A DNA stretch of 64,000 bases from the NCBI GenBank assembly GCA_963665165.1, contig OY761989.1, positions 1,903,734 to 1,967,733 of the forward strand, read 5' to 3'. The notes under the pieces are model-generated. The model ran no database searches. It worked only from the letters and a program-made list of their open reading frames with translations, and was not told the DNA's origin. This document shows positions 1 to 64,000 of the stretch, piece after piece. The translations under genes and the position numbers were made by a program. Source of the DNA: Arenicellales bacterium (GTDB lineage: Bacteria > Pseudomonadota > Gammaproteobacteria > Arenicellales > Poriferihabitantaceae). Numbering within the stretch: the stretch's first letter is position 1; the number at the start of each line of letters is the position of its first letter.

Positions 1-1286
1 CCAAACCCGTGCCGATGAGCGATTTTGAATTGCTGTTCATGGGCAAAGGCCCCCAGTTCGCGGTGCACTCGGTTTCGTTCGTCCCGGAACTTGGGCCTGC
101 GGATTCGGACCAGATACCGCTGCCCGATATGGATACGGTTCGGATTTGTCCGTGGGACAAGACCATCGCGTGGGTATTCTCGGACCTTTGGTGGGAAGGC
201 AAGCCATATAACCTCTGCCCCAGGCAGGCGATGAAACGCGCCATCCGGGACGCGGCGGCCCAGGGCTATGCCATGTACGCTGGCATCGAGCCTGAATTCA
301 TCGTCATGAAATGGGATGAAAACGGGCAGCCGGTAAAAGCCTATGACGATGACCCGCAACCGGGCAAGGGAGTTCGTTCCCGACGCCAGGCATTTGGCTA
401 CGATGTCGAATACGCGCTGGATTCGATGGGATTTCTGGGCGAAATGATCGACATTATCGAAAATCTCGGATGGAATCTCCACGATGTGGTAACCGAAGGC
501 GCCTATTCCCAGTTCGAACTGGATTTTCATTATACCGATGTGCTCGATATGGCCGACCGAATGGTTTTCCTTCGCGTGTTGTTAAAGGAAATCGCCAAAA
601 AACACGGAAATTTTGTCACCTATATGCCAAAACCGACGACCGGCGACTGGCGTTCCGGAGCGCACATGAATACCTCGATTCAGCGAATCGATAATCCCGG
701 AGTGAATTTGTACGAAGCGGAAAACGGGCAATGGAGCGAAACCGCGCTGCACTCGGTGGGCGGAATTCTCAAACACGGCGGCCCAATCACGGCCGTGGCC
801 TGTTGTACCGTCAATTCCTATAACGGACTGGTTCCCAAGGTGGGAGGATTCGAAGGCGGCACCTACACCTGGGCGCCCACCCACATGGCTTATGGAAAAA
901 ACAACCGCTCCGCCATGCTGCGGCTGCCGCAAAGCCGGTTTGCCATCGAAAACCGCGCTGCCGACATGTGCATGAACCCCTACCTTGGACTTGGCATGAC
1001 ACTGGGAGCGTCCGTCGACGGCATTGTCAACAAAATCGATCCGGGGATGTCCCTGGATGAGGATTTGTATGTAATGGACGACCAGGAAAAGCAACAACGC
1101 AACCTGACGCCATTACCCCGTAATCTCCTCGAAGCGACCGAAATGCTGTCCGCCAGCGAACTGGCCAAAAACATAATGGGTCCGGTCATGCTGAACTCAT
1201 TCGTGCAGTACAAGATCGACGAATGGGAACGCTACCACCAAACCGTAACCGACTGGGAAGTAAACGAATACCTGCGCCTGTACTGA
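1..1286 (+). CDS. Glutamine synthetase-family enzyme (type III GS / gamma-glutamylmethylamide synthetase-like); 5' end probably cut by the window edge
   Basis: ORF 9..1286 has no upstream stop before the window edge. It shows GS catalytic-domain style motifs (AGIEPEF, FVTYMPKP, SGAHMNTS, NRSAMLRLP, IENRAADM). A soxB/mgdA-like start follows it, as in methylamine/sarcosine loci. Confidence 0.8.
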   Translation, partial: KPVPMSDFELLFMGKGPQFAVHSVSFVPELGPADSDQIPLPDMDTVRICPWDKTIAWVFSDLWWEGKPYNLCPRQAMKRAIRDAAAQGYAMYAGIEPEFIVMKWDENGQPVKAYDDDPQPGKGVRSRRQAFGYDVEYALDSMGFLGEMIDIIENLGWNLHDVVTEGAYSQFELDFHYTDVLDMADRMVFLRVLLKEIAKKHGNFVTYMPKPTTGDWRSGAHMNTSIQRIDNPGVNLYEAENGQWSETALHSVGGILKHGGPITAVACCTVNSYNGLVPKVGGFEGGTYTWAPTHMAYGKNNRSAMLRLPQSRFAIENRAADMCMNPYLGLGMTLGASVDGIVNKIDPGMSLDEDLYVMDDQEKQQRNLTPLPRNLLEATEMLSASELAKNIMGPVMLNSFVQYKIDEWERYHQTVTDWEVNEYLRLY

Positions 1287-1437
1287 GACCACTCCCCCGG
1301 CGGAGCGAACCGTCAACGCAGGGGCCGGTCTCCGTGCCGACCCGCAACCGGAATCCCCGGCGCTCAATCGTCATCGACATCGGCGGCCGATTCGCCTCTT
1401 GGGGAAATTGGCGTTGATGTCGGCTGCAATATATAAT
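1277..1437 (+). repeat. Copy A of a ~160-bp direct repeat (gene tail + intergenic region with a promoter-like TTGGCG-18nt-TATAAT)
   Basis: cctgtactgagacc.ctcccccggcgga..gaaccgt.aacgcaggggccgg.ctccgtgccg ... tggc.ttgatg.cgg.tgcaatatataat recurs at 5975..6134. The ends are well conserved and the centre has diverged. Confidence 0.8.
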
Positions 1438-1495
1438 ACATGCGGATAATATCCATGTTCTGTTTTAATTTTCGTTATGTATTCATCTGCGGAAA

Positions 1496-1658
1496 GTGCA
1501 ACATTATTCCATATTCAGCCTGGCCCGGAACGCGTTTTCCCGTCATGAAAAATGGGCCAGGGCATGGCGAAGCCCGGAACTGAAAACCCGGTATGATGTA
1601 ATCATTATCGGAGCGGGCGGACACGGCCTCGCCACCGCCTGGTACCTCGGCCGGGACC
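1496..1658 (+). pseudogene. Truncated sarcosine oxidase beta / N-methylglutamate dehydrogenase subunit-like gene (N-terminal ~54 codons only)
   Basis: [51 protein letters not shown] is a typical SoxB-type N-terminus with a GxGxxG FAD fold. Resemblance ends near codon 54 and the remaining ~350 codons are absent. Confidence 0.7.
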
Positions 1659-1670
1659 CCCTCGCCGACC

Positions 1671-2075
1671 ATGATTCCATCCGGCCAGATCGGCCTGTTT
1701 GCGATGGCAAGCCCGCCGACCGGATGGCTGAAGTGCAAGGGTCAGGCGGTCAGCCGGGCTACTTATGCGGCGCTTTTCACGGCGATCGGGATAACGTATG
1801 GTGCAGGCGATAATCTGAGCACGTTCAATCTCCCTGACCTGCGCGGCCAGTTTGTCCGGGGATACAACGAGGATTCTGCCGATGGGGATGACGACGGGCG
1901 CGTTTTGGGGTCGTCCCAGGCTGGCCAGAACTTGTCTCACTCCCACGGTGACGGGTCGTTATCGACTGGCTCTGGAGGCAGTCACACTCACAGTGTATAT
2001 GGAACGACGAGCTCAAGCGGGGGCGTAGAAAACCGCCCAAAAAACATCGCCCTGGCGTACTTCATCAAGACCTGA
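1671..2075 (+). CDS. Phage tail collar domain protein (MdpB-like)
   Basis: [50 protein letters not shown] is the classic tail-collar (PF07484-type) signature. A Gly/Ser/His-rich tail follows. Confidence 0.8.
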
Positions 2076-2093
2076 TCCTGTACAATCGCCGCC

Positions 2094-3074
2094 ATGGAAA
2101 AGGATGCAGTCATTGCGGTGTATGTCCCGGACCGGCCACATTACATTGCCCAGTTTTACGGCCTCTGGTACAGCCTGGCGGGCAAGACCGACCTGCACCG
2201 GAAATTCGATCTTCTGGTAACCGGGCCGACCTCCGTCAGGACCAGGATTCCGAAACCGCATTGCCGTTTCGTGGCGATCCCGGAACTGTCATCCCAACCC
2301 GATTTCCGGTATCGGTATTCGGGTGAGGGCTATGGTTTCGTCAACTCGTTTGCGCCCTTTATTGACCCTCGATGTGTCGAGATCATTTGCGACTACAAAT
2401 ATTGCCTGCGTCTCGATGTGGATACTTTCGTCTGTCCCGGACTTGCGTCCATCCAATGCGCGGAGGATGGCATCATTGTGGGTGAGGGAGGGTACTCGAG
2501 CGAAACCGCGCAGCGGCGGCTCTCTGACATACTGACGGAACTGAATCTTCCCGATCAGGGTATCCCGAACATCGGTTCGACCTGGTTCGCGCCTTCCCGG
2601 ACCATGATCGAGGCCGGCGCAAAAACCATTGAATATGTAAAATATCTCCTCGCAAACCACTTCTCGCAACACCCGGGTTCATGGCCTGATTGGTATGCGG
2701 GAGTCATATCGATGTACGCGGGCCATCTGATCCTGAACTCATCCTCCCTGACGATCCGCAAAACACAAAAGCTGGATTTTTCATCGGCATCAGACCATGA
2801 CGTCACGGACATTTACACACTTCATTGCTGGCATGGAGATGCCTTTTACAGCAAGTTCCAGTTCATCAACGGACGCTATGCCGGGAGGCAACCGGACGCC
2901 GAATCCCTGAAATGCAATGAATACAGCTTTGATTGCATATCACGCGGAGTCAGCCACGGAGCCATATTGACCACTCTGCCGGCCAACAAACTGGTCGTTA
3001 TGGCCGATAACCTGACAGTCGCAATGAAGTTACTTGGGAACCGATTTCGTGCTGTTTTTTCCAGGCTAAAATAG
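2094..3074 (+). CDS. Hypothetical protein (possible DxD nucleotide-sugar transferase-like)
   Basis: 326-aa ORF starting 19 nt after the tail-collar gene. It contains a YCLRLDVDTF DxD-like motif. No family was recognised with certainty. Confidence 0.45.
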   Translation: MEKDAVIAVYVPDRPHYIAQFYGLWYSLAGKTDLHRKFDLLVTGPTSVRTRIPKPHCRFVAIPELSSQPDFRYRYSGEGYGFVNSFAPFIDPRCVEIICDYKYCLRLDVDTFVCPGLASIQCAEDGIIVGEGGYSSETAQRRLSDILTELNLPDQGIPNIGSTWFAPSRTMIEAGAKTIEYVKYLLANHFSQHPGSWPDWYAGVISMYAGHLILNSSSLTIRKTQKLDFSSASDHDVTDIYTLHCWHGDAFYSKFQFINGRYAGRQPDAESLKCNEYSFDCISRGVSHGAILTTLPANKLVVMADNLTVAMKLLGNRFRAVFSRLK

Positions 3075-3255
3075 CCCACAAAAATCGGCTTATTTGTGAG
3101 CCATTTGCAAAAACTTTTGTTCCGCTACACCCTGGAACAAACGTATCTTCGCCAGCGAGTGGCCGAGCGTCACCCTTTCCCGGTCACGGGCGTAGAGCGG
3201 GTTTCCAATGCGTATCGTTCCGAGTCGACAGATACTGAATCAAGGCGCAAATAAA

Positions 3256-3501
3256 ATGAACAGAAAAGTGAAAGCAATTATCGAATGTTTGGACAATTTT
3301 TTGACAGAAACAGGAAGACAATACATTGCCCCTCCTGAAGCAAACGCACATCTTGAGAGAAAAGGGCTTCTTCCCGACAGCAAACACCGACCGGGATTGC
3401 CTCTGCGCAAACTGTTGCGTGCAGGAAAGCTACCCCATGCTTTTCAACCGGGTGGCAAAGGTTCGCATTGGAGAATCCCTCACTCAAAATGGCAGATGTG
3501 A
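3256..3501 (+). CDS. Small hypothetical protein (81 aa), possibly DNA-binding
   Basis: Internal ATG of ORF 3208..3501. The motif GLLPDSKHRPGLPLRKLLRAGKLPHAFQPGGKGSHWRIP resembles a small module I have seen at N-termini of nuclease-type proteins. That assignment is from memory only. Confidence 0.4.
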   Translation: MNRKVKAIIECLDNFLTETGRQYIAPPEANAHLERKGLLPDSKHRPGLPLRKLLRAGKLPHAFQPGGKGSHWRIPHSKWQM

Positions 3502-3559
3502 TTTTGGAAACACTAAACTCTCCGGCAACAACCGCAACCATACCCGCAGGCAAGTTGAG

Positions 3560-4102
3560 ATGGTAGACGATACTTCTGAACTCAAAAGCCGGTACGAGGA
3601 GGCGCGACAGAAATTCAAACCGGAAAGCGTGCAGTATTTGCTCATTGCAGAGGCGCCGCCCGACAGCGTTGAACGTTTTTTCTATTGTGAAAGCGTTCGT
3701 AACCACGACCACTTGTTTCTGGGTGTAGCACAAACGCTCTACCCCGGCGACAAGGAAAAATTTCTTGAAAGCGGGCGCAGTAGCGATATTAAACGCTCAA
3801 TCCTGCTTAAACTTAAAGAAGACGGTTTTTACTTGCTGGATTTGTCAGAACTTCCCCTTTCCCGAAATCCGGATGGGCTGTGTTCCCAACTCCCGTCGCT
3901 TGTCGAGAGAATAGAGAGGATCGCAGACAAGGCGACAAAAATTATTTTAATCAAGGCATCTGTTTACGACCTGGCATTTGACTATCTGCGACAACAAGGG
4001 TTCGAAAATGTCGTCGATGTCAGAATTCCGTTTCCGGCATCAGGTCAACAAGGGCGATTCCAGAAAAAATTCCGCAAGGCGCTTCTTGATGCTCATCAAT
4101 GA
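3560..4102 (+). CDS. Hypothetical protein, possibly uracil-DNA-glycosylase-superfamily fold
   Basis: In-frame ATG at 3560 within ORF 3326..4102, downstream of the previous gene. LLIAEAPP...RFFY resembles the UDG family-4/5 GE(A/G)PG motif and the C-terminal RIPFPASG resembles the HPS motif. The call is weak. Confidence 0.35.
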   Translation: MVDDTSELKSRYEEARQKFKPESVQYLLIAEAPPDSVERFFYCESVRNHDHLFLGVAQTLYPGDKEKFLESGRSSDIKRSILLKLKEDGFYLLDLSELPLSRNPDGLCSQLPSLVERIERIADKATKIILIKASVYDLAFDYLRQQGFENVVDVRIPFPASGQQGRFQKKFRKALLDAHQ

Positions 4103-4128
4103 AACCTGTGTATATAATGCAGAACATT

Positions 4129-4788
4129 ATGTGCACAAATTTCGGATTAATCAACCGAGGCGGTACGGCAAGGCTCGCAAAGCGTCTGTCGGTTGACGAT
4201 ACATCCTTGATTTACTGTGATGACTTCAGGCCCGGGGCGACCATCAGCATCGTCAACGAGTCGGGTGGAGCGCGTCGGGTCTGTCCCGCAATCTGGTGGC
4301 TATATCTGCAACAGACTCCCGATGGCCTGAAACCTCACCGGAACTACTTCAGCGTCAATACCAATCACGCCAGGCTGCTGAAGAAGGCGGAATACCGCAC
4401 TTCGCGCTGCATCGTCCCGGCCAGTTGCTTTGTCGAGAGTCAGGGGGGCAGGAACCCGCATCTGCTGGAACCGAAGGACGGCAGCGCCATAGCCTTCGGG
4501 GGACTATACAAGGAGTGGACGGACAAGGTAACAGGGGAGTATGTGACCTCGGCCTCGATCATCACCCTGCCGGGACATCCCGGGCTGGAGGAGATTCACC
4601 GGAAATCCACCCCGTTGTGGCTGCCGGAAGAGGCTTTTGATCAATGGCTGTCCCCTGATATCCGGGATACGTCCCTGTTCGATGAATTGCTGGTCCCTGC
4701 CCTGAGATGCGACCTGCTTGCCACACCTGTCAACCGGGCAAGCGACAAACAGCCGATCAGGCTGCCCGTCACCATTCCCATGTCCTGA
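4129..4788 (+). CDS. SOS response-associated peptidase (SRAP/YedK, DUF159) abasic-site processing protein
   Basis: The start was chosen so that the protein begins MC (catalytic Cys2): MCTNFGL. It also shows FGGLYKEW, SASIITLPGHPGLEEIHRKSTPLWL and other typical SRAP blocks. Confidence 0.85.
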   Translation: MCTNFGLINRGGTARLAKRLSVDDTSLIYCDDFRPGATISIVNESGGARRVCPAIWWLYLQQTPDGLKPHRNYFSVNTNHARLLKKAEYRTSRCIVPASCFVESQGGRNPHLLEPKDGSAIAFGGLYKEWTDKVTGEYVTSASIITLPGHPGLEEIHRKSTPLWLPEEAFDQWLSPDIRDTSLFDELLVPALRCDLLATPVNRASDKQPIRLPVTIPMS

Positions 4789-4847
4789 CCCTGTCGTACG
4801 CGCCGTACGCTTCCCGCCCGATCTAAACTGTTATGTTGGCGGCTCGG

Positions 4848-5027
4848 TCAGCGCGATGTCGTATTCCAGATAATTTCAAAGGCTTCCGGGTCAATGCGGC
4901 GCAGCTTCTCTAGCTCTTCGTCGGTGTGTTCTTGATGCCAAGGTTATTTTTTAAAACACCATTGGGATCAATATAGGGGTCAGATGCCGCATCATACGGC
5001 CCGGCGTCCGGGTCACGCTGATACGGC
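4848..5027 (-). pseudogene. Fic-family toxin remnant (N-terminal ~60 codons, frameshifted, no HPFxxGNGR core)
   Basis: The reverse strand reads MPYQRDPDAGPYDAASDPYIDPNGVLKNNLGIKNT. After a frame change it reads DEEELEKLRRIDPEAFEIIWNTTSR then a stop. It overlaps the vbhA-like stop, as in vbhA-vbhT modules. Confidence 0.5.
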
Positions 5028-5201
5028 ATAGTTTCGTTTCATTACCTCTACTGCATCGGCACTGGTCATCTCGCCCTTGGCAACTTTAGCCGCAAGGTTC
5101 TTGGCATCCTGGCTGGGCTCCAGACCTTCCAGACGGACAGTGGCCAGTGCGGTACGCATGGCGTAATCACGGCGTTTTTGGCTGATTTTCTCTTTTCTCA
5201 T
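5013..5201 (-). CDS. VbhA-family antitoxin (Fic inhibitor)
   Basis: MRKEKISQKRRDYAMRTALATVRLEGLEPSQDAKNLAAKVAKGEMTSADAVEVMK. The (S/T)xxxE(G/N)-type inhibitory helix context is present (ATVRLEG). A GAGGTG Shine-Dalgarno sequence precedes the ATG at 5201. Confidence 0.7.
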   Translation of the reverse strand: MRKEKISQKRRDYAMRTALATVRLEGLEPSQDAKNLAAKVAKGEMTSADAVEVMKRNYAVSA

Positions 5202-5597
5202 TGCTGTCACCTCTGGCTGTAATTTTATCATAAAACAGCCACTTAAACCTCGGTTTTACCCCCAAACCGCCAACGCTGTAGCAGCTGCCCGGCGACTGCT
5301 GGAGTCCCTGCACAATGAGAATCAGCGCAAGGGGCAGCAGTGACGCTCAGGATCACCTGAAGTCCCAAAACCTGTACCAATAAGACCAATGTTACTGAGA
5401 AGGGTAGGTGATTTACTGGGCCGGCATGGGTTCGTGAAACGCATCCCATTGATTCTGCTGATTTCCTGACTCTCCCGATTTCCGTACGTCATCAAAGCGA
5501 CATCGGTTTCATACAAAGGCGTGACGGCCAAAGCGCAATCTGGCAACCCGGACCTCCCCAGCATAAATTTCTCCCAAGTATTCAGTTTTGGACTGCA

Positions 5598-5903
5598 TTA
5601 GCCAACTTCGATCTCAACAATAATTCCGATGTTGGGTTTATCTTCTGTACCCCCAAGAACCCTGCGAACCCAAGCCCGGACGCGAACAAGCTTCGGGATC
5701 GAATACATCAACCCTCCTGCCTCGGCTTCTCGCAATGCCTCTTCGAGACCCGCTTTCAGTGCGTAGAACTGGCGTGCGTTGTCCCTGTCCATAAGCAGTC
5801 GCATACCTGCACACACGACTTCATCCAGATTGGTATACGACCCCGACTTGATCTGCCCTTGAATATAGTCCTCCATCTGCTCGGTAAGGTGTACGTTTGG
5901 CAT
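5598..5903 (-). CDS. ParD-family type II antitoxin (RHH)
   Basis: MPNVHLTEQMEDYIQGQIKSGSYTNLDEVVCAGMRLLMDRD matches the ParD (PF03693-type) N-terminus. The C-terminal ~30 aa are atypical. Confidence 0.65.
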   Translation of the reverse strand: MPNVHLTEQMEDYIQGQIKSGSYTNLDEVVCAGMRLLMDRDNARQFYALKAGLEEALREAEAGGLMYSIPKLVRVRAWVRRVLGGTEDKPNIGIIVEIEVG

Positions 5904-5974
5904 TGGACCACCGCGGAATATCTGCTAATGGCAGATACTGACATTTTGTCCTTAATCAGTCAATCCAGCCTGAC

Positions 5975-6134
5975 CCTGTACTGAGACCGCTCCCCCGGCG
6001 GACCGAACCGTTAACGCAGGGGCCGGCCTCCGTGCCGGCCAGCACCGTCATCCCCCTACTCAACCGGAACTGATGCCGGTGACCAAATCGCCCCCTGTGG
6101 AAAAATGGCATTGATGCCGGTTGCAATATATAAT
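5975..6134 (+). repeat. Copy B of the ~160-bp direct repeat (see 1277..1437), with ATGGCA-18nt-TATAAT promoter-like element
   Basis: By-eye alignment to copy A: roughly 60 of the first ~66 positions are identical and the last ~35 positions are similarly conserved. Confidence 0.8.
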
Positions 6135-6141
6135 CCCCTGA

Positions 6142-6617
6142 ATGAGAACAGCGCATCGGATTATTGTTGCAGGTTTTGTATTGCTTGGATCCCTGTCGGC
6201 CGAGGCCCAGGATCAGGAGTATTGGGGTGCATACGCCAAGGGAAGCACCGATTACGAGGGCGGCGAAGCCTATGGCGTTGCCTGGAATGCGCCCTCTCAG
6301 GAGATGCCATTGATGCCGCTGTGAGGGAGTGTCTTGCGCAGTGTGCTGAGCAGGGAGTTCATGCGCTTTGGGTTTTCTCGACAAGCGCGGAAGATTCCGA
6401 TATCATTCCGGACTTCGATTGGGGGAATTGGGAAGGGGTCTTCGACCTTGATCTCGGGTGGGTCGTATCTGCCCGGTGCATGGCTCTTTCCCGTATCGAC
6501 GAAACAAGCTACTCGGACGGCCCGGGTTTCGGGGATACGAAGAAAGACGCCGTGAATGATTTGTGCAATTTACAGTCTCTGGACGATATCGAATTCGTGA
6601 AGTGCAACAGGGAATGA
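6142..6617 (+). pseudogene. DUF4189-like secreted protein gene with a frameshift near 6300
   Basis: Signal peptide MRTAHRIIVAGFVLLGSLSAEAQ plus YWGAYAKG...GVAWNAPSQE lie in one frame (6142..6324). The continuation GDAIDAAVRECLAQC...CMALSR...GDTKKDAVNDLC...KC lies in the frame of ORF 6105..6617. Confidence 0.55.
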
Positions 6618-6631
6618 ATTGCATCAGGAAC

Positions 6632-6736
6632 ACCTGCCCGGATACACATCCTGATCAGGTCCGCTTCGAACTCAGCAAAGGTGGCTAGGATATTGAAAAA
6701 GAGCTTCCCCATGGAATCCGCGGGATCATAGACCGT
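6632..6736 (-). pseudogene. Serine recombinase (resolvase) internal fragment
   Basis: TVYDPADSMGKLFFNILATFAEFEADLIRMCIRAG matches the conserved resolvase block (G.l...i..a.AEFEr.lI.eR). No N-terminal catalytic Ser region or HTH is present. Confidence 0.6.
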
Positions 6737-6822
6737 CTGTCCTACCTCGTGCAGATACAGATAGTCGTGATAGTCGTATATCTGGACAACAAGCAATGAA
6801 CGATCATCGAATAAAACACCTG

Positions 6823-9567
6823 TCAGGAGAGTTTCGCTGAGCGGCACATTCCGCTAAAATCGCAGGACCGGCATTTATTTACTGTCGGAGCGGGTTTCAG
6901 GTCACCGGTCCGAAGTGCTACAGCGGCTTCCCGTACCTGTTCCTGAACATCGTTGATAAAATCTTGGTCGACTGATCGCTGCTTGCCTCTTCCTTCGTCG
7001 AGTTCATAAATCTCGACGTAATCTGCATCTTCGCCCGTAAGTTCCTTGTAGCCGAGAGCGTAGGTATGAAGCTGGGTCTCCGTGATCTCTTCGGCTTGGG
7101 CCCGTTCGCTGGATTTGAGGTCGATAATCGTCGTCTCATTCGTGTCGATGCGTTTTACCAGATCAATACGGCCGATTACACGAATGCCATCTCCTAGGTT
7201 GATTTCCACCTGCTTCTCTGAAAACTCGATATATCCGAACTCCTGTCTCTTGTCCTCGATGTACCGGGACAGGACGCCTTCAGCCGACTCTGTAAGCGTG
7301 CCTCTGAGCACCGGATAGGCGTATGGCACGTGAAGATGCGTCGCAACCAGGCTCGGCACCTCTTCCTGGGAGACAATGTCTCCGCGAATTGCACGCGAAT
7401 GTACCTCTGCCAGTGCATCATGAAGGGATTTGCCGTATCCCAGCGCTTCGTGAATGGGCGGATTGAATCCATAGAGCACTCTCAGCTTGAACTGGTAAGG
7501 GCATTCAAAGTAATACTTTATATCAGAAAACGAAAATACGACATTGGCTATTCCGGGCTTGGGTTTGGGTGTCAACCGCTGCTGATTTGTGTAATCCGGC
7601 TTACGCCGTTTCACGTATTTGGACGCGAGAACATTCTCCCAGAATTCGGACGGACGGCTGTAGCGGTTGTTCTTGCCTGATATCGGGGCCCAAGTCATGT
7701 GAAGGAACTTGCGGCTGCGGGTAACTGCAACGTAGAAGAGTCGGCGCTCGTCTTCCTTCGAACTCAAATATCTCTCCTGATTCTTGACGCCGTCGCCGGG
7801 CAGCAGATGCCACACGTTTCTCCCTGCCGGCCGCGCGGAAGGAAACCGGTTGCGCAACAATGCCGGGACGAAGACCACCGGCCATTCCATGCCCTTGGCC
7901 TGATGGATCGTCATGATCTTGACCGCATCGAGATTCGCGTACTGATTGTCCTGCCAGCCCTCTGGATAGGCATCATCGACCCGGTGATCGAGAAACCCGG
8001 CAAATCCCTCGTACTTATCCATCGGTTTGGAATGGAAATGTATGGTCTCGAAGTCCGAGATGACCTGGCTGAACTTGCCAAGATTGGAAAATGCTATTTC
8101 ACCGTGTCCGCCAGGAGTCAGATCCTCTTGAATACCGGCATCGTCGATGAAGTCCCTGAACACCCGCTGAATCGAATACAACCCCCATCGCATCTGCTGA
8201 GGATCGGCGATCGCCTGCTGGGCGTTCTCCGCTTTGTCGATAGCCTGTTCTAGGACGGCTTGGTCCAACGTAAAGCTGGTGCGATTCCATGCCTCGACAA
8301 GAGTGCCCCTATCGATCCGGCCGACCATGAAATAGAAAAGCTGTCGCGCTGCCTCGGCTTCCGGTGTATCGAACAGCCTGGCCATCCCGGTGACTACGTA
8401 CGGAATGCCTGCTTCCTCAAGAGCGACGCAGATCGGTTCACCGTTATTTTTGACGCTGCGGAGGAGCACCGCCATATCGGACCACGATAGGCCTCTGGAA
8501 TGCCCGTCCTCTTCGAACGCTACGCCATGCAGCGACTTGATCGACTCGACGATGTGCAATGCCTCTGCTTCGGGCGTCTCGAAGTTCAGTGCGACGATAT
8601 CTCCCGGCTCGTATGTCTGGACACTCTTTGGCGACATCGATTTCGCCAACCTGTCCGGGTTTTGCTCGATGAAGGATTGTGCGACATCGATGATTCCCTC
8701 GCTCGAGCGAAAGTTGTCTTCCAAGCGAACCTGTTTCACTGAGGAATAACGGTCTTTAAACGTCAGGATGTTCTGAACATCGCTGCCGCGCCATTGATAG
8801 ATGGTCTGGTCGTCATCTCCAACCACGCAAACTTTCGCACCGATCTCGTGCAGTTCCCTGACGATTGACTCCTGAATCGGGTTGACATCTTGGTATTCAT
8901 CTACAATTACGCATCGTATGCGTTCATTCAGACGTGCACGAACTTCTTGATTTCCCGCGAGCATCTCAACCGCTTTAGCAAGAATCGAAGAATAGTCCAG
9001 ATATCGTTTTTCCTGAAGGATAGACTGGTAACTGTCCAAGCCTTCCATGATGGAACAATCGGTCAGGAACGCGGCATCGAGATCCGCTTCAAGAAGAATG
9101 GAAAGAGCATTGCTGTAATGTCCGGTATCTATGTAACGTCTAAGCGTCCTGTTCTTCAGATCGGTCGATCTCGTGAGACCTGATTGCTGGGAGTACCGGT
9201 CAATGAAGAGCTTTTGCTGGACTTCTCCCAATACTTCGTACTTCAGGTATTCTGGATCCTCTGCCTTCAGTAAATCCAGGCAGAACGCGTGGATCGTGCC
9301 GACGAACATTTCGGCCATCCCCGTGACCTCTCCAAGGGTTTCCCGGGTCCGCGTGACAATCCGCTCCTTGAGTTCAGCTGCAGCCTTTTCCGTAAAGGTG
9401 AAAGAGACGATGTTTTCCGGCCGTAGCGACTGCGGGCCGTCAGAATTCATCAAACGAACAACACGCCGTGCGACGACCTCGGTCTTTCCCGAGCCTGCAC
9501 AGGCAATCATCTGCATATTGGCCAAGCCGAGTTCCACGGCCTCGCGCTGAGTGTCGGTAAGTTTCAT
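6823..9567 (-). CDS. UvrD/Rep-family SF1 helicase fused to a C-terminal Cas4/AddB-like PD-(D/E)xK nuclease with a 4-Cys cluster
   Basis: Helicase motifs present are ACAGSGKTEV, VIVDEYQDVNP, VVGDDDQTIYQWRG, LEDNFRSS, TIHQAKGMEWPVVFV and YVAVTRSRKFL. The nuclease tail shows YFECPYQF...GRIDLV...IIDLKSS...CRSCDFSGMC (C-x2-C-x5-C). The ATG at 9567 overlaps the upstream stop (ATGA). Confidence 0.85.
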   Translation of the reverse strand: MKLTDTQREAVELGLANMQMIACAGSGKTEVVARRVVRLMNSDGPQSLRPENIVSFTFTEKAAAELKERIVTRTRETLGEVTGMAEMFVGTIHAFCLDLLKAEDPEYLKYEVLGEVQQKLFIDRYSQQSGLTRSTDLKNRTLRRYIDTGHYSNALSILLEADLDAAFLTDCSIMEGLDSYQSILQEKRYLDYSSILAKAVEMLAGNQEVRARLNERIRCVIVDEYQDVNPIQESIVRELHEIGAKVCVVGDDDQTIYQWRGSDVQNILTFKDRYSSVKQVRLEDNFRSSEGIIDVAQSFIEQNPDRLAKSMSPKSVQTYEPGDIVALNFETPEAEALHIVESIKSLHGVAFEEDGHSRGLSWSDMAVLLRSVKNNGEPICVALEEAGIPYVVTGMARLFDTPEAEAARQLFYFMVGRIDRGTLVEAWNRTSFTLDQAVLEQAIDKAENAQQAIADPQQMRWGLYSIQRVFRDFIDDAGIQEDLTPGGHGEIAFSNLGKFSQVISDFETIHFHSKPMDKYEGFAGFLDHRVDDAYPEGWQDNQYANLDAVKIMTIHQAKGMEWPVVFVPALLRNRFPSARPAGRNVWHLLPGDGVKNQERYLSSKEDERRLFYVAVTRSRKFLHMTWAPISGKNNRYSRPSEFWENVLASKYVKRRKPDYTNQQRLTPKPKPGIANVVFSFSDIKYYFECPYQFKLRVLYGFNPPIHEALGYGKSLHDALAEVHSRAIRGDIVSQEEVPSLVATHLHVPYAYPVLRGTLTESAEGVLSRYIEDKRQEFGYIEFSEKQVEINLGDGIRVIGRIDLVKRIDTNETTIIDLKSSERAQAEEITETQLHTYALGYKELTGEDADYVEIYELDEGRGKQRSVDQDFINDVQEQVREAAVALRTGDLKPAPTVNKCRSCDFSGMCRSAKLS

Positions 9568-12500
9568 TGCACCTCCGCTGCGAGTGCCCGCCATCCATGA
9601 TCGAAAACGAACGCCTTGGCCTGTCCGGCAGGATCCTGGATACGGATGATATTCGGATCTGGGGTTCCCGTATGCTCCACCACATAGAGCCAGTAGTCTT
9701 CACCCCTGAGCTGGGCTGTGTCGAACTGCGTACGGGAAAGCGCGACCCAGCCATCTTCTGAAAACGGGCCGCTGATCGCCTTGACCTCGATCCACTTCAA
9801 CCCACGGTCAGCAGCATCCTTCTCGACAAGATCGAAACCGGGATTGTTTACTCCTGTCCACTGCAGATAGGGCTCCTCTTTGAGGATAAGCTGGATTGCT
9901 TGTTCTTCGAGTTTCATGTTTTTTGCGTGCGCTTCGCTGCCTTCTTCCGTGGGAGGACCGTCCCCCCCTATGTGTATGTACGTGACAGGCTTAGGTCGGT
10001 TCGTGCCATTCGTGGTTCCGCCATTCGAACGTCCTCCGCCTGAGGTTTCTTCTCCTTCTGTCTCATCAGTGGAACTGTGTTCGGTGTCGGAATCATCGTC
10101 TGCATGTTCATCGTCCTGATCCGGTCCTACAAATGCCTCATCTTCTTGATACCGTTCGAGGAGGGCTTGCAGTTGCGACTCGGTCGTAAGGCCATGCTTT
10201 TTCAACAAGGAAAGAACCTGCGGCTCAAAGCCGGCATCCAAGGCCAGTTTATCAAGATGTCCAGGCTTGAACCTGAGCCTCTTCTGCAAGTCGTGATTCT
10301 CCTTCCAGCCCAGCGCTTCAAAAGTTGTTTCAGCGGGAGAGAAAAGAACACCATCTTCTCCTACGATCCACGGCAACGTACGTAGTCGTTCAACGAAAGC
10401 TGCGTCGAAATAATGATGCTTTTGGGTATAGTAATGCCATCGATAGACTCCCCGGAATGCGACCGAACCAGATCTGTCCTCCAGATCGCAGAGTGCCTCC
10501 CACAGTAGAGAAGCTTTTCGATGCATAGTATCAATGTCCAGAGTCGGCAAGATTTCCAACACCCCCTCCAGTCCACGCAACGTGCAATCTTCGATATAAT
10601 TGCCCCCACTATTCTGTACACATCCCTCGCTGCTACGCATTTTATACAGATCTTCATGGGTAAATTCCCTCTCGCATTCCTCCGTCACAAGGCGACGGGC
10701 GGCACCAACTGCCACCAGCATGTCCCGACTCCTTTCCTGTCTCAGAACCCGAACATCAGCAACCAGTAGAACACCTTCAACCCCATCGAACAATTCTTTC
10801 AGACGCTCCGTGGCGACGTAAACCTCTCCTGGTCGCGCAAACACTGGTTCCCCCGATGCAGCGTCGAATGCGGAAACGAATGGTGTTTTCGACAAGGCTT
10901 CTTTAAGCCGTTCCAGCCTCTCCGAGGAGTCGGTCCTGAAGGCCGTCAAGATACGCTCAATATCGGATGTATACTGATCCCCGGGCAACCCCGGGCCAGG
11001 TACATATCGAGGAAGAACATGAGCAATCACGTCATCGACAAGGTCAGGCTCAGAGAGACCAAGGCGTTCGAGAAATTCCCGTGCCTCTGCTTCCCGACAG
11101 ATCGAACCTCGAACAACAGGAAAATCCGTTTCGGTTTCGCCGGGCAGGAAAGCGCAAGGATTTCCATGTACATCCTTGGCCGGGACATGAGATTCATCCT
11201 CCAGCCGTACCAATTCAATGTAGTCCAGCAGACCTTTTGACAGCAGAGATGACTGTCCCGCCAGGAAGGCATACAACTCCACAATCCAGGAATCCGTCTG
11301 CTTCTCTAGAAACTGAACACCCAACTGACGCACAACATCTTCCGGGGTTATTTCCTCAACGCCGAGTTCCTGCATCAGGCAGTTTTGCAATCCTGGGGTC
11401 CGATCCAGAGTAATGCCTCCGTCCAGCCACTTCGCTGCCTCTCCATCAGTGAACAAGTCGGATAGCTGCTGGATATCCAGAAGCTTCCGCAACCCCCTCC
11501 CTCGAGCCAACTTCGCGCACCCTGCTACAACAAAATCCCTGTCATGCGTCGGGAGGAGCCGATGCTGACGAAGAGCAGTCAGGATTGCCTCATACAGCGG
11601 ACGAAACATGTGTCTATCCCCAAATGTCTCCTGATCAATCGGGAGTGTCTGCAATGCGTCCGGATCAAGCAGCTCCAGATCCCGCAATCCTTTAAGAGCA
11701 GATACGAGTAGCTCGGCGGTGGTATCTACCAGGGAACGGTTCCACGAATCAGAACTGACAATGTTGTCACGACTGGGTGTTGTCCGATAAGGCCCTTGAA
11801 TAAGGAAACCGACATCCGTAGCTACGATCGTAGGGAAGTACACCACCAGTTCGGTATTCGTTGCCGACAATACCTTGACTGGTGAATCGGTTGCCGAATC
11901 ACACTCCACCAGAAAGGCCAACTCAGCGTGACCCACCTCGACACCGTCCTCGTCATTCACCGGTTGAGAGAAAACGATCCAGTCTTCGATGTCACCACCC
12001 GATGAATCACTGTCTTCCCCTGTAATACTGATTCGCTCCGCTCCATAGCCAAGTTCTCGTCGCGGATCCCGCAAATAAATACCCTCACCTTCATCTGCAA
12101 TCGACCACTCGATCGTCTCGATCTGGCGGAGAAATAACAGGGTTCTCGCCCCCAACCGCTTGAGCGCCTCTGTGATCTCCTGGAAAGCGTTCTCGTCGTT
12201 TTCCCGAAACGGCAGAACGATCCGCGTCTCTTCCGCTTCGCCTTTGATCGGGGAGACCTGCACAGGGTGAACATATTGCTCAATTGCGAAGTGCACTGCT
12301 CCAGAATGCACTTCGGGGCAATCAGTGTATGCGTTGACCGACTTGAATCCGATTCCAAACCGCCCTATCGCCGTAATATCCTTGGTGCTTTCATCGATCC
12401 CGCACACCCCGCGGACATCGGGCTCGGAGAACGGTTCACCGAAGTGCGAAATAACCAGTTCGTTTTCCGTCAATTCGAACCTGACAGTCCGCTGTTTCCA

Positions 12501-12725
12501 ATCTGGCCGACGGCGCTTGAGGGCATCCTCCGCATTCTGCAGAAGCTCATAGATGAAATGCGATCTGTCGGAGTATCGGTTGGCAAGCAGCATCTGGCCG
12601 ATTCGACCGATATCCGTACCGTACTTGCGTTCGTTTTCTTCGCTGAGTGCCGTGTAATCAATCATCAGGTGGCTGCTTGTGTCAGACGTTTCTTTAGCCC
12701 TTCGGGACATCGCCCCGAAGGGCAT
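9564..12725 (-). CDS. Sacsin-type GHKL (HATPase) ATPase with C-terminal DUF3883 (restriction-endonuclease-like) domain
   Basis: Bergerat-fold N-box IYELLQNAEDA and G-box GRFGIGFKSV lie near the N-terminus. A long middle region and an acidic low-complexity linker follow. The C-terminus shows GLKWIEVKA...DYWLYVVEH, typical of DUF3883. The start (M1/M6/M21) is uncertain. Confidence 0.8.
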   Translation of the reverse strand: MPFGAMSRRAKETSDTSSHLMIDYTALSEENERKYGTDIGRIGQMLLANRYSDRSHFIYELLQNAEDALKRRRPDWKQRTVRFELTENELVISHFGEPFSEPDVRGVCGIDESTKDITAIGRFGIGFKSVNAYTDCPEVHSGAVHFAIEQYVHPVQVSPIKGEAEETRIVLPFRENDENAFQEITEALKRLGARTLLFLRQIETIEWSIADEGEGIYLRDPRRELGYGAERISITGEDSDSSGGDIEDWIVFSQPVNDEDGVEVGHAELAFLVECDSATDSPVKVLSATNTELVVYFPTIVATDVGFLIQGPYRTTPSRDNIVSSDSWNRSLVDTTAELLVSALKGLRDLELLDPDALQTLPIDQETFGDRHMFRPLYEAILTALRQHRLLPTHDRDFVVAGCAKLARGRGLRKLLDIQQLSDLFTDGEAAKWLDGGITLDRTPGLQNCLMQELGVEEITPEDVVRQLGVQFLEKQTDSWIVELYAFLAGQSSLLSKGLLDYIELVRLEDESHVPAKDVHGNPCAFLPGETETDFPVVRGSICREAEAREFLERLGLSEPDLVDDVIAHVLPRYVPGPGLPGDQYTSDIERILTAFRTDSSERLERLKEALSKTPFVSAFDAASGEPVFARPGEVYVATERLKELFDGVEGVLLVADVRVLRQERSRDMLVAVGAARRLVTEECEREFTHEDLYKMRSSEGCVQNSGGNYIEDCTLRGLEGVLEILPTLDIDTMHRKASLLWEALCDLEDRSGSVAFRGVYRWHYYTQKHHYFDAAFVERLRTLPWIVGEDGVLFSPAETTFEALGWKENHDLQKRLRFKPGHLDKLALDAGFEPQVLSLLKKHGLTTESQLQALLERYQEDEAFVGPDQDDEHADDDSDTEHSSTDETEGEETSGGGRSNGGTTNGTNRPKPVTYIHIGGDGPPTEEGSEAHAKNMKLEEQAIQLILKEEPYLQWTGVNNPGFDLVEKDAADRGLKWIEVKAISGPFSEDGWVALSRTQFDTAQLRGEDYWLYVVEHTGTPDPNIIRIQDPAGQAKAFVFDHGWRALAAEVQ

Positions 12726-12778
12726 GTTTCAAAATTATTGCCAATACCATGACCGGTGCGAAGCGCTGATCAGCCGTT

Positions 12779-13747
12779 TTACGACGGTATGCCGGTCAGG
12801 GAAATTATCTGTTCCCGAAAATCGTCATAATCTTCCCCTTTGGCCCTGACCAGATCGGATATCCGGTAAAACCGATTCGTCGATGGGCTCTCCCGACTGG
12901 CGAGGTCCAGATCTATCCGATCCACATTGACCACCGTCCAGCATTCCGCGTAACCGTCAGCCCTTGCTTTCTGGTGGCTCTTTTCCGCTTCGCCGATCCG
13001 ATTGTGTATATTGGAAAAGTCCGATCCTCCCTTCACTTCCACGGCTATCAGCTTTCGGAACCGATCTTTGCCCATCTCTTCACGGATGATGATATCGGGA
13101 TCGGATGAAAACTCGATAAATACGCGCCGGCCTGCCGCGTTTTCCACTTCTATGGACCTCTCCGTGACGCTGCTCGCCGACTGCTTCACAATGTCATGAA
13201 TCGCATCGAAAACCTGGACAATCCCGGCAGCACCTTTCCTGACATTCGCCCCGCCCCGCAATTGCGGGCCAAGCGTCAATAGGGTCAGATCATCGAGAAG
13301 CGCACGGCTTACCCGATCCGTCCCTATGCCGTCCAAGAGAAATGCTCCTGCATCGCAAAGCGCTTCGCACAAAGTCGTCAGATTCTTCGCATTCGCTTCC
13401 GTAAGACGCCCGTGTTGCTCCATGGACTTGTAACGGCTGATGCCCGTTGCGGTTGTGTAGAATTCCTTCTGACTGAAACCGTACAACAGTCGATAGTAGC
13501 CGAGCAATCGGGGGTTGTCGGCGAGAATCATCGGAACAGGAAACATCAATTCGCCCCGAAGTCCGCAGCTTGCGAGCGATGCGAGACTGTCTGCCGGCAC
13601 TAACACCGCGAGTTCCTGATCAATCTCAGTCACATCAAGCACGCGGACCGTTTCGGCCAGCGCATCCTGCAGGTAAAGTCCGCGCATCTCCGTCAACACA
13701 ACGGAGAAATCGCGTTGAAGCTGCGGTAGCGGAATAGTGAACATCAT
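12779..13747 (-). CDS. Type II restriction endonuclease, PD-(D/E)xK (XcyI/Cfr9I-like family suspected)
   Basis: Visible PD...EVK catalytic motif (SSDPDIIIREE...LIAVEVKGG) followed by SNIHNRIGEAEKSH. The start overlaps the methyltransferase stop (ATGA at 13744..13747). The family-level call is from memory of the XcyI family signature LLGYYRLL. Confidence 0.7.
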   Translation of the reverse strand: MMFTIPLPQLQRDFSVVLTEMRGLYLQDALAETVRVLDVTEIDQELAVLVPADSLASLASCGLRGELMFPVPMILADNPRLLGYYRLLYGFSQKEFYTTATGISRYKSMEQHGRLTEANAKNLTTLCEALCDAGAFLLDGIGTDRVSRALLDDLTLLTLGPQLRGGANVRKGAAGIVQVFDAIHDIVKQSASSVTERSIEVENAAGRRVFIEFSSDPDIIIREEMGKDRFRKLIAVEVKGGSDFSNIHNRIGEAEKSHQKARADGYAECWTVVNVDRIDLDLASRESPSTNRFYRISDLVRAKGEDYDDFREQIISLTGIPS

Positions 13748-14613
13748 GCCGCTATGCGAACGATCATGGCTTCATCGGCCTGGAGCCGGTCCGCAGCGAG
13801 CGCAACGTATTCCGGGTTAAGCTCAACCCCCACGTACTTCCTGCCCAGACGGTGCGCCGCAAGCCCCACCGTTCCCGATCCGAAGAACGGGTCCAGAACA
13901 AAATCCTCCGGTTCGGTGGCCGCCAGAATGCATGGTTCCACCAAGGCAATCGGGAAGGTGGCGAAGTGGGCCCCGGGGAACGCCTGGGTATTGATGTTCC
14001 AGACGGATCGGCGATTCCGCTTGCCGGTTTCTCTGACCTCCATGATCGCCGTGCGATCGTAGTGGTATCGCTCGTCCTTGGTGAACATGAAGATATATTC
14101 GTGCGACCGGGTCGGTCGATCCTTTACGCTTTCGGGCATGGCATTCGGCTTGTTCCAGATTATGTCCGCCCGGAGATACCATCCGTCCTCCTGCATCGCA
14201 AATGCCAGGCGCCACGGTATGCCGAGCAGGTCCTTGGGCTTCAGGCCGGTCGGCGTGTCCGGACGCACGGACATGGCTCGGGCCGGGTTCTTCCTGTCGG
14301 GTGCGCGCCAGCCGCGGTTGCCGCTCGTGTATCCGTCCCCAATGTTCAGCCAGAAAACGCCGTCATCCTTGAGTACGCGATGCACTTCCCCGAAGATGGA
14401 GCGCAAGGAATTAATGTATTGCGAAAGCGAGCCTTCGAGGCCCAGTTGATCGGGGATGCTGTAGTCCCTCAGCCCCCAGTAGGGAGGAGAGGTGATGACG
14501 GACTGCACCACACAATCCGGCAAACGCTGAAGAACAGACAGGGCGTCTCCCTCATAGATCACGGAGTCGGAGAAATGGAGTTTTTCGGGCTTATCAACCT
14601 TTTCCGTTCTCAT
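13744..14613 (-). CDS. Beta-class N4-cytosine/N6-adenine DNA methyltransferase (SPPY motif, m4C favoured)
   Basis: Motif IV VITSPPYWGLRDY is N-terminal and motif I VLDPFFGSGTVG is C-terminal. It also shows DIIWNKPNAMPES and HEYIFMFTK (N6_N4_Mtase-type blocks). Confidence 0.9.
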   Translation of the reverse strand: MRTEKVDKPEKLHFSDSVIYEGDALSVLQRLPDCVVQSVITSPPYWGLRDYSIPDQLGLEGSLSQYINSLRSIFGEVHRVLKDDGVFWLNIGDGYTSGNRGWRAPDRKNPARAMSVRPDTPTGLKPKDLLGIPWRLAFAMQEDGWYLRADIIWNKPNAMPESVKDRPTRSHEYIFMFTKDERYHYDRTAIMEVRETGKRNRRSVWNINTQAFPGAHFATFPIALVEPCILAATEPEDFVLDPFFGSGTVGLAAHRLGRKYVGVELNPEYVALAADRLQADEAMIVRIAA

Positions 14614-14617
14614 TGAT

Positions 14618-15183
14618 TACTGCTTCCTGGAACTTTCCACGTACTTGTATAGGGTCAGCTTCGAAATGTGCATCATCTCACAGATCTGGTGACGGTGTAC
14701 TGTTTTTCATCGTAAAGTTTGACCTCCAGATCCTGCTTGTCCAGAACCAAAGCCTTGGGTCTGCCGCCCTTTCGTCCCCGCGCACGCGCTGCCTGCAGGC
14801 TCGCATTGGTTCTTTCTCGGATCAGATTGCGTTTGAACTCGGCCAGGGCGCCGAACAGGTAGAATACCAGCTTGCCGGTGCTGGACGAGGTATCGATGGA
14901 TCCATGCAGACTCTTCAGGCCGATGCCTAGAGATCCCAGCCTGCTCACCATTTCGATCAGATCCTGCAGTGACCGGTTCAAACGGTCGAGTCTCCAAACA
15001 GCAGGACATCGTCGGCTCTTGCGTACTCGAGCGCCGCCGCAAGGCCCGGACGGTCCGCTCTCGCTCCGCTGAGGTGATTTCGAATATCCGTTCGCAGCTG
15101 GCACCACGCAGCGCATCCTGCTGCAGGGACAGATTCTGATCGTCCGTCGAGATCCGCGCGTAGCTGATTAGCACCACTCGCAC
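14618..15183 (-). pseudogene. Serine recombinase (resolvase/invertase) gene disrupted by about three frameshifts
   Basis: The N-terminus VVLISYARISTDDQNLSLQQDALRGA.CERIF is in one frame. SGARADRPGLAAALEYARADDVLL is in a second frame. WRLDRLNRSLQDLIEMV...GALAEFKRNLIRERT...GRKGGRP is in a third frame. The HTH ICEMMHISKLTLYKYV is in a fourth frame. Confidence 0.8.
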
Positions 15184-15284
15184 CTCGAAAGGTAAACATT
15201 GCCGTATCCCATGCGGCGAATTTTAACATGGATATCTTTACCGAGTTGTTTGACTGACAGGCCTATGGATTCCAGTCGGTCACC

Positions 15285-15321
15285 AGGACCGATAACGGCG
15301 GTAAAGAAAACCCGCGTATTC
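15285..15321 (+). repeat. Tn3-family terminal inverted-repeat-like sequence (degenerate copy)
   Basis: aggaccgataacggcggtaaagaaaacccgcgtattc aligns position-for-position with 17001..17036. It also aligns with the canonical Tn3 IR core (GGTCTGAC...AACGAAAAC.CACGTT). Confidence 0.55.
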
Positions 15322-15539
15322 TTTACTGAGGCAAATTATCCTCAGTTACCTTGGAGATTAATCTAGACTTAGGTGGGGAATAATCTGTCATGTACTGTGT
15401 GCAAAAAGATCTTCTAATCGTGTCTTTGCAACCCGAGGCAGGAGACCAAGCATCCACAAATCTTGCAAAGAACGGCTCTCTTACGAACATAGAAGACAGG
15501 AGAAATGCTAACTTACTGCAACGGTGTATGATTTATGAT

Positions 15540-16448
15540 TTAAAATAGCTTGATGTTGGAAAACACTTCTTTAAACAATCTCAACGTAGCATAAATCAGT
15601 TGCATCATGACCAAAACCAGAATCATTGCTATGATGAATGAAATTACTTGCTTCATGATGCGGAATTCACTATCAGTATTCGACCATTCAATCATTTCGT
15701 CTTGAGTAAAGACCATTGCCCTAAAGCAAGTAACAAATAAAGTGATTATCCAAAGCACACAAAGGGAAAATCCAGCATATTCAATATATGCATTCTCAAG
15801 ATTCTGTCCAGTAGCAAGCATTACACTGGAAATTAACATCCAAGAGAAAAGCTTGAAAATATGCTCTGAAATCTTCCATAAATTCCGGTAGAAAAATCTT
15901 AATGGTAATAACCGGATTTCCAAGAAGATGGTAGAACGTTCTTCATTCTTACGAAATTTTTTAAATGCACATTCAGCATACTCATCCGAAAAAAGTACCA
16001 ACTCATCACATCCTGAGAACGAACAAACTCTTTCTGATTCATCGCCCTCCCTCAAAAAACCATGTAGGGCGCCACACCTATAACAGTGGGATTGCTTTAG
16101 ATGTGCTACGTCGCCAGTGAAACCAGTAGGAAGAATGATTACCTCGTTAGGTTTATGCTTTTGTGCCCAGCGGAATGAAAACCACTTACGTAGCGGTTTA
16201 TCTTTTGAGGATTTTGTAATTTTATATTTCAGAATATCAATGAATACGATACAAATCGTTGACCAAACGCAAAGATCAAGTGTCCACGCAAGACCTGAAT
16301 CTTTGCCAATCAGGAATATCGAAACACAGACAATCGTGACAATGAACACGACACATGATATCCACTCGTATGCGCGCCAAAAACAACTATCGGTATTTAT
16401 TAATACTGGGACTATTCTCTTAAGCATCTTCTGGTATTTATTTCTCAA
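15540..16448 (-). CDS. Hypothetical multi-pass membrane protein with a central Cys-rich soluble segment, in a strongly AT-rich segment
   Basis: 302-aa ORF with hydrophobic helices at both ends (e.g. ISCVVFIVTIVCVSIFLIG, FSLCVLWIITLFVTCF, VISFIIAMILVLVMMQLI). The central segment is HCYRCGALHGF...CSFSGCDE. Base composition is visibly far more AT-rich than the flanks. Confidence 0.6.
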   Translation of the reverse strand: MRNKYQKMLKRIVPVLINTDSCFWRAYEWISCVVFIVTIVCVSIFLIGKDSGLAWTLDLCVWSTICIVFIDILKYKITKSSKDKPLRKWFSFRWAQKHKPNEVIILPTGFTGDVAHLKQSHCYRCGALHGFLREGDESERVCSFSGCDELVLFSDEYAECAFKKFRKNEERSTIFLEIRLLPLRFFYRNLWKISEHIFKLFSWMLISSVMLATGQNLENAYIEYAGFSLCVLWIITLFVTCFRAMVFTQDEMIEWSNTDSEFRIMKQVISFIIAMILVLVMMQLIYATLRLFKEVFSNIKLF

Positions 16449-16822
16449 GGAGACCCTGATCTATCGTTATCTGCTATTCTTTAACCGCTGGGGTCATATA
16501 GTTCGCATTCTCTAGAATGTCGCTGGAGTTCACTCTTTCAAATAAGACACATATATTTCATCCAACTGGAGTCCGCCACGGTACTACCTGAGCATGTATG
16601 CTGTCGGTAATTTGTCCGGATCGTATATGATTTGACCATGTTCGGACATGCCCATTGGTCAATGGTCATCGTTGTACTTCATGCGCCATATCCCCCAAAG
16701 GCCCATCCCGATTTCTATCAAGTAAATCTCGTCTGGAGTATTCGTGCGCTCCTTCAGCAAGACAACAAGCTGACTGCCTATGAAGTCAAAGCGGGTGGGA
16801 GGTATCTCAACTCTCCAGATAT

Positions 16823-16987
16823 TTATCTACGAGTCAACTTGGAAATGTGTATCATCTCACAGACCTAGCTGACGGTGCACTGTTTTTCATCGTAGAGCCG
16901 GACAACCAGATCCCGATTTCCGAAGCCCAGGCCCACACCGGTTCTTCCCTGCATCAGGTTGCGCTCGAACTCAGCCATATGCAGATC
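16823..16987 (-). pseudogene. Serine recombinase C-terminal remnant (internally deleted, with stops); close relative of the 14618..15183 copy
   Basis: The reverse strand reads AEFERNLMQGRT...DLVVRLYDEKQCTVS*VCEMIHISKLT. The 14.6-kb copy reads AEFKRNLIRERT...DLEVKLYDEKQYTVT.ICEMMHISKLT. Confidence 0.7.
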
Positions 16988-16998
16988 CTGACAGGTTC

Positions 16999-17036
16999 CT
17001 AGGTCTGACAAGGCTGTAACGAAAACCCACGTTTTC
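16999..17036 (+). repeat. Tn3-family 38-bp terminal inverted-repeat-like sequence
   Basis: ctaggtctgacaaggctgtaacgaaaacccacgttttc compared with the Tn3 IR ggggtctgacgctcagtggaacgaaaactcacgttaag. The GGTCTGAC and AACGAAAAC.CACGTT blocks are conserved. Confidence 0.7.
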
Positions 17037-17075
17037 TTTACTCAGAAGGGAAAGCGAACTGATCGGTCCGGCGCG

Positions 17076-17405
17076 TTGCAGCGAGCGAAAACACGGTCAG
17101 ACGTATACGAAAATATTGTTGGAAGTGACGAAGTCGGCGTGTTTGTCTTCACCGAAAGCGCTTACAACGACGATGCCCACTTCGCCGCTCGCATGTTCCA
17201 CCACCGGGGATTGAGGGAAGACCCGGCAACCGGAAGCGCGAATACGGCGTTCGCTTCTCATCTTCGCTCACTCGGAAGCCATGGCAGAATCGTGGTTGAG
17301 CAAGGCTTCGAGATTTGCCGTCCCTCCCGGCTGTATCTTGACGTCTCCGAAACCATCCGCGTCGGAGGCAAGGTATGCCCGGTTGATGGATCAAACGCGG
17401 GCTGA
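17076..17405 (+). pseudogene. PhzF-family isomerase C-terminal fragment
   Basis: AARMFHHRGLREDPATGSANTAFASHL...VEQGFEICRPSRLYLDV...IRVGGKV matches the last ~100 aa of PhzF-type proteins (~280 aa). The N-terminal two-thirds are missing and the fragment starts just right of the IR-like sequence. Confidence 0.65.
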
Positions 17406-17507
17406 TAGTGAGGGCATAAAGGCAAGTCCTCGTGCCTGTACGCTACTCCGATACTTCCCTTGCTGTTTCTGCTATCAAATGATAGCGGTTTATGATATTA
17501 TCAAATA

Positions 17508-17762
17508 ATGAACAGCAAGCACAAAAAGACATTCGCTGCTGTTTTTGCAACGCCTGTACCAAAGAATATCGAATGGGCGAAAATAGAAGCGCTATTAATT
17601 GCGGCAGGTTGTATTGTTTCGGATGGTAGTGGTTCAAGGGTAAAGTTTGACTTTAAAGGACATACTGCGGTTTTTCATCGACCACACCCGCAAAAAGAAA
17701 CCAAACCGTATGCCGTCCGTCTGGTACGCGAATACTTGGAGCTGACCGGTATCAAACCATGA
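17508..17762 (+). CDS. hicA: HicA-family toxin (type II TA)
   Basis: 84 aa with GSGSRVKFDFKGHTAVFHRPHPQKETKPYAVRLVREYL. It overlaps the downstream hicB-like gene by 4 nt. Confidence 0.75.
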   Translation: MNSKHKKTFAAVFATPVPKNIEWAKIEALLIAAGCIVSDGSGSRVKFDFKGHTAVFHRPHPQKETKPYAVRLVREYLELTGIKP

Positions 17763-18133
17763 ATAATTTAACGTACAAAGGCTATTACGCAAATATCCAG
17801 TTTGAAGCAGACAGCGATGTTTTTGTGGGCCGTTTGGCAGGCATTACCGATATTGTCGTGTTTGAATCGGATACGGTTGAGGGCCTTAAAACGGCGTTTA
17901 TTGAAGCGGTGGATGATTATCTGGCGCATTGCAGGCGTATAGGGAAACACCCGCAAAAAGCGTTTTCCGGAAAGTTGATGTTGCGGATCAACCCGGAAAT
18001 ACACGCAGAGATTGCATTAGCGACTGAGCTGAGCCACGCAAAAAGCATGAATGAGTTTGCAGAAGCGGCTTTGCACAAGGAAGCCCAGGCATACATAAAC
18101 GCACAACAGGATGTTCAAAGACCTGCAAAATGA
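17759..18133 (+). CDS. hicB: HicB-family antitoxin
   Basis: YKGYYANIQFEADSDVFVGRLAGITDIVVFESDTVEGLKTAFIEAVDDYLAHC is typical of the HicB N-domain. The C-terminus is RHH-like (GKLMLRINPEIHAEIA). Confidence 0.8.
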   Translation: MNNLTYKGYYANIQFEADSDVFVGRLAGITDIVVFESDTVEGLKTAFIEAVDDYLAHCRRIGKHPQKAFSGKLMLRINPEIHAEIALATELSHAKSMNEFAEAALHKEAQAYINAQQDVQRPAK

Positions 18134-18355
18134 ATTATATATCGTTAATCATCTGTAGAAGTGCAGACTTGATCTGACATTACTAAACGACTGGTATTTC
18201 GCGCGAGCGACAAAGAGCGGGGCATGCAGGGATGCCCTGCTCTCATGGGCGGACCACCGCCAGATGCTCATCCCTGTTCGATGAATTGCTGATCCCTGCC
18301 CTGCCAGTTCCAGGTTCCCGGCAGGAGCCCGGCTCCCGATGCCTGCCCGCCATGG

Positions 18356-18892
18356 TCAGTTCAGGTAGCCCCGCAGCCTGTCGTACTCCCTGATCTGGCC
18401 AGTTGACAGTTCCCTGGCAGCCTCGATATGAGCGAGCAGGTGGATAGCCTGGAGTTGACCACGCATGGCTCCCAGATGTTCGGTTACCCGTGTCATTTCC
18501 CGGGCTGAGGGGTCCCCGGATGCAAACAGGCCCGCCAGGTGTTTCTCGGCCATGATGATGTCCTCGCCCTTGACCACTGCCCGGGACTTCATCCTGTCAT
18601 GGATTGCCCGAACCCGTCTTACCTGTGCGTCACTGAGACCGAGTTCCGACACGAGATCAAGCAGGTGCCTCGGTCCGGGGAAGTGGTTCAGTTCGGCCGC
18701 CCGGGCGAGCCCCATCCCCTCGCCGTGTCGCAGCGCGCGCACCTCCTCGTCTGTCAGGCTTGCTACTTCCGAACCCCGGGAGTGGGCATAGGATGACGGC
18801 TCGTGGGCATGCTGTGCCGTTGCCGGCATCGAAACCATTGCGAGCAGGCAGGCGCCGACCAGCCAGACGGGTGCAACAACCACTGTTTTCAT
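18356..18892 (-). CDS. Secreted periplasmic protein, Spy/CpxP/ZraP-like (helical LxxxQ-type repeats)
   Basis: Signal peptide MKTVVVAPVWLVGACLLAMVSMPATA is present. Helical repeats include LSDAQVRRVRAIHDRM and LSTGQIREYDRLRGY. The family call is tentative. Confidence 0.45.
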   Translation of the reverse strand: MKTVVVAPVWLVGACLLAMVSMPATAQHAHEPSSYAHSRGSEVASLTDEEVRALRHGEGMGLARAAELNHFPGPRHLLDLVSELGLSDAQVRRVRAIHDRMKSRAVVKGEDIIMAEKHLAGLFASGDPSAREMTRVTEHLGAMRGQLQAIHLLAHIEAARELSTGQIREYDRLRGYLN

Positions 18893-19094
18893 TGGTCACC
18901 TCCAATCACTAAAAAAGGAATTATTTACTCCAGTCGCAAACCATATCGATTATACAGTTCTAACTCGCCCGGACGGAAGAATGTTCCGGACGAATGGAAC
19001 CGGGAGCCCTGGGGCGAGCGGATCGACATGGCCGAAACCTGAATCCTCCTGCGTCACTCCCACCAGAACCGCCGTTCAATAAAACAGCCTTTGG

Positions 19095-20357
19095 CTACGG
19101 GAATCGTTCCTGCCATTTCATGCAGCGTTCCGAATCTCGCGCTTCATAGGCTGCCAACGCCGCCGCGGGGGTCAGATCGAACTGATGCTCATCGTCTTCA
19201 CCGAGTGCGGTCAGGCGCATCGAATACCATGCGGTGACACCACCACGTGGCGGAGTGTCGAATACCGGAAAGTCGGGATCACCGCCCTCGTTGCTCAACC
19301 ATGTGTTCGCGAGTGACGGATTCAGCGCCATCGCGCGTGCGAGGCTCACGGCGTCGGCATAGCCATTCCTGATGGCATCCACTGCCTGTTCGCGCGTCTC
19401 GAAGCCGCCCGTCACCATCAGCGGAATCGACGTCACTTTTTTCGCGCGCATGGCGAAATCAATGAAATAGGGACCGGATGAAGACGTACCTTCGGAACTT
19501 GATGCCGCGCCCGGAAAATACGTGCCGCCGCTGATGTCGATCAGATCAATCGACGTCCGGTCGAGCATGCGAACCACTTCTAACGCATCGCCTTCTGCCA
19601 GACCGCCCACGAGCCTGTCCGTCGAGTTGATCTTGATGCCGACCGGAAAAGATGCGCCGACAGCCTTCCTGACCACTTCGATCACTTCGCGGATGACGCG
19701 GAAGCGCCCTTCAATGGATCCACCATAACCGTCCGTTCTCCTGTTGAACAGGGGCGACAGGAACTGGCTGAACAGGAACCCGTGGCCCGCATGGATTTGA
19801 ACGCCGCTGAAACCTGCTTGCCTGGCGAGTTTTGCCGCTCTCGCATATGTGCGGGGCAGTTCATGAATATCTTCGAGCGACATGCCCTCGCATTTGAGTC
19901 CTTCGACATCCAGAGCAGACGGCCCCCTGGGCCGGCTGATCGGCAAATGAGACAGCGCGCCGGCATGTCCGAGCTGCGGCCATATATGTGCGCCGTTCGC
20001 CAACCCCCGCAACGCCAAAGCCTGCATGGCACCAAGGTCGGCGTCCGGTGCGAGTACGAGATTGCCGGGTTTTTCGGGATATCGCGGAGTAACCTGTACC
20101 TCGCCGATCAGCGACAGTGCAACGCCACCCTCGGCCCATCGTTCATACAGCCTCATCTGTGCTTCGGTGGGATTCCCTGCGCCGTCGCCAAGGGAATCCG
20201 ACATTGCTGATTTGATCAGCCGATTCTTGAGCGTTACGCCGCCAGGCAATTCCAGCGGGCATCCCAACACAGCCTTCGGACTTTGCTGCGTCAATTCAAT
20301 TCTCCCTCGGGTAATTCTCTGGTTTTTTGGTAGCCGGGAACCGATGACCCTGGTCAA
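19095..20357 (-). CDS. NADH:flavin oxidoreductase (Old Yellow Enzyme family)
   Basis: Motifs present are LKNRLIKSAMSD, YERWAEGG, WPQLGHAG, GFSGVQIHAGHGFLFSQFLSP..NRRTD.YGGS and TGGF. The start codon is uncertain because the N-terminal extension looks non-homologous. Confidence 0.85.
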   Translation of the reverse strand: MTRVIGSRLPKNQRITRGRIELTQQSPKAVLGCPLELPGGVTLKNRLIKSAMSDSLGDGAGNPTEAQMRLYERWAEGGVALSLIGEVQVTPRYPEKPGNLVLAPDADLGAMQALALRGLANGAHIWPQLGHAGALSHLPISRPRGPSALDVEGLKCEGMSLEDIHELPRTYARAAKLARQAGFSGVQIHAGHGFLFSQFLSPLFNRRTDGYGGSIEGRFRVIREVIEVVRKAVGASFPVGIKINSTDRLVGGLAEGDALEVVRMLDRTSIDLIDISGGTYFPGAASSSEGTSSSGPYFIDFAMRAKKVTSIPLMVTGGFETREQAVDAIRNGYADAVSLARAMALNPSLANTWLSNEGGDPDFPVFDTPPRGGVTAWYSMRLTALGEDDEHQFDLTPAAALAAYEARDSERCMKWQERFP

Positions 20358-20415
20358 CCGGGTATCCGGCCAGATTCGTGACGAGGGTGGTCTTCGTAAG
20401 CGACACCGGGATAAA

Positions 20416-20491
<76 letters not shown>

Positions 20492-20669
20492 AAGGGTGGG
20501 CCGCTGGCTTGACGCTGGATTATATGCGCCGCGCCGGATCATAGTCTACCGGAAAATATCCGGCTGGCCAGGGAACCGGAAGATACCGGTTCATCCCGAT
20601 GGATGATTGATTCCGGAAAGGGATTATACGATACTGGCAGCCTGTATTATCCGCCGCCATCTCCAACCC

Positions 20670-21341
20670 ATGATGCAACCCAAAGACAAGACACTGATTA
20701 TCGCGTGCGGCGCCCTGAGTCATGAGTTGGTCGAGTTGATTCGCGTGAATGACTGGAATCACCTGGAACTGACCTGTCTGCCCGCATACTGGCATCATCA
20801 ACCGCAACGCATCCCGGAAGGACTGCGGAAAAAGATTCGGGAAAACCGGGATAAATACAAGAAGATCTACATCATGTACGGCGATTGCGGAACCGCCGGG
20901 TATATTGACGCCGTGGCGGATGAGGAAGGCGCGGAACGGATAGCGGGACCGCATTGCTTTTCCTTCCTGATGGGTAATGACGCTTTTGAGGAATATACCC
21001 GGGATGAAATCACCACATTCTATCTGACGGATTTCTTCTGTGAGTATTTCGACCGGTTCGTTTGGGAAGCGCTGGGTCTGGACCGCAGGGACGATATGGT
21101 TGATTTCGTTTTCGCCAATTATGAAAAAGTCGTATTCATGGCGCAAACGGACAACCCTGAACTGCGGCGCAAGGCCGAAGAAATCGCTGGCAGGCTGAAG
21201 CTGAAGTATGAATATCGATATACGGGATATGGGGATATGGAAAAAATGATGAGAGCGACCGGGGCAAGCATCCCGGCCCGGCCTGCCGCAACTACCGAAT
21301 CATATCCGGCGAATCCAGCAAATCCGGCAGATCAGGCTTGA
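20670..21341 (+). CDS. DUF1638 domain-containing protein
   Basis: [16 protein letters not shown]...[11 protein letters not shown]...GPHCFSF...FYLTDFF has a DUF1638-like layout. The start is taken at the MMQPKD methionines. Confidence 0.6.
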
Positions 21342-22288
21342 CCGTGGCGCAGTCCGGTTGGCAGGGAGAAGGAGATGCTCTCCTCCGGCCCCTCCAGTTC
21401 GACCGCGGTATTGCCGTCGCTTGACAAGCTTTTGATGACTTTTTGCACCAGTGACTCCGGCGCGGATGCCCCCGCAGTCACTCCGGCAACCTTTTTGCCG
21501 ACCAGCCACTGCCGCTGAATCTGTTCAGGCCCGTCAATCAGGTAAGCCGGAACAGGATGGTTCCCGGCAATCTCGCGCAACCGGTTTGAATTCGAGCTGT
21601 TCGGTGAGCCGACCACAAAGACCACATCACATTCCCTGGCCAGCTTCTTGGCCGCATTCTGCCGGTTTTGGGTGGCAAAGCAAATGTCGTCCTTGCGCGG
21701 CCCTTGTATTTTCGGAAACCTGGACCGCAAGGCGGCGATAATTTTCGCGGTGTCATCCACCGACAGGGTGGTCTGGGTCACATAGGCCAGCATCGATGGA
21801 TTCGACACCTCCAGGGTCTCCACGTCATCCACGCTCTCGACCAGATGGATTCCCTGGTCCACCTGCCCCATGGTCCCCTCGACTTCGGGATGGCCGGCAA
21901 AGCCGACCAGCAGGATTTCAAACCCCCTTTCGCGATATTTCCTGACTTCGATATGGACCTTGGTGACCAATGGACAGGTGGCGTCGAATACGGTCAGGTT
22001 GCGTGCGGCGGCTTCGCGCCGGACTGACCGGGACACGCCATGCGCGCTGAATACAACGATTGAATTTTCAGGAATTTCGGCCAGTTCTTCGACAAAAATG
22101 GCGCCCTTTCGGGTCAGGTCATGGACTACGGATGTATTGTGGACCACTTCATGCCGGACATAAATGGAGCCATGGATTTCCAGCGCCCTCTCTACGATTT
22201 CAATGGCGCGTTCAACACCTGCGCAAAATCCTCTTGGATTGGCCAGAATGATTTGGGCTGGGAAAGGATTGTCCATCGTAAGGGTCAC
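21332..22288 (-). CDS. ispH: 4-hydroxy-3-methylbut-2-enyl diphosphate reductase
   Basis: [45 protein letters not shown] and [10 protein letters not shown] are IspH/LytB signatures. Confidence 0.95.
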
Positions 22289-22299
22289 TTCATGAGTGG

Positions 22300-22806
22300 T
22301 CAGAGTCGTTTGCCCGGCGGGCAGAAATAGTCGATGATCACCAAAACCGCCCCGAAGGTAATCGCCATATCCGCAATGTTGAACGCCGGGAAGTACATAT
22401 CCTGATAATGCAGGGAAATGAAATCAATTACATATCGGTACTGAAGGCGATCAATCAGATTGCCCAATGCGCCCGCCAGAATCATGGCCAGTCCCCAGGC
22501 CAGCAGGCGGTTGACGGTAAAGCATCTCCATAACCAGACAACGATAAAGGCCGAGGCCAGCGCAGCCAGTGTCGAAAAAAAATAATGCTGCAACCCCCCG
22601 GCATCACTCAAAAAACCGAATGCCGCGCCGCGGTTTGCCACCCATGTCCATTGTAATACAGGCAGCGCCTCAATTGTGGGTTGGCCCCACAAATATTCCT
22701 GGGCCGCTTTCTTGGTAACCTGGTCAACAATAACGATCAATCCTGAAATACCGATATATCCCAGGAATTTGAGTGTGGGCTTTTGCGTCTTATGTCCTTT
22801 TTTCAC
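22300..22806 (-). CDS. lspA: Lipoprotein signal peptidase II
   Basis: [23 protein letters not shown] and [11 protein letters not shown] are LspA signatures, in a 4-TM layout. Confidence 0.95.
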
Positions 22807-22817
22807 CTGGTCTCATT

Positions 22818-23759
22818 TTAACCGATTCCCGCTTGCTGGAAGAACCGTTTTCCGGCTTCGCAATCAGCCAGAATCTGCGTTTTCAATTGCTCGAATGAAT
22901 CGAATTTCCGTTCATCGCGAATTTTTTCGATGAATTCCACACAAATCCGTCTGCCATAGATGTTTCTGTCAAAATCGAACAAATGCACTTCCAGCAATGT
23001 TTTCAAGCCCCCGACCGTGGGGCGTGTGCCCAGATTGGCGACCCCGCAAAATTCGTTTTCATCCTCATCGACACCCTTGGCACAAACCGCGAAAACACCG
23101 GTAAACGGGGGCTTCCTGACCGCAATGTTGAGAGTGGGGAACCCCCACTGCCTGCCACGTTTGTCTCCATGGATGACACGCCCCATCATCGAATAGTTTT
23201 TTCCCAGCATCTGTCTGGCTACGTCCAGGTCACCCTGCGCCAGCGCTTTTCTGATTCTGGTGCTGCTGATCCGGGCGCTGGAATCCGATACGGTATGAAA
23301 TTGCTCAGCCACGAACCCGTATTTCTTGCCGAATCGTTCCAGTAATCCATGATCTCCCGTTCTGCCTTCGCCGAACCTGAAATCGTCGCCTGTAAGAATA
23401 TACCGGATACCCAATCCTTCGACCAGAATCTGTCGAATGAATTCCCCGGCCCCGGTATTCGCCAGACCGGAGTTGAACGGCAGCGCCAGCATAACGTCAA
23501 TGTCGTACTCCCGGACAGACAAGTACCGGGCGCTCAGTCCGAACAGGCGGGGAGACGATTCCTGTTTTTGAAAATACTCGTTGGGGGTCGGCAGAAATGT
23601 CATCACAACCGTGGGCAGTGACAGTTCTTGACCTTTTTCGACCAACCTCCGCAAGATCATCCGGTGCCCCAGGTGGATGCCGTCGAAATTCCCGATGGTC
23701 AGGGCGCACCCTCCATCCGGTATCGATTTTGAATCTATGGATCTGGCCAGTTTCATCAT
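22818..23759 (-). CDS. ribF: Bifunctional riboflavin kinase / FMN adenylyltransferase
   Basis: ALTIGNFDGIHLGHRMIL, RISSTRIR, GRQWGFPTLN and LEVHLFDF are RibF signatures. The ATG at 23759 overlaps the murJ stop (ATGA). Confidence 0.95.
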   Translation of the reverse strand: MMKLARSIDSKSIPDGGCALTIGNFDGIHLGHRMILRRLVEKGQELSLPTVVMTFLPTPNEYFQKQESSPRLFGLSARYLSVREYDIDVMLALPFNSGLANTGAGEFIRQILVEGLGIRYILTGDDFRFGEGRTGDHGLLERFGKKYGFVAEQFHTVSDSSARISSTRIRKALAQGDLDVARQMLGKNYSMMGRVIHGDKRGRQWGFPTLNIAVRKPPFTGVFAVCAKGVDEDENEFCGVANLGTRPTVGGLKTLLEVHLFDFDRNIYGRRICVEFIEKIRDERKFDSFEQLKTQILADCEAGKRFFQQAGIG

Positions 23760-25324
23760 TCGCTGAATTCCCGGATTTTCCAGGGTGACCCGGGATTGAT
23801 ACCCAAAACAAGCAATGCGGCAAAATAGGTGATGCCGCCCAGTCCCACCAACAACCCGAGTTTCAACGCCTTTGTCCATACAGACACTTCCAGCCACCAG
23901 TTTTCAGCGCCAACCAGCCACCATACCGATAGTCCCATAGCCGTCGCGGCGACCAGAATCCGCGCCACGAATCCGGCCCAGCTACGATCAACGACGAAAA
24001 CCCCCTGTCGCTGCAGGACGACCAACAACATCAGCGCATTGGTCAATGCCGAAATCGAAGTGGCCAGCGCAAGCCCGACATGTTTGTAAGGCAGTACCAG
24101 AATCAGGCTGAACACGATGTTGACCGCAACCGCAATCATCGCAATCCGGACCGGAGTCCGGGTATTCTGTCTTGCGAAAAATCCGGCCGACAACACTTTC
24201 ACCATTACGAACGGGGTCAATCCCAACGAGTACGCGATCAGGCTCAACACCGTCATATTCACCCCGTTTTCCGTGAAATCCCCATGAAAATAAATGGTGC
24301 TGATCATCGGATGCGCCAGGATAATCAGCCCGACGGTAGACGGAATACTGACCAGCAGGGCCCATCGGGTTCCCCACTCCAGGGTCCTTGAAAAATCCCC
24401 CGGAGCGGTTTCAACATGTTTTCGTGACAAATGAGGAAGAATCGCGGTACTCAGGGCCAGTCCGAATACCCCCAGGGGAAACTCCATCAGGCGGTCGGAA
24501 TAGTACAGCCACGAGACACTGCCGGTCACCAGGAACGAGGCCAGAATCGTGTTGATCAGCGTGTTGACCTGGGCCACTGAAACCCCCAGCAAAGCCGGGA
24601 CCGTGAGCGCCAGCACACGCCGGGCCCCCTGGATCCCGACTTCGTCTCCCGGCCGTTTGATTACCCGCGGCCGGATCGTCAGCTTTTCCTTGCGCAGGAA
24701 TGGAATCTGGAAAAGCAATTGAACGACGCCAGCGACCAGGACTCCGATTGCAAGTGCGATCGGGGAATCATCGACCAACGGTACCAGGTACAGTGTTGCC
24801 AGAATCAAACAGATATTGAGCAGAATCGGCGTCGCCGCGGGAGCGGCAAAGCGATTGCAGGAATTGAGCATCCCGGCCGACATGGCAATCAGCGATATGA
24901 AAAACAGGTAGGGGAAAGTGATCCTGGACGCCTGTACCGTGAGAGCGAATTTTTCCGGGTCCCGGGTGAATCCGGTGGCCAGCATCGTAACCAGGGCGGG
25001 GGCGAATACCACACCCACCAGGCAGACGAGAATCAGGATCAGCCCGAACCGGCCGATCATCAACTGCAGGAACCGGTTGTTTTCGTCACCGGTTTTATTC
25101 AGTCGGTACTCGGTAAAAACAGGAATGAACGCGGCTGAAAAGGCGCCTTCTCCGAATAACCGGCGGAAAAAATTGGGCAGCCGGAACGCGACGATAAAAA
25201 CATCAGCGGCGGCCTTGTCTCCCAGTACATTGGCGAACAGGACATCCCGTATCAATCCCGATATCCTCGACAGCAATGTCATCGACCCCACCGCCGACAT
25301 CGACTTGAATAGCTTGGATGACAT
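23756..25324 (-). CDS. murJ: Lipid II flippase MurJ (MviN)
   Basis: LLSRISGLIRDVLFANVLG, VAFRLPNFFRRLFGEGAFSAAFIPVF and a 14-TM-like profile. Confidence 0.95.
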   Translation of the reverse strand: MSSKLFKSMSAVGSMTLLSRISGLIRDVLFANVLGDKAAADVFIVAFRLPNFFRRLFGEGAFSAAFIPVFTEYRLNKTGDENNRFLQLMIGRFGLILILVCLVGVVFAPALVTMLATGFTRDPEKFALTVQASRITFPYLFFISLIAMSAGMLNSCNRFAAPAATPILLNICLILATLYLVPLVDDSPIALAIGVLVAGVVQLLFQIPFLRKEKLTIRPRVIKRPGDEVGIQGARRVLALTVPALLGVSVAQVNTLINTILASFLVTGSVSWLYYSDRLMEFPLGVFGLALSTAILPHLSRKHVETAPGDFSRTLEWGTRWALLVSIPSTVGLIILAHPMISTIYFHGDFTENGVNMTVLSLIAYSLGLTPFVMVKVLSAGFFARQNTRTPVRIAMIAVAVNIVFSLILVLPYKHVGLALATSISALTNALMLLVVLQRQGVFVVDRSWAGFVARILVAATAMGLSVWWLVGAENWWLEVSVWTKALKLGLLVGLGGITYFAALLVLGINPGSPWKIREFSE

Positions 25325-25458
25325 GTCTGCCTGGCTGGTTATGATTGAATGGACAACATGCTTCGGGGCTTGACTTTCAGGTCAAAATTGACCATATTCC
25401 GGTGCCGTTGCCGTTAATCAACCCTTTATTTCGACTCACATATTCAAGAGGATAATCC

Positions 25459-25734
25459 TTGGCTAATTCACCCCAGGCAAGAAAAAGAGCCCGACAAAAT
25501 GCCAAACACCGGCTCAACAACATGAGCCAGCGCTCTTCGCTTCGTTCATCCATAAAAAGGCTGCTGAAGCTTATTTCGGAAAAGGACCGGGAAGGCGCCA
25601 GGTCGGCATATCGCGAAGCCACCTCCAGGATCGATCGCGCTGCCGTAAAGAACCTGCTCCACAATAACCGCGCGGCCCGCCTGAAAAGCCGTCTGAACAA
25701 CCGTATGAAATCCCTGGAATCAACGAACACATGA
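25459..25734 (+). CDS. rpsT: 30S ribosomal protein S20
   Basis: MANSPQARKRARQNAKHRLNNMSQRSS...; 91 aa; divergent from murJ, as in many proteobacteria. Confidence 0.95.
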   Translation: MANSPQARKRARQNAKHRLNNMSQRSSLRSSIKRLLKLISEKDREGARSAYREATSRIDRAAVKNLLHNNRAARLKSRLNNRMKSLESTNT

Positions 25735-25774
25735 AAATGGACCGGATCGTCGCAATTTGAAACGGCGATGACGT

Positions 25775-26899
25775 TCATACCGTGATCGCGATATTATCGC
25801 GATGGATCAATTCGGTCTCACCGCGATAACCCAGCACATTTTCCACCTGGTCACTGGCAATACCCAGAATCCTGCGTACTTCATCCGCATTGTAGTTGAC
25901 CAGGCCGCGGGCCACTTCATTCCCTGCCTGATCGAAACAGATCACGATTTCGCCCCGGGTAAAAGTTCCTTCCGCCGCAGTCACGCCAATCGGCAACAAA
26001 CTGCGCCCCTGCTCCTTCAGTACATTCACGGCGCCGTAATCCAGTACCAGCTTTCCATTCCCTCTGAGTTGTCCGGCCAACCACTGCTTTCTCGCCGCAA
26101 TCCTTCCCTTGCCGGGGATGAGCATGGTTCCCAGCTCTTCGCCTCGTCTGAGTTTCAGGAGAATGTCCGGTTCAAGCCCGGATGTAATCACCGTGGTTGA
26201 CCCGGACCGGGCCGCTTTTTGTGCCGCGGTCAGTTTCGTGACCATGCCGCCCCTGCCGAGCTCGCCTGCGGAACCCGCCATTTTCTGCAACGCAGGGTCG
26301 TCCGCCCGGCCATAATGAACCAGGTTCACCTGTCCGGATTCCCTGGGGTCTCCGTCATATAATCCCTGCTGGTCGGTCAGCAGAACCAGGCATTCCGCCT
26401 CCACCAGGTTGGCCGCCAGCGCCGCCAGCGTATCATTGTCACCGAACCGGATTTCCTCATTCACGACCGCGTCATTTTCATTGACGGTCGGTACGACACC
26501 CAGACTCAGCAACTCCCTTAATGTATTGCGCGCATTCAGGTATCGCTGCCGGTTGGCCAGATCGGCATGGGTAAGCAGAATTTGCGCCGTCAGTATGCCA
26601 TGATTTCGAAATGCGGCTTCGTAGCTTTGCACCAGAATCATCTGGCCCACCGCGGCCGCAGTTTGCACCCGGTGCACCTCTCCGGGCCGCTTGTCCCATC
26701 CCAATCGGCGCATGCCCTCGCCGATGGAACCGGAAGAGACCAGCACGACATCGACATCCTGCCGCTTCAGTTCCGCGATTTGCCTGACCCAGGAATGGAT
26801 CGCTTCCTGGTTCAATCCGGACTCGGAATCAGTAAGCAGTGAAGTGCCAATTTTAACGACCCACCGGGCTGAATCGGTCAGTACTTTTCTCGAACCCAT
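25775..26899 (-). CDS. proB: Glutamate 5-kinase (with PUA domain)
   Basis: VVKIGTSLLTD, VLVSSGSIGEG, PTVNENDAV, FGDNDTLAA, and a C-terminal PUA-like GEIVICFD...GLVNY. Confidence 0.95.
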   Translation of the reverse strand: MGSRKVLTDSARWVVKIGTSLLTDSESGLNQEAIHSWVRQIAELKRQDVDVVLVSSGSIGEGMRRLGWDKRPGEVHRVQTAAAVGQMILVQSYEAAFRNHGILTAQILLTHADLANRQRYLNARNTLRELLSLGVVPTVNENDAVVNEEIRFGDNDTLAALAANLVEAECLVLLTDQQGLYDGDPRESGQVNLVHYGRADDPALQKMAGSAGELGRGGMVTKLTAAQKAARSGSTTVITSGLEPDILLKLRRGEELGTMLIPGKGRIAARKQWLAGQLRGNGKLVLDYGAVNVLKEQGRSLLPIGVTAAEGTFTRGEIVICFDQAGNEVARGLVNYNADEVRRILGIASDQVENVLGYRGETELIHRDNIAITV

Positions 26900-26900
26900 T

Positions 26901-28007
<1,107 letters not shown>

Positions 28008-28011
28008 TCAG

Positions 28012-28052
28012 ACCAAAAACAGAAAACCCCGCCCTGGTGACAAAGCGGGGTT
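28012..28052 (-). terminator. Rho-independent terminator/attenuator between rpmA and obg
   Basis: The reverse strand shows AACCCCGC-(12 nt loop)-GCGGGGTT followed by TTCTGTTTTTGG. Confidence 0.55.
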
Positions 28053-28078
28053 CATTATTCCATATTGTTCCGGCTTGT

Positions 28079-28330
28079 TCAGATAACGCTGATCGTCTTG
28101 CGCTTGTTTGGCCCCTTTACCTCAAACAACACCTTGCCCGGAGCGGTGGCAAACAGTGTGTAATCCTTGCCGAGCCGGGCATTTTTGCCAGGGTGGAACC
28201 GGCTTCCCCTTTGTCTTACGATAATATTGCCCGCAAGTACTTGTTCTCCACCGAATTTTTTAACCCCCAGTCTTTTGGAGACCGAATCACGGCCGTTTCG
28301 CGAACTGCCGCCTGCTTTCTTGTGTGCCAT
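28079..28330 (-). CDS. rpmA: 50S ribosomal protein L27
   Basis: [42 protein letters not shown]. Confidence 0.97.
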
Positions 28331-28369
28331 GATAGACTCCTTACCGATACATGCGCCGGTATATGCCGA

Positions 28370-28759
28370 TTAATTCGCAGGCGCTTCGTCTGCCGCGCCC
28401 GCGGCTGGTTCCGATGACTGCGGTTGCTTTACAGGTTCGACTGCCGCCGCATTGCTGCCAATCCCGGTAATTTCTATTTCCGTGTAAGGCTGCCGGTGGC
28501 CCTGGGTGCGACGATAGTTTTTTCGCCGCTTCATTTTAAATACCTTGATCTTGCGCCGCTTGCCGTGAGACAGGACGGTCGCGTTGACCTGGCTGTCGAC
28601 CAGCGGAGTGCCCACCTTCACCTCGTCTTCGCCAGAGACCATCAAAACCCGGTCAATGCTCACTGAATCCCCTTCAGCAACCGGAATTTTCTCTATCTTG
28701 AGTTTATCCCCCACGGCAACCTTGTATTGTTTACCGCCGGTTTCGATGACTGCGTACAT
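28370..28759 (-). CDS. rplU: 50S ribosomal protein L21 (with Ala/Pro-rich C-terminal tail)
   Basis: MYAVIETGGKQYKVAVGDKLKIEKI...KIKVFKMKRRKNYRRTQGHRQPYTEIEI. Confidence 0.95.
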   Translation of the reverse strand: MYAVIETGGKQYKVAVGDKLKIEKIPVAEGDSVSIDRVLMVSGEDEVKVGTPLVDSQVNATVLSHGKRRKIKVFKMKRRKNYRRTQGHRQPYTEIEITGIGSNAAAVEPVKQPQSSEPAAGAADEAPAN

Positions 28760-28907
28760 GGTTCTGTATCTGACTGGTTAGAGGTTTCAGGGCCGCCGGA
28801 TTTTATCCGCCCCTGAACATACAGTCAATTGGTTTATTGTAACATTCGGACAATCCAGTCCTTCATTGTCGGCTAGAATAAGCGGTTACGAAATCCGGCC
28901 AACCAAT

Positions 28908-29930
28908 ATGTCACTCCTGAACCTGCAATCATCCGGCAACGACCCTGCCCAAAATCCGCGACTGATCCTGGATTCGGCCATTTCACTGGTCCGGACGGAA
29001 ATGAAAAATGTGGACCATATTATCCGGAACCGCCTGAAGTCCGACATTGCCCTGATCGATAACATGGGCGCCTATATCACGCAAAGCGGCGGCAAACGAC
29101 TTCGGCCACTCATCCTTTTGCTGAGCGCCCGTTGCTGCGGCTACCAGGGCAATCATCATATCCTGCTTTCGGCCATCATTGAGATGATCCATACCGCAAC
29201 CCTGCTGCATGATGATGTCGTTGACGCCTCGGTCACCCGCCGGGGACAGCCTACGGCCAATATCGCCTGGGGGAACGAAGCCAGTGTACTGGTCGGAGAT
29301 TTCCTGTATTCCAGGTCTTTCCAGATGATGGTGGAAATCGACAACATGGAAGTCATGAGGATTCTGGCCGAAACCACCAATGCCATGACACAAGGCGAAG
29401 TCATGCAATTGCTCAATGCCCATTCCGCTGACCTTACCGAAACCCAGTATTTCGATACCATTCACCGCAAAACGGCAAAGCTGTTTGAATCGTCCGCCCT
29501 GCTCGGCGGCAGTATCGCAAATCGTGAGAACGAAGTCTGCAAGGCGCTGGCGGACTATGGCATGTATCTGGGCACCGCGTTTCAAATGGTTGACGACATT
29601 CTGGATTATGACGCGCAAAGCAGGAAAATCGGAAAAGATGTCGGCGATGACCTCGCGGAAGGAAAGCCGACCCTGCCGTTGATTCATGCCTTGAAACAGT
29701 GTAATGACCGACAAAAACAGGTGATTACGACAGCGATTGAACAAGGTGACCGGGCCAGAATGAGCGAAATTCTGGCAATTGTCCGCTCCACCGGCGCCCT
29801 GGACTACACTTTCGAGCTGGCTCGATCCCAGGCCCGGCTGGCGCAGTCAGCCCTTGCCGGATTGCCCGACAACGAATACCGGACGGCGCTCGGCAAACTG
29901 GCGGAATTCTCCATCATCCGGCAATTTTAG
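28908..29930 (+). CDS. ispB: Octaprenyl diphosphate synthase (trans-polyprenyl diphosphate synthase)
   Basis: GGKRLRP, LLHDDVVD (first DDxxD) and FQMVDDILDY (second DDxxD). It is divergent from rplU-rpmA, as in E. coli. Confidence 0.9.
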   Translation: MSLLNLQSSGNDPAQNPRLILDSAISLVRTEMKNVDHIIRNRLKSDIALIDNMGAYITQSGGKRLRPLILLLSARCCGYQGNHHILLSAIIEMIHTATLLHDDVVDASVTRRGQPTANIAWGNEASVLVGDFLYSRSFQMMVEIDNMEVMRILAETTNAMTQGEVMQLLNAHSADLTETQYFDTIHRKTAKLFESSALLGGSIANRENEVCKALADYGMYLGTAFQMVDDILDYDAQSRKIGKDVGDDLAEGKPTLPLIHALKQCNDRQKQVITTAIEQGDRARMSEILAIVRSTGALDYTFELARSQARLAQSALAGLPDNEYRTALGKLAEFSIIRQF

Positions 29931-29957
29931 CCAGCGCGCCGATGTCGGCCTGCCGAT

Positions 29958-31451
29958 TCAGTCCGGCCAGAGATCCAGCAATTCAGCGGTAGCCCGTCTC
30001 CAGGATTTGGCCCGGGTGATCGCCGAAATCATCGCGACCGAACCCACCCCGCTGGATTTCAGTTCCCGCGCCCTTTCCAGATCGATGCCGCCGATGGCGA
30101 CCAGCGGCCAACGTCCATCCAGGAGTTCCACCCAGTAACGCACCTTCCCGGGACCCTGTGGCGCGAATGACATCACCTTGCTGGTGGTATGGTGGACCGG
30201 ACCGATTGCAATATAACTCGGATCGAGATCAATCGCCGCAGCCATTTCCCAATGACTGTGAGTGGACACGCCCAGGCGCAGCCCGGATTCGGCTATCCGG
30301 TCCAGGTCGGAGCGCTGGATATCCTCCTGGCCCAGGTGGACACCGTAAGCCCGGCGCCTGATCGCCAGGTGCCAATGGTCATTGATGAACAATCTGGCCC
30401 CGGCCCGGCCAGCGCTTTCCACTGCATCGATGATTTCCGCCTCGATACGCCGCTCACTGGCATTCTTGATGCGCAACTGGATCGTTCGCACTCCGGTTTC
30501 GAGCAAACGGCGTACCCAGTCGGCGCTATCGACTACCGGGTAGATTCCGAGCCGGTCGGTATCGCATCTGGCAAAGGTCCGTTCTTTCTTCTGTGGATTT
30601 CCGTAACGCAATTTTGGCAGTTGCCGATAATGGACCGGCCACGGCTGGCACGATTGAAACCTCATTCCGCCCAGTTGATAATGATGTCCGATGTTGCGCC
30701 CGGTCACGCTCCTCGCCAGAATGATGGCATCCCGCAGGTCATGCCCCAGCGCCATGGCTCCGGCAATGGCCGTAGCCAGGGTACAGCCCGTGCCTCTGAC
30801 TGAATCCCCTTTTTTCATCCGCTGACTGGCTATCCAGAAACTTTCATCGCCATTGTTGAAATAGTCGTAACACTCATTTTCGGCATCGCCGAACACCGTA
30901 TCATCCAGATGTCCGCCCTTGATCAACAGGCTGGACACTCCGGATTCCAGTATCCGCGATGCAGCGGCAACCAGATCATCGCGGCAACTGATCCTCATCC
31001 CGGCCAGCGCCTGCGCTTCAGCGATATTGGGAGTCAGCAGGGTAATCCTGCCTGCCGCCTGCGTGATACCCCTGCGAACCGTTTCGGCGGCAGCCAGGGT
31101 CCCGCCCGACGAACTGGCCATTACCGGGTCCCAGATCAACGGGCAGCCAAACCGATCCTGCAACGAACAGACAGCCTGTATCTGTCCGCTATCGCAGACC
31201 AGACCGGCCTTGATGGCGCGCGGGGCAAATTCGGATTGAATGCATTCCAGTTGCCGGTCGAACTGGTCCCCGGTCACCGCTCTGCACAATGAAACCCCAT
31301 GACTGTTCTGGGCCGTAACGGCGCTGACCGCGAAAAACCCATGCAATCCCAGGGTTTGCAAAACGCGATTGTCGAGATGAACGCCGGCGCCGGATGTCGG
31401 GTCTGTCCCACCGACCACCAGTACGGCCTGCTCGCCCGGATGATAAGCCAA
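29958..31451 (-). CDS. thiDE: Fused hydroxymethylpyrimidine/phosphomethylpyrimidine kinase (ThiD) and thiamine-phosphate synthase (ThiE)
   Basis: The N-terminal half shows VLVVGGTDPTSGAGVHLD...TAQNS...GTGCTLATAIA (ThiD). The C-terminal half shows LGIYPVVDS...IQLRIKN...FINDHW...GVHLGQED...GVSTH...YIAIGPV (ThiE). A TTG at 31451 just after the thiG stop is the likeliest start. The longer ORF to 31601 would overlap thiG by 149 nt. Confidence 0.85.
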   Translation of the reverse strand: MAYHPGEQAVLVVGGTDPTSGAGVHLDNRVLQTLGLHGFFAVSAVTAQNSHGVSLCRAVTGDQFDRQLECIQSEFAPRAIKAGLVCDSGQIQAVCSLQDRFGCPLIWDPVMASSSGGTLAAAETVRRGITQAAGRITLLTPNIAEAQALAGMRISCRDDLVAAASRILESGVSSLLIKGGHLDDTVFGDAENECYDYFNNGDESFWIASQRMKKGDSVRGTGCTLATAIAGAMALGHDLRDAIILARSVTGRNIGHHYQLGGMRFQSCQPWPVHYRQLPKLRYGNPQKKERTFARCDTDRLGIYPVVDSADWVRRLLETGVRTIQLRIKNASERRIEAEIIDAVESAGRAGARLFINDHWHLAIRRRAYGVHLGQEDIQRSDLDRIAESGLRLGVSTHSHWEMAAAIDLDPSYIAIGPVHHTTSKVMSFAPQGPGKVRYWVELLDGRWPLVAIGGIDLERARELKSSGVGSVAMISAITRAKSWRRATAELLDLWPD

Positions 31452-31452
31452 T

Positions 31453-32292
31453 CTACCGGGAAGTCCGATGCCAGAAAGGCATGCCCACGGTCGGCGTACT
31501 CGGCGAGGCATTCTGCCGCTTGCGAATGACGCCAGCCTGGAAGGCCAGCCGCCCGGCGATGACCGCGCCCCGAAAGGAATCCGCCATGCGGACCGGGTCA
31601 ACCGCTTTCGCCACGGCCGTATTCAGCAATACGCCATCGTAACCCATTTCCATGGCCTGGCAGGCATCGGAAGGTTTCCCCAGGCCGGCATCGACAATCA
31701 GCCTGGTCTCGGGCAGACGATCACGAATGGTCTCCAGCGCATACGGATTGATCAGGCCCTGGCCGGTGCCGATCGGCGACCCCCAGGGCATGACCACCTC
31801 ACATCCCGCTTCCGCCAGGGTTCTGCATAAAACCAGGTCATCCGTACAATAGGGGAATACATTGAAATCCAGGGCAAGCAGTTTTTCCGTGGCCTCGACC
31901 AGTTTCAGAGGATCGGGTTGCAGATTGTAATCGTCGCCGATCACTTCCAGCTTGATCCAGTTGGTGGAGAAAAGCTCCCGACTCATCTGCGCCAGGGCAA
32001 CGGCTTCCTTGACACTGTGGCAACCCGCGGTATTCGGCAGGATATGAATACCCAGGGCGCGCAACCCGTCCCAGAACTGGTTCCCGCTTTGCTGCTCCGG
32101 GGATTGACGTCGCAAGGATACGGTAATCACCTGTGCCCCGGATTTTTCCACCGCCTTCTGCAAAACCAGCGGGGACGGGTATTGAGCGCTGCCAATCAGA
32201 AACCGGCTTTGCAGCGGGATGCCGTAGACCTCCCAGCCATCGGAACACGGGTCCGGGGCTATCCGGTTCCGGGTGTTTACTTCATCCAGCAT
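31453..32292 (-). CDS. thiG: Thiazole synthase
   Basis: [41 protein letters not shown] and VDAGLG are ThiG signatures. Confidence 0.95.
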
Positions 32293-32315
32293 GATCCAGC
32301 CGCCATAACTGTCCG

Positions 32316-32528
32316 TCAGCCGCCGGAAACAGGCCGCACGATGTCGATCAGGTCCTGGTCTTCGAGCATCCGGATATCGTATTGTTCGCGGGGAACGAAT
32401 GTGCTGTTGACCGCCACCGCAAACGGCGCTGCCTCCACATTGTATCCGCAGGAATCCAGCAGGGCCGCGAGTGTGGACTCCGGCACAACCTGCATGGCGC
32501 GATTATTGAGACTAACCGTAATTTTCAT
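32316..32528 (-). CDS. thiS: Sulfur carrier protein ThiS
   Basis: 70 aa with a ubiquitin-like fold and a C-terminal ...VRPVSGG. Confidence 0.9.
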
Positions 32529-33636
32529 CCTTCACGTCCGCATTGAATGATTCGAACAACTGGCCGAACCGGATCCGCCCGATATCGCCATCGATGTAAT
32601 TCTGGACATCCGCCAGCAATGCGGGAGCAAAAAGATAGCCATGCCGGTACAGGCCATTCACGGAAACAGTGCGGCCGCAGACACGCACCCGCGGCATATT
32701 GTCGGGATAGGCCGGTCGGCAGTTTGCCTCCATCGACAGAATCCGCGCTTCAGCGAAACCACTGTGGACAATATACAGCGCGGACAATAATTCAAGCGCC
32801 GAACGAACGGTCACATCGTGCATCGCGTCGCTTTCTATTTCCGTGGCTCCAATCACATAAACATGGTTGCCGTGGGGCGCCACATAGAGCGGATACCTGG
32901 GATGAATCAATCGAATGGTTCTCCGGATATTCACTTCCGGGGCGTAAACCCGGATCAGTTCCCCCCGCACCCCTCTCAAATCGGCCTGGGAAATCCCGCA
33001 AACGCCAGATGATTCATTGAACGCGCCCAGCCCCCGGCAATCGATCACCCAGTCAAAACGGCCGGATTGCCAGACCTCCGACAAACAGGACACCGGATGA
33101 TTTTCAAGCCAATCGACACCGTATTTCTCCAGAGCCTCGTTCAGCGCCTGGTAAAGCTGGTGATTGGACAATACCGCCTCATCCGGGAAATAGCTCGCCT
33201 CCGCGAATCGCTCGGCCAGCCCGGGCTCGAGAACACGGATACACTGGCGGTCCAGCCGTTGAAAACTCGACTCCCCGAGTTTTGAGGCCGCCATCGAGTT
33301 GAATCCACACCAGTCCTCCCGATCCGAACCGTGCGCGACCACCAGGGTCCCCAGGGCGCGGTAATAAATCGGAACCGCCGTGCATTTCTCCAGGTCTGCA
33401 ATTATTTTCGGCCACAATTCCATGCTTGCGACACCGATGTCACGCACGATCCCGTCTTTCAGCGCCGCCTCGGTATAAGGCGCGATCATGGCCGCCGCAG
33501 TCAATCCGGCGCTGGTTCTGCCCTGGCGGTCGCGGCTTTCGACCAGGGTAACCGGGCGCCCCTTGCGGAGCAGTTGCCAGGCCAGCAATCTGCCCGCCAG
33601 CCCGGCGCCGACAATCGCAAATGATTGCCCTTGCAT
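32512..33636 (-). CDS. thiO: Glycine oxidase ThiO (FAD-dependent)
   Basis: FAIVGAGLAGRLLAWQL (GxGxxG), a DAO-family layout, and a position between thiC and thiS. Confidence 0.8.
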   Translation of the reverse strand: MQGQSFAIVGAGLAGRLLAWQLLRKGRPVTLVESRDRQGRTSAGLTAAAMIAPYTEAALKDGIVRDIGVASMELWPKIIADLEKCTAVPIYYRALGTLVVAHGSDREDWCGFNSMAASKLGESSFQRLDRQCIRVLEPGLAERFAEASYFPDEAVLSNHQLYQALNEALEKYGVDWLENHPVSCLSEVWQSGRFDWVIDCRGLGAFNESSGVCGISQADLRGVRGELIRVYAPEVNIRRTIRLIHPRYPLYVAPHGNHVYVIGATEIESDAMHDVTVRSALELLSALYIVHSGFAEARILSMEANCRPAYPDNMPRVRVCGRTVSVNGLYRHGYLFAPALLADVQNYIDGDIGRIRFGQLFESFNADVKDENYG

Positions 33637-33642
33637 CAGAAC

Positions 33643-35580
<1,938 letters not shown>

Positions 35581-35629
35581 TCATGGCTCGTGTTTGTCGG
35601 GGAACCGGAGGCAACCGACTACCGAATTG

Positions 35630-35710
35630 CTGCTTGTTTCCTACGGAGGTTCTAGCCTCTTCAGGTTCTACGGGTTTTATCTCAGCCTGTGCAGCACCCC
35701 GACAAGTACG
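35630..35710 (-). ncRNA. TPP (THI-box) riboswitch in the thiC leader
   Basis: The reverse strand reads CGGGGTGCTGCACAGGCTGAGATAAAACCCGTAGAACCTGAAGAGGCTAGAACCTCCGTAGGAAAC. It contains the conserved GGGGUGC, CUGAGA, ACCC, GAACCUGA and CGUAGGAA elements. Confidence 0.85.
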
Positions 35711-35912
35711 TGGAATGGTAGCAGAATCCGGTTTGCATGTCCATTGATTGTCGCCCGCCCCCCAACTGTGGTACAGTTTGTCGCTCGGTTGGAACTTATC
35801 TTCAAGAGTCATGCTTATCGGTACTATCGGCTCACTGGCAACGATGCCGGAGTCAGCGCAATACGCTGTAGTGTCATGGCCGTCCGGTCCGTCCGGTTGT
35901 CGTGGTTTGTAG

Positions 35913-36416
35913 ATGGCGGCCTGGGTCGACAAGGATGGATACAGGAAGAATGTAGGTATTATCGTTTGTAATCACGCCCAGCAGGTCTTGTGGGCGAGGC
36001 GCTCCCGCCACGACGGCTGGCAATTTCCACAGGGAGGGGTTGAACCTGAGGAATCACCGCGTGAAGCGGCGTTCCGGGAACTCTACGAAGAACTCGGTCT
36101 TGCACGAAAGGATGTCAGGCTGCTGGGTAATACCGGAAGATGGCTGCGCTATGATGTGCCGTATGCCATTCGGTCCCGGCGTTATTTGCAGCACAGGCAA
36201 TTCCGCGGACAGAAACAACGGTGGTTCCTGTTTCAACTGATTGCCCAGGAATCCCGGGTTCGGCTGGATATTTCCGAAAAGCCGGAATTCGATTGCTGGG
36301 AATGGGTGGATTACTGGCAGCCGCTCGACCAGATCGTGGAATTCAAGAGGCAGGTCTACAAAAAAGCGCTGACTGAACTGGAACCGTTGTTGAGCCGCGA
36401 AAATTCATATTCCTGA
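35913..36416 (+). CDS. rppH: RNA pyrophosphohydrolase (Nudix)
   Basis: DKDGYRKNVGIIVCN...WQFPQGGVEPEESPREAAFRELYEELGL (Nudix box) plus WFLFQL. Confidence 0.9.
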   Translation: MAAWVDKDGYRKNVGIIVCNHAQQVLWARRSRHDGWQFPQGGVEPEESPREAAFRELYEELGLARKDVRLLGNTGRWLRYDVPYAIRSRRYLQHRQFRGQKQRWFLFQLIAQESRVRLDISEKPEFDCWEWVDYWQPLDQIVEFKRQVYKKALTELEPLLSRENSYS

Positions 36417-36464
36417 TCCGGCTTGCTCCCAACTCCTTTTCGTCATTCCCAACCCTTTTCCGTT

Positions 36465-37859
36465 TTACTCGCCCGCCACCGTCAGATTCTCGATCAGAAT
36501 GGACCCGGCCCGGATGTTTTTTCGCAGGTCCATGTCCGAGCCGACTGCGGTGATCGCCTTGAACATCTCTTTCAGGTTGCCGGCAATGGTGAACTCCTGT
36601 ACAGGATACTGGATTTCCCCGTTCTCTACCCAGAAACCGAACGCGCCCCGTGAATAATCTCCGGTTACCGTATTTACGCCAAAGCCGATCAACTCACTGA
36701 CCACAACCCCCCGGCCCATATCCCGGATCATCTCTTCCAGGTTGCCGGGAGCGCCGGAATGGCCCGGATTCGCGCTGACGAGTGTCAGGTTATGCACTCC
36801 TCCCGCGTTGCCCGTGGTTTGCATGCCCAGTTTCCGGGCGGAATAACTGTTCAGCAGATAGTTTTCGAGCACCCCGTCACAAACAATCCGGTTCGGACGC
36901 GTGGCCACCCCTTCGTTATCGAAAACCGCGCTGCCCATCGCCCTGGAAAGATGGGGTTGCTCCACGATTTCCGTGCCGCACGGAAAAATACGCTGACCCT
37001 TGTGATCCAGCAGGAAGCTCGCCTTGCGATACAGGCTGGAGCCCTTGATGGCAGAGACCAGATGAGAAACCAGGCTGGATGAAACACTGGAATCGAAAAT
37101 CACCGGGTACTCTCCGGTCCTGATCTTGCGGGCGCCGAGTCTGTGAACGGTTCTCCTGGCAGCCTCGAGTCCGATTGCGTCGGCGCAAATCAGGTCATCC
37201 GCGTGACGCTTGCTGTCATACCAGTAATCACGATGCATATCCTCACCCGCCCCGGCAATCACCGAACAACCGATACTGTGCCAGCTTCCTCGCGACAACC
37301 CGAAAAAGCCGTAGGAATTCGCCAGCATACTGACCCCGTTGTGGCTGGATACGGTCGATCCTTCGGTGTTGCTGATCCGGGAATCACTGTCCATGGCGAC
37401 CGTTTCACAGTTCGTCGCAATTTCGATCATCCGGTCCACCGGGACCGACCACGGGTGATTCAGATCGAGGTCCGGGAATTCGGTGGCAAGCAGCTCAACA
37501 TCCGCCAATCCGTTAAACGGATCCTCTTCCGTATACCTGGCGATATTACACGCTGAATGGACGCAGGAGCGGATCGCTTCACCCGAAAAATCCGTGGAGG
37601 AGGCCGTGCCGCTGCGATGCCCGAAATAGACCGTCAGCCCGATATTCTTGTCCCGGTTATGCTCAACGGTTTCAACCTCTCCGTGCCGGACGGTCACAGA
37701 TCGGCCCTGCTCCTGGGTTATCGACACTTCCGCCCGGTCCGTGCCCAGTAGTTTGGCCTGTTCCAATGCGCTGGACGCGACATCGACCAGACTTCGCTCT
37801 ATATCGGATTGCACATCAGGAAGCCATGCCGGGCGCGGCTCCTGATTGGACCGGGCCAT
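36465..37859 (-). CDS. pmbA: Metalloprotease PmbA (TldE)
   Basis: PmbA/TldD-fold blocks are present (TGNAGGVHNL, GDYSRGAFGFWVENGEIQYPV, GSILIE). The ATG at 37859 overlaps the tldD stop by 1 nt. Confidence 0.85.
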   Translation of the reverse strand: MARSNQEPRPAWLPDVQSDIERSLVDVASSALEQAKLLGTDRAEVSITQEQGRSVTVRHGEVETVEHNRDKNIGLTVYFGHRSGTASSTDFSGEAIRSCVHSACNIARYTEEDPFNGLADVELLATEFPDLDLNHPWSVPVDRMIEIATNCETVAMDSDSRISNTEGSTVSSHNGVSMLANSYGFFGLSRGSWHSIGCSVIAGAGEDMHRDYWYDSKRHADDLICADAIGLEAARRTVHRLGARKIRTGEYPVIFDSSVSSSLVSHLVSAIKGSSLYRKASFLLDHKGQRIFPCGTEIVEQPHLSRAMGSAVFDNEGVATRPNRIVCDGVLENYLLNSYSARKLGMQTTGNAGGVHNLTLVSANPGHSGAPGNLEEMIRDMGRGVVVSELIGFGVNTVTGDYSRGAFGFWVENGEIQYPVQEFTIAGNLKEMFKAITAVGSDMDLRKNIRAGSILIENLTVAGE

Positions 37860-39307
37860 CAGACCGCCACCCCGCCCACGGTAAGCCCGTCTATACGCAT
37901 GGTGGGCTGGCCCACACCGACCGGAACGCTCTGCCCGTCTTTTCCGCAAACCCCTACTCCGGAGTCCAGCGCCAGATCATTACCGACCATGGATACCCGG
38001 GTCAGTACTTCCGGGCCATTGCCGATCAGGGTTGCCCCCTTGACCGGCCAGGTCACCCTGCCTTTTTCGATCAGGTAGGCTTCAGAAGCGCTGAAGACGA
38101 ATTTCCCGGAAGTGATATCGACCTGCCCGCCCCCGAAATTAACCGCGTACAGCCCTTTATCCACCGACGCGATAATCTCTTCAGGATCATGATTTCCGTT
38201 ATGCATATAGGTATTGGTCATTCTCGGCATCGGTAAATGCGCGTAGGATTCCCTGCGGCCATTGCCCGTCGGCGCCATGCCCATCAGGCGCGCGTTCAGA
38301 TTATCCTGCATGTAGCCGGTCAGGATTCCATTCTCGATCAGTACCGTATCCTGGGCAGGCGTCCCCTCGTCATCGATCGACAACGATCCGCGACGATTCG
38401 CAATGGTGCCGTCATCCACCACGGTGCACAGTTCGGAGGCCACCTTTTCCCCGATCCGGCCACTGAAGGCCGAAGTGCCCTTGCGATTGAAATCCCCTTC
38501 CAGCCCGTGCCCGATCGCTTCATGCAACAGGATCCCCGGCCAGCCCGGTCCGAGCACGACCACCATTTCCCCGGCCGGAGCTTCCCTCGAATCCAGCGAA
38601 ACCAGCGCCTGGCGGACCGCCTCTTCCGCATATCCGTGCGCACGATTGCCTTCGGTGAAAAAGTCGTATCCATAGCGTCCGCCGCCACCGGCGGAACCCT
38701 GTTCCAGTCTGCCGTTATGCTCGACAATGACCTGGACGTTCATTCGAACCAGCGGACGGATGTCCGCGGCCAGTATGCCGTCAGACCGGACCACCATCAC
38801 CACATCCTGCAAACCGGCCAGGCTGACCATAACCTGCGAGATGCGGCTGTCGATTGCCCTGGCTGTTTGTTCGACTTCCTTCAACAACGCCACCTTGTCT
38901 TCATCCTGCATCGAGGCAGGCGGATTGAATGGCTGGTACAAACGGGCAACCGGCTGGTCGTGGGGCTGGATTTTTATGATACTGTCATGGCTGCCGCTGC
39001 GGGCGATGGCCCTGGCCGTATCCGCGGCGCTGGTCAAGGCTGGCAGGAGGAGTTCATCGGTGTAGGCAAACCCTGTTTTTTCGCCGCTGACCGCCCGGAT
39101 CCCGACCCCCTGGTCAATGCTGTAGCTCCCCGACTTGACGGTTCCCTCGTCCAGCGACCAGGATTCCCGACGGGAATGCTGGAAATACAGATCCGCATAG
39201 TCGATCTTCGGCCCCATCACCTGGTTGATGGTCCGGGTCAGGGCATGGTCGCCCAACCCGGTCGGTTCGAGCAATACCTGCATCGCGGTTTGAATCTGGT
39301 CAGACAT
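37859..39307 (-). CDS. tldD: Metalloprotease TldD
   Basis: [15 protein letters not shown] (HExxxH-type site), [15 protein letters not shown] and [11 protein letters not shown]. The start is taken at MSDQIQ (39307), after the upstream gene's stop at 39333. Confidence 0.9.
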
Positions 39308-39332
39308 GGGCGGGCTGGAAATGGATTCAAGA

Positions 39333-40172
39333 TCAAAACAGGTCGAAACGGCAATTTGCACGCGAAGGCAGTTGTTGGCGAACGAGACGCAGTTGTTCCG
39401 GATCGATCCTGCTGTAGACACTGCCCCAACCTGTTTCCAGTTCGGCGGCGGTGTTTCCCCAAGGATCAATTATAACAGTATGCCCCCAGGTTTTGCGTTT
39501 TTTGTTGTGTTGCCCGTATTGCGCCGGAGCCACGACATAACAACTGTTTTCTATCGCTCTGGCCCTTAATAACGGCATCCAGTGGTCCTTCCCGGTGGTA
39601 TGGGCGAAAGCGGAAGGCACGACCAGTATTTCGGCGCCCCTTCGCACAAGCTGGCGATAGAGTTCCGGGAACCGAAGGTCATAACATATGGACAGACCGA
39701 TTCTGCCCGCGGGTGTATCGACCACTTCGAGCCGGTCCCCCGGCAAGGTGTAATCGGATTCGCAATAACGTTCGCCGTTCGCAAGAGACACATCGAACAG
39801 AAAAATCTTGTCATAGCGGGCCACCCGCTGCCCGTGGTTGTCATAGACCAGCAGGGAGTTGGCGATCTTGCCGGGGTCGCTGGAACGCATCGGCACACTG
39901 CCGCCCAGAATCCAGATGTCGTACTGTTTCGCGATCCGGGACAGGAATTCCTGAATTTTGCCTTCACCGTCCGGCTCGGCGCATTGCAGCAGTTGGGCAA
40001 CGCTGGATGGCATCAGGCCAAAGCATTCAGGCAATACAACCACCTGACTGCCCGTTTCGTCCAGCCGCTCGCGACCCGGTTGACAGGCGCGGGCAATATG
40101 TTCCGTCAGCGCCGCCAGATTGCGGTCGATGTCGTCGCCCGAATTGGTCTGGATTGCGATTATTGCGCCCAT
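39333..40172 (-). CDS. Carbon-nitrogen hydrolase family protein (nitrilase superfamily)
   Basis: VVVLPECF (catalytic Glu), KIFLFD (Lys region) and [14 protein letters not shown] (catalytic Cys). Confidence 0.85.
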
Positions 40173-40205
40173 GTCCGCATCCGGTGGGCAGCGAAGGCCC
40201 TGAAA

Positions 40206-40721
40206 TTACAAAACGTAGAAATAATGGTTGCCGACCCTGGCGACAAGCCGGCCTTCTGAAATCCAGTAGGGCCTCACGCTTGCGGCATGATAATGAGTGG
40301 CGCCGCCGACCTCGGTCACGGTCCCCCTGTCAAGAAATGACTGCGCCAGCGCCAGTGACTGCCGCCATGCCTCCGGATCGTTGACAGAATGGTATTTCAT
40401 AGCGGTGTGGGTCCAGCTGAATTGTTTCCTTTGCCATACAACCTCACAGATTGTATCAGGATAATCCCTGCTCTTGATCCGGTTCATGATGACCGCCGCG
40501 ATGGCCAACTGCCCTTTTCTACCCTCGCCACGACCTTCATGGTAGAGATTCAATGCCATGCAACCCAGTTCCTGCCCCGGGGTCAGGGCGGAAAAATCCA
40601 GTTTCTGGGCGAATCCGGTATTGCAGGCGTGGCTGACACCGGATAACAGGATACCGGATACCAGCCCTGAAACCACCAGGATTCTCCCGAAAACCTTCCG
40701 GATGATAAATTCGATGTGCAT
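40206..40721 (-). CDS. SleB-family cell wall hydrolase (secreted)
   Basis: CMALNLYHEGRGEGRKGQLAIAAVIMNRIKSRDYPDTICEVVWQRKQFSW is present, with an N-terminal hydrophobic signal. Confidence 0.85.
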   Translation of the reverse strand: MHIEFIIRKVFGRILVVSGLVSGILLSGVSHACNTGFAQKLDFSALTPGQELGCMALNLYHEGRGEGRKGQLAIAAVIMNRIKSRDYPDTICEVVWQRKQFSWTHTAMKYHSVNDPEAWRQSLALAQSFLDRGTVTEVGGATHYHAASVRPYWISEGRLVARVGNHYFYVL

Positions 40722-40821
40722 GGCTGCCGCTTTTCATCCAATAACAATCATTTCGCCATAATTTTACCATAATTACACAATTATTTTGCAACAAGAACAT
40801 TTTCCCGGGTAGCGGATTCGT

Positions 40822-42402
40822 TCATACCTCCCGGGTAGCGAGAAACTCGACATCCGGCCAGCGTTGGCTCACGAGTTGCAGATTGGCCCGATTCGGAGCG
40901 ATATAGACCAACGTTTTTTGCCCGTCCAGCGCCAGATTCTGCTCGTTGCGGCGCTTGAACCCGGCTTCATCGGCAGAATTTGTGAATTTGACCCAGCGGG
41001 CCGTGGATACCGGCACTGCCTCGAACACGCAGTCCACACTGTATTCCGTTTTAAGGCGATGGGCCACCACATCGAACTGCAGAATCCCCACCGCGCCGAG
41101 AATCAGGTCATTGCTGGTCAATGGTTGAAATACCTGGGTAGCGCCTTCTTCGCTGAGCTGAACCAGTCCTTTTTGCAGCGCCTTGGCGCGTAACGGGTCC
41201 CGCAGACGGACTTTCCTGAACAATTCGGGAGCAAAATTCGGAATTCCGGTAAATTGAAGGGATTCCCCCTCTGTAAAGGTATCGCCAATCCGGATACTGC
41301 CGTGATTGTGCAACCCGAGTATGTCCCCGGCAAACGCGTCATCTGTCTGTCCGCGCCTGGATGCCATAAAAGTATGGGCATTCTGCACAGTCAGAGTCCT
41401 TTGCGCCCGCACATGGCGAATTTTCATGCCTTTTCGAAATTCGCCGGAAGTAATCCGTATAAAAGCGACCCGGTCATGGTGCGCCGGATCCATGTTGGCC
41501 TGTATCTTGAAAACGAATCCGCTGAATTTTTCCTCCCCGGCCCGGACCCTTCGGGTGATCGTAGCCCGCGACCCGGGGGCAGGGGCGTACTCCACAAAAT
41601 TATCCATCAGTTCATCGGTGCCCTGTCGGTTCAGCGCAGAACCGAAAAATACCGGAGTGAGTTCCCCGGAACGATAAGCCGACAGATCGAATTCGTGACT
41701 GGCCCCCCGGACCAGTTCCACTTCCTCGCGCAGGGTTTCGGCCAGGCCGTCGATCCTTTCATCCAGCGCCGGATGATCCAGCCCCTCGATGAATTCATCC
41801 CGATCCAGTCCCCCGCGCCCCTCGAACAAATGAACCACGTCATCATACAAACGATATACCCCGGTAAACCGCTTCCCGGCGCCGACCGGCCAGGTCATCG
41901 GCGCGCATTTGATTTTCAGAACCCGCTCGACCTCATCCATCACATCAACCGGATCAAGCCCCTCCCGGTCCATCTTATTGACGAAAGTCATGATTGGCGT
42001 ATCACGCAGGCGGCAGACCTCCATCAGACTGACTGTCCGGTCTTCCACCCCCTTGGCAATGTCGATCACCATCAACGCTGAATCGACCGCGGTCAGAGTG
42101 CGATAGGTATCCTCGGAAAAATCCGCGTGACCGGGAGTATCCAGCAAATTCACGACGCGTTCCTTGTAAGGAAACTGCATCACGGAAGAAGTCACCGATA
42201 TCCCCCTCTGCTTCTCCAGTTCCATCCAGTCCGACGTCGCATAGCGGCTGCTTTTGCGTGCCTTGACCGTACCGGCCAACTGGATCGCCCCTCCATATTG
42301 CAGCAAGCGTTCGGTCAATGTCGTCTTGCCGGCATCCGGATGCGATATGATTGCGAATGTGCGTCGCCTGGTAATTTGCCCGGCAAGATTTTCATTCCTC
42401 AT
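40822..42402 (-). CDS. prfC: Peptide chain release factor 3
   Basis: [43 protein letters not shown] and NKMDR. Confidence 0.95.
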
Positions 42403-42507
42403 TGTCCTGGTCCCCGACTCCGGCAAGCGCGCCTGAAAAAGTGCGTTATTGTACAGTCTGATTGAGGGTAAATCGCGCTAGAATACGCAGTCTTCCCGGT
42501 CACGCCG

Positions 42508-44397
42508 ATGTCTTTGCTCACCATAACCAATTTATCCATCGCCTTTGGTCATCACAAACTGCTGGACAATACCAGCCTGACCCTGGACAAAAAGCAGCGG
42601 TTCGGACTGATTGGCAGGAACGGCGAAGGGAAATCGACACTGCTCGCTATCCTGAAACGGAAAATCATTGCGGACGAAGGGGATTTCAGGGCAAGGCCCG
42701 GTCTGCGAATCGCCCTTCTGGACCAAACTTCGGTTCCGGTCGGGAATGAATCCGTGTTCGACCTGGTGGCCAGAGGACTCGGTGAAGCAGGTCAGGCGCT
42801 GGCTGAATACCACCAGGTTTCGACCCGGTCCACCATGGACCCTGCGCAACTGAAGCGGCTGGATGAACTGCAACAGGAACTCGACAGCAACGATGGCTGG
42901 AATGTGCATGCCCGGATCAACAAGACGCTCAGCCGGCTGAACCTGAACGCGGATGACCGGGTCTGCGAATTATCCGGGGGATGGCAACGCAGGGCCGCTC
43001 TGGCCCACGCCCTGGTCTGCAATCCCGACCTCCTGTTGCTGGATGAACCGACCAATCATCTCGATACAGACGCCATTATCTGGCTGGAGCGCCAGCTCCT
43101 CCAATTCAAGGGCGCGCTTTTGCTGGTCACGCATGATCGTGAATTTTTACAGAATGTCTGCACCGACATTCTCGAACTCGACCGCGGGAAACTGGTCAAC
43201 TGGCCCGGCAGCTACACCGATTACCTGTCCCGGAAAGCGGCGGCGCTGGCGCAGGAGGACAGGCAAAACGCGGCCTTTGACAAGAAACTCGCAAAGGAAG
43301 AAGCCTGGATCAGACAGGGCATCAAGGCCAGGAGAACCCGCAATGAAGGCCGGGCCAGAGCGCTGCAAAAACTGCGCGAAGAACAGGCGAACAGAAGAAA
43401 CCGGATATCGAATGCGCGACTGGAAATAAACAAGGGACCCATGAGCGGGAAAATCATCATTGAAGCGGAAAACATCGACTTTGAAATCAATCGGCAGATT
43501 ATCGCCAGGGATTTTTCCACCCGCATCCTGCGCGGTGACCGGATCGGATTGATCGGACCGAATGGCATCGGCAAAACGACACTTCTGAAAATCCTGCTCA
43601 AGGAGATCGAACCCCGAACCGGCTCGGTCCGGCACGGCTCCCACCTGAAGATCGCCTGCTTCGATCAATCACGGACACAACTGGACCCCGAACAAACGGT
43701 CGTAGACATGATCGGCCAGGGCCGGGAGCAAATCAGCATAAACGGGAAGGACAAACATGTGATCCGTTATCTTGCGGATTTCCTGTTTTCCCCCGCACGT
43801 GCCCGTTCGCCGGTAAAATCATTGTCCGGGGGAGAATGCGCGCGAGTGCTGCTCGCCATGCTGTTCAGCAAGCCTGTCAATTTACTGGTCATGGATGAAC
43901 CCACCAACGACCTGGATATCGAAACCCTGGAGTTGCTGGAAGAACAGCTTCTTCAATTCGATGGCACCCTGTTGATGGTCTCGCATGACCGCAAGTTTCT
44001 CGACAACGTAGTCACCAGCACCCTGTCTTTTGAAGGAAAGGGCCGAATCAACGACAATGTGGGCGGCTATTCCGACTGGCTGAGGCAGGCCAGTAGCGCC
44101 CGGTCCCGATCCCCGGAAAAACCCGAAAAGTCGTCAAAGCCTGCGCCCCGGCAACCGGACCGGAAAACCGCAGAAAAAAAGAAAAAGCCCGGATTCAACG
44201 AGCAACGCGAACTGTCCGCTCTGACGACAAGAATCGAACACCTGGAAAACCGCCAGAACAGCCTGACCGCAATCATCTCGGAGCCGGATTTCTACAGCCG
44301 CCCCAGCGACGACATCCATACCGCCCTGGAAGAAATCAAGACGGTCGGCAATCAACTGGAACAGTGCTGGCGCCGTTGGGAAGAACTGGATTCCTGA
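42508..44397 (+). CDS. uup: ABC-F family ATPase Uup
   Basis: Two ABC cassettes (GRNGEGKSTL / LSGGWQRR / LLLDEPTNHLD and GPNGIGKTTL / LSGGECAR / LVMDEPTNDLD) with a basic linker and a C-terminal coiled-coil. Confidence 0.9.
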   Translation: MSLLTITNLSIAFGHHKLLDNTSLTLDKKQRFGLIGRNGEGKSTLLAILKRKIIADEGDFRARPGLRIALLDQTSVPVGNESVFDLVARGLGEAGQALAEYHQVSTRSTMDPAQLKRLDELQQELDSNDGWNVHARINKTLSRLNLNADDRVCELSGGWQRRAALAHALVCNPDLLLLDEPTNHLDTDAIIWLERQLLQFKGALLLVTHDREFLQNVCTDILELDRGKLVNWPGSYTDYLSRKAAALAQEDRQNAAFDKKLAKEEAWIRQGIKARRTRNEGRARALQKLREEQANRRNRISNARLEINKGPMSGKIIIEAENIDFEINRQIIARDFSTRILRGDRIGLIGPNGIGKTTLLKILLKEIEPRTGSVRHGSHLKIACFDQSRTQLDPEQTVVDMIGQGREQISINGKDKHVIRYLADFLFSPARARSPVKSLSGGECARVLLAMLFSKPVNLLVMDEPTNDLDIETLELLEEQLLQFDGTLLMVSHDRKFLDNVVTSTLSFEGKGRINDNVGGYSDWLRQASSARSRSPEKPEKSSKPAPRQPDRKTAEKKKKPGFNEQRELSALTTRIEHLENRQNSLTAIISEPDFYSRPSDDIHTALEEIKTVGNQLEQCWRRWEELDS

Positions 44398-45177
44398 TCA
44401 TTTTTTCAGGCAAATCGCGCTTATCTGGCGACCATAGCGCTTTTCCCCTTTATGGCATGCCCGGCGATAACTGAAAAACTGACGCTCGTTGCTACAGGTA
44501 TCTTCGATCATCCGATGGATTTCTGCGATTCCCGCCTTTTCCAGTCTTTTTTCGATGTACCGAGGCAGATCGAACATTCGTTTGTGACCGACCCCGGCCG
44601 GGCTGAAACAATCCTCGCATCCAGTGTCTGACCTGGCCAGCACCTGATCCTCGAATTCGATACCGACCTCGTAGGACAGCGGTTGGATGGCGGGACCGAT
44701 CACGGCGCGGATATTTCCGGTTTTCGCGCCGAGTCCGCCCATGGCCTTGATGACCTGGTCGGTAATCCCGCTGACCGCCCCCTTCCACCCCGCATGGGCC
44801 GCCCCGACCACCCGATTTTCCGGGTCGAAAAACAATACCGGAGCGCAATCCGCCCCCAATACGCCGAGCGCCACCCCCTTCTCACGGGTAACCATCCCGT
44901 CCCCCTGCAAGATCTCGCCCGTATGCGATTCCCGGTCGATCTCATGAACCACCGTGCCATGCACCTGCCTGAGACTGACCACACGGTCGCAATGCAGCGC
45001 AGCCGCCACCCTGGCGCGGTTTTCCAGCACATGCTGCGAGCGGTCACCCGAAAATTGCCCGCAATTCAGGGAATTGAATTCGCCCTGCGACACCCCGCCC
45101 TGTCGAGTGAAAAAACCATGGTGGATTTCCGGCTGGCGTTCGAGTAACGGGCTTTGCAGAAAAGGCAACGAGGTCAT
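44398..45177 (-). CDS. pgeF: Peptidoglycan editing factor PgeF (YfiH, laccase-domain protein)
   Basis: HGFFTRQGGVS.GEFNSLN, LRQVHG, GADCAPVLF, AHAGWKG and CTSN-like CSNERQFFSYRR. Confidence 0.9.
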   Translation of the reverse strand: MTSLPFLQSPLLERQPEIHHGFFTRQGGVSQGEFNSLNCGQFSGDRSQHVLENRARVAAALHCDRVVSLRQVHGTVVHEIDRESHTGEILQGDGMVTREKGVALGVLGADCAPVLFFDPENRVVGAAHAGWKGAVSGITDQVIKAMGGLGAKTGNIRAVIGPAIQPLSYEVGIEFEDQVLARSDTGCEDCFSPAGVGHKRMFDLPRYIEKRLEKAGIAEIHRMIEDTCSNERQFFSYRRACHKGEKRYGRQISAICLKK

Positions 45178-45274
45178 CGGACAAATTTACCAACAAAACC
45201 CTATCGAATCCATTGCCGGTCGGTAGCTTGCCCAATACGGGTCATATATAATCCGCCCAACCATGTCCCGCACC

Positions 45275-45362
45275 GGAGAGTTGGCAGAGCGGTCGAATGC
45301 GGCGGTCTTGAAAACCGTTGACTGTAACAGGTCCGGGGGTTCGAATCCCTCACTCTCCGCCA
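45275..45362 (+). tRNA. tRNA-Ser (anticodon UGA), copy 1
   Basis: GGAGAGTTGGCAGAGCGGTCGAATGCGGCGGTCTTGAAAACCGTTGACTGTAACAGGTCCGGGGGTTCGAATCCCTCACTCTCCGCCA. It has a 7-bp acceptor stem, a long variable arm, anticodon loop CTTGAAA and well-paired stems. Confidence 0.9.
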
Positions 45363-45425
45363 CTAAACATTATAAAACAGGGTGTTACGTGTATAATACC
45401 CCAACGCTCGCAGCCCGTTAGCTCC

Positions 45426-46985
45426 ATGAGACCGCCCGGCTTTACGCAAACACAGTTCGACTACGCTCTTGCCGCTATGATCCAGAGCGTCTCTGAATCC
45501 GGGGGGGCGCGGTGTCGCGTCGTCGCCCGAGACCTTCATCGAGCGGTCGTGGGCGCCAGCCAGCCGAACCGCATGCCGATGGCCTGCAACGCCATGTGGA
45601 AACTGGCCGAGGATCTGCCCCATACCGTTGTCCACCGTACGCCCAGCGGTCGTTCCAGTTCGCTGGAGATCGAATACCACCTTGACGGGGAGACGATCAC
45701 TGCGGCGCCACCGAGCTCGAGTCGGCGCGTTTCGCAACCACGACTAGGGCCGACCTCGACGCCGCGGTCGCCAACGTCACAGGGAGTTGTCGCCCCTGGA
45801 CGGCGGCGCGATGCCGAACTGCCCGACGCCGACCTTTACCTCGTGGCTTGCGTGAAGCGCAAGGCAAGCGCCACCATGCCAGCGAGGGAACTCTATACGT
45901 CCAGTTGGTTCCAGAGGGCACGTGCATGCGTCGAGAGGACGGGGCAGCCCTGGGCGGTTCTGTCCGCCAAGCACGGCCTTCTCTGGCCGACCGACACCGT
46001 CGCCCCGTATGAAATGACGCTCCGATCAATGTCCGGGCTGGAACGACGTCAATGGGCCGACACCGTGCTTGCTTCCTTAGCCCCGCACCTCGCCGGTGTC
46101 CGTACGATCACCATACTCGCCGGCACCACGTACCGCAAATTGCTGGTGCCAGAATTGGAAAGGCGCGACATCGAAGTCCTGGTGCCAATGGAAGGCCTTT
46201 CCCAAGGCAGACAACTCCAGTGGCTGGACATTTGCCTGACCCGCGCCCGCGCCGACGAACGGACCTCGCGGTCCCGCGTACCGCAGCCTGCCAGCGAACG
46301 GCTCGACCATCTGCGGCGCTTCTATGACTGCCTCGCGGATCTTGAGATGCGCCTCGGCGGCACACGAAAGCTGTCGGAATGCTCGAGCCATCTGTCCTGG
46401 CCCGCGCGCGGAGTCTACTTTTTCATGGAGCCCGGCGAGACCAGGTTCTATTCCGGTTCAGGACTCCGCGTTGTCCGCGTGGGCACCCACGGCTTGAAGC
46501 CCGGCGCGAGATCCACCCTTTGGAAGCGGCTGGTGCAGCACCGTGGAACGACCGCAGGCGGAGGCAACCATCGCACATCGATTTTCAGACTCCTTGTAGG
46601 CGCCGCCCTTATCGCGAGGGACAGATTCGACTGCCCATCATGGAACAACACGGGAAGCGCCCACCAGTGGAAGGAAGCGTGGGAATCACCCGTGGAACAC
46701 GCCGTCAGTGCCGTCATCGGCTCCATGCCCTTCCTCTGGCTCGATGTCCCGGACGAGCCAGGACACGACAGCCTTCGCGGCTACATCGAACGCAACGCAA
46801 TCGCCCTGTTGAGCAATCGCTGCCTACGACCCTTGGACCCGCAATCCGACGGTTGGCTCGGGCGCTACTGCGACCGGGAGAAGGTGCGAACGTCGGGACT
46901 ATGGAACTCCAACCATGTGGACAAGGAATACGATCCGGATTTCCTCCAAGCGATGGAGCGCCTTGCCGGGCAGGTGACCGCATGA
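45426..46985 (+). CDS. Three-module protein: N-terminal small domain, DUF6884/YaaA-like domain, and GIY-YIG-superfamily nuclease-like domain
   Basis: The start was moved to the first ATG after the tRNA. The N-terminal module shows DLHRAVVG..NRMPMACNAM...LEIEYHL. The middle module shows PARELYTSSWF...WAVLSAKHGLLWPTDTVAPYEMTL...LAGTTYRKLL...GLSQGRQLQWL. The C-terminal module shows GVYFFMEPGE...VRVGTH...LWKRLVQHRG...GNHRTSIFR...IERNAIALLS. Confidence 0.65.
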   Translation: MRPPGFTQTQFDYALAAMIQSVSESGGARCRVVARDLHRAVVGASQPNRMPMACNAMWKLAEDLPHTVVHRTPSGRSSSLEIEYHLDGETITAAPPSSSRRVSQPRLGPTSTPRSPTSQGVVAPGRRRDAELPDADLYLVACVKRKASATMPARELYTSSWFQRARACVERTGQPWAVLSAKHGLLWPTDTVAPYEMTLRSMSGLERRQWADTVLASLAPHLAGVRTITILAGTTYRKLLVPELERRDIEVLVPMEGLSQGRQLQWLDICLTRARADERTSRSRVPQPASERLDHLRRFYDCLADLEMRLGGTRKLSECSSHLSWPARGVYFFMEPGETRFYSGSGLRVVRVGTHGLKPGARSTLWKRLVQHRGTTAGGGNHRTSIFRLLVGAALIARDRFDCPSWNNTGSAHQWKEAWESPVEHAVSAVIGSMPFLWLDVPDEPGHDSLRGYIERNAIALLSNRCLRPLDPQSDGWLGRYCDREKVRTSGLWNSNHVDKEYDPDFLQAMERLAGQVTA

Positions 46986-48061
46986 GCGTGCTGTTCGTGA
47001 CGACCTGTTCTCTGACCAAGGCGGCCGGCGGCAAAGGCATGTTCGACCCGGAGACAGTCGTTTCCGGCTTGGCTCCCCACCACGCCGAATTGTTGGCCGC
47101 CAGGCGCGAAGAGGTCCGCGAACTCGTCAAGGGCGGCAACGCTTCAGACTGGCAGGGGGTTCCGCTCAAGGACCTCGACTACAATCGCGAACTCGTCAAG
47201 GGCGTCGAGTTCGGCGGCAGAAAGAACGCCGCCTACATGCCCGCACTCGACCGTTACCAAGGCCGGTTCTTCCAAGCGCTTGGGGACATCGGCAAGGCGC
47301 GTTGCCGCTCAAACGACAACCTGTTGATCATGTCTGGCCTCTACGGTCTCCTGAAAGCCAAAGAGCCCATGCAACTCTACAGTTGCCCCCTGTCGGCGGA
47401 CATCGCTGCGCTCTGGCAGCGCGACAGCCTGCTTACTGACATTGTCCGCGCCTACATCCACCGCAACGGAGTCCTTCGCGTAATTGATCTGACAGCGATG
47501 GACGCCTATCGCCGTCTGATCGACTGGTCCCGCATCGCTTCCCCCCGCGTCGAAATCCTGCACTGTTTCGACTCGATGGCCGCGGGAGAGAGCGCCTTGA
47601 CGTCATTCGGTAGGCTATTCCGGTACCTGACCTTCCTGGGCGATGACGAGCTGATTGACCTGGATCCCGAACATCCGCACGAAGAGTTCGGCACCTGCCG
47701 CCTCCACCGCTCCGCGGAACCGCCGAGCGACTACCCGGTCGAGACATGGCAGTCGCAACACGTGGCGGAGGTGCTAGGCGGCGGCAATCCCCAAACCGAA
47801 CCATGGCAATTCACCATGACGAACCAGTTCAAAAGGGAAGCGAGAACCGACTTCCAAGCCACACTACGCGCTGCCGTCGACATATGCAACGCGCCAATGT
47901 CGCCACGCGGCGACACCGTCAAGCCTCTTTCCGCGAACAATGATCGCTGTTGGCGCTATAGGCTGCACAAGCGCCGACTCGTATACGAGCCCGATCCGGT
48001 TCGGCGCGTAGTCCGCTTCCTCCGGTTCGAGCCGAGGGACCGCGCCTACAAGGACCAGTGA
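46982..48061 (+). CDS. YaaA(DUF328)/DUF6884-like domain fused to a C-terminal RelE/ParE-like toxin domain
   Basis: The ATG at 46982 overlaps the upstream stop (ATGA). The N-terminal module shows FVTTCSLTK...PALDRYQGRFF...LLIMSGLYGLLKAKEPMQLYSCPL. The C-terminal module shows FTMTNQFKREAR...VKPLSANNDRCWRYRLHKRRLVYEPD..RVVRFLRFEPRDRAY. Confidence 0.65.
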   Translation: MSVLFVTTCSLTKAAGGKGMFDPETVVSGLAPHHAELLAARREEVRELVKGGNASDWQGVPLKDLDYNRELVKGVEFGGRKNAAYMPALDRYQGRFFQALGDIGKARCRSNDNLLIMSGLYGLLKAKEPMQLYSCPLSADIAALWQRDSLLTDIVRAYIHRNGVLRVIDLTAMDAYRRLIDWSRIASPRVEILHCFDSMAAGESALTSFGRLFRYLTFLGDDELIDLDPEHPHEEFGTCRLHRSAEPPSDYPVETWQSQHVAEVLGGGNPQTEPWQFTMTNQFKREARTDFQATLRAAVDICNAPMSPRGDTVKPLSANNDRCWRYRLHKRRLVYEPDPVRRVVRFLRFEPRDRAYKDQ

Positions 48062-48246
48062 TCCGCGCGACCCGAACGTTGAACGCGGCCGCACCGCGTG
48101 TAAGGTGATGCACCAAGTCCATCGCCCTCGACGATCAGCTTCGACTGACGGTGAACAAAAGTCTTTGTAAACCCCATATAAACCGGGATCAGGTGGGATG
48201 AAGTGGGACAAGTGGCTGATATTACGAGCGAATACGTCAATAACTG

Positions 48247-48585
48247 TCAACCACAACCGGAATCATCGCTGAGAGAAAGTTTTTGCAAATCCAGGGTGAA
48301 GTGGCATTTACAGAGCAAAAAGACACAATCGACAGAAGGCAACAGGGAGACCCGACCATCCTCCATCTCCTGTACGGTTTATCGTTCAGTGTCTGGATGC
48401 TGATCGGAAATGCCCAGGTGCAGGACCTCGCTGCATTGACCGCTCAGACAGGCCATCGCCGCCCAATAGGGATATTTCCGGCCACCGATGATATAGACAA
48501 TGCCCGTTGCCGGCGTTGCGGGTAAATCCTCGACCCATTGAGCGGCGTATCTCATTGGTCCCGCTCTATGACTTGCCCCATTCAC
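48247..48585 (-). pseudogene. DUF6527-like gene relic (in-frame stop, eroded Cys motif)
   Basis: The reverse strand reads GIVYIIGGRKYPYWAAMACLSGQCSEVLHLGISDQHPDTER*TVQEMEDGRVSLLPSVD....CKCHFTLDL. This resembles the DUF6527 layout (...CPCGCG...P.W...dg.vtL.PSi...C.sHF) as I remember it. Confidence 0.35.
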
Positions 48586-48660
48586 CGGACCGGATTATTT
48601 ACAGTTTCAGGTAACAGGTTTTTCGGTGACACCCTACATTGCAACACTTGGGACAATCCA

Positions 48661-48900
48661 ATGAGTACCAGAACAGTTCGGCTCGACGAGGATGCGGAAG
48701 CAACACTGAAGATACTGCAAAAACAGACGGGGATGTCTATAACAACAAAACCTTATGATATTTACCGCAAACTTGACTTGGGGCCGGGTGACGAGAGTGT
48801 GTCCGCTGCCCTGATGGAACTCATTTCCAAAACAGCCCCGTCCAGAACAACCTCAGGGAGTTATCCCTTCGACGCCATTTGCGGACACAGACCACTGTGA
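48661..48900 (+). pseudogene. Ribbon-helix-helix antitoxin relic (internally deleted), no intact partner toxin
   Basis: MSTRTVRLDEDAEATLKILQKQTGMSI (RHH strand-helix) jumps directly to PYDIYRKLDLGPGD (C-terminal block of VapB-type RHH antitoxins). The second helix seems to be missing and no PIN or other toxin ORF follows. Confidence 0.4.
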
Positions 48901-48972
48901 CAACCTGGCCGCTTGATGCAGTTTAATTCAATTACGATTGCATAAAGCATCGAAAAATGATACTTTACGTGA

Positions 48973-49776
48973 ATGAAATCGAATATTCGTCCGCTACGCG
49001 CCAGGGACTACATCAACGATCTTGCCGCCTCCGGGCGCTATCACTTCTCGTCGAGTGACGCTCGTCAAGCCCTTGGCGTGTCCGCTGAGGCGACCAGACT
49101 GGCGCTGAACCGGCTGGCCCGGAAAAACAGGATCGCGCAGCCAGCGCGAGGTTTCCATGTAATCCTTCCGCCGGAGTACCGCTCTTTGGGATGCCTGCCG
49201 CCAGACCAGTTCATTGCGGCGTTGATGCAACGGCTTCGGCAACCGTACTATGTCGGGCTGCTGTCAGCCGCGCAGTATTACGGCGCTGCCCATCACCGGC
49301 CGCAGGAATTTCAGGTGCTGCTCGAAAAGGCGCGCCGACCTATCCGCTGTGGCCAAGTGCGAACTATGTTCATCGTCCGAAGGCAGCTTCAGCAGGTTTC
49401 CGTGCAGAGCTTCAACACGCCCCGGGGCACGATCCATATCTCGACCCCGGAAGCGACGGCGGTTGATCTCGCAGGTTATTGCCATCGTGCAGGAGGGATT
49501 GATCAAGTGGCAACTGTTCTGTTCGAACTTGCAGAGCAGATTGATCCACAGAAACTGGTGGCAGCCGCGCAAACTGCTCCTGTTACATGGGCGCAAAGGC
49601 TTGGATACCTGTTCGAGCGTATCTCTGCCTGCAAACAGGTCACTCTCCTCAAAGCCTATGTCAAGGATAAAGCCCGGCAAGCGGTTCCACTTGTCCCTGA
49701 GAATATCCATAAGAAAATGCCACGCGACCCGGATTGGAAGATTCTCGTCAACGCTGATATCGAGCCAGACCTTTGA
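48973..49776 (+). CDS. abiEi: AbiEi-family antitoxin/transcriptional regulator (type IV TA)
   Basis: An N-terminal wHTH (ATRLALNRLARKNRIAQPARGFHVILPPEY) is followed by the AbiEi_3/4-like YYVGLLSAAQYYGAAHH block. It overlaps the downstream NTase gene by 4 nt. Confidence 0.8.
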   Translation: MKSNIRPLRARDYINDLAASGRYHFSSSDARQALGVSAEATRLALNRLARKNRIAQPARGFHVILPPEYRSLGCLPPDQFIAALMQRLRQPYYVGLLSAAQYYGAAHHRPQEFQVLLEKARRPIRCGQVRTMFIVRRQLQQVSVQSFNTPRGTIHISTPEATAVDLAGYCHRAGGIDQVATVLFELAEQIDPQKLVAAAQTAPVTWAQRLGYLFERISACKQVTLLKAYVKDKARQAVPLVPENIHKKMPRDPDWKILVNADIEPDL

Positions 49777-50567
49777 TCCCGCACGACTACATAACGGAGT
49801 GGCGGGCTTATGCGCCCTGGGTGCAAGATTTTCAGGTAGAGCAGGATCTCGTCATCAGCCGGGCACTCATTGCAATTTTCGCCCACCCCTTTCTTGCAAA
49901 CACTCTGGCGTTCCGGGGTGGTACGGCGCTTTATAAACTTCACATTCATCCACCAGCCCGCTATTCCGAAGATATCGACCTTGTGCAGGTCAGGGCGGAG
50001 TCGGCCGGCCGAATGATGGACACGATACGGGAAGTTCTTGATCCCTGGCTTGGCAGACCACGATGGAAGCAGACCGAAGGTCGTGTGACTTTCGTCTACC
50101 GATTCCAGTCCGAAGATACGCCTCCACTACCACTCAGGCTCAAGGTGGAAATCAATTCGAGAGAACACTTTGCGGTATACGGATTAATTCAACGGCCATT
50201 CAGCGTCACCTCGCGCTGGTTTGAGGGGGAAGCGAAGATCACCACATATACGCTTGACGAGCTCATGGCGACGAAGTTTCGTGCCCTGTATCAGCGTCGG
50301 AAGGGCAGAGATTTGTTCGACCTGTTTATGGCCTTGGAAGAAACAGAACTCGACCCGAATCGGGTCATTACCGCTTTTTTGCAATACATGGCACATGGAG
50401 GCCACAATGTAACGCAAGACAAGTTCGAGCAGAATATCCGGGAAAAACTGCTTGATACCCGGTTCAACGCCGATATCGGTCCACTTCTAACTACAGAGTT
50501 CTCCTGGAATTCCCAGGATGCGATGAAGAGTATTCGCTCTCGACTGATCGCACGATTGCCGGAATGA
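49773..50567 (+). CDS. abiEii: AbiEii/AbiGii-family nucleotidyltransferase toxin (DUF1814)
   Basis: FRGGTALYKLHI...RYSEDIDLV (NTase motif), KVEINSREH and RGRDLFDL. Confidence 0.85.
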   Translation: MIPHDYITEWRAYAPWVQDFQVEQDLVISRALIAIFAHPFLANTLAFRGGTALYKLHIHPPARYSEDIDLVQVRAESAGRMMDTIREVLDPWLGRPRWKQTEGRVTFVYRFQSEDTPPLPLRLKVEINSREHFAVYGLIQRPFSVTSRWFEGEAKITTYTLDELMATKFRALYQRRKGRDLFDLFMALEETELDPNRVITAFLQYMAHGGHNVTQDKFEQNIREKLLDTRFNADIGPLLTTEFSWNSQDAMKSIRSRLIARLPE

Positions 50568-50786
50568 GTTGGAGATGCATGAAACAGCCTGTTGATCCAA
50601 AAACTCCAAGACAAAATCAGTACCTGATAGTTTTTCTCAATGAATGTATCTGGAAACGTACTGTACTATTCAAATGCTGGGAAGCAATGCAAAATCATTC
50701 AGGATAATTTTATCGGAATAACATCAAATGACGACACAATCTGATATTTTTCAAACTCTTTCGAAAGTAGCAATTGCACCTGCGCC

Positions 50787-50874
50787 GGAGAGTTGGCAGA
50801 GCGGTCGAATACGGTGATCTTGAAAACCGTTGACTGTAACAGGTTCGGGGGTTCGAATCCCCCACTCTCCGCCA
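50787..50874 (+). tRNA. tRNA-Ser(UGA)-like second copy (5 substitutions relative to copy 1; D-stem and anticodon-stem mismatches, possibly decaying)
   Basis: GGAGAGTTGGCAGAGCGGTCGAATACGGTGATCTTGAAAACCGTTGACTGTAACAGGTTCGGGGGTTCGAATCCCCCACTCTCCGCCA. It has the same length and anticodon as copy 1. By hand folding, C11/A24 and A30/C40 are mismatched. Confidence 0.6.
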
Positions 50875-51038
50875 CTACTTTTTATTAAGCCATTGAAGTT
50901 TTTAGAAAAGGATAGATTTTTTGTGTCATTGGAATTTTATTATTACTTTCAATATCATATTCTACGATTCGTTCCGACCAACGGGCGGCGAGTAACGACG
51001 GTCAAGACTGAAGCCTGTCCGACGTTAACAAATGACAT

Positions 51039-53159
51039 TTGGGGGAGCATATGCATGCAATAAAACGTTCATTTATGAACATAATCGAAGGCACCAAACA
51101 ATTTATCATTCCCGTCTTCCAGCGGGACTTCAGTTGGACCCGTGAGCAGTGCGAGCAATTGTGGCGTGATGTAAGACGTGCGAATGAGGGGGAAGTTGAT
51201 AGCGGACATTTCATGGGCTCAATCGTCTATATTGAGGCCGACCTTTCTAGCGCTGCTTTTCAAAGATGGTTGCTGATTGATGGACAACAGCGACTGACGA
51301 CATTGACGGTTCTCATGATCGCATTGCGCGACCACATCCAGGCAGTGTCTTGGTCTGGAAGCGATGACGGTCCTACAGCCGAAAGAATTAACGCATACTA
51401 CTTGAAGAATCTGCATGAGTCCGGGCAACGGCGGTACAAACTCATGCTGCGACGCAAAGACAATGCTACATTGCAAGCGCTGATTGACGGGGAGAGGACA
51501 ACCGACCTCGAAAACGAACACTCAGAGTTGCTCATCGACGCCTACGAGCTGTTCCTATCTAAGTTTCGAGAAACAGATTGTGACCCGGAAGATGTCTATC
51601 AAGGCATTGCCCGCTTGAACGTAGTTGACGTCACGCTTCGCCGAGGTGTCGATAACCCACAACTCGTATTCGAGAGCATGAATTCCACCGGGGTTAATTT
51701 GCGGCCAAGCGATCTAATTCGGAACTACCTCCTGATGGATCTGGGTGAATCGGAGCAGACCCAACTTTACGATAAGTATTGGAAAAAAATTGAGAGCCTG
51801 TTTCGATCATCGGGCGATGAGTTCGACAGCTTTCTGCGGGACTACATGGCGTTAGAGCAGGGTCATACTCGACAGATTCGTCTGGACCGCGTCTACGACG
51901 AGTTCAAGTCCTTCCGAAAACACGATAGTGGCAAGCCGATGGAGGTGTTGTTTGAGGACATGGTCCGGGTCGCTCGCACCTATGCATCGTTTCTTGGGAT
52001 CGCGCCAATGCAAGACTCACGGCTCGCGAATGCTATGAGCCATATGCGGTCATTGAACACGACGACCCCAAGGCTGTTAATCATGCGACTATACGACTAC
52101 CACGAAAAGGAGTCGCTATCTCAGGACGAGTTTGTCCGTGCTGTTGTGCTGATCGAGAGCTACCTGTTGCGCCGCGCCGTTCTCGGTTTGCAGACCCGTG
52201 GCTACTGGTCTGTCTTCGCCCGCATTGCACATGGTCTTAATCGCGAGTCCGTCTTCGAGTCGTTACAAGTCGAGTTCGCGCGGTTGAGGGACAACAATCG
52301 ATTTCCGAGTGACGAGGAATTCATGAGAGGATTGCAGGAACATAACCTGTATGGACTGCGTATCTGCAAGCACCTGCTGAACCGACTGGAAAACGCAGGA
52401 TATCAGGAGCCGAGCCCCGTCCATGACTACTCAATCGAGCACATCATGCCCGTAGATATCGCACAAACAACGGAGTGGCAGAACATGCTCGGAGAGAATT
52501 GGATGGAAGATCATGAGGTTTGGTTACACCGATTGGGCAACTTGACGCTGACGGCTTACAACAGCCGCTACTCCAATCGGCCGTTCGAGAAGAAAAAGAC
52601 TATAGAGGGTGGGTTCCGGCATAGCGCTGTCCGACTGAACGAGGATGTCAGAGATCAGGCGCAGTGGACCATTACGGAAATCGAAAACCGCGGGAACCGG
52701 TTGGCCACCCGTGCGCTTGCTGTATGGCCACCCCATGGAGCAGATGCAAAGAACATACAGGCGGCGGATATCCGCGATCTGAGGAAGCGTGCCGCAGAGC
52801 GAAACATTAGCGAGCTAGACATGGACGATGCAGTCCAAAATGTGCTCAATGGGATATTGTTATCCATTCGTGACTTGGTTGACGTCATTGAAGTGCTTGA
52901 GCACAAATCGGTTTGCTGTTATGGGCCAGATTTTTTCGCTGAACTGATACCGATGCGCCATTCAGTCAAAGTGATACTGCCACTACAGTTCAGTGAGGTC
53001 GAAATCCCTGAGGGGTTAGCTGTCCGTGATGCATCCACACAGAAATTCGTGGCGAATCGAGTACACACGGATAGTAACTTGATAGTAGAAGTTTCGGATA
53101 AGGCAGAAATCACGTCTGTTATGCGGATGATTCGCCAGTCTTTGGATCAGTCGCGGTAA
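51039..53159 (+). CDS. GmrSD-type DUF262 + DUF1524 protein (putative modification-dependent type IV restriction enzyme) with extra C-terminal domain
   Basis: The DUF262 part shows IPVFQRDFSW...GSIVYI...LLIDGQQRLTTL. The DUF1524 His-Me part shows YSIEHIMP...WLHRLGNLTLTAYNSRYSNRPF. An unassigned C-terminal region of ~170 aa follows. The start could be the ATG at 51051, which follows GGGGAG. Confidence 0.8.
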   Translation: MGEHMHAIKRSFMNIIEGTKQFIIPVFQRDFSWTREQCEQLWRDVRRANEGEVDSGHFMGSIVYIEADLSSAAFQRWLLIDGQQRLTTLTVLMIALRDHIQAVSWSGSDDGPTAERINAYYLKNLHESGQRRYKLMLRRKDNATLQALIDGERTTDLENEHSELLIDAYELFLSKFRETDCDPEDVYQGIARLNVVDVTLRRGVDNPQLVFESMNSTGVNLRPSDLIRNYLLMDLGESEQTQLYDKYWKKIESLFRSSGDEFDSFLRDYMALEQGHTRQIRLDRVYDEFKSFRKHDSGKPMEVLFEDMVRVARTYASFLGIAPMQDSRLANAMSHMRSLNTTTPRLLIMRLYDYHEKESLSQDEFVRAVVLIESYLLRRAVLGLQTRGYWSVFARIAHGLNRESVFESLQVEFARLRDNNRFPSDEEFMRGLQEHNLYGLRICKHLLNRLENAGYQEPSPVHDYSIEHIMPVDIAQTTEWQNMLGENWMEDHEVWLHRLGNLTLTAYNSRYSNRPFEKKKTIEGGFRHSAVRLNEDVRDQAQWTITEIENRGNRLATRALAVWPPHGADAKNIQAADIRDLRKRAAERNISELDMDDAVQNVLNGILLSIRDLVDVIEVLEHKSVCCYGPDFFAELIPMRHSVKVILPLQFSEVEIPEGLAVRDASTQKFVANRVHTDSNLIVEVSDKAEITSVMRMIRQSLDQSR

Positions 53160-53601
53160 CGGCTTGTAATCGGCAGTGTCTCTACATTGGTCAATGCCGA
53201 AAAAACTTGTTGGTCGATAGAGGAAGGTCGTGCCACTCGTATCCTGCTCCACCGTAGTGGATGGTTTCGACGCTGATCTCGCGTTGCCCTGACATTACCA
53301 ACGAACTCCGCCGTTCTTCAACTATACTCGTGCAATATGTGGGCTAGGCTGTGTACTTCTTGCCGTCGTAGCCCAAGTCCACTGTGGGCGCTCTTCCACA
53401 GCCCAACCGAGTAGGTCAACGTAATTCTGGCTGCGTGGGCAAAGAACCGCAAATTTTCCGCTTCACCGAAAGTCGGATCCGCAACTTGTATGACTCCATT
53501 TTGTGTGCGAAGGTGGCTTCCGGGAAGGATGTTTCCCATTTGCCATTGCCATCTTATTCTCTCCATAGCCTGGATTATGCCTCGATGAACCCGTGAAATC
53601 G

Positions 53602-54783
53602 TCAGGTTCCCTCAACTTTGTTTTTCAATATATTCGACATTAAGCTGGGGATGCCCGGTTCATAATAGTCCATGTCGTTATCTTCTCCACCAATTGTCTG
53701 CCAGATGAATCCGGTATGGTTAAAGGTTTCGAGAGCATACCGGACCGGTTCGTTTACAGTTCCGGGTAACGGGTTTTCCAGTAAAAACCCTTCGATTATT
53801 TTTTCGGCTGAAATCACCTGAATTTGCTCCTGTTGCAAAAAAGCGCCAGCCAGAGCTTCCGCAACGGGTAATAACCCGGCTTCCTTTATTTCCGTTTTTC
53901 GCGATTCATAGATCAAATTTCTTTGCAGGGCCACATCCTTTTCCACTGCCGCCACCATATCCATGGTAATTGTTTTGCTCCCGGTCTCAACCAGATTGCG
54001 GGAGAGAGCTTCGCCCCATTGTTGGATAAATACCGGATAACCCTGTGCGCGTACCACCGCCACTTCTTCCGCTACATCTGGAGAAAAACTGATATTCTGG
54101 TCGAGTAATGGTTTGCCAAGCGCTTCAACAGCGAACCGGTTCGATAACCGCCCCAGCGAAAAACAAGCGCATTTATCCCAAAAAGTTGAACTGGCTTTAC
54201 TGAATGTCACCTTGATATTTGGCGTTCCCGCCAGGACAAGCAAAAACTTGCAGCCTTCTCCACGAACATTCTGACTGGCGTTAAGCAATCCTTTGGCTAC
54301 TTCGGGGTCCAGTTCATGCGCTTCATCGATCATCAGCACAAACGGTTTCAGCCTGCATCGTTCCCTCAATATTTCGGTTTCATTCGTATAGATTCTGTCC
54401 TTGATGCCCGGAATACCCGCCTCAATGAAACCTGCGTCATGCTCTACCCTGATCCTGACCAGTTTGCTGATGGCATTGACCATGATTTTTATTCCCTTCT
54501 CGGTAACGCCGGAAACCAGCAGGCTCGTTAGCTGGCTTCTGTTTGAAATATCCGCCGGAGTTGTCCATAACAGGTCGATGCCCTGACCGTATTCTTCCCT
54601 GGTTTTCGACTCCAGATGACGAAGCAGGGATGTCTTGCCGTTTCCACGCGGACCAAAGACAATAATACTGGCGCCAGGCGGTTTATCCGTAACCAGCCTT
54701 CGGATGGCTTTATTGTAATAGTCCTTCTCTTTTTCTCGCCCGGAAAACCAGGGAGGCTTTACGATTTCCCGACAACCCCTCAC
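53602..54783 (-). CDS. AAA+ ATPase (ORC/Cdc6-like 'ATP-binding protein'), orphan
   Basis: FSGREKEKDYYNKAI is followed by Walker A GPRGNGKTSLL, Walker B FVLMIDEAHEL and sensor-like LAGTPN. The only plausible start is the GTG at 54783, which overlaps the upstream TGA. The longer ORF to 55272 overlaps the ybdK-like gene out of frame. Composition is visibly more AT-rich than the upstream gene. Confidence 0.6.
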   Translation of the reverse strand: MRGCREIVKPPWFSGREKEKDYYNKAIRRLVTDKPPGASIIVFGPRGNGKTSLLRHLESKTREEYGQGIDLLWTTPADISNRSQLTSLLVSGVTEKGIKIMVNAISKLVRIRVEHDAGFIEAGIPGIKDRIYTNETEILRERCRLKPFVLMIDEAHELDPEVAKGLLNASQNVRGEGCKFLLVLAGTPNIKVTFSKASSTFWDKCACFSLGRLSNRFAVEALGKPLLDQNISFSPDVAEEVAVVRAQGYPVFIQQWGEALSRNLVETGSKTITMDMVAAVEKDVALQRNLIYESRKTEIKEAGLLPVAEALAGAFLQQEQIQVISAEKIIEGFLLENPLPGTVNEPVRYALETFNHTGFIWQTIGGEDNDMDYYEPGIPSLMSNILKNKVEGT

Positions 54784-55961
54784 GCAGCCTCGACTTCCGC
54801 CCGTGTTTCTGCGAGCAGCAGGTCGACTACGCGGCATAGCGCCTCTTCGTGGGTGTCCCCTTCCAGGCAGCGCAACTGGTAGAGGTCCAACTGGCGGTCC
54901 GCGCTGGTGCCCTCCCTGATGATGGTCATTGCGTAGCGCAGCTCGGGCTCGCACCCCAGCGCACGGGCATCGGCGGCCAGCTCTTCGATGAGTTCGGCAA
55001 GGTAGTCCTGGATATCGACCCTGGAGCCCGTTATTCGCCGGTCTCCGAAGAAGGAGAATACGCCATAGCGGTGTGCGTTCCAGCGATCCTCGGAGATCAG
55101 TTCGGTCAACGGTCCGGGTGTCAGGTCGCCGTCCCGGTCCCGGCGCAGCAGCCATCTGATCAGCGATGCATACAGCGCCGCCATGCTCACCGCGTCCTCC
55201 AATCGCGTACAGACATCGCAAATGCGCATCTCCACCGTCGGATACGCATGGGAAGGGCGGATGTCCCACCATAATTCGCTGCCATCCGTGACAAAATTGC
55301 AGCGCTGAAGTTCCGCCAGCAGCTTCTCATACTCTGCCGACGAGCCGAACGGGGCAGGCAGGCCGGATCGCGGGAGACTTCCAACGACGGTCATCCTCCA
55401 GGATTTGAATCCGGTCCCGCGCCCGTCGCTGAACGGCGAGGACGTCGACAGGGCAAGGAGCAACGGCAAGTACTGCCGGAGCGCCGTCATCACCCGAATG
55501 CGCGCATCCGCATCGCCGAACCCCGCATGGATGTGCATTCCGCCGATCAGAAAGCGGCGCAGATTATCCTGATGGGCGGCCACAAATTGTTCGTAGCGTT
55601 CCTTCGGCGTGGTTGACTGTACCTGCCACCGCGCAAACGGATGGGTGGAGGCAGCCATTACCGCGGCCCCGTACCGCTCTGCCGCCGAGATGATAATGCG
55701 TCGGGTCTCGATCAAAGCCTCGCGCAGTTCGGCGACCGACTCACACACTCTGGTATTGCTTTCGATCTGGGAGCGCATCAACTCCCGCACAATCTTGTGC
55801 GGCCCGCATGTCTTTTCGCAGGTTTCGAAGATGCCCGGGTCGGGGTCAATGAGAAGGTCACGGGTCTGCGGGTCCACCAGAAAGCACTCTTCCTCGACTC
55901 CGAGCGTGATCTTCAGGTCATCGTGGTCCCCTGTCGTCGTCATCGGTTCAATCGGGTTCAT
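54780..55961 (-). CDS. Carboxylate-amine ligase, YbdK/GCS2 family
   Basis: LGVEEECFLVDPQT, GMHIHAG and WWDIRPSHAYPTVEMRICD are GCS2 (glutamate-cysteine ligase family 2) signatures. Confidence 0.85.
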   Translation of the reverse strand: MNPIEPMTTTGDHDDLKITLGVEEECFLVDPQTRDLLIDPDPGIFETCEKTCGPHKIVRELMRSQIESNTRVCESVAELREALIETRRIIISAAERYGAAVMAASTHPFARWQVQSTTPKERYEQFVAAHQDNLRRFLIGGMHIHAGFGDADARIRVMTALRQYLPLLLALSTSSPFSDGRGTGFKSWRMTVVGSLPRSGLPAPFGSSAEYEKLLAELQRCNFVTDGSELWWDIRPSHAYPTVEMRICDVCTRLEDAVSMAALYASLIRWLLRRDRDGDLTPGPLTELISEDRWNAHRYGVFSFFGDRRITGSRVDIQDYLAELIEELAADARALGCEPELRYAMTIIREGTSADRQLDLYQLRCLEGDTHEEALCRVVDLLLAETRAEVEAA

Positions 55962-55977
55962 GTGTTCTCCCCCTGGT

Positions 55978-57591
55978 TCAGGTCAGCGAAGCAACAATTT
56001 CGGGCGCCATGCGCAGGGTCAACGCGACGATCGTGAGCGTGGGGTTCGCAGTCGATGACGTAGGAAAAGCGCCGGCGCCCATTACAAACAGATTGCGGTG
56101 ATCGTGGCAGCGCCCGAACGGGTCAACCACAGAGGTGTCGGGGTTATTGCCCATTCGACAGGTTCCCATAAGATGCCCCGCCCCTTCAAATTGGTCTCGA
56201 TGCTGGACTTGCGACGCATTCATTTTCTGAAATATTTCGTTGTGCATGGTTCTTGCGCCGGACAAGGCGGACAAGGTGTACTCATCGACCCGATAGTGAA
56301 TTCGGGGCAGTGGAACGCCGTAACGGTCGTGGTCGGTTGAATCCAGGGAAATCCGGTTTTCGGGATCGGGCAGTTGTTCGCCCATTGAAGCCAGTTGTAA
56401 TTCCCGCGAAGAAATTTCAGTCACTTTGTTACGCAATTGCCGTCCCCGGTATCCCTGTTTCGAGAGAGATTGCGCCAACGTAAGCAACCCACCGGTTGGC
56501 CATGACCAGCCATCCGCGCTGATTTGAGTCCGTACTGATGCCTGAACGCTACGTTGCGGGCCATCCCTGAGGTTTTCTATGCCAGATGTCGATATGGGCC
56601 CGCGATAAGGCCATACAGGGTCCTTCGCCAACGCCCAGCTTAACTGAAGCGGATGATCCATCAGGTTCCGCCCCACTTGATCCGACCGGTTCGCCACGCC
56701 ATTGGGCAATGTGGACGATTGCGAATGCAGGAGCAGGCGCGGCGTTTCAACCGCGTTTGCGGCGAGGACATAAATTTGACCGGTGGCTTTACCGGATGAA
56801 CCGTCCGGCCGTCGAAACCGGATTCCTGTGATGTTCAGATCGGAATCGGTCTCCACAAAAGTCGCATTGGTCTTTTCATAGACTGCAGCCCCGTTTTTCT
56901 CGGCACGGCCAAGATGCACCGTAGCGTCATATTTGGCGCCCACCGGACAAATCGGGATACAACTTGCGCTGCCGCAACAGGCCGGTCGGCCATCAAAATT
57001 TGTCGAATTCCTGGCTTGCGGCGTTGCCTCCACCCGGTATCGGGTATTTTCCAATGCCTTTACATACGCCTTGTCCAGATATGACAGCGGAATCTCTTTC
57101 ATCGGAAAATGGCCGGAGCGCGGCGAACCCTGGTCCTGACCGGAGTCGCCGGCCACTGCCAGTTCGTGTTCGGCTTGCAGATAATAAGGCTCCAGATCCT
57201 GATAACTGATCGGCCAATCCACCGCCTGACCGTGTACGCTGTTCATCCTGAAATCATTGGGAACGAACCGGACCGTCGTGCCAAGCCAATGCCATGAAGT
57301 GCCGCCGACCGCCTTCAGATAGGTGCTCTTGAATGGATCGGGACCGGACTGGCGATACCAGATTCCGGGATTATGCGCCAGGGGAAACTCGACTTCTTCG
57401 GATGTGACATAAGGGCTTTCAGGCACCTTGATGAGCGCTTTCCGGAAGCGTTTCAGCGCTTCGTTGCGGTCAATGCGAGGCCCGGCTTCCAGAACGGCGA
57501 CGCGGATTCCCCGGGCAGACAGTTTTTCGGCGAGAATGGAACCGACGAAGCCGGAGCCGACAATGACAACCTGGGCGTTAATGGCGCTCAT
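55978..57591 (-). CDS. GMC-family FAD oxidoreductase (gluconate 2-dehydrogenase flavoprotein-like)
   Basis: VVIVGSGFVGSILAEKL (GxGxxG), VLEAG, and the C-terminal GTCRMG...VVD...HD..NLFVMGAGAFPTS. Confidence 0.85.
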   Translation of the reverse strand: MSAINAQVVIVGSGFVGSILAEKLSARGIRVAVLEAGPRIDRNEALKRFRKALIKVPESPYVTSEEVEFPLAHNPGIWYRQSGPDPFKSTYLKAVGGTSWHWLGTTVRFVPNDFRMNSVHGQAVDWPISYQDLEPYYLQAEHELAVAGDSGQDQGSPRSGHFPMKEIPLSYLDKAYVKALENTRYRVEATPQARNSTNFDGRPACCGSASCIPICPVGAKYDATVHLGRAEKNGAAVYEKTNATFVETDSDLNITGIRFRRPDGSSGKATGQIYVLAANAVETPRLLLHSQSSTLPNGVANRSDQVGRNLMDHPLQLSWALAKDPVWPYRGPISTSGIENLRDGPQRSVQASVRTQISADGWSWPTGGLLTLAQSLSKQGYRGRQLRNKVTEISSRELQLASMGEQLPDPENRISLDSTDHDRYGVPLPRIHYRVDEYTLSALSGARTMHNEIFQKMNASQVQHRDQFEGAGHLMGTCRMGNNPDTSVVDPFGRCHDHRNLFVMGAGAFPTSSTANPTLTIVALTLRMAPEIVASLT

Positions 57592-57628
57592 GGGCCATTC
57601 CGGGATTTATGGATAATCCGGTTGGTCA

Positions 57629-58081
57629 TCACCCGGCAGCCAGCGCAAGTGTCCAGTCATCGGGAACCGTCGAACAAACCGTTTTCGGCGTTGCGAACCA
57701 GGCGGCCTTCCAGGCCAGCGCGTCCGTGTACGTATCGACGAATGGATCGTCATCAATCGCAATGACACCGCCATACCAGGCCGTAATCACGACTTCAGCC
57801 AACTCGTCATCCACCGCCAGGGAAGAATCTTCCAGCGCGGAACCAAGCGAATCCGAATGACCGGAAGCCATGATCCAGCCGAGCAATTGCCGCGCCCGGT
57901 CGGGATTCAGCTCCTGAACCTCGAATCCGGTCAGATTCGATGAAAGTTGAAGAAAGCGGTCAACCTCCCCGGCGCTGGCTGAACCGGCAAAAATATCCGC
58001 TGACACCAGAACCGGCATCGCGCTAATGGCTGTCAGGAACTTTCGCCGAGAGACGCCGGGGTCATCTGTCGTCTGTGTCAT
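57629..58081 (-). CDS. Gluconate 2-dehydrogenase subunit 3-like small subunit with Tat signal
   Basis: The start is taken at MTQTTDDPGVSRRKFLTAISAMPVL (twin-arginine motif SRRKFL). It lies upstream of the GMC flavoprotein, as in membrane dehydrogenase operons. Confidence 0.7.
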   Translation of the reverse strand: MTQTTDDPGVSRRKFLTAISAMPVLVSADIFAGSASAGEVDRFLQLSSNLTGFEVQELNPDRARQLLGWIMASGHSDSLGSALEDSSLAVDDELAEVVITAWYGGVIAIDDDPFVDTYTDALAWKAAWFATPKTVCSTVPDDWTLALAAG

Positions 58082-58112
58082 CAATGGAATTCCGCTTGCC
58101 GATACCGCCTGA

Positions 58113-58583
58113 TTATAACCATTTCTCCATGAAAACAGACAACGGATCCTGTTCCGGGTAATCGCCGAACGAAGAGCGCTTTCGATATCCGGTTTTCCGA
58201 TACAGCGCCAGCGCTTCCGGTTGGTATATGCCGGTTTCGAGCCGGGCGACCCGGATGCCTTTTTCGACCAGGTGTTGTTCCAGCCGCTCCATGATCCGCC
58301 TGGATATGCCTTTCCCCCGGTGTGATTTTTTGACGAACACACGTTTGATTTCACCGTATTTTATTTCTTCACGATCATCGGTGAAGCGCTTGACCGCGCC
58401 GGTTCCAACCAGTTGCCGCCCCTGATAGGCGCCAATGAAGAACACATTCTCCCGCCGCAGTTCCTCGACCGGATCGAGATGGTTGGACTCCGCGGGATAG
58501 ATCGACAACTGGTATTCATCCAGTTCCCTGATCAGTTCCGATACGTCGGCATCAATCGGATCCACCTGCCTGATCTCGATCAT
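58113..58583 (-). CDS. GNAT-family N-acetyltransferase
   Basis: Acetyl-CoA binding block VFVKKSHRGKGISRRIMERLEQ (Q/RxxGxG/A) in a 156-aa protein. Confidence 0.85.
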   Translation of the reverse strand: MIEIRQVDPIDADVSELIRELDEYQLSIYPAESNHLDPVEELRRENVFFIGAYQGRQLVGTGAVKRFTDDREEIKYGEIKRVFVKKSHRGKGISRRIMERLEQHLVEKGIRVARLETGIYQPEALALYRKTGYRKRSSFGDYPEQDPLSVFMEKWL

Positions 58584-59819
58584 TTACAGCCAGTCCGTCT
58601 CCATCGGGTAGCGGGTCAGGACCTCGGCCCCGCGCCCGGTGATCAGTACCTGTTCTTCCAGTTTCACGCCTTCCCCGCTGCGCTCGGAACCAATGTAGGA
58701 TTCGATGCACAGGGTCATGTTTTCCTCGATCACGCCCCGGTAACCGGCCATCTCCAGCTTGTCGACATGCTTGATGCTCGGATACTCGTCGGCCAGCCCC
58801 ACTCCATGTATCAGGGAACTGTATTTGTTGCCCGAGAATTCCGCGGGAATCTTCCAGGCCGCGCGTGAGGCTTCATGGAAGGTCATACCGGGTTTCAACA
58901 TCGCTACGTTATGCTGGATCTGCTGCCACGCATACGCGTAAATCCGGCGTTGCTCGTCATTCGGTTTGTCGCCGCATACCCAGCTTCGGGACATGTCCGA
59001 ACAATAACCGTAAGGCCCGATCAAATCCGTATCGAAACTGACCAGATCGCCCGGTTCGATCACCCGCATCGAGGCTTCCCGAAACCACGGAAAGGTTCTC
59101 GGCCCGGATGACAACAACCGGGTTTCAATCCATTCTCCGCCGCAAGCGATGTTGGTCTCGTGGAGTTTTGCCCACAGCGCATTTTCAGTGATGCCCGGCT
59201 CAAGCGCCTCCCGCATCTTGCCGATACCGGCCTCACAGACCGCGATGGCGCGCCGCATCAGGACGATCTCTTCCCTGGACTTGATGACCCTGGCCAGTTC
59301 CATGACCTCAAGGCCGTCGTGGATTGAAATGCCGTGCCGCAACAGGGGCTCACAACCGGTATGGGAGAGCCTGTCTGTCGCCAGCCGGGTATTGCCGCCG
59401 CCATGGGTTCTGACCAGGTCGGCGATCGTGTCCGCAAATTTCTGCGCCTTTTCGCGGGTCCGTTCTCCGGCGGTGAAGTAATGAAAGGAAGCGTTCACCC
59501 GGTATTCGTCAATCGTCGGGATGCCTTCCGCCAGATGGGGATATTCACCGTAATCGAACAGGATCAACGGACCGTCTGTGGCAATGAAAACGCAGCGGGT
59601 CTCATAATGCGAACACCATACCTGCATATTGGTGGCATCGCACGCGTAGCGGCAGTTGATCTGGTCGAACAACAGGATTCCCGCGTAATCGAGTCTTCGC
59701 AATTGCTGCTGTATGCGCTCCAGACGGTAGCGCCTGACGGTATCGAGATTGACCGGGGCTTCGGTATATTCCATCGCCCCGTGTTGTCTCGCTGCAACAT
59801 TGCCCTGCGAAACTCTCAT
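58584..59819 (-). CDS. M24-family metalloenzyme (creatinase/prolidase fold; DddP-like DMSP lyase suspected)
   Basis: GGEWIETRLLSSGPRTFPWF, SFDTDLIGPYGYCSDMSR, SLIHGVGL and CIESYIG...GVKLEEQVLIT match pita-bread fold metal ligand positions. The DddP resemblance is from memory. Confidence 0.7.
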   Translation of the reverse strand: MRVSQGNVAARQHGAMEYTEAPVNLDTVRRYRLERIQQQLRRLDYAGILLFDQINCRYACDATNMQVWCSHYETRCVFIATDGPLILFDYGEYPHLAEGIPTIDEYRVNASFHYFTAGERTREKAQKFADTIADLVRTHGGGNTRLATDRLSHTGCEPLLRHGISIHDGLEVMELARVIKSREEIVLMRRAIAVCEAGIGKMREALEPGITENALWAKLHETNIACGGEWIETRLLSSGPRTFPWFREASMRVIEPGDLVSFDTDLIGPYGYCSDMSRSWVCGDKPNDEQRRIYAYAWQQIQHNVAMLKPGMTFHEASRAAWKIPAEFSGNKYSSLIHGVGLADEYPSIKHVDKLEMAGYRGVIEENMTLCIESYIGSERSGEGVKLEEQVLITGRGAEVLTRYPMETDWL

Positions 59820-59830
59820 GCCACTATCCC

Positions 59831-60613
59831 CTAGCGTCCTTTCCAGACCGGTTCCCTTTTCTCGGAAAAAGCCAGCGCCCCTTCGTGCATATCCTCGCTG
59901 TTGTAGAGTTTCCTGACCGTGGCGAGTCCCTGGGCGTTCAGCATGTCGATGGATTCCTGGAAGTCCATGTTTTCGGTGGCCCGCACAGTCTCCTTGATCG
60001 CGGCGAAGACCAGCGGCGGCCCCTTGGCCAGGCGCCGGGCGACTTCCCTCGCCCGGACCAGCAGGTTGTCCGCGCTGGTAATTTCATTGACCAACCCCCA
60101 CCGGTGGGCTTCCCCGGCATCCATCCAGCGGCCGGTCAGCAGCAATTCCATCGCCACATGGTATGGAATACGCCGGGGTAACTTCAGGGTCGCCGCATCC
60201 GCCAGTGTGCCGGCATTGATTTCCGGCAAGGCGAAGGTCGCATGCTCCGCCGCGATAATGATGTCCGCGGAAATCATCAGTTCGAATCCGCCGCCGCAGG
60301 CAATGCCGTTGACCGCTGCGATAACCGGTTTGTTCATATCCGGCAGTTCCTGCAAACCACCGAATCCACCGACTCCGAAATCGCTGGTCACGCCTTCCCC
60401 CCCGGCAGCCGCTTTCAAATCCCACCCGGCGCAGAAAAACTTCTCACCGCCTCCGGTAATGATCGCCACCCTCAATTCAGGGTCATCCCTGAAGTTCGCG
60501 AACGTCCTGCCAAGCTCCTGACTGGTGGGACCGTCAATCGCATTGGCCTTGGGCCGGTCCAGGGTCACTTCAAGCACGCTCCCGTCAATCACTGTTTTTA
60601 CTGCATCGGACAT
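59831..60613 (-). CDS. Enoyl-CoA hydratase/isomerase (crotonase; CaiD-like)
   Basis: LDRPKANAI, ITGGGEKFFCAGWDLK and AAVNGIACGGGFEL. Confidence 0.9.
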   Translation of the reverse strand: MSDAVKTVIDGSVLEVTLDRPKANAIDGPTSQELGRTFANFRDDPELRVAIITGGGEKFFCAGWDLKAAAGGEGVTSDFGVGGFGGLQELPDMNKPVIAAVNGIACGGGFELMISADIIIAAEHATFALPEINAGTLADAATLKLPRRIPYHVAMELLLTGRWMDAGEAHRWGLVNEITSADNLLVRAREVARRLAKGPPLVFAAIKETVRATENMDFQESIDMLNAQGLATVRKLYNSEDMHEGALAFSEKREPVWKGR

Positions 60614-60651
60614 TACCTTTTCACCTCAAAATTCTTGACTTGCCACTACTT

Positions 60652-62721
60652 TCAATTTCGTACCCGAATCAGCGCATCGGCCACGACGGCGCCATGATAT
60701 CGCGACTTGACCATTAACGGGTTGATTTCCAGTTCGACGATCTCATCACGGCAGTTTTCGATCAGCCCGGCTACCGCCATTACGGTATCGACCACCGCTT
60801 CGACATCAGCCGGCGCCCGGTTACGGAATCCGTTCAGCAGCGGCCAGGTTTTCAATCTCCCCAGAGCTGCGATTATTGCGGTGCGGTTGACCGGAAACAG
60901 TAATATTTCCCGGTCCCGGATCAATTCGACCAAAGCGCCGCCAAACCCGACAATCAGATAATGGCCAAAAACCGGATCATAACTGACTCCGATCAACAAT
61001 TCGGCAACCGGGTCGGTGACCATTTGCTCCACCAGCAGGGTATCGGATAACCCGAACAGTCGGGCGCTCTGGTCATCCAGTGTTTCCCGGTTCCATATTC
61101 CGAGCGCCACGGCGCCCGCTTCGGACTTATGGGCAATCAACGAAGATACGGCCTTCAAGACCAGCGGATAACCGATTTTTTCCGCCGCCTCCCGGACCTC
61201 GTCCGGGGCGCTGGCAACGATTGAATCAGGCGCCTCGATACCATGGGATTCCAGGAATTGTTTTGCCTGGTTTTCATCCAGACTCCGGACCCGGCCGGAA
61301 TCCACCCGCGCTGGCGAATCAGGAACTGCCGGCAGTGACCAATGACCGCCCCATCCCATGCCGATTCCACTGACCGTTTCAATCGCCGCCAGAGCTTGTT
61401 CCATGCCGTGCAGGGGCGCCACGCCATTTTCGATCAGCCAGGATCGGATTTCAGGATTCAGGTTTTCGGACAGGCAGGTGACGACCGCTCCTTTGCAATC
61501 CGTCTCCCGGCAGGCCGTGACAAATGCCCGGACTGCCTCCAGCCAATCCTCGATGACACAATCGTTGACCAGGGGGAAGTCGAGCAGTAGCAGGGTCAGG
61601 TCATAGTTGCCGAACATCATGGCGGTGAATGTCGCGGTCATACGCTGCCGGTCACCCCATATAAAAGTGTGATAATCCAGCGGGTTGTCAATGGCAACGT
61701 ACTCATTCAAAGTATCGCGCAGCCGCCCCCGATGGTCGTCTTCGATCCGGGGGAAAACCAGTTTCCGACCGACCGACAAATCCGCAATCAGCGAAGCCTC
61801 TCCGCCGGAACAACTCATGGACGCGATCCGGTTGCCCGGCAACGGCCCGACGACAAGAGCCAGTTTCAGCGATTCCAGAAAGACCTCGATGTTACTGGCC
61901 ATGCCGATACCCAGGCGATTGAACAGGGCCGTATAGAGTCCGTGCTCTCCGGCCAGGACAGCGGTATGACTGAAAGCGATGCGCGCCCCCAGATCCGATT
62001 TGCCCGCCTTAAGGACAATGACCGGCACTCCCCGGTCCCGCGCGCGGGCAGCCAGTTCCACAAACAACGGCAAATCTTTCAGACCTTCAATATGCAAACC
62101 GATCGCCTTGATCTTCTCATTCTCGAGCGCCGCCGCCATCACCTCCTCAATGCCGATGACTGCCTGGTTGCCCACGGTAGCCAGCCAGGCAATCGACAAT
62201 CCTCTTTGCTGCAATGTGAAATTGATGCCGACGTTTCCACTCGAAGAAATGATGGCAACCCCCTGGTCCACAGGACAAAGGCCGTGCTGGTCCGGGAACA
62301 TCGCCGCCCCCAGCAACGCATTGATGTATCCATAGCAATTCGGCCCCAATACCGGCATGTCTCCGGCTGCCTGCCGTAATCTGCGCTGGCGGGTTCCGCC
62401 CTCATCCCCCACCTCGCTGAATCCGGAAGCGAGGCAGACAGCCCCACCGGCGCCGAGGCGATTCAATTGATCAACGGTCCGGATGGTCGGTTCAGCCGGC
62501 ACCCCTATGAATACGGCGTCGGGCGGTTCGGGCAGCAAGTGGCAACCGGCCAGACATGCAATACCGGCCATCGAATCCCGGTTTGGATTGACCGCCCATA
62601 TCTTCCCCTGAAACCCGAGCTTTTGGCATTGAATCAACACCTGCTCCGCTTCCCGGCCCCCGACCACGGCGATCGAGCGTGGGTTCAGGAGCCGGATCAG
62701 TCGATCCCTGTCAACCCGCAC
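60652..62721 (-). CDS. ADP-forming acyl-CoA synthetase (CoA-binding + ATP-grasp fusion)
   Basis: LLNPRSIAVVGG (CoA-binding), GPNCYGYIN, succinyl-CoA-synthetase-like flavodoxin domains, and a C-terminal ATP-grasp (GYPLVLKA...SDVGGV-like). Confidence 0.85.
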   Translation of the reverse strand: MRVDRDRLIRLLNPRSIAVVGGREAEQVLIQCQKLGFQGKIWAVNPNRDSMAGIACLAGCHLLPEPPDAVFIGVPAEPTIRTVDQLNRLGAGGAVCLASGFSEVGDEGGTRQRRLRQAAGDMPVLGPNCYGYINALLGAAMFPDQHGLCPVDQGVAIISSSGNVGINFTLQQRGLSIAWLATVGNQAVIGIEEVMAAALENEKIKAIGLHIEGLKDLPLFVELAARARDRGVPVIVLKAGKSDLGARIAFSHTAVLAGEHGLYTALFNRLGIGMASNIEVFLESLKLALVVGPLPGNRIASMSCSGGEASLIADLSVGRKLVFPRIEDDHRGRLRDTLNEYVAIDNPLDYHTFIWGDRQRMTATFTAMMFGNYDLTLLLLDFPLVNDCVIEDWLEAVRAFVTACRETDCKGAVVTCLSENLNPEIRSWLIENGVAPLHGMEQALAAIETVSGIGMGWGGHWSLPAVPDSPARVDSGRVRSLDENQAKQFLESHGIEAPDSIVASAPDEVREAAEKIGYPLVLKAVSSLIAHKSEAGAVALGIWNRETLDDQSARLFGLSDTLLVEQMVTDPVAELLIGVSYDPVFGHYLIVGFGGALVELIRDREILLFPVNRTAIIAALGRLKTWPLLNGFRNRAPADVEAVVDTVMAVAGLIENCRDEIVELEINPLMVKSRYHGAVVADALIRVRN

Positions 62722-62742
62722 AAGCCTGTCTCCCGGCGGTCC

Positions 62743-63909
62743 TTACGACCTGGCCTCCAGCGGCCGCAAGATCGAGCGGGAAATGATCAGCCGCTGGATT
62801 TCACTGGTCCCTTCCCAGATACGCTCGACCCTGGCATCCCGCCAGATTCTCTCCAGGGGGAGATCCGACATCAGTCCCATGCCTCCGAATATCTGTAACG
62901 CCTCGTCGGCTATGAAAGCCAGTGTTTCGGTCGCTGACAGCTTGGCCAGGGCCGCGTCCATATCGGTCATTTCATTCTTGCAGGCGCGCGCCCCGGCCTG
63001 GTAGGTAATCAGTTCAGCCGCCCTCAGTTTCAGGGCCATATCCGCCAGTTTGAAGCTGACCCCCTGGAACTTTCCGATGGTCTGGTTGAATTGGATCCGG
63101 CTGGCGGCGTGCTCGCAGGCCAGTTCGAAAGCGCGGTCACAACGACCCAGGCAGATCGCGGCCACTTGCAGCCGGGTATTGCCCAACCAGTCATTGGCGA
63201 CCTCAAACCCCTTGTCCACCTCTCCGAGCACCTGGCTCGCCGGAACCCGGCATTGGTCGAATTCGAGAATGCAGTTATGGTATCCGCGATTGGACACACT
63301 CTGGTAGCCCGGCCGTATGGTGTAGCCGGGGGCGCCGGTATCGATCAGGAATGAAGTGATTCTTTTTCTCGGGCCTCTCGGCGTATCATCCACCCCGGTG
63401 GCCGCGAACAGGATCACGAAATCGGACACATCCGCATGGCTGATAAAATGCTTGGCGCCATGGATGACGAAATCGTCGCCGTCCCTTTCCGCCTTGCACG
63501 ACATCGAACGGACATCGGAGCCGGCGCCCGGTTCGGTCATTGCCAGGCAATCGGTTTTCTCTCCGCGTATGCACGGATACAGGTATTTTTCCCGCTGATC
63601 GCCGGTACAGGCCTGCAGGATGTTGCTGGGACGGCCGACGGCATACTGTAGCGCGTAACTGGCCCTGCCGAGTTCCCGGTCGAGCATGCACATGGATAAC
63701 GGATCCAGTCCGCCGCCGCCCAGCTCCTCGGGCATCGCCGCGGCGTACAGTCCCGCCGTGATCGAGCGCTCGATGATCTGTCGGCGAAGTTCAGGACGGA
63801 CGTCACCCGATTGTTCGACCTCCTGTTCAAACGGATACAATTCCTGTTCGACAAAGCGTCTGGCGGTCTCGATCAGCATCAATTGCTCTTCACTGTAGTC
63901 AAAGTTCAT
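62743..63909 (-). CDS. Acyl-CoA dehydrogenase
   Basis: MNFDYSEEQLMLIETARRF, CLAMTEPGAGSD, FGGMG and RIWEGTSEIQ. The start is taken at the ATG at 63909. Confidence 0.9.
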   Translation of the reverse strand: MNFDYSEEQLMLIETARRFVEQELYPFEQEVEQSGDVRPELRRQIIERSITAGLYAAAMPEELGGGGLDPLSMCMLDRELGRASYALQYAVGRPSNILQACTGDQREKYLYPCIRGEKTDCLAMTEPGAGSDVRSMSCKAERDGDDFVIHGAKHFISHADVSDFVILFAATGVDDTPRGPRKRITSFLIDTGAPGYTIRPGYQSVSNRGYHNCILEFDQCRVPASQVLGEVDKGFEVANDWLGNTRLQVAAICLGRCDRAFELACEHAASRIQFNQTIGKFQGVSFKLADMALKLRAAELITYQAGARACKNEMTDMDAALAKLSATETLAFIADEALQIFGGMGLMSDLPLERIWRDARVERIWEGTSEIQRLIISRSILRPLEARS

Positions 63910-64000
63910 TGCTGTTCTCCTGTTGTCCGGTCGGGGGCGTTCATTCATCCAGTCCCTGGAAGGTTTCCAGATGGCCATCCACGTTCATGATCTGGCCGGT

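What the first reader, a model, noticed from the sequence alone, without database searches (positions are those of the whole stretch)
6823..12725. Sacsin-type GHKL ATPase-DUF3883 protein translationally coupled to a UvrD helicase-Cas4-like nuclease
A 1053-aa protein carries a Bergerat ATPase head (IYELLQNAEDA, GRFGIGFKSV), a long uncharacterised middle, an acidic linker and a DUF3883 endonuclease-like tail. Its stop overlaps (ATGA at 9564..9567) the start of a 914-aa SF1 UvrD-type helicase. The helicase C-terminus is a PD-(D/E)xK nuclease with a C...C-x2-C-x5-C cluster, as in Cas4/AddB.

The ATPase + nuclease-like + helicase-nuclease composition is reminiscent in logic of Gabija (OLD ATPase nuclease + UvrD-like GajB). 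It also recalls the GHKL/MORC ATPases predicted in R-M-like operons. The domain set itself (sacsin-type HATPase + DUF3883 with UvrD-Cas4) is not one I can assign to a named system.

The pair lies immediately downstream of, and co-oriented with, a type II R-M pair. Only 53 nt separate the R gene from the ATPase gene, so all four genes may form one transcription unit.
Basis: partly seen in the sequence, partly recalled or inferred. Interest (0 to 1): 0.8.

Follow-up and report, generated by a model that had tools for sequence, protein, structure and literature searches.

The report
Tiamat-like ATPase-nuclease with helicase-nuclease partner
Two overlapping genes next to a restriction-modification pair encode a distant relative of the Tiamat anti-phage protein and a dedicated DNA helicase-nuclease; this pairing recurs next to restriction systems in many bacterial phyla, but I found no defence catalogue or paper that describes it.

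Summary
Two minus-strand genes overlap by ATGA at 9564-9567. One encodes a sacsin/Hsp90-type GHKL head, a long middle, an acidic linker and a DUF3883 PD-(D/E)xK tail. The other encodes a 914-aa UvrD-type SF1 helicase fused to a Cas4/AddB-type four-Cys nuclease.

There are two corrections. The ATPase most likely starts at ATG 12665, giving 1033 aa and a 113-nt gap to the restriction gene, not 53 nt. It is also not unassignable: it hits all nine TmtA (Tiamat) models of PADLOC-DB (best 4.4e-66) and aligns with the verified Bacillus cereus TmtA at 23% identity. It is a short, distant Tiamat relative.

Tiamat is catalogued as a single gene, so the partner is the new element. A full-length UvrD-nuclease lies beside the ATPase in about 35 of 81 genome loci, in 6 of 6 full-length IMG/VR relatives, and in six of seven other loci examined in the window's own clade. 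Gene order varies. The usual setting is a four-gene cassette with type III Mod and Res. In the window's clade the partner is instead a type II XcyI- or SmaI-family system, or none.

I read it as a Tiamat-family, restriction-linked, DNA-degrading defence module. The mechanism is inferred. It is a new variant of a known kind.

The parts
13744..14613 (-). N4/N6 DNA methyltransferase (289 aa) of a type II R-M pair. Its stop overlaps the REase start by 4 nt.
   Evidence: Pfam N6_N4_Mtase 8.7e-55. PADLOC MTase_II 2.7e-130. 87% identical to the MTases of L081 and L082, and 54% to the MTase beside a SmaI-family REase in L087.
12779..13747 (-). XcyI-family type II restriction endonuclease (322 aa).
   Evidence: Pfam RE_XcyI 9.7e-114. 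PADLOC REase_II 3e-130. 82% and 77% identical to the REases in the same position in L081 and L082.
12734..12762 (-). Sigma-70-like promoter candidate (TTCGCA, 17 nt spacer, AATAAT) in the REase-ATPase gap.
   Evidence: Consensus scan, 9 of 12 matches; the region as a whole holds no more such sites than shuffled sequence. The AATAAT element and its surroundings are conserved in L081. Weak evidence only.
12697..12723 (-). Perfect 10-bp hairpin (GCCCTTCGGG-N7-CCCGAAGGGC) in the leader of the ATPase gene. Function unknown.
   Evidence: Read from the sequence. As RNA the centroid fold is -24.2 kcal/mol, z = -3.3, and 0 of 200 shuffles fold as well. Partly conserved in L081.
9564..12665 (-). TmtA-like (Tiamat-family) protein of 1033 aa counted from ATG 12665. 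The longest ORF reaches 12725 (1053 aa). Order: Hsp90/sacsin-type GHKL head, conserved middle, acidic disordered linker, DUF3883 nuclease tail.
12297..12581 (-). GHKL (Bergerat-fold) head, residues 49-143 of the 1053-aa ORF. N-box E60/N64/D67 and G-box G121-x-F-G-I-G-F-K are invariant. The motif-II Asp is replaced by an invariant His94.
   Evidence: Pfam SACS and NCBIfam P_loop_sacsin. Invariant columns. Sequence matches to sacsin SR1 (5v44-5v47) and Hsp90. Foldseek match to full-length Hsp90, E 1e-8.
9948..10148 (-). Acidic, low-complexity linker, predicted to be disordered.
   Evidence: pLDDT below 50 for residues 840-906 of the 1033-aa model.
9567..9947 (-). DUF3883/NOV_C PD-(D/E)xK nuclease-like domain with invariant D965 and E980-V-K982 (1053-aa numbering).
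   Evidence: Pfam NOV_C 1.7e-8. Invariant in alignments of 20 and 69 homologues. PADLOC TmtA C-terminal match, residues 870-1051. Weak fold match to YaeQ, probability 0.8.
6823..9567 (-). SF1A UvrD-type helicase fused to a Cas4/AddB-type nuclease (914 aa). Its start overlaps the ATPase stop (ATGA at 9564-9567).
7648..9567 (-). Helicase core (about residues 1-640) with Walker A GSGKT (25-29) and DEYQD (223-227).
   Evidence: Pfam UvrD-helicase and UvrD_C. Best solved relatives are UvrD (2is1, 3.3e-48), PcrA, Rep and AdnB. Motifs are kept in 27-31 of 31 homologues.
6826..7536 (-). C-terminal PD-(D/E)xK nuclease (residues 678-914) with D802, D816-x-K818, Q832-x3-Y836 and the four cysteines C689, C899, C902 and C908.
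   Evidence: Pfam PDDEXK_1 1.4e-27 and Cas_Cas4. PADLOC Cas4 and DruK hits for this part alone. Each named residue is kept in 30 of 31 homologues.

Best explanation
The two genes are one two-component, DNA-targeting defence module of the Tiamat family.

Component A is a short, distant TmtA relative. It has a sacsin/Hsp90-type GHKL head and conserved middle that probably dimerise into an ATP-driven clamp. A flexible acidic linker tethers a DUF3883 PD-(D/E)xK nuclease. Component B is a UvrD-type 3'-5' helicase fused to a Cas4/AddB-type iron-sulfur nuclease, that is, a one-polypeptide AddA/RecB-like end processor.

The genes are translationally coupled and co-inherited, so the two proteins most likely act as a complex.

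Proposed mechanism, inferred by analogy with MutL-UvrD and with GHKL-nuclease Shedu proteins: A engages foreign DNA and nicks or cuts it, or it holds ends made by the neighbouring restriction enzyme. A then loads or licenses B, which unwinds and degrades the DNA processively.

The module is typically built into restriction-modification cassettes: type III Mod/Res in most lineages, and a type II XcyI- or SmaI-family pair in the window's clade. There it would turn a limited restriction cut into irreversible destruction without relying on the host RecBCD/AddAB. It can also stand alone.

Shown: the architecture, the intact catalytic motifs, homology to TmtA, co-conservation and the linkage to R-M. 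Inferred: complex formation, the order of events, the DNA substrate and the defence phenotype.
For: Homology to Tiamat:
- All nine PADLOC TmtA models match, best 4.4e-66. The matches cover the N-half (46-573 against 33-574 of 1302) and the tail (870-1051 against 1322-1505 of 1563).
- BLASTP to the first 399 aa of the verified B. cereus TmtA gives 23% identity over 380 aa, E 5e-10.
- Millman et al. list TmtA as 'Hsp90, DUF3684, DUF3883'.

Catalytic residues are invariant in A and kept in B.

Co-conservation:
- A full-length UvrD-nuclease lies within 9 kb of the ATPase in about 35 of 81 genome loci spanning many phyla. It occurs in three gene orders, mostly as the immediate neighbour.
- It is present in 6 of 6 full-length IMG/VR relatives.
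- It is present in six of seven other window-clade loci, each with a 4-nt overlap.
- Pairwise distances of A and B correlate, r = 0.73.

R-M linkage:
- Type III Mod (PADLOC MTase_III 3e-124) and Res (REase_III 1e-18) share the cassette in about 28 loci.
- The cassette M-R(XcyI)-A-B recurs in L081 and L082 with unrelated flanks. L087 has a SmaI-family R-M instead.

Autonomy: the pair occurs without an adjacent R-M in L001, L084/L085 and L086, beside TIR or NACHT-like genes or efflux-pump genes.

Analogues:
- VcSduA (GHKL plus PD-(D/E)xK) needs both its ATPase and its nuclease for defence (PMC12137116).
- MORC/paraMORC GHKL proteins sit in R-M operons with helicases, and MutL activates UvrD (PMC2292703).
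Against: - There are no experimental data for this family. The only verified TmtA is about 1590 aa, works as a single gene, and is only 23% identical in the part I could compare.
- About 30-35 of 81 relatives have no recognisable partner, so the ATPase can apparently exist alone.
- The association is not reciprocal. UvrD-nuclease homologues occur with type III Mod/Res but without the ATPase (L104, L122, L164). None of 11 full-length helicase homologues in the metagenome sample had the ATPase next to it, though several of those contigs end at the helicase.
- The canonical adenine-binding Asp of the GHKL fold is a His in this family, so ATP binding is not assured.
- A physical complex was not tested.
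Confidence: 0.55

Rival explanations
1. The four genes form one obligate system. The ATPase-nuclease and the helicase-nuclease are accessory subunits of the restriction enzyme, for example to link recognition and cleavage sites or to process cuts, and they have no defence activity of their own.
For: The four-gene cassettes are conserved in gene content but permuted in order: HEL-ATP-MOD-RES, HEL-MOD-RES-ATP, MOD-RES-HEL-ATP, and divergent arrangements. The cassette M-R-A-B recurs in L081 and L082. The ATPase tracks Res (r = 0.75) and Mod (r = 0.69) about as closely as it tracks the helicase. No terminator-like site lies between the window's four genes. MORC/paraMORC proteins set a precedent.
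Against: The pair occurs without an adjacent R-M in L001, L084/L085 and L086. The R-M partner is swapped between unrelated types (type III; XcyI; SmaI) while the pair stays. A promoter-like site lies between R and A. A single-gene Tiamat is sufficient in B. cereus.
Confidence: 0.2
2. These are two independent single-gene defences, a Tiamat-like protein and a stand-alone helicase-nuclease. They sit together only because defence genes cluster in islands.
For: Tiamat is catalogued as a single gene. Many relatives of the ATPase lack the helicase. Helicase homologues occur without the ATPase. The window region looks like an island, with toxin-antitoxin genes, a resolvase fragment and low G+C.
Against: A 4-nt start/stop overlap is kept in every window-clade pair. 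Immediate adjacency holds across many phyla and in three orientations. The two proteins' distances correlate. Island clustering does not usually preserve one specific partner family.
Confidence: 0.12
3. The pair is a DNA repair or recombination module. It would be an AddAB/AdnAB-like end processor with a MutL-like partner that repairs self-inflicted restriction breaks or supports maintenance of a mobile element, rather than attacking invaders.
For: The helicase-nuclease architecture is that of AddA, RecB and AdnB. The GHKL-plus-UvrD pairing mirrors mismatch repair. Linkage to R-M could reflect a need to survive self-restriction.
Against: Scores to the repair equivalogs fall far below their cut-offs: recB 180 against 696, addA 145 against 708, uvrD 246 against 1144. 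Distribution is patchy and horizontally mobile, with transposase-flanked copies. The ATPase is homologous to a verified anti-phage protein. The neighbours are defence genes.
Confidence: 0.06

Closest known systems
Tiamat (TmtA), Millman et al. 2022
   Same: Both have an Hsp90/sacsin-type GHKL head and a C-terminal DUF3883 nuclease-like domain. All nine PADLOC TmtA profiles match, on both the N-terminal half and the tail. The alignment with the verified B. cereus TmtA N-terminus is significant.
   Different: The window protein is about 1033 aa, against 1429-1590 aa for the tested TmtA proteins. Pfam detects no DUF3684. Identity is only 23%. Tiamat is defined as a single gene, whereas this family has a conserved, translationally coupled UvrD-nuclease partner and is usually built into an R-M cassette. 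Two canonical-type TmtA loci that I could see had no such helicase, but both genes were disrupted and two loci is a small sample.
GHKL-nuclease Shedu (VcSduA, formerly paraMORC3) and prokaryotic MORC/paraMORC proteins of R-M operons
   Same: These also combine a GHKL ATPase, a clamp-like middle and a C-terminal PD-(D/E)xK nuclease. In VcSduA both activities are needed for defence (PMC12137116). MORC/paraMORC genes sit in R-M operons next to helicases (PMC2292703).
   Different: The GHKL head here belongs to the sacsin/Hsp90 branch, not MORC. The nuclease is DUF3883, not DUF4263. The helicase partner is an SF1 UvrD-nuclease, not the SF2 Rad25 or SNF2 helicases described for MORCs, although the basal clades of this family do pair with an SNF2/DrmD-like helicase.
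Gabija (GajA and GajB)
   Same: Both are two-gene modules made of an ATPase-nuclease and a UvrD-family protein. The helicase hits GajB profiles at 7e-59.
   Different: There is no OLD-type ABC ATPase or TOPRIM nuclease. The GajB matches cover only the generic UvrD core. The GajB profiles are only about 380-725 positions long and match the helicase core; the nuclease part hits Cas4 and DruK profiles instead.
AddAB / AdnAB / RecBCD helicase-nucleases and Cas4
   Same: Like AddA, RecB and AdnB, the protein is an SF1A helicase followed by a RecB-family nuclease. Like AddB and Cas4, it has a four-cysteine cluster and a QxxxY motif.
   Different: It is a single polypeptide with no second subunit of that kind. 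Its scores lie far below the equivalog cut-offs. Its partner is a GHKL-nuclease.
MutL-UvrD (with MutH) of methyl-directed mismatch repair
   Same: A GHKL ATPase with an associated nuclease activity works together with a UvrD helicase, guided by DNA methylation status. This is established knowledge, summarised in PMC2292703.
   Different: There is no orthology, since the head is sacsin-type and not MutL. The context is defence rather than repair. The analogy concerns mechanism only.
Hma (HmaA = SNF2 helicase fused to DUF3883)
   Same: DUF3883/NOV_C serves as the nuclease module of a helicase-containing defence system (PMC11232893).
   Different: In HmaA the nuclease is fused to the helicase. 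Here it is fused to the GHKL ATPase, and the helicase carries its own, different nuclease.

Membership tests
Tiamat (TmtA) | Match to the catalogue's TmtA profiles | tested here: met
   Nine of nine PADLOC TmtA models match, best 4.4e-66. PDLC03972 aligns residues 46-573 with profile positions 33-574 of 1302. PADLOC's own thresholds and DefenseFinder were not run.
Tiamat (TmtA) | N-terminal Hsp90-like (sacsin-type) GHKL domain | tested here: met
   Pfam SACS 3.5e-13. NCBIfam P_loop_sacsin 78 bits against a cut-off of 50. Foldseek match to Hsp90, E 1e-8.
Tiamat (TmtA) | Middle DUF3684 domain | tested here: inconclusive
   Pfam gives no DUF3684 hit at E <= 0.01. However, TmtA profiles align through the middle of the relative L011 (residues 32-778). 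The protein is about 400-550 aa shorter than the tested TmtA proteins.
Tiamat (TmtA) | C-terminal DUF3883 | tested here: met
   Pfam NOV_C 1.7e-8. The D...ExK motif is invariant.
Tiamat (TmtA) | A single gene is sufficient for anti-phage defence | not testable with these tools
   This needs an experiment. The conserved partner argues that this subfamily works as a pair.
Gabija | GajA: OLD-family ATPase with a TOPRIM nuclease | tested here: not met
   No gene of the cassette gives a GajA hit. The ATPase matches only TmtA models.
Gabija | GajB: UvrD-like protein of about 500-650 aa | tested here: inconclusive
   GajB profiles match at 7e-59, but only over the UvrD core. The protein has an extra Cas4-type nuclease of about 240 aa.
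AddAB / RecBCD / AdnAB | Score above the equivalog cut-off, and a partner subunit | tested here: not met
   recB 180 against 696, addA 145 against 708, pcrA 254 against 911. No AddB-, RecC- or RecD-like gene is adjacent.
Type II R-M, XcyI family (the neighbouring pair) | XcyI-family endonuclease with an adjacent N4/N6 methyltransferase | tested here: met
   RE_XcyI 9.7e-114 and N6_N4_Mtase 8.7e-55, with a 4-nt gene overlap. The CCCGGG specificity is assumed from what is known of the family and was not tested. CCCGGG is not avoided in the window: 29 sites against 34 expected.
Type III R-M-linked four-gene cassette (HEL + ATPase + Mod + Res) | Type III Mod and Res next to the pair | tested here: not met
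   Mod and Res are absent from the window. They are present in about 28 relatives' loci. The window's clade has a type II R-M or none.

The most novel reading that the evidence does not exclude
The pair is the core of an unrecognised, phylum-spanning class of restriction-coupled defence. A Tiamat-type GHKL-nuclease and a UvrD-Cas4 helicase-nuclease form a complex that acts downstream of type III or type II restriction. It takes over the DNA-end degradation normally left to RecBCD/AddAB, and so makes restriction robust to phage inhibitors of those enzymes. If so, this would also give the first mechanistic handle on Tiamat, whose mode of action is not described in any paper I could find.
Probability: 0.3. 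Interest if true: 0.8.

Novelty: new variant of a known kind. Interest (0 to 1): 0.62.

Why it matters
Tiamat is a validated anti-phage gene, and I found no published mechanism for it. This subfamily comes with a dedicated helicase-nuclease and is built into restriction-modification cassettes, which points strongly to DNA as the target. It also offers a tractable two-protein system for finding out how sacsin/Hsp90-type GHKL nucleases work.

The recurrent cassette of type III R-M, UvrD-nuclease and TmtA-like protein appears in Acidobacteriota, Chloroflexota, Planctomycetota, Proteobacteria, Nitrospirota, at least one archaeon and other groups. It suggests that many restriction systems carry their own degradation machinery. 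Current defence catalogues would split such a cassette into 'RM' plus 'Tiamat' and leave the helicase unassigned.

The confidently modelled middle region of about 540 residues has no solved structural neighbour.

Tried and rejected
- Gabija membership was rejected. There is no GajA, and the GajB hits are generic.
- AddAB/RecBCD/UvrD orthology was rejected because the scores fall far below the cut-offs.
- No solved Tiamat structure could be found. The PDB sequence search returned only sacsin SR1 and Hsp90 N-domains.
- I tried to retrieve a full-length canonical TmtA from its published first 399 aa. The search returned only fragments of 680 aa or less. The two loci I looked up were IS-disrupted or fragmented. 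The comparison with canonical Tiamat therefore rests on the PADLOC profiles and the N-terminal alignment.
- The exact look-up of the window's own protein in the contig index found nothing, so the source organism was not identified.
- The plasmid collection gave only seven partial hits, so there is no evidence of plasmid carriage.
- Literature searches for Tiamat/TmtA, DUF3684, and DUF3883 with UvrD or Hsp90 found no paper on the mechanism or on this pairing. The library is incomplete, so this absence is weak evidence.
- Avoidance of CCCGGG as a sign of an active R-M was not seen.
- The reciprocal survey starting from the helicase was swamped by ordinary UvrD/PcrA genes. Only 11 full-length helicase-nucleases were recovered and none had the ATPase. 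Three sat with type III Mod (two of them also with Res), and several contigs ended at the helicase.
- The Foldseek search of residues 301-1033 gave no significant match; the best E-value was 0.085.

Full report
**What is there**

On the minus strand the window holds four co-oriented genes:
- an N6_N4 methyltransferase at 13744-14613;
- an XcyI-family restriction endonuclease at 12779-13747, overlapping the methyltransferase by 4 nt;
- a large ATPase-like ORF at 9564-12725;
- a helicase ORF whose ATG lies inside the ATGA at 9564-9567.

Pfam finds a sacsin-type GHKL head (SACS, 3.5e-13) and a DUF3883/NOV_C tail (1.7e-8) in the first protein. In the second it finds UvrD-helicase, UvrD_C, PDDEXK_1 and Cas4. 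NCBIfam agrees, and it shows that the helicase is not an orthologue of UvrD, PcrA, Rep, RecB or AddA, because all scores are far below the cut-offs.

**Correction to the start codon**

The ATPase most likely starts at ATG 12665 (M21 of the ORF).
- The public record of this exact protein is 1033 aa (P0001).
- All homologues begin there.
- 'ATGATTGATTAC' is conserved across seven clade members while the upstream sequence diverges.
- The closest relative has an in-frame stop in the would-be extension.

The R-to-ATPase gap is therefore 113 nt. It holds a weak promoter-like site (12762-12734) whose -10 element is conserved in the closest relative. It also holds a perfect 10-bp hairpin at 12697-12723 (centroid fold -24.2 kcal/mol, z = -3.3). 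No terminator-like site separates the four genes. Sequence alone cannot decide between co-transcription and an internal promoter.

**What the ATPase is**

It is not an orphan.
- It matches all nine TmtA models of PADLOC-DB (best 4.4e-66). The alignments cover both the N-terminal half and the DUF3883 tail.
- TmtA is the single protein of the Tiamat system. The supplement of Millman et al. lists it as 'Hsp90, DUF3684, DUF3883'. The verified example is 1590 aa, from Bacillus cereus FORC_005.
- The window protein aligns with the first 399 residues of that protein at 23% identity over 380 residues (E 5e-10). It aligns with a second, untested-positive TmtA at 23% (6e-14).

So it is a distant, shorter relative with the same end domains. 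Pfam does not see DUF3684 in it.

The family is large. 4987 proteins passed E <= 1e-5, and the best 120 listed are mostly full-length (about 1000-1130 aa) with the same two Pfam domains.

Residues invariant across 69 sequences, in the numbering of the 1053-aa ORF:
- the GHKL N-box E60, N64 and D67;
- the G-box G121-x-F-G-I-G-F-K;
- the nuclease motif D965 ... E980-V-K982.

One caveat applies. The Asp that contacts adenine in Hsp90 and GyrB aligns with an invariant His here, and with Asn in sacsin and in B. cereus TmtA. ATP binding is therefore inferred, not assured.

An AlphaFold2 model (mean pLDDT 82) shows four regions:
- a GHKL head;
- a large, well-ordered middle;
- a disordered acidic linker, residues 840-906 of the 1033-aa form;
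- a compact alpha/beta tail.

Foldseek matches the front of the model to full-length Hsp90 (E 1e-8), sacsin SR1 and the MLH1 N-domain. A second model of residues 301-1033 (mean pLDDT 84) has no significant PDB neighbour. Its tail weakly resembles YaeQ. No Tiamat structure is in the PDB copy by sequence.

**What the helicase is**

It is an SF1A UvrD/PcrA/Rep-type motor (2is1, 3.3e-48). AdnB, AddA and RecB are the more distant solved relatives. Across 31 homologues from the related loci the following are kept in 27-31 sequences:
- Walker A and DEYQD;
- the RecB-family nuclease residues D802, D816-x-K818 and Q832-x3-Y836;
- the four cysteines C689, C899, C902 and C908.

Both activities are therefore predicted to be intact. 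PADLOC gives only generic GajB/RTasHel hits for the motor and Cas4/DruK hits for the nuclease. The helicase gave no full-length match to any named system, among the PADLOC hits I could see.

**Co-conservation**

A scan of one genome per species confirmed 521 relatives of the ATPase, and I examined the 80 best loci.
- tblastn with the window helicase, clustering of neighbouring ORFs, and profile searches show a full-length UvrD-nuclease within 9 kb of the ATPase in about 35 of 81 loci.
- The helicase sits directly upstream on the same strand in about 13 loci, with gaps near zero.
- It sits directly downstream in the window and in L001.
- It is divergently transcribed in about 13 proteobacterial loci.
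- In a few loci it is separated from the ATPase by two genes.

Those two genes are a type III Mod-like methyltransferase (PADLOC MTase_III 3e-124) and a type III Res-like helicase (REase_III 1e-18, or a ResIII domain plus a TnsA-like nuclease). They are present in about 28 loci. The usual unit is thus a four-gene cassette of UvrD-nuclease, TmtA-like protein, Mod and Res, with its order permuted.

Further observations:
- An NJ tree of 75 ATPases places the cassette throughout the crown of the family, with solo ATPases scattered among cassette-bearing sisters. That pattern suggests repeated loss or separation.
- Basal clades pair instead with an SNF2 helicase that matches DISARM DrmD (2e-104).
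- Pairwise distances of the ATPase correlate with those of the helicase (r = 0.73), Mod (0.69) and Res (0.75).
- In IMG/VR, an independent collection, all six full-length relatives carry the helicase with Mod and Res. Three divergent relatives carry the SNF2 partner.

**The window's own clade**

The window groups with L001. Look-ups of closer metagenomic relatives gave the following.
- L081 (74% identical ATPase) and L082 (65%) have the identical four-gene order: N6_N4 MTase, XcyI REase, ATPase, helicase. The helicase overlaps the ATPase by 4 nt, and the flanks are unrelated and rich in transposases.
- L087 (62%) has the pair behind an N6_N4 MTase (54% identical to the window's) and a SmaI-family REase.
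- L084/L085 (57%), L086 (55%) and L001 (54%) have the overlapping pair with no adjacent R-M. Their neighbours are a TIR protein, a NACHT-like protein, or efflux-pump genes.
- L088 has a truncated solo ATPase.

Within this clade the helicase is 73-89% identical to the window's in the five loci compared (69% in L001), more conserved than the ATPase (54-74%). From general knowledge, XcyI and SmaI both recognise CCCGGG and their methyltransferases make N4-methylcytosine. I did not test specificity, and CCCGGG is not avoided in the window.

**Reciprocity**

Starting from the helicase, the metagenome scan was swamped by ordinary UvrD genes. Of 11 full-length helicase-nucleases recovered, none had the ATPase. 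Two (L122, L164) sat with type III Mod and Res, L104 with a Mod-like gene, and several contigs ended at the helicase. The helicase-nuclease therefore has a wider distribution than the ATPase and can accompany type III R-M on its own.

**Interpretation**

Three lines of evidence bear on the unit:
- tight, orientation-independent adjacency across many phyla;
- the conserved start/stop overlap;
- persistence of the pair while the R-M partner is exchanged or lost.

These make the ATPase-helicase pair a functional unit, and its linkage to restriction a recurrent design rather than a chance neighbourhood. Homology to a verified anti-phage protein and the defence-island context argue for defence. That context includes ParD- and HicB-like genes, a resolvase fragment, low G+C at 14-18 kb and a tRNA-Thr at 20416.

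The mechanism is inference. Comparable cases are:
- MutL, which activates UvrD at a nick (PMC2292703);
- GHKL-plus-PD-(D/E)xK Shedu proteins such as VcSduA, which need both ATPase and nuclease activity (PMC12137116);
- AddAB/RecBCD-type end processing.

By analogy with these, I propose that the GHKL-nuclease clamps and cuts foreign DNA, or holds the ends of restricted DNA, and loads the helicase-nuclease, which then degrades it. The rivals are an obligate restriction accessory, two independent systems, or a repair module. They are listed with their tests.

**Novelty**

I did not find three things in PADLOC-DB 2.0, in the Tiamat definition, or in the searchable literature:
- the dedicated UvrD-Cas4 partner;
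- the four-gene type III cassette;
- the type II (XcyI/SmaI) version.

The library is incomplete, so prior description elsewhere cannot be excluded. I rate this a new variant of a known kind.

Noticed in passing
window 12697-12723 (- strand): A perfect 10-bp hairpin (GCCCTTCGGG-N7-CCCGAAGGGC; centroid fold -24.2 kcal/mol, z = -3.3) lies in the leader of the ATPase gene, between a promoter-like -10 element and the true ATG. It is partly conserved in L081, where the 3' arm contains CCCGGG. It could be an operator, an attenuator or an RNA stabiliser.
   Followed up: partly
window 45275-45362 and 50787-50874: Two tRNA-Ser(TGA) genes lie 5.5 kb apart and differ at 5 positions. The second is followed by a low-G+C stretch (0.48-0.50 at 50-54 kb) with a 706-aa ORF at 51039-53159. 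This may be an integration site or island.
   Followed up: no
window 5598-5903, 14707-15183, 17508-18133, 20416-20491: Island-like features surround the cassette: a ParD-like antitoxin, a resolvase N-terminal fragment, a HicB-family gene (17759-18133) preceded by a small overlapping ORF (17508-17762) that was not annotated, G+C of 0.47-0.50 at 14-18 kb, and a tRNA-Thr. An SRAP-domain gene lies at 4099-4788.
   Followed up: partly
L084 16052-19108; L085 9469-12525; L087 375-2750: A C5 DNA methyltransferase and a HATPase_c_3 (MORC-like GHKL) gene recur as a pair a few kb from the ATPase-helicase pair in three window-clade loci. L087 also has a stand-alone 276-aa NOV_C protein.
   Followed up: no
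L104, L122, L164: A UvrD-nuclease sits directly upstream of a type III Mod-like gene (followed by Res in L122 and L164) with no TmtA-like ATPase. The helicase-nuclease can therefore accompany type III R-M on its own.
   Followed up: partly
L003, L058, L067, L068, L073, L074, L077, L079, L080, L097-L099: Basal and divergent members of the ATPase family are paired with an SNF2 helicase of 1000-1200 aa that matches DISARM DrmD (2e-104), not with the UvrD-nuclease.
   Followed up: partly
window about 12444-12446 (His94 of the 1053-aa ORF): The adenine-contacting Asp of GHKL motif II (Hsp90 'IDSGIGM') aligns with an invariant His in this family. The same position is Asn in sacsin and in B. cereus TmtA. 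Nucleotide binding may be atypical.
   Followed up: partly
window about 10146-11765 (residues 301-840 of the 1033-aa protein): The conserved middle region models with pLDDT above 90 but has no significant structural neighbour in the PDB (best Foldseek E-value 0.085).
   Followed up: partly
L022, L032, L052, L056: A RadC/JAB-domain gene of about 240 aa lies immediately upstream of the UvrD-nuclease in four cassette loci.
   Followed up: no
L026, L029, L052: A 505-aa gene with Schlafen AlbA_2, HATPase_c_4 and Fic-like_C domains is inserted between the ATPase and Mod, or lies just after the ATPase, in three loci.
   Followed up: no

Follow-up and report, generated by a model that had tools for sequence, protein, structure and literature searches.

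The 64,000 nt stretch of DNA analysed here (the window) comes from an Arenicellales genome (G000) and contains two ARAGORN calls for tRNA-Ser(tga), at positions 45275–45362 and 50787–50874, both on the + strand. The two 88 nt sequences (copy 1 and copy 2) differ by five substitutions, each of which is a transition, i.e. 25 G>A, 29 C>T, 31 G>A, 59 C>T and 76 T>C from copy 1 to copy 2 (raw positions). The gene calls and the alignment agree with the initial annotation on this repeat. That annotation also had the similarity end almost exactly at the tRNA borders. More precisely, 9 nt of 5′ leader and the three nt (CTA) after CCA are repeated as well, and the limits of the full repeat are therefore 50778–50877 versus 45266–45365, a length of 100 nt with 92 of 100 positions identical. 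The copy 2 leader, ACCTGCGCC, is identical at eight of nine positions to the genus form, ACCTGCACC, and is closer to it than the copy 1 leader is. The repeat has a BLAST E-value of 1e-33 within the genome, which is far beyond chance. A 23-mer from the tRNA 3′ end has no further match across the window, and the genome contains no other Ser(UGA) gene and no Ser(CGA) gene.

The comparison set consists of seven congeners (G001–G007), each another species. A promoter/leader block directly upstream of copy 1 (45205–45274, + strand) aligns in all seven, and a direct reading of its sequence places TATAAT at 45247–45252. Copy 1 gives 57.3 bits with the Rfam tRNA model. Because it is 100% identical to the gene in nine relatives (G001–G007, G019 and G020) and has kept the conserved upstream block, copy 1 is the native gene, and is by its sequence the only intact and single working Ser(UGA) gene of the genome.

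Copy 2 gives 40.2 bits with the same model, compared with 55.0–61.9 bits for 20 native genes of relatives, and scores 15–22 bits below all 21 native genes. It displays non-standard pairs in the D stem (C11·A25) and in the anticodon stem (A31·C41, raw numbering), and a G-C pair in the T stem where copy 1 has its one G·U. All five changes are in stems: two break pairs, two give G·U and one gives G-C, which is what unselected transitions would be expected to do. None of the five variants is found in any of the 20 relatives, and the copy 2 variant is absent from the metagenome and viral contigs searched. The conserved promoter block is missing upstream of copy 2 except for its last 9 nt. The stem mismatches, and with them the choice of copy 2 as the weaker copy, had been recognized previously and are borne out by the Rfam model; the two copies are not equally functional paralogues with unrelated flanks. 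Copy 2, with its 9 nt leader and CTA, appears to be a redundant, promoterless and decaying duplicate, i.e. a candidate pseudogene (pseudo-tRNA) and an internal junction scar.

A role of copy 2 as an additional functional tRNA-Ser(UGA) gene, retained for dosage, seems very unlikely. The sequence is still called as a tRNA by ARAGORN and exceeds the Rfam threshold, no change affects its loops, acceptor stem, long variable arm or anticodon, its T stem is perfect, and read-through transcription is possible as there is no terminator-like site from abiEii to copy 2. However its score lies below those of 21 of 21 native genes by the margin given above, the C·A and A·C mismatches affect pairs that are invariant in the 20 relatives, and the promoter block conserved in the genus is gone. 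In addition, one copy suffices in six of the seven congeners, and the extra copies of the seventh are degenerate (37.7 and 30.1 bits).

The DNA between the two copies (island A) starts with a cassette of two genes. The first (45426–46985, + strand) displays a DUF6884 and a GIY-YIG-like domain (PF21818, E-value = 2e-43). It is a PADLOC PDC-M57 candidate system in which the A and B parts are fused (PDC-M57B, E-value = 1.9e-82; PDC-M57A, E-value = 1.1e-31), with a GC content of 61–67% versus 55.7% for the genome. The second gene (46982–48061, + strand), whose start overlaps the stop of the first in the sequence ATGA, has a YaaA/DUF6884-like domain (PF03883, E-value = 5e-7) and a RelE/ParE-like tail seen in the translation, the RelE-like assignment being by eye only. 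A relic zone follows at 48062–48930. Its open reading frames show no family matches. Positions 48584–48634 are a 51 nt fragment derived from the 3′ end of the AAA gene described below (78% identical to 53739–53789); BLAST aligns this relic to the AAA gene of G006 over 41 nt (87.8%, E-value = 7e-7). AbiEi (48973–49776) and AbiEii (49773–50567), both on the + strand and detected by Pfam and PADLOC, form a toxin-antitoxin (TA)/abortive-infection module that recurs in this slot throughout the genus. The module is 83–88% identical in nt sequence to those at the same locus in G001, G002, G004 and G006, with varying order and orientation. An AT-rich spacer (50568–50777, approximately 41%–45% GC) extends up to the left junction of the repeat. 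BLAST gives no homologue in relatives for its part from about 50652 onward, and no terminator-like site was found on its + strand.

The AbiEii nucleotidyltransferase is encoded 220 nt upstream of copy 2, no terminator is predicted in the interval, and copy 2 could be viewed as a functional RNA tied to AbiE, e.g. a decoy, sensor or substrate tRNA for AbiEii. AbiEii is a pyrimidine-specific nucleotidyltransferase (bioRxiv 10.64898/2026.01.19.700257), and its relative MenT3, a DUF1814 toxin of the AbiEii family, targets tRNA-Ser and extends its 3′ end (PMC11541572). Five of eight congeners have AbiE at their tRNA-Ser locus. However, outside the genus a tRNA is found at a distance of 4 kb or less in 17 of 78 AbiEii loci and is a tRNA-Ser in only two; this is about the share given by chance, which argues against such a role. 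L057, the sole locus of similar appearance, carries an ordinary native tRNA, and its spacer shows no homology. AbiE occurs among the congeners in either orientation with no second copy of the tRNA, and the copy 2 changes look random. The proposal is considered highly improbable.

Downstream of copy 2, positions 51039–53159 (+ strand) encode a GmrSD-type (DUF262/DUF1524) type IV restriction enzyme (Pfam, PADLOC). This is a self-contained module of about 50993–53185, over which it is 82% identical in nt sequence to metagenome contigs; these matches are in unrelated contexts with no tRNA near. The next gene (53602–54783, − strand) encodes an AAA (ORC/Cdc6-like) ATPase (Pfam AAA_22/AAA_16) that is truncated at its 5′ end. 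Comparison of the junction with G002 and G006, where the gene is intact, together with the translation, shows the loss of approximately 27 codons and of the gene's own promoter, and the GTG start overlaps the stop codon of GCS2. GCS2 (54780–55961, − strand; PF04107) is a YbdK-like carboxylate-amine ligase. A GMC oxidoreductase gene (Pfam; 55978–57591, − strand) lies beyond it in a second variable slot; it has no match in any congener locus and is at this position only in the genome studied. Conserved synteny restarts at about 58090. The initial annotation ended the foreign stretch at about 54.78 kb, whereas the synteny map puts the right border at about 58.1 kb. The gene content it gave, i.e. 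a YaaA-like/GIY-YIG/RelE-like cassette, relics, AbiE, GmrSD and AAA, is upheld by Pfam and PADLOC.

GCS2 had also been taken as a core flank. The gene is semi-conserved, lies inside the variable region, is missing at the G002 locus and has a different C-terminal tail in each species. The GCS2 sequences of G006 and G007 are 97.3% identical with a flank identity of 84.3%, and those of the genome studied and G007 are 76.8% identical with flank identities of 88%–90%. GCS2 is thus discordant with its flanks, which is due to interspecies recombination, and the supposed core flank has itself been exchanged between species.

Comparison of the locus with relatives shows both empty sites and alternative cargo. 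In G007 and G003 the site is empty and the tRNA 3′ end is 28–36 nt from the GCS2 stop. Different cargo is present in G001, G002, G004, G005 and G006 (AbiE, Uzume, HipBA, MazF, PDC-S44, methylase/SNF2), with AbiE alone in the G001 slot. In G006 the AAA gene is inverted and AbiE is found on the far side of GCS2, and in G004 it is AbiE that is inverted. The locus studied holds both the truncated AAA gene and the AAA relic. The two tRNA copies and the genes between them are therefore not a conserved core, and the slot that follows the tRNA is a genus-wide, chronically variable defence/TA hotspot in this Arenicellales genus, as had been surmised. The successive accretion proposed earlier is also in keeping with the cargo, a mosaic whose modules each have their own composition and history. 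AbiE and AAA however are long-term residents of the slot across the genus rather than the cargo of one incoming island. Copy 2 marks an internal junction of this 12.7 kb defence/TA mosaic (45363 to about 58090). Overall, the locus probably represents a native gene and a decaying scar copy in a recombining defence hotspot. As an anti-phage/toxin-antitoxin patchwork at a spot that differs among related uncultured, marine-type Arenicellales, it would be a clear but fairly ordinary recombination scar in a tRNA-linked defence hotspot.

No tyrosine or serine recombinase is found in 45.3–54.8 kb, in agreement with the initial annotation, which saw neither integrase nor excisionase there. In all eight genomes the locus is free of PF00589 and PF00239 matches, i.e. 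an integrase or resolvase is absent, and in 33 further relatives none of the PF00589 matches listed is an integrase adjoining this tRNA; the neighbour in G020 is the housekeeping Xer. Traces of past integration are seen in relatives. In G004 the tRNA 3′ end is repeated (18/19) and the ancestral post-tRNA flank comes next, and G006 and G002 have 3′-end repeats of 19/22 and 19/19. These classical repeats of 19–22 nt start in the T-loop, and site-specific integration therefore did occur at this tRNA in the genus. The three extra full-length tRNA copies in the genus have the same 3′ limit and differing 5′ limits, i.e. −9 in the genome studied, about −57 to −86 in G002:C3 and about −100 to −130 in G002_b.

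The main alternative for the origin of the repeat is an integrase scar. Island A would have been an element whose attP carried a full-length tRNA-Ser (−9 to +3), and a tyrosine integrase crossover inside the gene would have left attL (copy 1) and attR (copy 2). Deletion would later have removed the integrase gene, and the 5′ part that copy 2 took from the element would never have been under selection. The end of the repeat coincides exactly with that of the tRNA on the 3′ side, like an integrase att identity block, the att-like repeats of G004, G006 and G002 prove that integrases acted at this site, and identity segments that span the entire tRNA are reported for some integrating elements (PMC2853133); these three points also speak against the splicing set out below. 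Four of the five differences are 5′ of the T-loop and the last 12 nt plus CTA are identical. tRNA genes are also common landing sites in defence hotspots (PMC10250203, PMC10121019). However no integrase is present at the locus in eight genomes or, among the matches listed, beside this tRNA in the further relatives, and the scars of relatives are only 19–22 nt from the T-loop start, so that an integrase scar here would need a different type of element. Island A is a mosaic that includes genus residents of the slot (AbiE and the AAA relic), the extra copies of G002 have 57–130 nt of promoter flank, unlike a fixed attP, the change at position 76 falls in the supposedly native part, and no viral or metagenome contig carries the copy 2 variant. 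A whole-tRNA duplication by integration, as first annotated, is possible but doubtful: nothing ties the repeat to an integrase, and the 5′ limits vary.

We infer the following sequence of events and type of recombination. The slot may have been seeded by integrase-type elements aimed at the T-loop-to-3′-end part of the tRNA, with all recombinases later lost, and its present turnover would be by recombination among related genomes together with deletions and inversions. A resident tRNA that already had GmrSD and the AAA gene downstream would have received congener DNA (left flank, promoter, tRNA and island A from the PDC-M57 cassette to AbiE) that entered by homologous crossing over in the left flank and was joined illegitimately at its other end, 9 nt upstream of the resident gene. 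This displaced tRNA, now copy 2, would have lost its promoter and then gained five transitions. Such splicing of promoter, tRNA and island A just upstream of the resident tRNA is the likeliest origin, with about an even chance of being correct. The fixed 3′ and variable 5′ limits of the extra copies fit recombinational splicing better than an integrase. A donor or intermediate layout, i.e. tRNA next to GmrSD or tRNA next to PDC-M57, is found in none of the seven congeners.

The process would be a homology-facilitated illegitimate recombination, with the same outcome as an “insertion with long target duplication”. This type of recombination was reportedly described in naturally transformable bacteria by de Vries and Wackernagel in 2002 and by Prudhomme et al. 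in 2002, and is proposed here from the sequence. As in those systems, homology would anchor one side only with an arbitrary join on the other, and the 5′ limits of extra tRNA copies would therefore vary.

The locus shares several properties with tRNA-targeting genomic islands bounded by attL–attR repeats (Williams 2002, as cited in PMC10250203 and PMC10121019). Insertion is exactly at the tRNA 3′ end with a tRNA direct repeat at the far end, relatives have the empty site, composition is atypical, modules are stacked, and congeners retain the classical 19–22 nt repeats. In contrast to such islands, no integrase or excisionase is left in eight genomes, the repeat takes in the entire gene and 9 nt of leader, and what lies between the copies is not a single element but a mosaic of modules resident at this locus. 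Furuta, Abe and Kobayashi (2010; PMC2853133) described defence-gene insertions with long variable target duplications and no mobility genes. The insert here is likewise less than 20 kb with defence genes and without mobility genes, and its flanking direct repeat is longer than 30 bp and single-copy in the empty genome. However it is not one restriction-modification unit, its downstream repeat has decayed by 8%, and the target that was duplicated is a tRNA gene, taken in that study as a sign of site-specific recombination.

A further parallel is seen in the core defence hotspots cDHS1/2 of Pseudomonas aeruginosa (Johnson et al. 2023; PMC10250203) and those of E. coli (Hochhauser et al. 2023; PMC10121019). 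These also display conserved core flanks that include one tRNA, highly variable defence cargo and some instances without identifiable means of mobilisation, and transfer by homologous recombination in the flanks has been proposed for them (PMC10250203, PMC10121019). They were defined in one species with hundreds of genomes, whereas the present set is eight species-level MAGs of an uncultured genus. The slot here is small (0–13 kb) and can be fully empty; the hotspots of P. aeruginosa, in contrast, are reported to be occupied nearly always.

ARAGORN predicts two tRNA-Ser(tga) genes on the plus strand of the window, copy 1 at positions 45275–45362 and copy 2 at 50787–50874. The 2.47-Mb genome (G000, 55.7% GC) has no further Ser(UGA) gene, and a search of all of it found no Ser(CGA) gene. 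The copies differ at five positions and all five differences are transitions; in a plain position count, from copy 1 to copy 2, they are 25 G>A, 29 C>T, 31 G>A, 59 C>T and 76 T>C. With the Rfam tRNA model copy 1 scores 57.3 bits and copy 2 scores 40.2 bits. Both G>A changes break stem pairs in copy 2; the model displays these as non-standard, with C.A for the D stem and A.C for the anticodon stem. G.U pairs result from the two C>T changes, and T>C converts a G.U of the copy 1 T stem to G-C. This is the pattern to be expected of unselected transitions in stems. The initial annotation described these differences and mismatches accurately, as judged by the ARAGORN positions and the Rfam pairs, and was nearly right in confining the similarity to the tRNA borders. 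The repeat is 100 nt long (92 positions identical), as it includes a 9-nt 5′ leader and the CTA that is 3′ of the CCA. The leader reads ACCTGCGCC at copy 2 and ACCTGCACC in the congeners G007 and G004. ARAGORN lists only 36 tRNA genes in G000, tRNA-Arg(UCG) among them; tRNA-Thr(UGU) and tRNA-Arg(UCU or CCU) were not detected in the whole genome. This set could be due to an incomplete assembly, to missed genes or to an unusual decoding set.

Copy 1 is 100% identical to the single tRNA-Ser(UGA) of seven same-genus genomes (G001–G007, each a different species) and to that of two other genera. Upstream of it, 70 nt or more of sequence with a TATAAT box are kept across the genus; at copy 2 this block is missing beyond position −9. 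A consensus promoter scan gives no promoter on the plus strand upstream of copy 2, but the same scan also misses the promoter of copy 1, and copy 2 may be transcribed by read-through from abiE. None of the tRNA-Ser(UGA) sequences of 20 family- and order-level relatives has any of the five copy 2 variants. The positions mismatched in the copy 2 stems are invariant in these 20 sequences, and the changes that do occur among them are compensatory pairs or lie in the variable arm only. The native genes of the 20 relatives score 55.0–61.9 bits, thus copy 2 at 40.2 bits is an outlier by at least 15 bits. From the missing promoter block, the absence of its variants in relatives and the low score, it is concluded that copy 2 is most probably a decaying duplicate. 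ARAGORN does report copy 2 as a tRNA gene, and a second working tRNA-Ser(UGA) paralogue would be the alternative prediction, but copy 2 does not have the standard-pair cloverleaf of a functional paralogue and this prediction appears very unlikely.

Copy 2 retains the genus-type bases T7 and C16, so its source was a gene of the genus type rather than a distant donor. A foreign tRNA carried in by the GC-rich cassette or by GmrSD is rejected on the basis of these two bases and because copy 2 has no variant that is seen among the 20 relatives. GmrSD is also rejected as the tRNA source, as its homologues (77%–79% aa and 82% nt identity) are found in unrelated contexts without a tRNA. The copy 2 variant is absent from the metagenome and viral contig collections searched; the native tRNA pattern occurs in metagenomes only on two short contigs, both of which end at the tRNA. 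At sites of this type even a full-length extra tRNA is not necessarily a functional paralogue or an att site, and tRNA gene counts from MAGs may therefore include decaying copies.

The region directly 3′ of tRNA-Ser is a defence and toxin-antitoxin hotspot, as its contents differ across the congeners (one genome was compared per species). The left flank ABCF-pgeF-tRNA-Ser is present in all seven. Of the seven loci fetched, five contain the right block, from ~58.1 kb of the window; in G004 and G006 it is rearranged or beyond the range retrieved. Foreign DNA begins 0–3 nt past the CCA, both in the window and in each congener whose slot is filled. The relatives display both the alternative cargo and the empty site that the initial annotation had suggested looking for at its proposed tRNA-Ser hotspot. 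G007 and G003 are empty, with the tRNA 3′ end 28–36 nt from the stop codon of GCS2, a YbdK-like gene (positions 54780–55961, minus strand, in the window). G001 has AbiE only. G004 has Uzume (UzuA), an inverted AbiE and HipBA; G005 has PDC-S44 (DUF429), transposase fragments and HipBA. In G006 there are a methylase, a ParB-like gene, SNF2 helicase and NOV_C genes, IS630 and an inverted AAA gene, and AbiE lies beyond GCS2. G002 has a MazF segment, Uzume, other genes, AAA and AbiE and is without GCS2. The window itself has the defence systems PDC-M57, AbiE and GmrSD. A core defence hotspot has conserved core flanks and defence systems that vary between genomes. These features are present here, and the locus behaves like the hotspots of this type in P. 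aeruginosa (PMC10250203) and E. coli (PMC10121019), which are flanked by a tRNA. An exact look-up of the pgeF protein found nothing.

Several further observations were made in the relatives. The UzuA-like gene that adjoins the tRNA in both G004 and G002 was considered as a hidden recombinase, but it is the Uzume defence protein; it also has no significant similarity to the GIY-YIG-like domain of the window and is rejected as its homologue. A second AbiE module is found elsewhere in G004, on contig_2 (locus L047), with 85% aa identity to the AbiEii of the window and no tRNA within 4 kb. In G001, a perfect 26-nt direct repeat, TCGCCCCGGCCATCCGTAGGGACAGG, flanks the AbiE module at positions 3116–3141 and 4923–4948 of the fetched locus L037. 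This repeat belongs to a hairpin directly 3′ of the tRNA and may be either att-like or the scar of an insertion. Genome-wide, its 17-nt core is present only at the hotspot, with two copies each in G001 and G005; there are two further single sites with one mismatch. The motif CCATCCGTAGGGACAGG is not a genome-wide REP element, as it is restricted to the hotspot of these two genomes apart from two one-mismatch single sites.

The cargo of the window starts with a two-gene cassette of 61%–67% GC. Its first gene (positions 45426–46985) encodes DUF6884 and a GIY-YIG-like domain; its PADLOC match is the candidate PDC-M57, with parts A and B fused. The second (46982–48061) is YaaA-like with a RelE-like tail and overlaps the first at ATGA. 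A relic zone 3′ of the cassette contains a 51-nt piece of the 3′ end of the AAA gene, and is followed by AbiEi and AbiEii, an AT-rich spacer and then the pseudo-tRNA. The GmrSD module is at positions 50993–53185, the limits being set by 82% nt identity to metagenome contigs, which are of unrelated context and tRNA-free; a GmrSD scan of the genome contigs found nothing. The AAA ATPase gene at 53602–54783 is truncated, i.e. it has lost ~27 first codons and the promoter relative to the G002 and G006 versions. Its start is a GTG that overlaps the GCS2 stop codon (GTGA), and the gene is now fused behind GCS2; in G006 it is inverted relative to GCS2. The slot may be a good hunting ground for new defence genes, e.g. 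the PDC-M57-like two-gene cassette and the orphan AAA ATPase, and unannotated open reading frames in the islands of relatives may be other candidates.

Recombination between species is visible directly inside the slot. This is seen from GCS2 identities that are at odds with those of the flanks and from the shuffling of modules, which recur among the congeners in differing order and orientation. The flanks of G000 are nearest to those of G007, with 88%–90% nt identity, but GCS2 of G000 has 76.8% identity with the G007 gene and 85%–86% with the genes of G001, G004 and G005. GCS2 of G006 and G007 (loci L034 and L040) shows 97.3% identity with flanks of 84.3%, which points to a recent transfer between these species. 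The C-terminal tail of GCS2 is different in every species.

Scars of integration are present in three congeners. G004 has an 18/19 copy of the last 19 nt of the tRNA at the far end of its island, followed by the ancestral post-tRNA flank as in G001. G006 has a 19/22 copy of the tRNA 3′ end, ...ACTCTCCGCCACTA, and G002 a 19/19 copy of tRNA nt 66–84. Thus integrases that target the segment from the T-loop to the 3′ end did act at this locus. No such 3′-fragment repeat was found near 54.8 or 58.1 kb of the window. The earlier statement that the tRNA-Ser region is without an integrase is upheld: whole-genome searches of all eight genomes for tyrosine and serine recombinases (PF00589 and PF00239) give no match at the locus, and Pfam analysis of all large open reading frames of the window shows no recombinase there. 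In 33 further relatives, no integrase is next to tRNA-Ser among the PF00589 matches listed; the one adjacent match, in G020, a more distant relative, is an orthologue of the housekeeping Xer, with 57% identity to the gene of G000. The genus presents a series from the empty site through classical integrase scars to recombinase-free mosaics. The window locus has its insert at the tRNA 3′ end, a distal tRNA repeat and an empty site in relatives, as in an integrase island, but lacks an integrase or recombinase gene inside the island. It differs in this from a bona fide integrative element and resembles decayed tRNA-linked islands.

Two further full-length copies of tRNA-Ser, which bear on how the whole-tRNA repeat arose, are present in G002 and are independent of copy 2 of the window. 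One (locus L039, G002:C1 14430–14516) is 2.4 kb downstream of the native gene, brackets the MazF segment and has the anticodon CGA. The other (locus L044, G002:C3 7000–7086) borders a different island elsewhere on the chromosome. The two copies carry 57–130 nt of promoter flank. With scores of 30.1 bits (the CGA copy) and 37.7 bits they are degenerate, and the former is thus rejected as a new Ser(CGA) isoacceptor formed by an anticodon shift. The three extra copies of the genus share a common 3′ limit (+0 to +3) but differ in the 5′ limit, which is at −9, at about −57 to −86 and at about −100 to −130. A variable 5′ limit with a fixed 3′ limit favors splicing, with one homologous and one arbitrary end, over a fixed attP. 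Recombinational splicing is given about an even chance of having made the repeat in the window. Incoming congener DNA would have consisted of left flank, promoter, tRNA and island A (the PDC-M57 cassette to AbiE), and the recipient would have had the resident allele tRNA-GmrSD-AAA. The right-hand join would be 9 nt upstream of the resident tRNA, which would then be promoterless and decay.

The main rival explanation is that the repeat was produced by an integrase whose attP covered the complete tRNA. The exact 3′ limit is consistent with this, and whole-tRNA identity blocks have been reported for some integrating elements (PMC2853133). A fixed attP would not yield the differing 5′ limits of the extra copies. 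Such an integrase is considered possible, though somewhat less likely than splicing. Recombinational splicing would have the same outcome at this locus as insertion with long target duplication, which is known for defence genes without mobility genes (PMC2853133). The 5.4-kb insert is below 20 kb, the 100-nt repeat is above 30 bp, mobility genes are absent, and the tRNA-Ser target is single-copy in the empty G007 and G003. Unlike that case, the insert is a PDC-M57-like cassette with relics and AbiE and is not one restriction-modification unit. The locus does not open a new mechanism; it is of a known kind, well resolved here, and is a small, clean case of the building and rebuilding of a tRNA-linked defence hotspot in an uncultured gammaproteobacterial genus (Arenicellales MAGs).

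The position of abiEii beside a tRNA-Ser look-alike is eye-catching because MenT3, a toxin of the AbiEii family, acts on tRNA-Ser (PMC11541572). By analogy, copy 2 might be transcribed by read-through from abiEii and provide AbiE with a substrate of the AbiEii nucleotidyltransferase that acts as decoy, buffer or sensor. If true, a tRNA-like RNA would be part of a toxin-antitoxin or abortive-infection system. Of 78 AbiEii loci from outside the genus, 17 have a tRNA within 4 kb, and only two of these have a tRNA-Ser, which does not support a specific link between AbiE and tRNA-Ser. Such a role for copy 2 is regarded as extremely improbable.

The foreign stretch had been taken to end at about 54.78 kb, but it extends further and synteny with relatives resumes at ~58.09 kb. 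A GMC oxidoreductase gene is at positions 55978–57591, a location where none of the seven congeners has it. Positions 55978–58090, from GCS2 to the conserved block, are a second variable slot, which in G007 is filled by 4.5 kb of other DNA. A serine recombinase (resolvase, PF00239) is present as fragments in two frames at window positions 14769–15168 and 6629–6736, about 30 kb upstream of the tRNA-Ser locus and near another defence cluster.

What the first reader, a model, noticed from the sequence alone, without database searches (positions are those of the whole stretch)
45426..48061. GC-rich two-gene cassette: paralogous YaaA/DUF6884-like modules fused to a GIY-YIG-like and a RelE/ParE-like effector (candidate undescribed defence/TA-like system)
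Gene A (45426..46985) reads as three modules. The first is a ~90-aa N-terminal domain (DLHRAVVG..NRMPMACNAM..LEIEYHL). The second is a central module at about 45830..46230 (PARELYTSSWF / WAVLSAKHGLLWPTDTVAPYEMTL / LAGTTYRKLL / GLSQGRQLQWL). The third is a C-terminal GIY-YIG-superfamily-like module at about 46395..46820 (GVYFFMEPGE / VRVGTH / LWKRLVQHRG / GNHRTSIFR / IERNAIALLS).

Gene B (46982..48061) begins in an ATGA start/stop overlap with gene A. It opens with the same kind of module (PALDRYQGRFF / LLIMSGLYGLLKAKEPMQLYSCPL), that is, the PAxxxY ... S.xxGLL ... xxY pattern of the YaaA(DUF328)/DUF6884 fold. It ends at about 47790..48058 in a RelE/ParE-type signature (CWRYRLHKRRLVYEPD..VVRFLRFEPRDRAY).

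One putative nucleic-acid-binding module is therefore duplicated across two translationally coupled genes. In one gene it is fused to a DNase-type effector and in the other to an mRNA-interferase-type effector. No antitoxin-sized ORF accompanies the RelE-like domain. The pair sits directly 3' of tRNA-Ser in an island with AbiE and GmrSD and is visibly more GC-rich than its surroundings. I know of no named defence or TA system with this architecture.
Basis: partly seen in the sequence, partly recalled or inferred. Interest (0 to 1): 0.9.

Follow-up and report, generated by a model that had tools for sequence, protein, structure and literature searches.

The report
YaaA-fold sensors fused to nuclease, RelE
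Two neighbouring imported genes each fuse a YaaA/DUF6884-type nucleic-acid-binding domain to a toxic enzyme (a likely DNA-cutting domain in one, a RelE-type translation-blocking RNase in the other), which looks like a pair of separable, untested anti-phage modules rather than one obligate two-gene system.

Summary
Gene A (45426-46985) and gene B (46982-48061) are real, overlap by ATGA, are GC-rich, and lie 3' of a tRNA-Ser next to AbiE and GmrSD.

Gene A is a catalogued kind. It is a single-chain fusion of the two proteins of PADLOC candidate system PDC-M57 (DUF6884 plus Pfam GIY_YIG_3), with an extra N-terminal domain. The DUF6884 call is strong. The GIY-YIG call rests on Pfam's name and motifs, and my own tests were inconclusive.

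Gene B belongs to a conserved, unnamed family. A YaaA-like domain (Foldseek 5caj, E 3e-8) is fused to a RelE-type mRNA-interferase domain that keeps residues aligning to RelE R61, R81 and Y87. No conserved antitoxin accompanies it.

The same B-type N-domain occurs elsewhere fused to Schlafen/AlbA_2, HEPN and NERD domains, a sensor-with-swappable-effector pattern.

A and B are neighbours in about 30% of B loci, in three gene orders, but in none of 80 A-family metagenome loci. The ATGA overlap arose from a ~130-bp deletion specific to this lineage. They are linked but separable.

The most likely reading is single-chain sensor-effector immunity proteins, with A cutting DNA and B arresting translation. 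The trigger is unknown. Phage DUF6884 genes sit beside DpdA, which suggests 7-deazaguanine-modified DNA as a candidate. Nothing has been shown experimentally.

The parts
45275..45362 (+). tRNA-Ser(TGA), upstream border of the imported segment
   Evidence: ARAGORN. A second, non-identical tRNA-Ser(TGA) at 50787-50874 is 89% identical over 110 nt.
45426..46985 (+). Gene A, 519 aa: N-terminal domain, disordered linker, DUF6884 and GIY_YIG_3 in one chain. It is a fused form of PADLOC candidate PDC-M57.
   Evidence: Homologues of 519-523 aa cover 100% of the protein, which supports the start codon.
45426..45695 (+). A aa 1-90: small alpha/beta domain (H-E-H-H-E-E, winged-helix-like topology), function unknown. 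It is present only in the closest relatives.
   Evidence: AF2 pLDDT is about 70-94. The weak Foldseek hit is 2ns0 (TMt 0.63). There is no Pfam hit. tblastn found it in none of the distant A-like loci.
45837..46229 (+). A aa 138-268: DUF6884 (YaaA-related 'cantaloupe' fold) with motifs C142-x3-K146 and L179-S-A-K-H-G184.
   Evidence: Pfam E 1.8e-43 and PDC-M57A E 1.1e-31. The motifs are as defined in PMC11701544. Conservation is shown. BFVD returns phage DUF6884 proteins.
46296..46973 (+). A aa 291-516: PDC-M57B / Pfam PF26468 GIY_YIG_3 domain, the putative nuclease effector.
   Evidence: PADLOC E 1.9e-82. The Pfam name comes from precomputed hits. Conserved residues are G329, Y331, R351, G353, R368, H372, H382, E455 and N494. 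The beta-beta-alpha...beta-alpha topology is. Independent structure and profile tests were inconclusive.
46982..46985 (+). ATGA start/stop overlap of A and B, derived by a ~130-bp deletion specific to this lineage.
46982..48061 (+). Gene B, 359 aa: YaaA-like domain fused to a RelE-type domain.
46982..47716 (+). B aa 1-245: YaaA-like domain with invariant C9-S10-x2-K13 and the S118-G-L-Y-G122 motif.
   Evidence: Pfam PF03883 hits 107/107 family members. Foldseek 5caj E 3.1e-8 over 256 columns.
47789..48058 (+). B aa 270-359: RelE-type mRNA-interferase domain. R325, R327, R332, R352 and Y356 are conserved in at least 90% of members.
   Evidence: Foldseek hits RelE2 3g5o, Tth RelE 2khe and aRelE 1wmi at TMt 0.69-0.74. 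The family profile hits PDB sequence Rv2866 at E 1.2e-7. Pfam ParE_toxin hits 97/107 members.
48655..48897 (+). RHH-like small ORF, probably a decayed antitoxin remnant and not part of the A/B modules.
   Evidence: The N-terminus reads MSTRTVRLDEDAEATLK. The only Pfam hit is weak, DUF6290 at E 0.066. It is not a conserved neighbour of B.
48973..50567 (+). AbiEi (48973-49776) and AbiEii (49773-50567), context only.
   Evidence: Pfam E 5e-50 and 1.4e-41.
50787..50874 (+). Second tRNA-Ser(TGA).
51039..53159 (+). GmrSD-type type IV restriction enzyme, context only.
   Evidence: GmrSD_N E 6.5e-35 and GmrSD_C E 5.4e-25.

Best explanation
A and B are two separable, single-polypeptide 'sensor plus effector' proteins of the kind found in anti-phage immunity. 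They arrived together on a GC-rich segment inserted beside tRNA-Ser. Each uses a YaaA/DUF6884-fold nucleic-acid-binding domain as its recognition module.

In A this domain is fused to a GIY_YIG_3 domain. I infer that this domain cuts DNA, which would make A a fused PDC-M57 acting like a modification- or lesion-dependent (type IV-like) restriction nuclease.

In B the recognition domain is fused to a RelE-type mRNA interferase. I infer that the N-domain holds the RelE domain inactive in cis, which would explain why no antitoxin is needed. Release on binding the trigger would shut down translation and abort infection.

Shown here: the domain identities (except GIY-YIG catalysis), the conservation of RelE catalytic-position residues, the absence of a conserved antitoxin, effector swapping on the B-type N-domain, and facultative A-B linkage.

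Inferred: anti-phage function, cis-autoinhibition, nuclease activity, and the nature of the trigger.

The candidate trigger is 7-deazaguanine-modified (preQ0-type) phage DNA. The only characterised DUF6884 enzyme, DpdC, acts on preQ0-DNA, and phage DUF6884 genes sit beside DpdA.
For: Gene A.
- DUF6884 at E 1.8e-43, with the CxxxK and LSAxxG motifs.
- Both PDC-M57 HMMs hit one chain.
- GIY_YIG_3 occurs solo, next to a DUF6884 gene, or fused to one. That is how an effector module behaves.

Gene B.
- A confident two-domain model (pLDDT 89.3, pTM 0.76).
- YaaA 5caj at E 3e-8, then roughly 30 RelE/YoeB/YafQ/HigB structures.
- The family profile hits RelE2 at 1.2e-7, Tth RelE at 3e-6 and aRelE at 8e-6.
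- R332, R352 and Y356 align to E. coli RelE R61, R81 and Y87, and R325/R327 lie on the K52/K54 strand. All are conserved in at least 90% of 107 members.
- No conserved neighbour other than A-like genes, and no antitoxin in solo loci.

Effector swapping. Among 1.84 billion representatives, 227 hit at E <= 1e-30. Many match only the N-domain and carry Schlafen/AlbA_2 (13), HEPN, NERD, DUF4145, or unknown tails.

Precedent. Cami1 is a CARF-RelE fusion that cleaves ribosomal A-site mRNA on ligand binding (PMC11229360).

A-B linkage. The genes are adjacent in L003, L006, L009, L011, L013, L015, L032, L034, L117 and the window, in three gene orders. DUF6884 and the B-type YaaA domain also occur in one protein, P0273.

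Context. AbiE and GmrSD lie in the window. Gabija-like genes lie beside an A homologue.

Trigger lead. DpdC converts preQ0-DNA to ADG-DNA (PMC10164549). DUF6884 abuts DpdA/TGT in phage phiFN37, in HRTV-29, and in at least 12 IMG/VR loci.
Against: - There is no experimental evidence for defence, toxicity or nuclease activity. PDC-M57 is only a candidate, and 'PDC-M57' appears in no paper of the searched library.
- GIY-YIG identity was not confirmed by Foldseek against PDB (no GIY-YIG among the top 50), by PDB sequence profiles, or by hhalign.
- The second motif has Arg where the canonical YIG Tyr sits.
- Neighbours of solo B genes are mostly housekeeping or variable genes, not clearly defence islands.
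- The window's own B scores below Pfam's ParE_toxin cut-off.
- YaaA itself is linked to peroxide stress and YfjM to DNA lesions (PMC11701544). The sensed feature could therefore be DNA damage rather than phage DNA.
- A's similarity to DpdC is weak and partial (E 4e-6 over 58 residues).
Confidence: 0.5

Rival explanations
1. One reading: A and B form one obligate two-gene system whose products work together. For example, they share a trigger and are co-translated, or A controls B as an antitoxin would.
For: A and B are adjacent in about 30% of B loci, and the three gene orders argue for selection on proximity. The window has an ATGA overlap. DUF6884 and the B-type YaaA-like domain occur fused in one protein.
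Against: B is solo in most loci. None of 80 A-family metagenome loci has a B-family gene. A-type genes occur on viral contigs and plasmids where B is absent. The overlap is a private ~130-bp deletion, and relatives keep a spacer and an RBS for B.
Confidence: 0.15
2. B is a self-contained stress or addiction module rather than phage defence. The YaaA-like domain senses oxidative or other DNA damage, as proposed for YaaA and YfjM. It then gates RelE-mediated growth arrest, or B simply stabilises the island as a fused toxin-antitoxin.
For: YaaA is a peroxide-stress DNA-binding protein, and YfjM binds abasic and RNA-base lesions (PMC11701544). In L117 and L032 a UDG-superfamily gene overlaps B's stop, followed by an HhH-GPD-like gene. 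Neighbours of solo B genes are often housekeeping genes.
Against: The alternative effectors on the same N-domain (Schlafen, HEPN, NERD) are typical immune effectors. The family is patchy, horizontally spread and compositionally foreign. In the window it sits in an island with AbiE and GmrSD.
Confidence: 0.15
3. A and/or B are DNA-modification or repair enzymes. They would be DpdC-like processors of 7-deazaguanine or of damaged bases, with the attached domains serving repair or targeting rather than toxicity.
For: DpdC is a DUF6884 enzyme. The CxxxK motif is retained in both A and B. Phage DUF6884 genes sit in DpdA clusters.
Against: No DpdA/TGT or que biosynthesis gene was found in the window or in any A/B locus. 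The partner domains are toxin or nuclease families, not repair scaffolds. The RelE catalytic positions are conserved.
Confidence: 0.08
4. A is a selfish, homing-endonuclease-like gene (a DNA-binding domain plus a GIY-YIG nuclease). B's RelE-like domain is catalytically dead and serves only as a structural, RNA-binding or ribosome-binding domain. The adjacency reflects shared insertion hot-spots.
For: GIY-YIG plus a DNA-binding domain is the classic homing-endonuclease layout (my own knowledge). A-type genes occur on about 17 IMG/VR contigs. Solo GIY_YIG_3 genes sit in very variable contexts.
Against: The RelE catalytic-position residues are at least 90% conserved across 107 sequences sharing 39-90% identity with the window's B. 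Repeated A-B adjacency in three orientations is unlikely to arise from hot-spots alone. No intron or intein context was seen.
Confidence: 0.07

Closest known systems
PADLOC candidate system PDC-M57 (PDC-M57A = DUF6884 protein, PDC-M57B = GIY_YIG_3 protein)
   Same: Gene A matches both HMMs strongly, PDC-M57A at E 1.1e-31 over aa 137-268 and PDC-M57B at E 1.9e-82 over aa 291-516. Split two-gene versions exist next to B homologues (L013, L015) and on a Deinococcus plasmid.
   Different: Here the two proteins are fused into one chain and carry an extra ~90-aa N-terminal domain plus a disordered linker. PDC-M57 is only a computational candidate, and 'PDC-M57' appears in no paper of the searched library. 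B is not part of PDC-M57.
Cami1 (CARF-RelE fusion, a type III CRISPR ancillary effector)
   Same: It has a ligand-sensing domain fused in one chain to a RelE-family nuclease, needs no antitoxin, and shuts down translation on activation (PMC11229360). 8phb appears as a low-probability Foldseek hit.
   Different: B's sensor is YaaA-like, not CARF. No CRISPR or cyclase genes are nearby. B's ligand is unknown and is probably nucleic acid rather than a cyclic oligoadenylate.
Classical RelBE / YefM-YoeB type II toxin-antitoxin systems
   Same: B's C-terminal domain has the RelE fold, sequence-profile similarity to RelE proteins, and conserved residues at catalytic positions.
   Different: B has no adjacent antitoxin gene. 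The toxin domain is the C-terminal third of a 359-aa protein. The family is mostly solo.
E. coli YaaA (DUF328, PDB 5caj) and DUF6884 proteins including DpdC of the Dpd 7-deazaguanine system
   Same: The fold and motifs are shared. B hits 5caj at E 3e-8. A is a bona fide DUF6884 with the CxxxK and LSAxxG motifs. DpdC acts on preQ0 in DNA.
   Different: YaaA and DpdC are stand-alone proteins with no toxin fusion. No dpdA or dpdB lies nearby. Similarity to the DpdC HMMs is weak and partial.
Type IV (modification-dependent) restriction enzymes such as GmrSD, which is also present at 51039-53159
   Same: A has the same logic of a nucleic-acid reader domain fused to a nuclease domain in one chain, and it sits in a defence island.
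   Different: Modification dependence is untested.

Membership tests
PADLOC PDC-M57 (candidate defence system) | Match to the PDC-M57A HMM (DUF6884 protein) | tested here: met
   E 1.1e-31, aa 137-268, profile positions 4-133 of 138.
PADLOC PDC-M57 (candidate defence system) | Match to the PDC-M57B HMM | tested here: met
   E 1.9e-82, aa 291-516, profile positions 2-233 of 238.
PADLOC PDC-M57 (candidate defence system) | Two separate adjacent genes | tested here: not met
   Both matches lie in one uninterrupted 519-aa ORF. This is a fused variant.
PADLOC PDC-M57 (candidate defence system) | Demonstrated anti-phage activity | not testable with these tools
   'PDC-M57' appears in no paper of the searched library.
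DUF6884 (PF21818) | HMM score above the gathering cut-off, plus the CxxxK and LSAxxG motifs | tested here: met
   Gene A scores 148.4 bits against a cut-off of 30. It carries C142-VKR-K146 and L179-SAKH-G184. Gene B scores only 18.2 bits, below the cut-off.
YaaA / DUF328 (PF03883) | HMM score above the gathering cut-off and a structural match to 5caj | tested here: met
   Gene B scores 31.1 bits against 29.6, which is marginal. All 107 family members hit the model. Foldseek 5caj gives E 3.1e-8 over 256 columns.
GIY-YIG nuclease superfamily | Membership of a Pfam GIY-YIG clan family | tested here: inconclusive
   Precomputed PF26468 GIY_YIG_3 hits exist for the identical protein P0121 and its homologues. 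That model is not in the local Pfam copy. Only 2 of 92 members weakly hit GIY_YIG_2, at E 0.026.
GIY-YIG nuclease superfamily | GIY...YIG motifs plus catalytic Arg, His/Tyr, Glu and Asn | tested here: inconclusive
   G329-V-Y331 is present. The second motif is R351-V-G353, with Arg in place of Tyr. R368, H372, H382, E455 and N494 are conserved at plausible positions.
GIY-YIG nuclease superfamily | Structural similarity to a solved GIY-YIG domain | tested here: inconclusive
   No GIY-YIG structure appears among the top 50 Foldseek PDB hits for the full-length model. The predicted beta-beta-alpha...beta-alpha order is compatible.
RelE/ParE superfamily toxins | RelE/ParE fold | tested here: met
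   Foldseek TMt is 0.71 (3g5o), 0.69 (2khe) and 0.74 (1wmi), at probability 1.00.
RelE/ParE superfamily toxins | Sequence-profile membership | tested here: met
   The family profile hits PDB RelE2 at E 1.2e-7, Tth RelE at 3.2e-6, aRelE at 8.4e-6 and RelE1 at 1.7e-5. 97 of 107 members hit PF05016 at E <= 0.01. The window's own copy scores only 15.5 bits against a cut-off of 23.
RelE/ParE superfamily toxins | RelE catalytic residues (E. coli K52/K54, R61, R81, Y87) | tested here: met
   R332 aligns to R61, R352 to R81 and Y356 to Y87. R325 and R327 lie on the K52/K54 strand, with the register uncertain by 2. All are conserved in at least 90% of members.
Type II toxin-antitoxin system (RelBE type) | Adjacent cognate antitoxin gene | tested here: not met
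   No conserved small neighbour was found across 26 loci or in the solo loci.
Cami1-type sensor-RelE effectors | CARF sensor domain and association with type III CRISPR | tested here: not met
   The N-domain is YaaA-like. No CRISPR-associated genes appear in the contexts examined. Only the logic of the architecture is shared.
Dpd 7-deazaguanine modification system (DpdC) | Full-length DpdC HMM match and neighbouring dpdA/dpdB | tested here: not met
   DpdC HMM hits are partial, covering 58 residues at E 4e-6. No TGT/DpdA homologue was found in the window or in any A/B locus.

The most novel reading that the evidence does not exclude
YaaA/DUF6884-fold domains serve as readers of hypermodified bases in invading DNA, specifically 7-deazaguanine of the preQ0 type. 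Under this reading, A is the first restriction-type nuclease aimed at 7-deazaguanine-modified phage genomes. B is the first RelE-family toxin that is held off in cis and released by a DNA-modification signal. B would also be one member of a wider, undescribed class in which the same sensor drives RelE, Schlafen, HEPN or NERD effectors. This would also give the long-enigmatic YaaA/DUF328 fold a defined molecular role.
Probability: 0.15. Interest if true: 0.85.

Novelty: new variant of a known kind. Interest (0 to 1): 0.62.

Why it matters
RelE toxins are normally controlled by a separate antitoxin. B belongs to a conserved family in which RelE is fused to a YaaA-like domain, has no antitoxin, and is mostly solo. 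The same N-domain is found elsewhere on Schlafen, HEPN or NERD effectors. Together these point to an undescribed class of single-chain sensor-effector proteins.

The family also offers an experimental handle on the YaaA/DUF328/DUF6884 fold, whose biochemical role is known only for DpdC. If the trigger is 7-deazaguanine DNA, these would be host countermeasures to a phage anti-restriction strategy. I found no dedicated restriction system for that strategy in the papers I read.

Gene A additionally shows that the PADLOC candidate PDC-M57 exists as a fused single protein. That supports a functional link between its two components.

Tried and rejected
- **Foldseek of full-length A against PDB.** Only weak hits came back (2q07 at E 0.035, 2ns0), with no GIY-YIG in the top 50. 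This cannot confirm or exclude GIY-YIG.
- **A-family profile against PDB sequences.** Only chance-level hits, such as RbcX.
- **hhalign of A's C-domain against I-TevI and UvrC.** The result was not significant.
- **Pfam scan of 92 A homologues.** Only 2 gave weak GIY_YIG_2 hits.
- **Megablast of the cassette against plasmids.** No match.
- **tblastn of B against plasmids and cultured phages, and B against IMG/VR.** No match in any.
- **Literature searches.** I searched for DUF6884, PDC-M57, YaaA-like, DUF328+RelE and YaaA+RelE+defense. No paper describes either architecture. The 'DUF328' and 'rele' word-start terms mostly matched unrelated words.
- **Conserved partner upstream of solo GIY_YIG_3 genes.** None was found.
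- **The 352-aa gene after the A homologue in L119.** I tested it as a possible divergent B, and it is unrelated.
- **Promoter and terminator scan of 45200-49000.** It found nothing.
- **UDG-like and HhH-GPD-like genes as conserved parts.** The UDG-like gene is restricted to L117 and L032. The HhH-like gene occurs there and in L009.
- **'A and B are recent paralogues'.** Rejected, because hhalign gives only E 0.006.

Full report
**1. Observation**

A is 45426-46985 (519 aa) and B is 46982-48061 (359 aa). The junction reads GCATGAGC, so B's ATG overlaps A's TGA. A longer TTG-initiated reading of A would run into the tRNA, so the ATG at 45426 is the sensible start. Homologues of 519-523 aa that cover 100% of the protein agree with it. 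Sequences identical to both proteins are on record on one 2.47-Mb NCBI/ENA contig, without names.

The pair lies directly 3' of tRNA-Ser(TGA) at 45275-45362. GC content is 0.61-0.67 across A and B, against 0.55-0.60 upstream and 0.41-0.54 downstream.

Downstream lie AbiEi and AbiEii (48973-50567), a second, non-identical tRNA-Ser(TGA) (50787-50874), a GmrSD enzyme (51039-53159) and an AAA ATPase on the minus strand. Ordinary metabolic genes resume at about 54.8 kb. No integrase is present.

**2. Gene A**

Pfam gives DUF6884 at aa 138-268 (E 1.8e-43). PADLOC gives PDC-M57A at aa 137-268 (E 1.1e-31) and PDC-M57B at aa 291-516 (E 1.9e-82). A is therefore a single-chain fusion of the two proteins of a catalogued but unvalidated defence candidate. 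The term 'PDC-M57' appears in no paper of the searched library.

The C-terminal domain is Pfam PF26468, named GIY_YIG_3 in the precomputed annotations of A's homologues.

The AF2 model has pLDDT 87.3 and shows three folded domains. These are aa 1-90 (a small alpha/beta domain), aa 137-272 (DUF6884) and aa 289-516, with a disordered linker at aa 92-128.

The DUF6884 motifs described by Pfam's curators, CxxxK and LSAxxG (PMC11701544), are present as C142-VKR-K146 and L179-SAKH-G184. Both are conserved in the family.

I could not confirm the GIY-YIG fold independently.
- Foldseek of the whole model against PDB returned no GIY-YIG structure in the top 50.
- The family profile found no GIY-YIG chain among PDB sequences.
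- Only 2 of 92 homologues weakly hit GIY_YIG_2.

The conserved residues fit a GIY-YIG active site, with Arg replacing the second Tyr. They are G329, Y331, R351-V-G353, R368, H372, H382, E455 and N494. The beta-beta-alpha...beta-alpha order fits as well. This remains an inference.

**3. Gene B**

All 107 aligned family members hit YaaA (PF03883). Of these, 97 hit ParE_toxin (best E 6.4e-10) and 13 hit YoeB. The window's own copy is marginal for YaaA (31.1 bits against 29.6) and below the cut-off for ParE_toxin.

The AF2 model is confident, with pLDDT 89.3 and pTM 0.76. Foldseek finds E. coli YaaA 5caj first (E 3.1e-8, 256 columns). After it come about 30 RelE, YoeB, YafQ and HigB structures with TMt around 0.7. 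ParE structures rank lower.

The family profile hits RelE2 Rv2866 (1.2e-7), T. thermophilus RelE (3.2e-6), archaeal RelE (8.4e-6) and RelE1 (1.7e-5) among PDB sequences.

Aligned to E. coli RelE (sequence from memory), R332, R352 and Y356 fall on R61, R81 and Y87. R325 and R327 lie on the strand that carries K52 and K54. All five are conserved in at least 90% of the family, and R332 is invariant. The domain therefore looks like an active RelE-type mRNA interferase rather than a ParE-type gyrase poison.

The N-domain keeps an invariant C9-S10-x2-K13, which is the DUF6884-type CxxxK motif. It also keeps the YaaA-type S118-G-L-Y-G122.

**4. Are the two modules 'paralogous'?**

They belong to one superfamily. 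B hits both PF03883 and PF21818. Of 92 A homologues, 57 also hit PF03883. A profile-profile comparison aligns B aa 77-193 with A aa 142-252 at E 0.006. They are distant relatives, not a recent duplication.

**5. Synteny**

A scan of one genome per species found 31 B loci. Most are uncultured Alpha- and Gammaproteobacteria. Single hits come from Heimdallarchaeota, Chloroflexi and Armatimonadetes.

An A-like gene or gene pair (DUF6884 plus GIY_YIG_3) is adjacent in six of these loci, with a fragment in a seventh (L008). The arrangements differ:
- upstream on the same strand in L009, L013 and L015;
- downstream on the same strand in L011;
- downstream and convergent in L003 and L006.

No other neighbour family is conserved. 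Among closer relatives, L032, L034 and L117 have A directly upstream of B. L033, L035 and L036 have B alone.

The reverse test gave a different picture. Of 80 metagenome loci carrying GIY_YIG_3, 30 have DUF6884 fused or adjacent and 50 carry a solo ~235-aa gene. None has a B-family gene. The A homologue in L119 lacks B and sits beside Gabija-like genes.

Adjacency is therefore far above chance and recurs in different orders, which suggests functional synergy. Neither gene needs the other.

The ATGA overlap is private to this lineage. L117, L032 and L034 keep a ~130-bp spacer with a GGAGG site before B. The window shows a clean deletion between CGCATG-type microhomologies.

**6. A wider class**

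I searched the B profile against 1.84 billion representatives. It gave 3945 hits at E <= 1e-3 and 227 at E <= 1e-30. Roughly 35 of the best 150 include the RelE part. About 79 match only the N-domain and carry other tails.

Pfam identifies these tails as Schlafen/AlbA_2 (13 proteins), HEPN (a cluster of 5), NERD, DUF4145 and HEAT repeats. Two large clusters, of 24 and 14 representatives, have unannotated tails of 105-150 aa.

The HEAT group, for example P0273, also carries an N-terminal DUF6884 segment. DUF6884 and the B-type YaaA domain therefore occur in one polypeptide.

One conserved N-domain with interchangeable RNase or nuclease C-domains is the signature of immune sensor-effector proteins. 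Cami1, a CARF-RelE fusion that cleaves A-site mRNA when its ligand binds, is the direct precedent for a sensor-controlled, antitoxin-free RelE (PMC11229360).

**7. What might be sensed**

In phages the compact DUF6884 gene is common, and it repeatedly abuts DpdA/TGT:
- in Fusobacterium phage phiFN37 it lies between a TGT gene and a queuosine-precursor transporter;
- in Halorubrum tailed virus 29 (genus Dpdavirus) it overlaps DpdA;
- at least 12 of about 63 IMG/VR DUF6884-only loci have a TGT-like gene within 6 kb.

By contrast, no TGT/DpdA homologue occurs in the window or in any A/B locus. This argues against A and B being modification enzymes. It fits the idea that hosts reuse the fold as a reader of such DNA.

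Two weaker leads point the same way. Foldseek matches A's DUF6884 region to 2q07 (probability 0.99, E 0.035). ArcS/ArcS2 enzymes, which also act on preQ0, have a PC-x3-KPY motif (PMC10516641). Whether 2q07 is an ArcS-type domain rests on my memory only.

YaaA's link to peroxide stress and YfjM's binding of abasic or RNA lesions keep DNA damage open as an alternative signal.

**8. Verdict**

A is a new, fused member of a catalogued candidate. B is an undescribed variant of a known principle, a sensor-fused RelE. It belongs to a broader unnamed class built on the YaaA-like domain.

They are linked but separable modules, not an obligate two-gene system. Function is inferred, and nothing has been tested experimentally.

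I rate interest at 0.62. B's family and its effector swapping would interest toxin-antitoxin and phage-defence specialists, and they make the role of the YaaA fold testable. However, A is already catalogued, the logic of the architecture has precedent, and the trigger is speculative.

Noticed in passing
window 45275-45362 and 50787-50874: Two complete but non-identical tRNA-Ser(TGA) genes lie 5.5 kb apart and are 89% identical over 110 nt. They bracket A, B, an RHH remnant and AbiEi/AbiEii. GmrSD and an AAA ATPase follow the second copy. No integrase is present anywhere from 45 to 64 kb.
   Followed up: partly
window 46982-46985; L117:8420-8549, L032:7871-8000, L034:7867-8000: The ATGA overlap is derived. 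Relatives have a ~130-bp A-B spacer with a GGAGG site before B. The window shows a clean deletion between CGCATG(C/A)G microhomologies.
   Followed up: yes
window 48655-48897 (+): A small ORF has a ribbon-helix-helix-like N-terminus (MSTRTVRLDEDAEATLK...). Its only Pfam hit is weak (DUF6290, E 0.066). It is probably a decayed antitoxin, and it is not conserved near other B genes.
   Followed up: partly
window 48584-48634 and 53739-53789: A 51-nt direct repeat (78% identity) links the region downstream of B with the 3' part of the minus-strand ATPase gene. Its origin is unexplained.
   Followed up: no
window 47117-47135 and 47186-47204: A perfect 19-nt direct repeat lies inside gene B and encodes RELVKG twice, 23 codons apart.
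   Followed up: no
L117:9626-10342 and 10538-11251(-); L032:9102-9794; L009:7588-8298: In the closest A-B relatives, a UDG-superfamily gene overlaps B's stop codon (24.2 bits against a cut-off of 24.3). An HhH-GPD-like gene (weak match) and a DUF6946 gene follow. The HhH-like gene recurs at 72% identity next to the A-like gene in L009. queF lies just upstream of A in L117.
   Followed up: partly
L200:6182-8009 (Fusobacterium phage phiFN37); L202:3995-5120 (Halorubrum tailed virus 29); IMG/VR loci L142, L164, L165, L170, L171, L174, L180, L182, L183, L187, L188, L199: Phage and virus DUF6884-only genes sit directly beside DpdA/TGT genes. In phiFN37 a queuosine-precursor transporter is also adjacent. 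This ties the domain to 7-deazaguanine DNA modification in viruses.
   Followed up: partly
proteins P0273, P0280, P0284, P0293: These proteins of 570-700 aa combine an N-terminal DUF6884 segment, a B-type YaaA-like domain and C-terminal HEAT repeats. Two further clusters of B-type N-domain proteins, with 24 and 14 representatives, have unannotated tails of 105-150 aa.
   Followed up: partly
L119:1-6558: A 66%-identical A homologue without B lies next to Gabija-like genes (an AAA_15/OLD-TOPRIM protein and UvrD helicases) and a BrnT-toxin/HTH gene.
   Followed up: no
window 53602-55272 (-) and 54780-55961 (-): The listed 556-aa ATPase ORF overlaps the GCS2 ORF by about 490 bp. Its AAA match begins at aa ~177, so its true start is probably an internal codon.
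   Followed up: no
plasmid hits H2-H9: Solo GIY_YIG_3 genes occur on several haloarchaeal plasmids (Haloarcula, Salinibaculum, Halorientalis). A split DUF6884 plus GIY_YIG_3 pair occurs on a Deinococcus plasmid.
   Followed up: no
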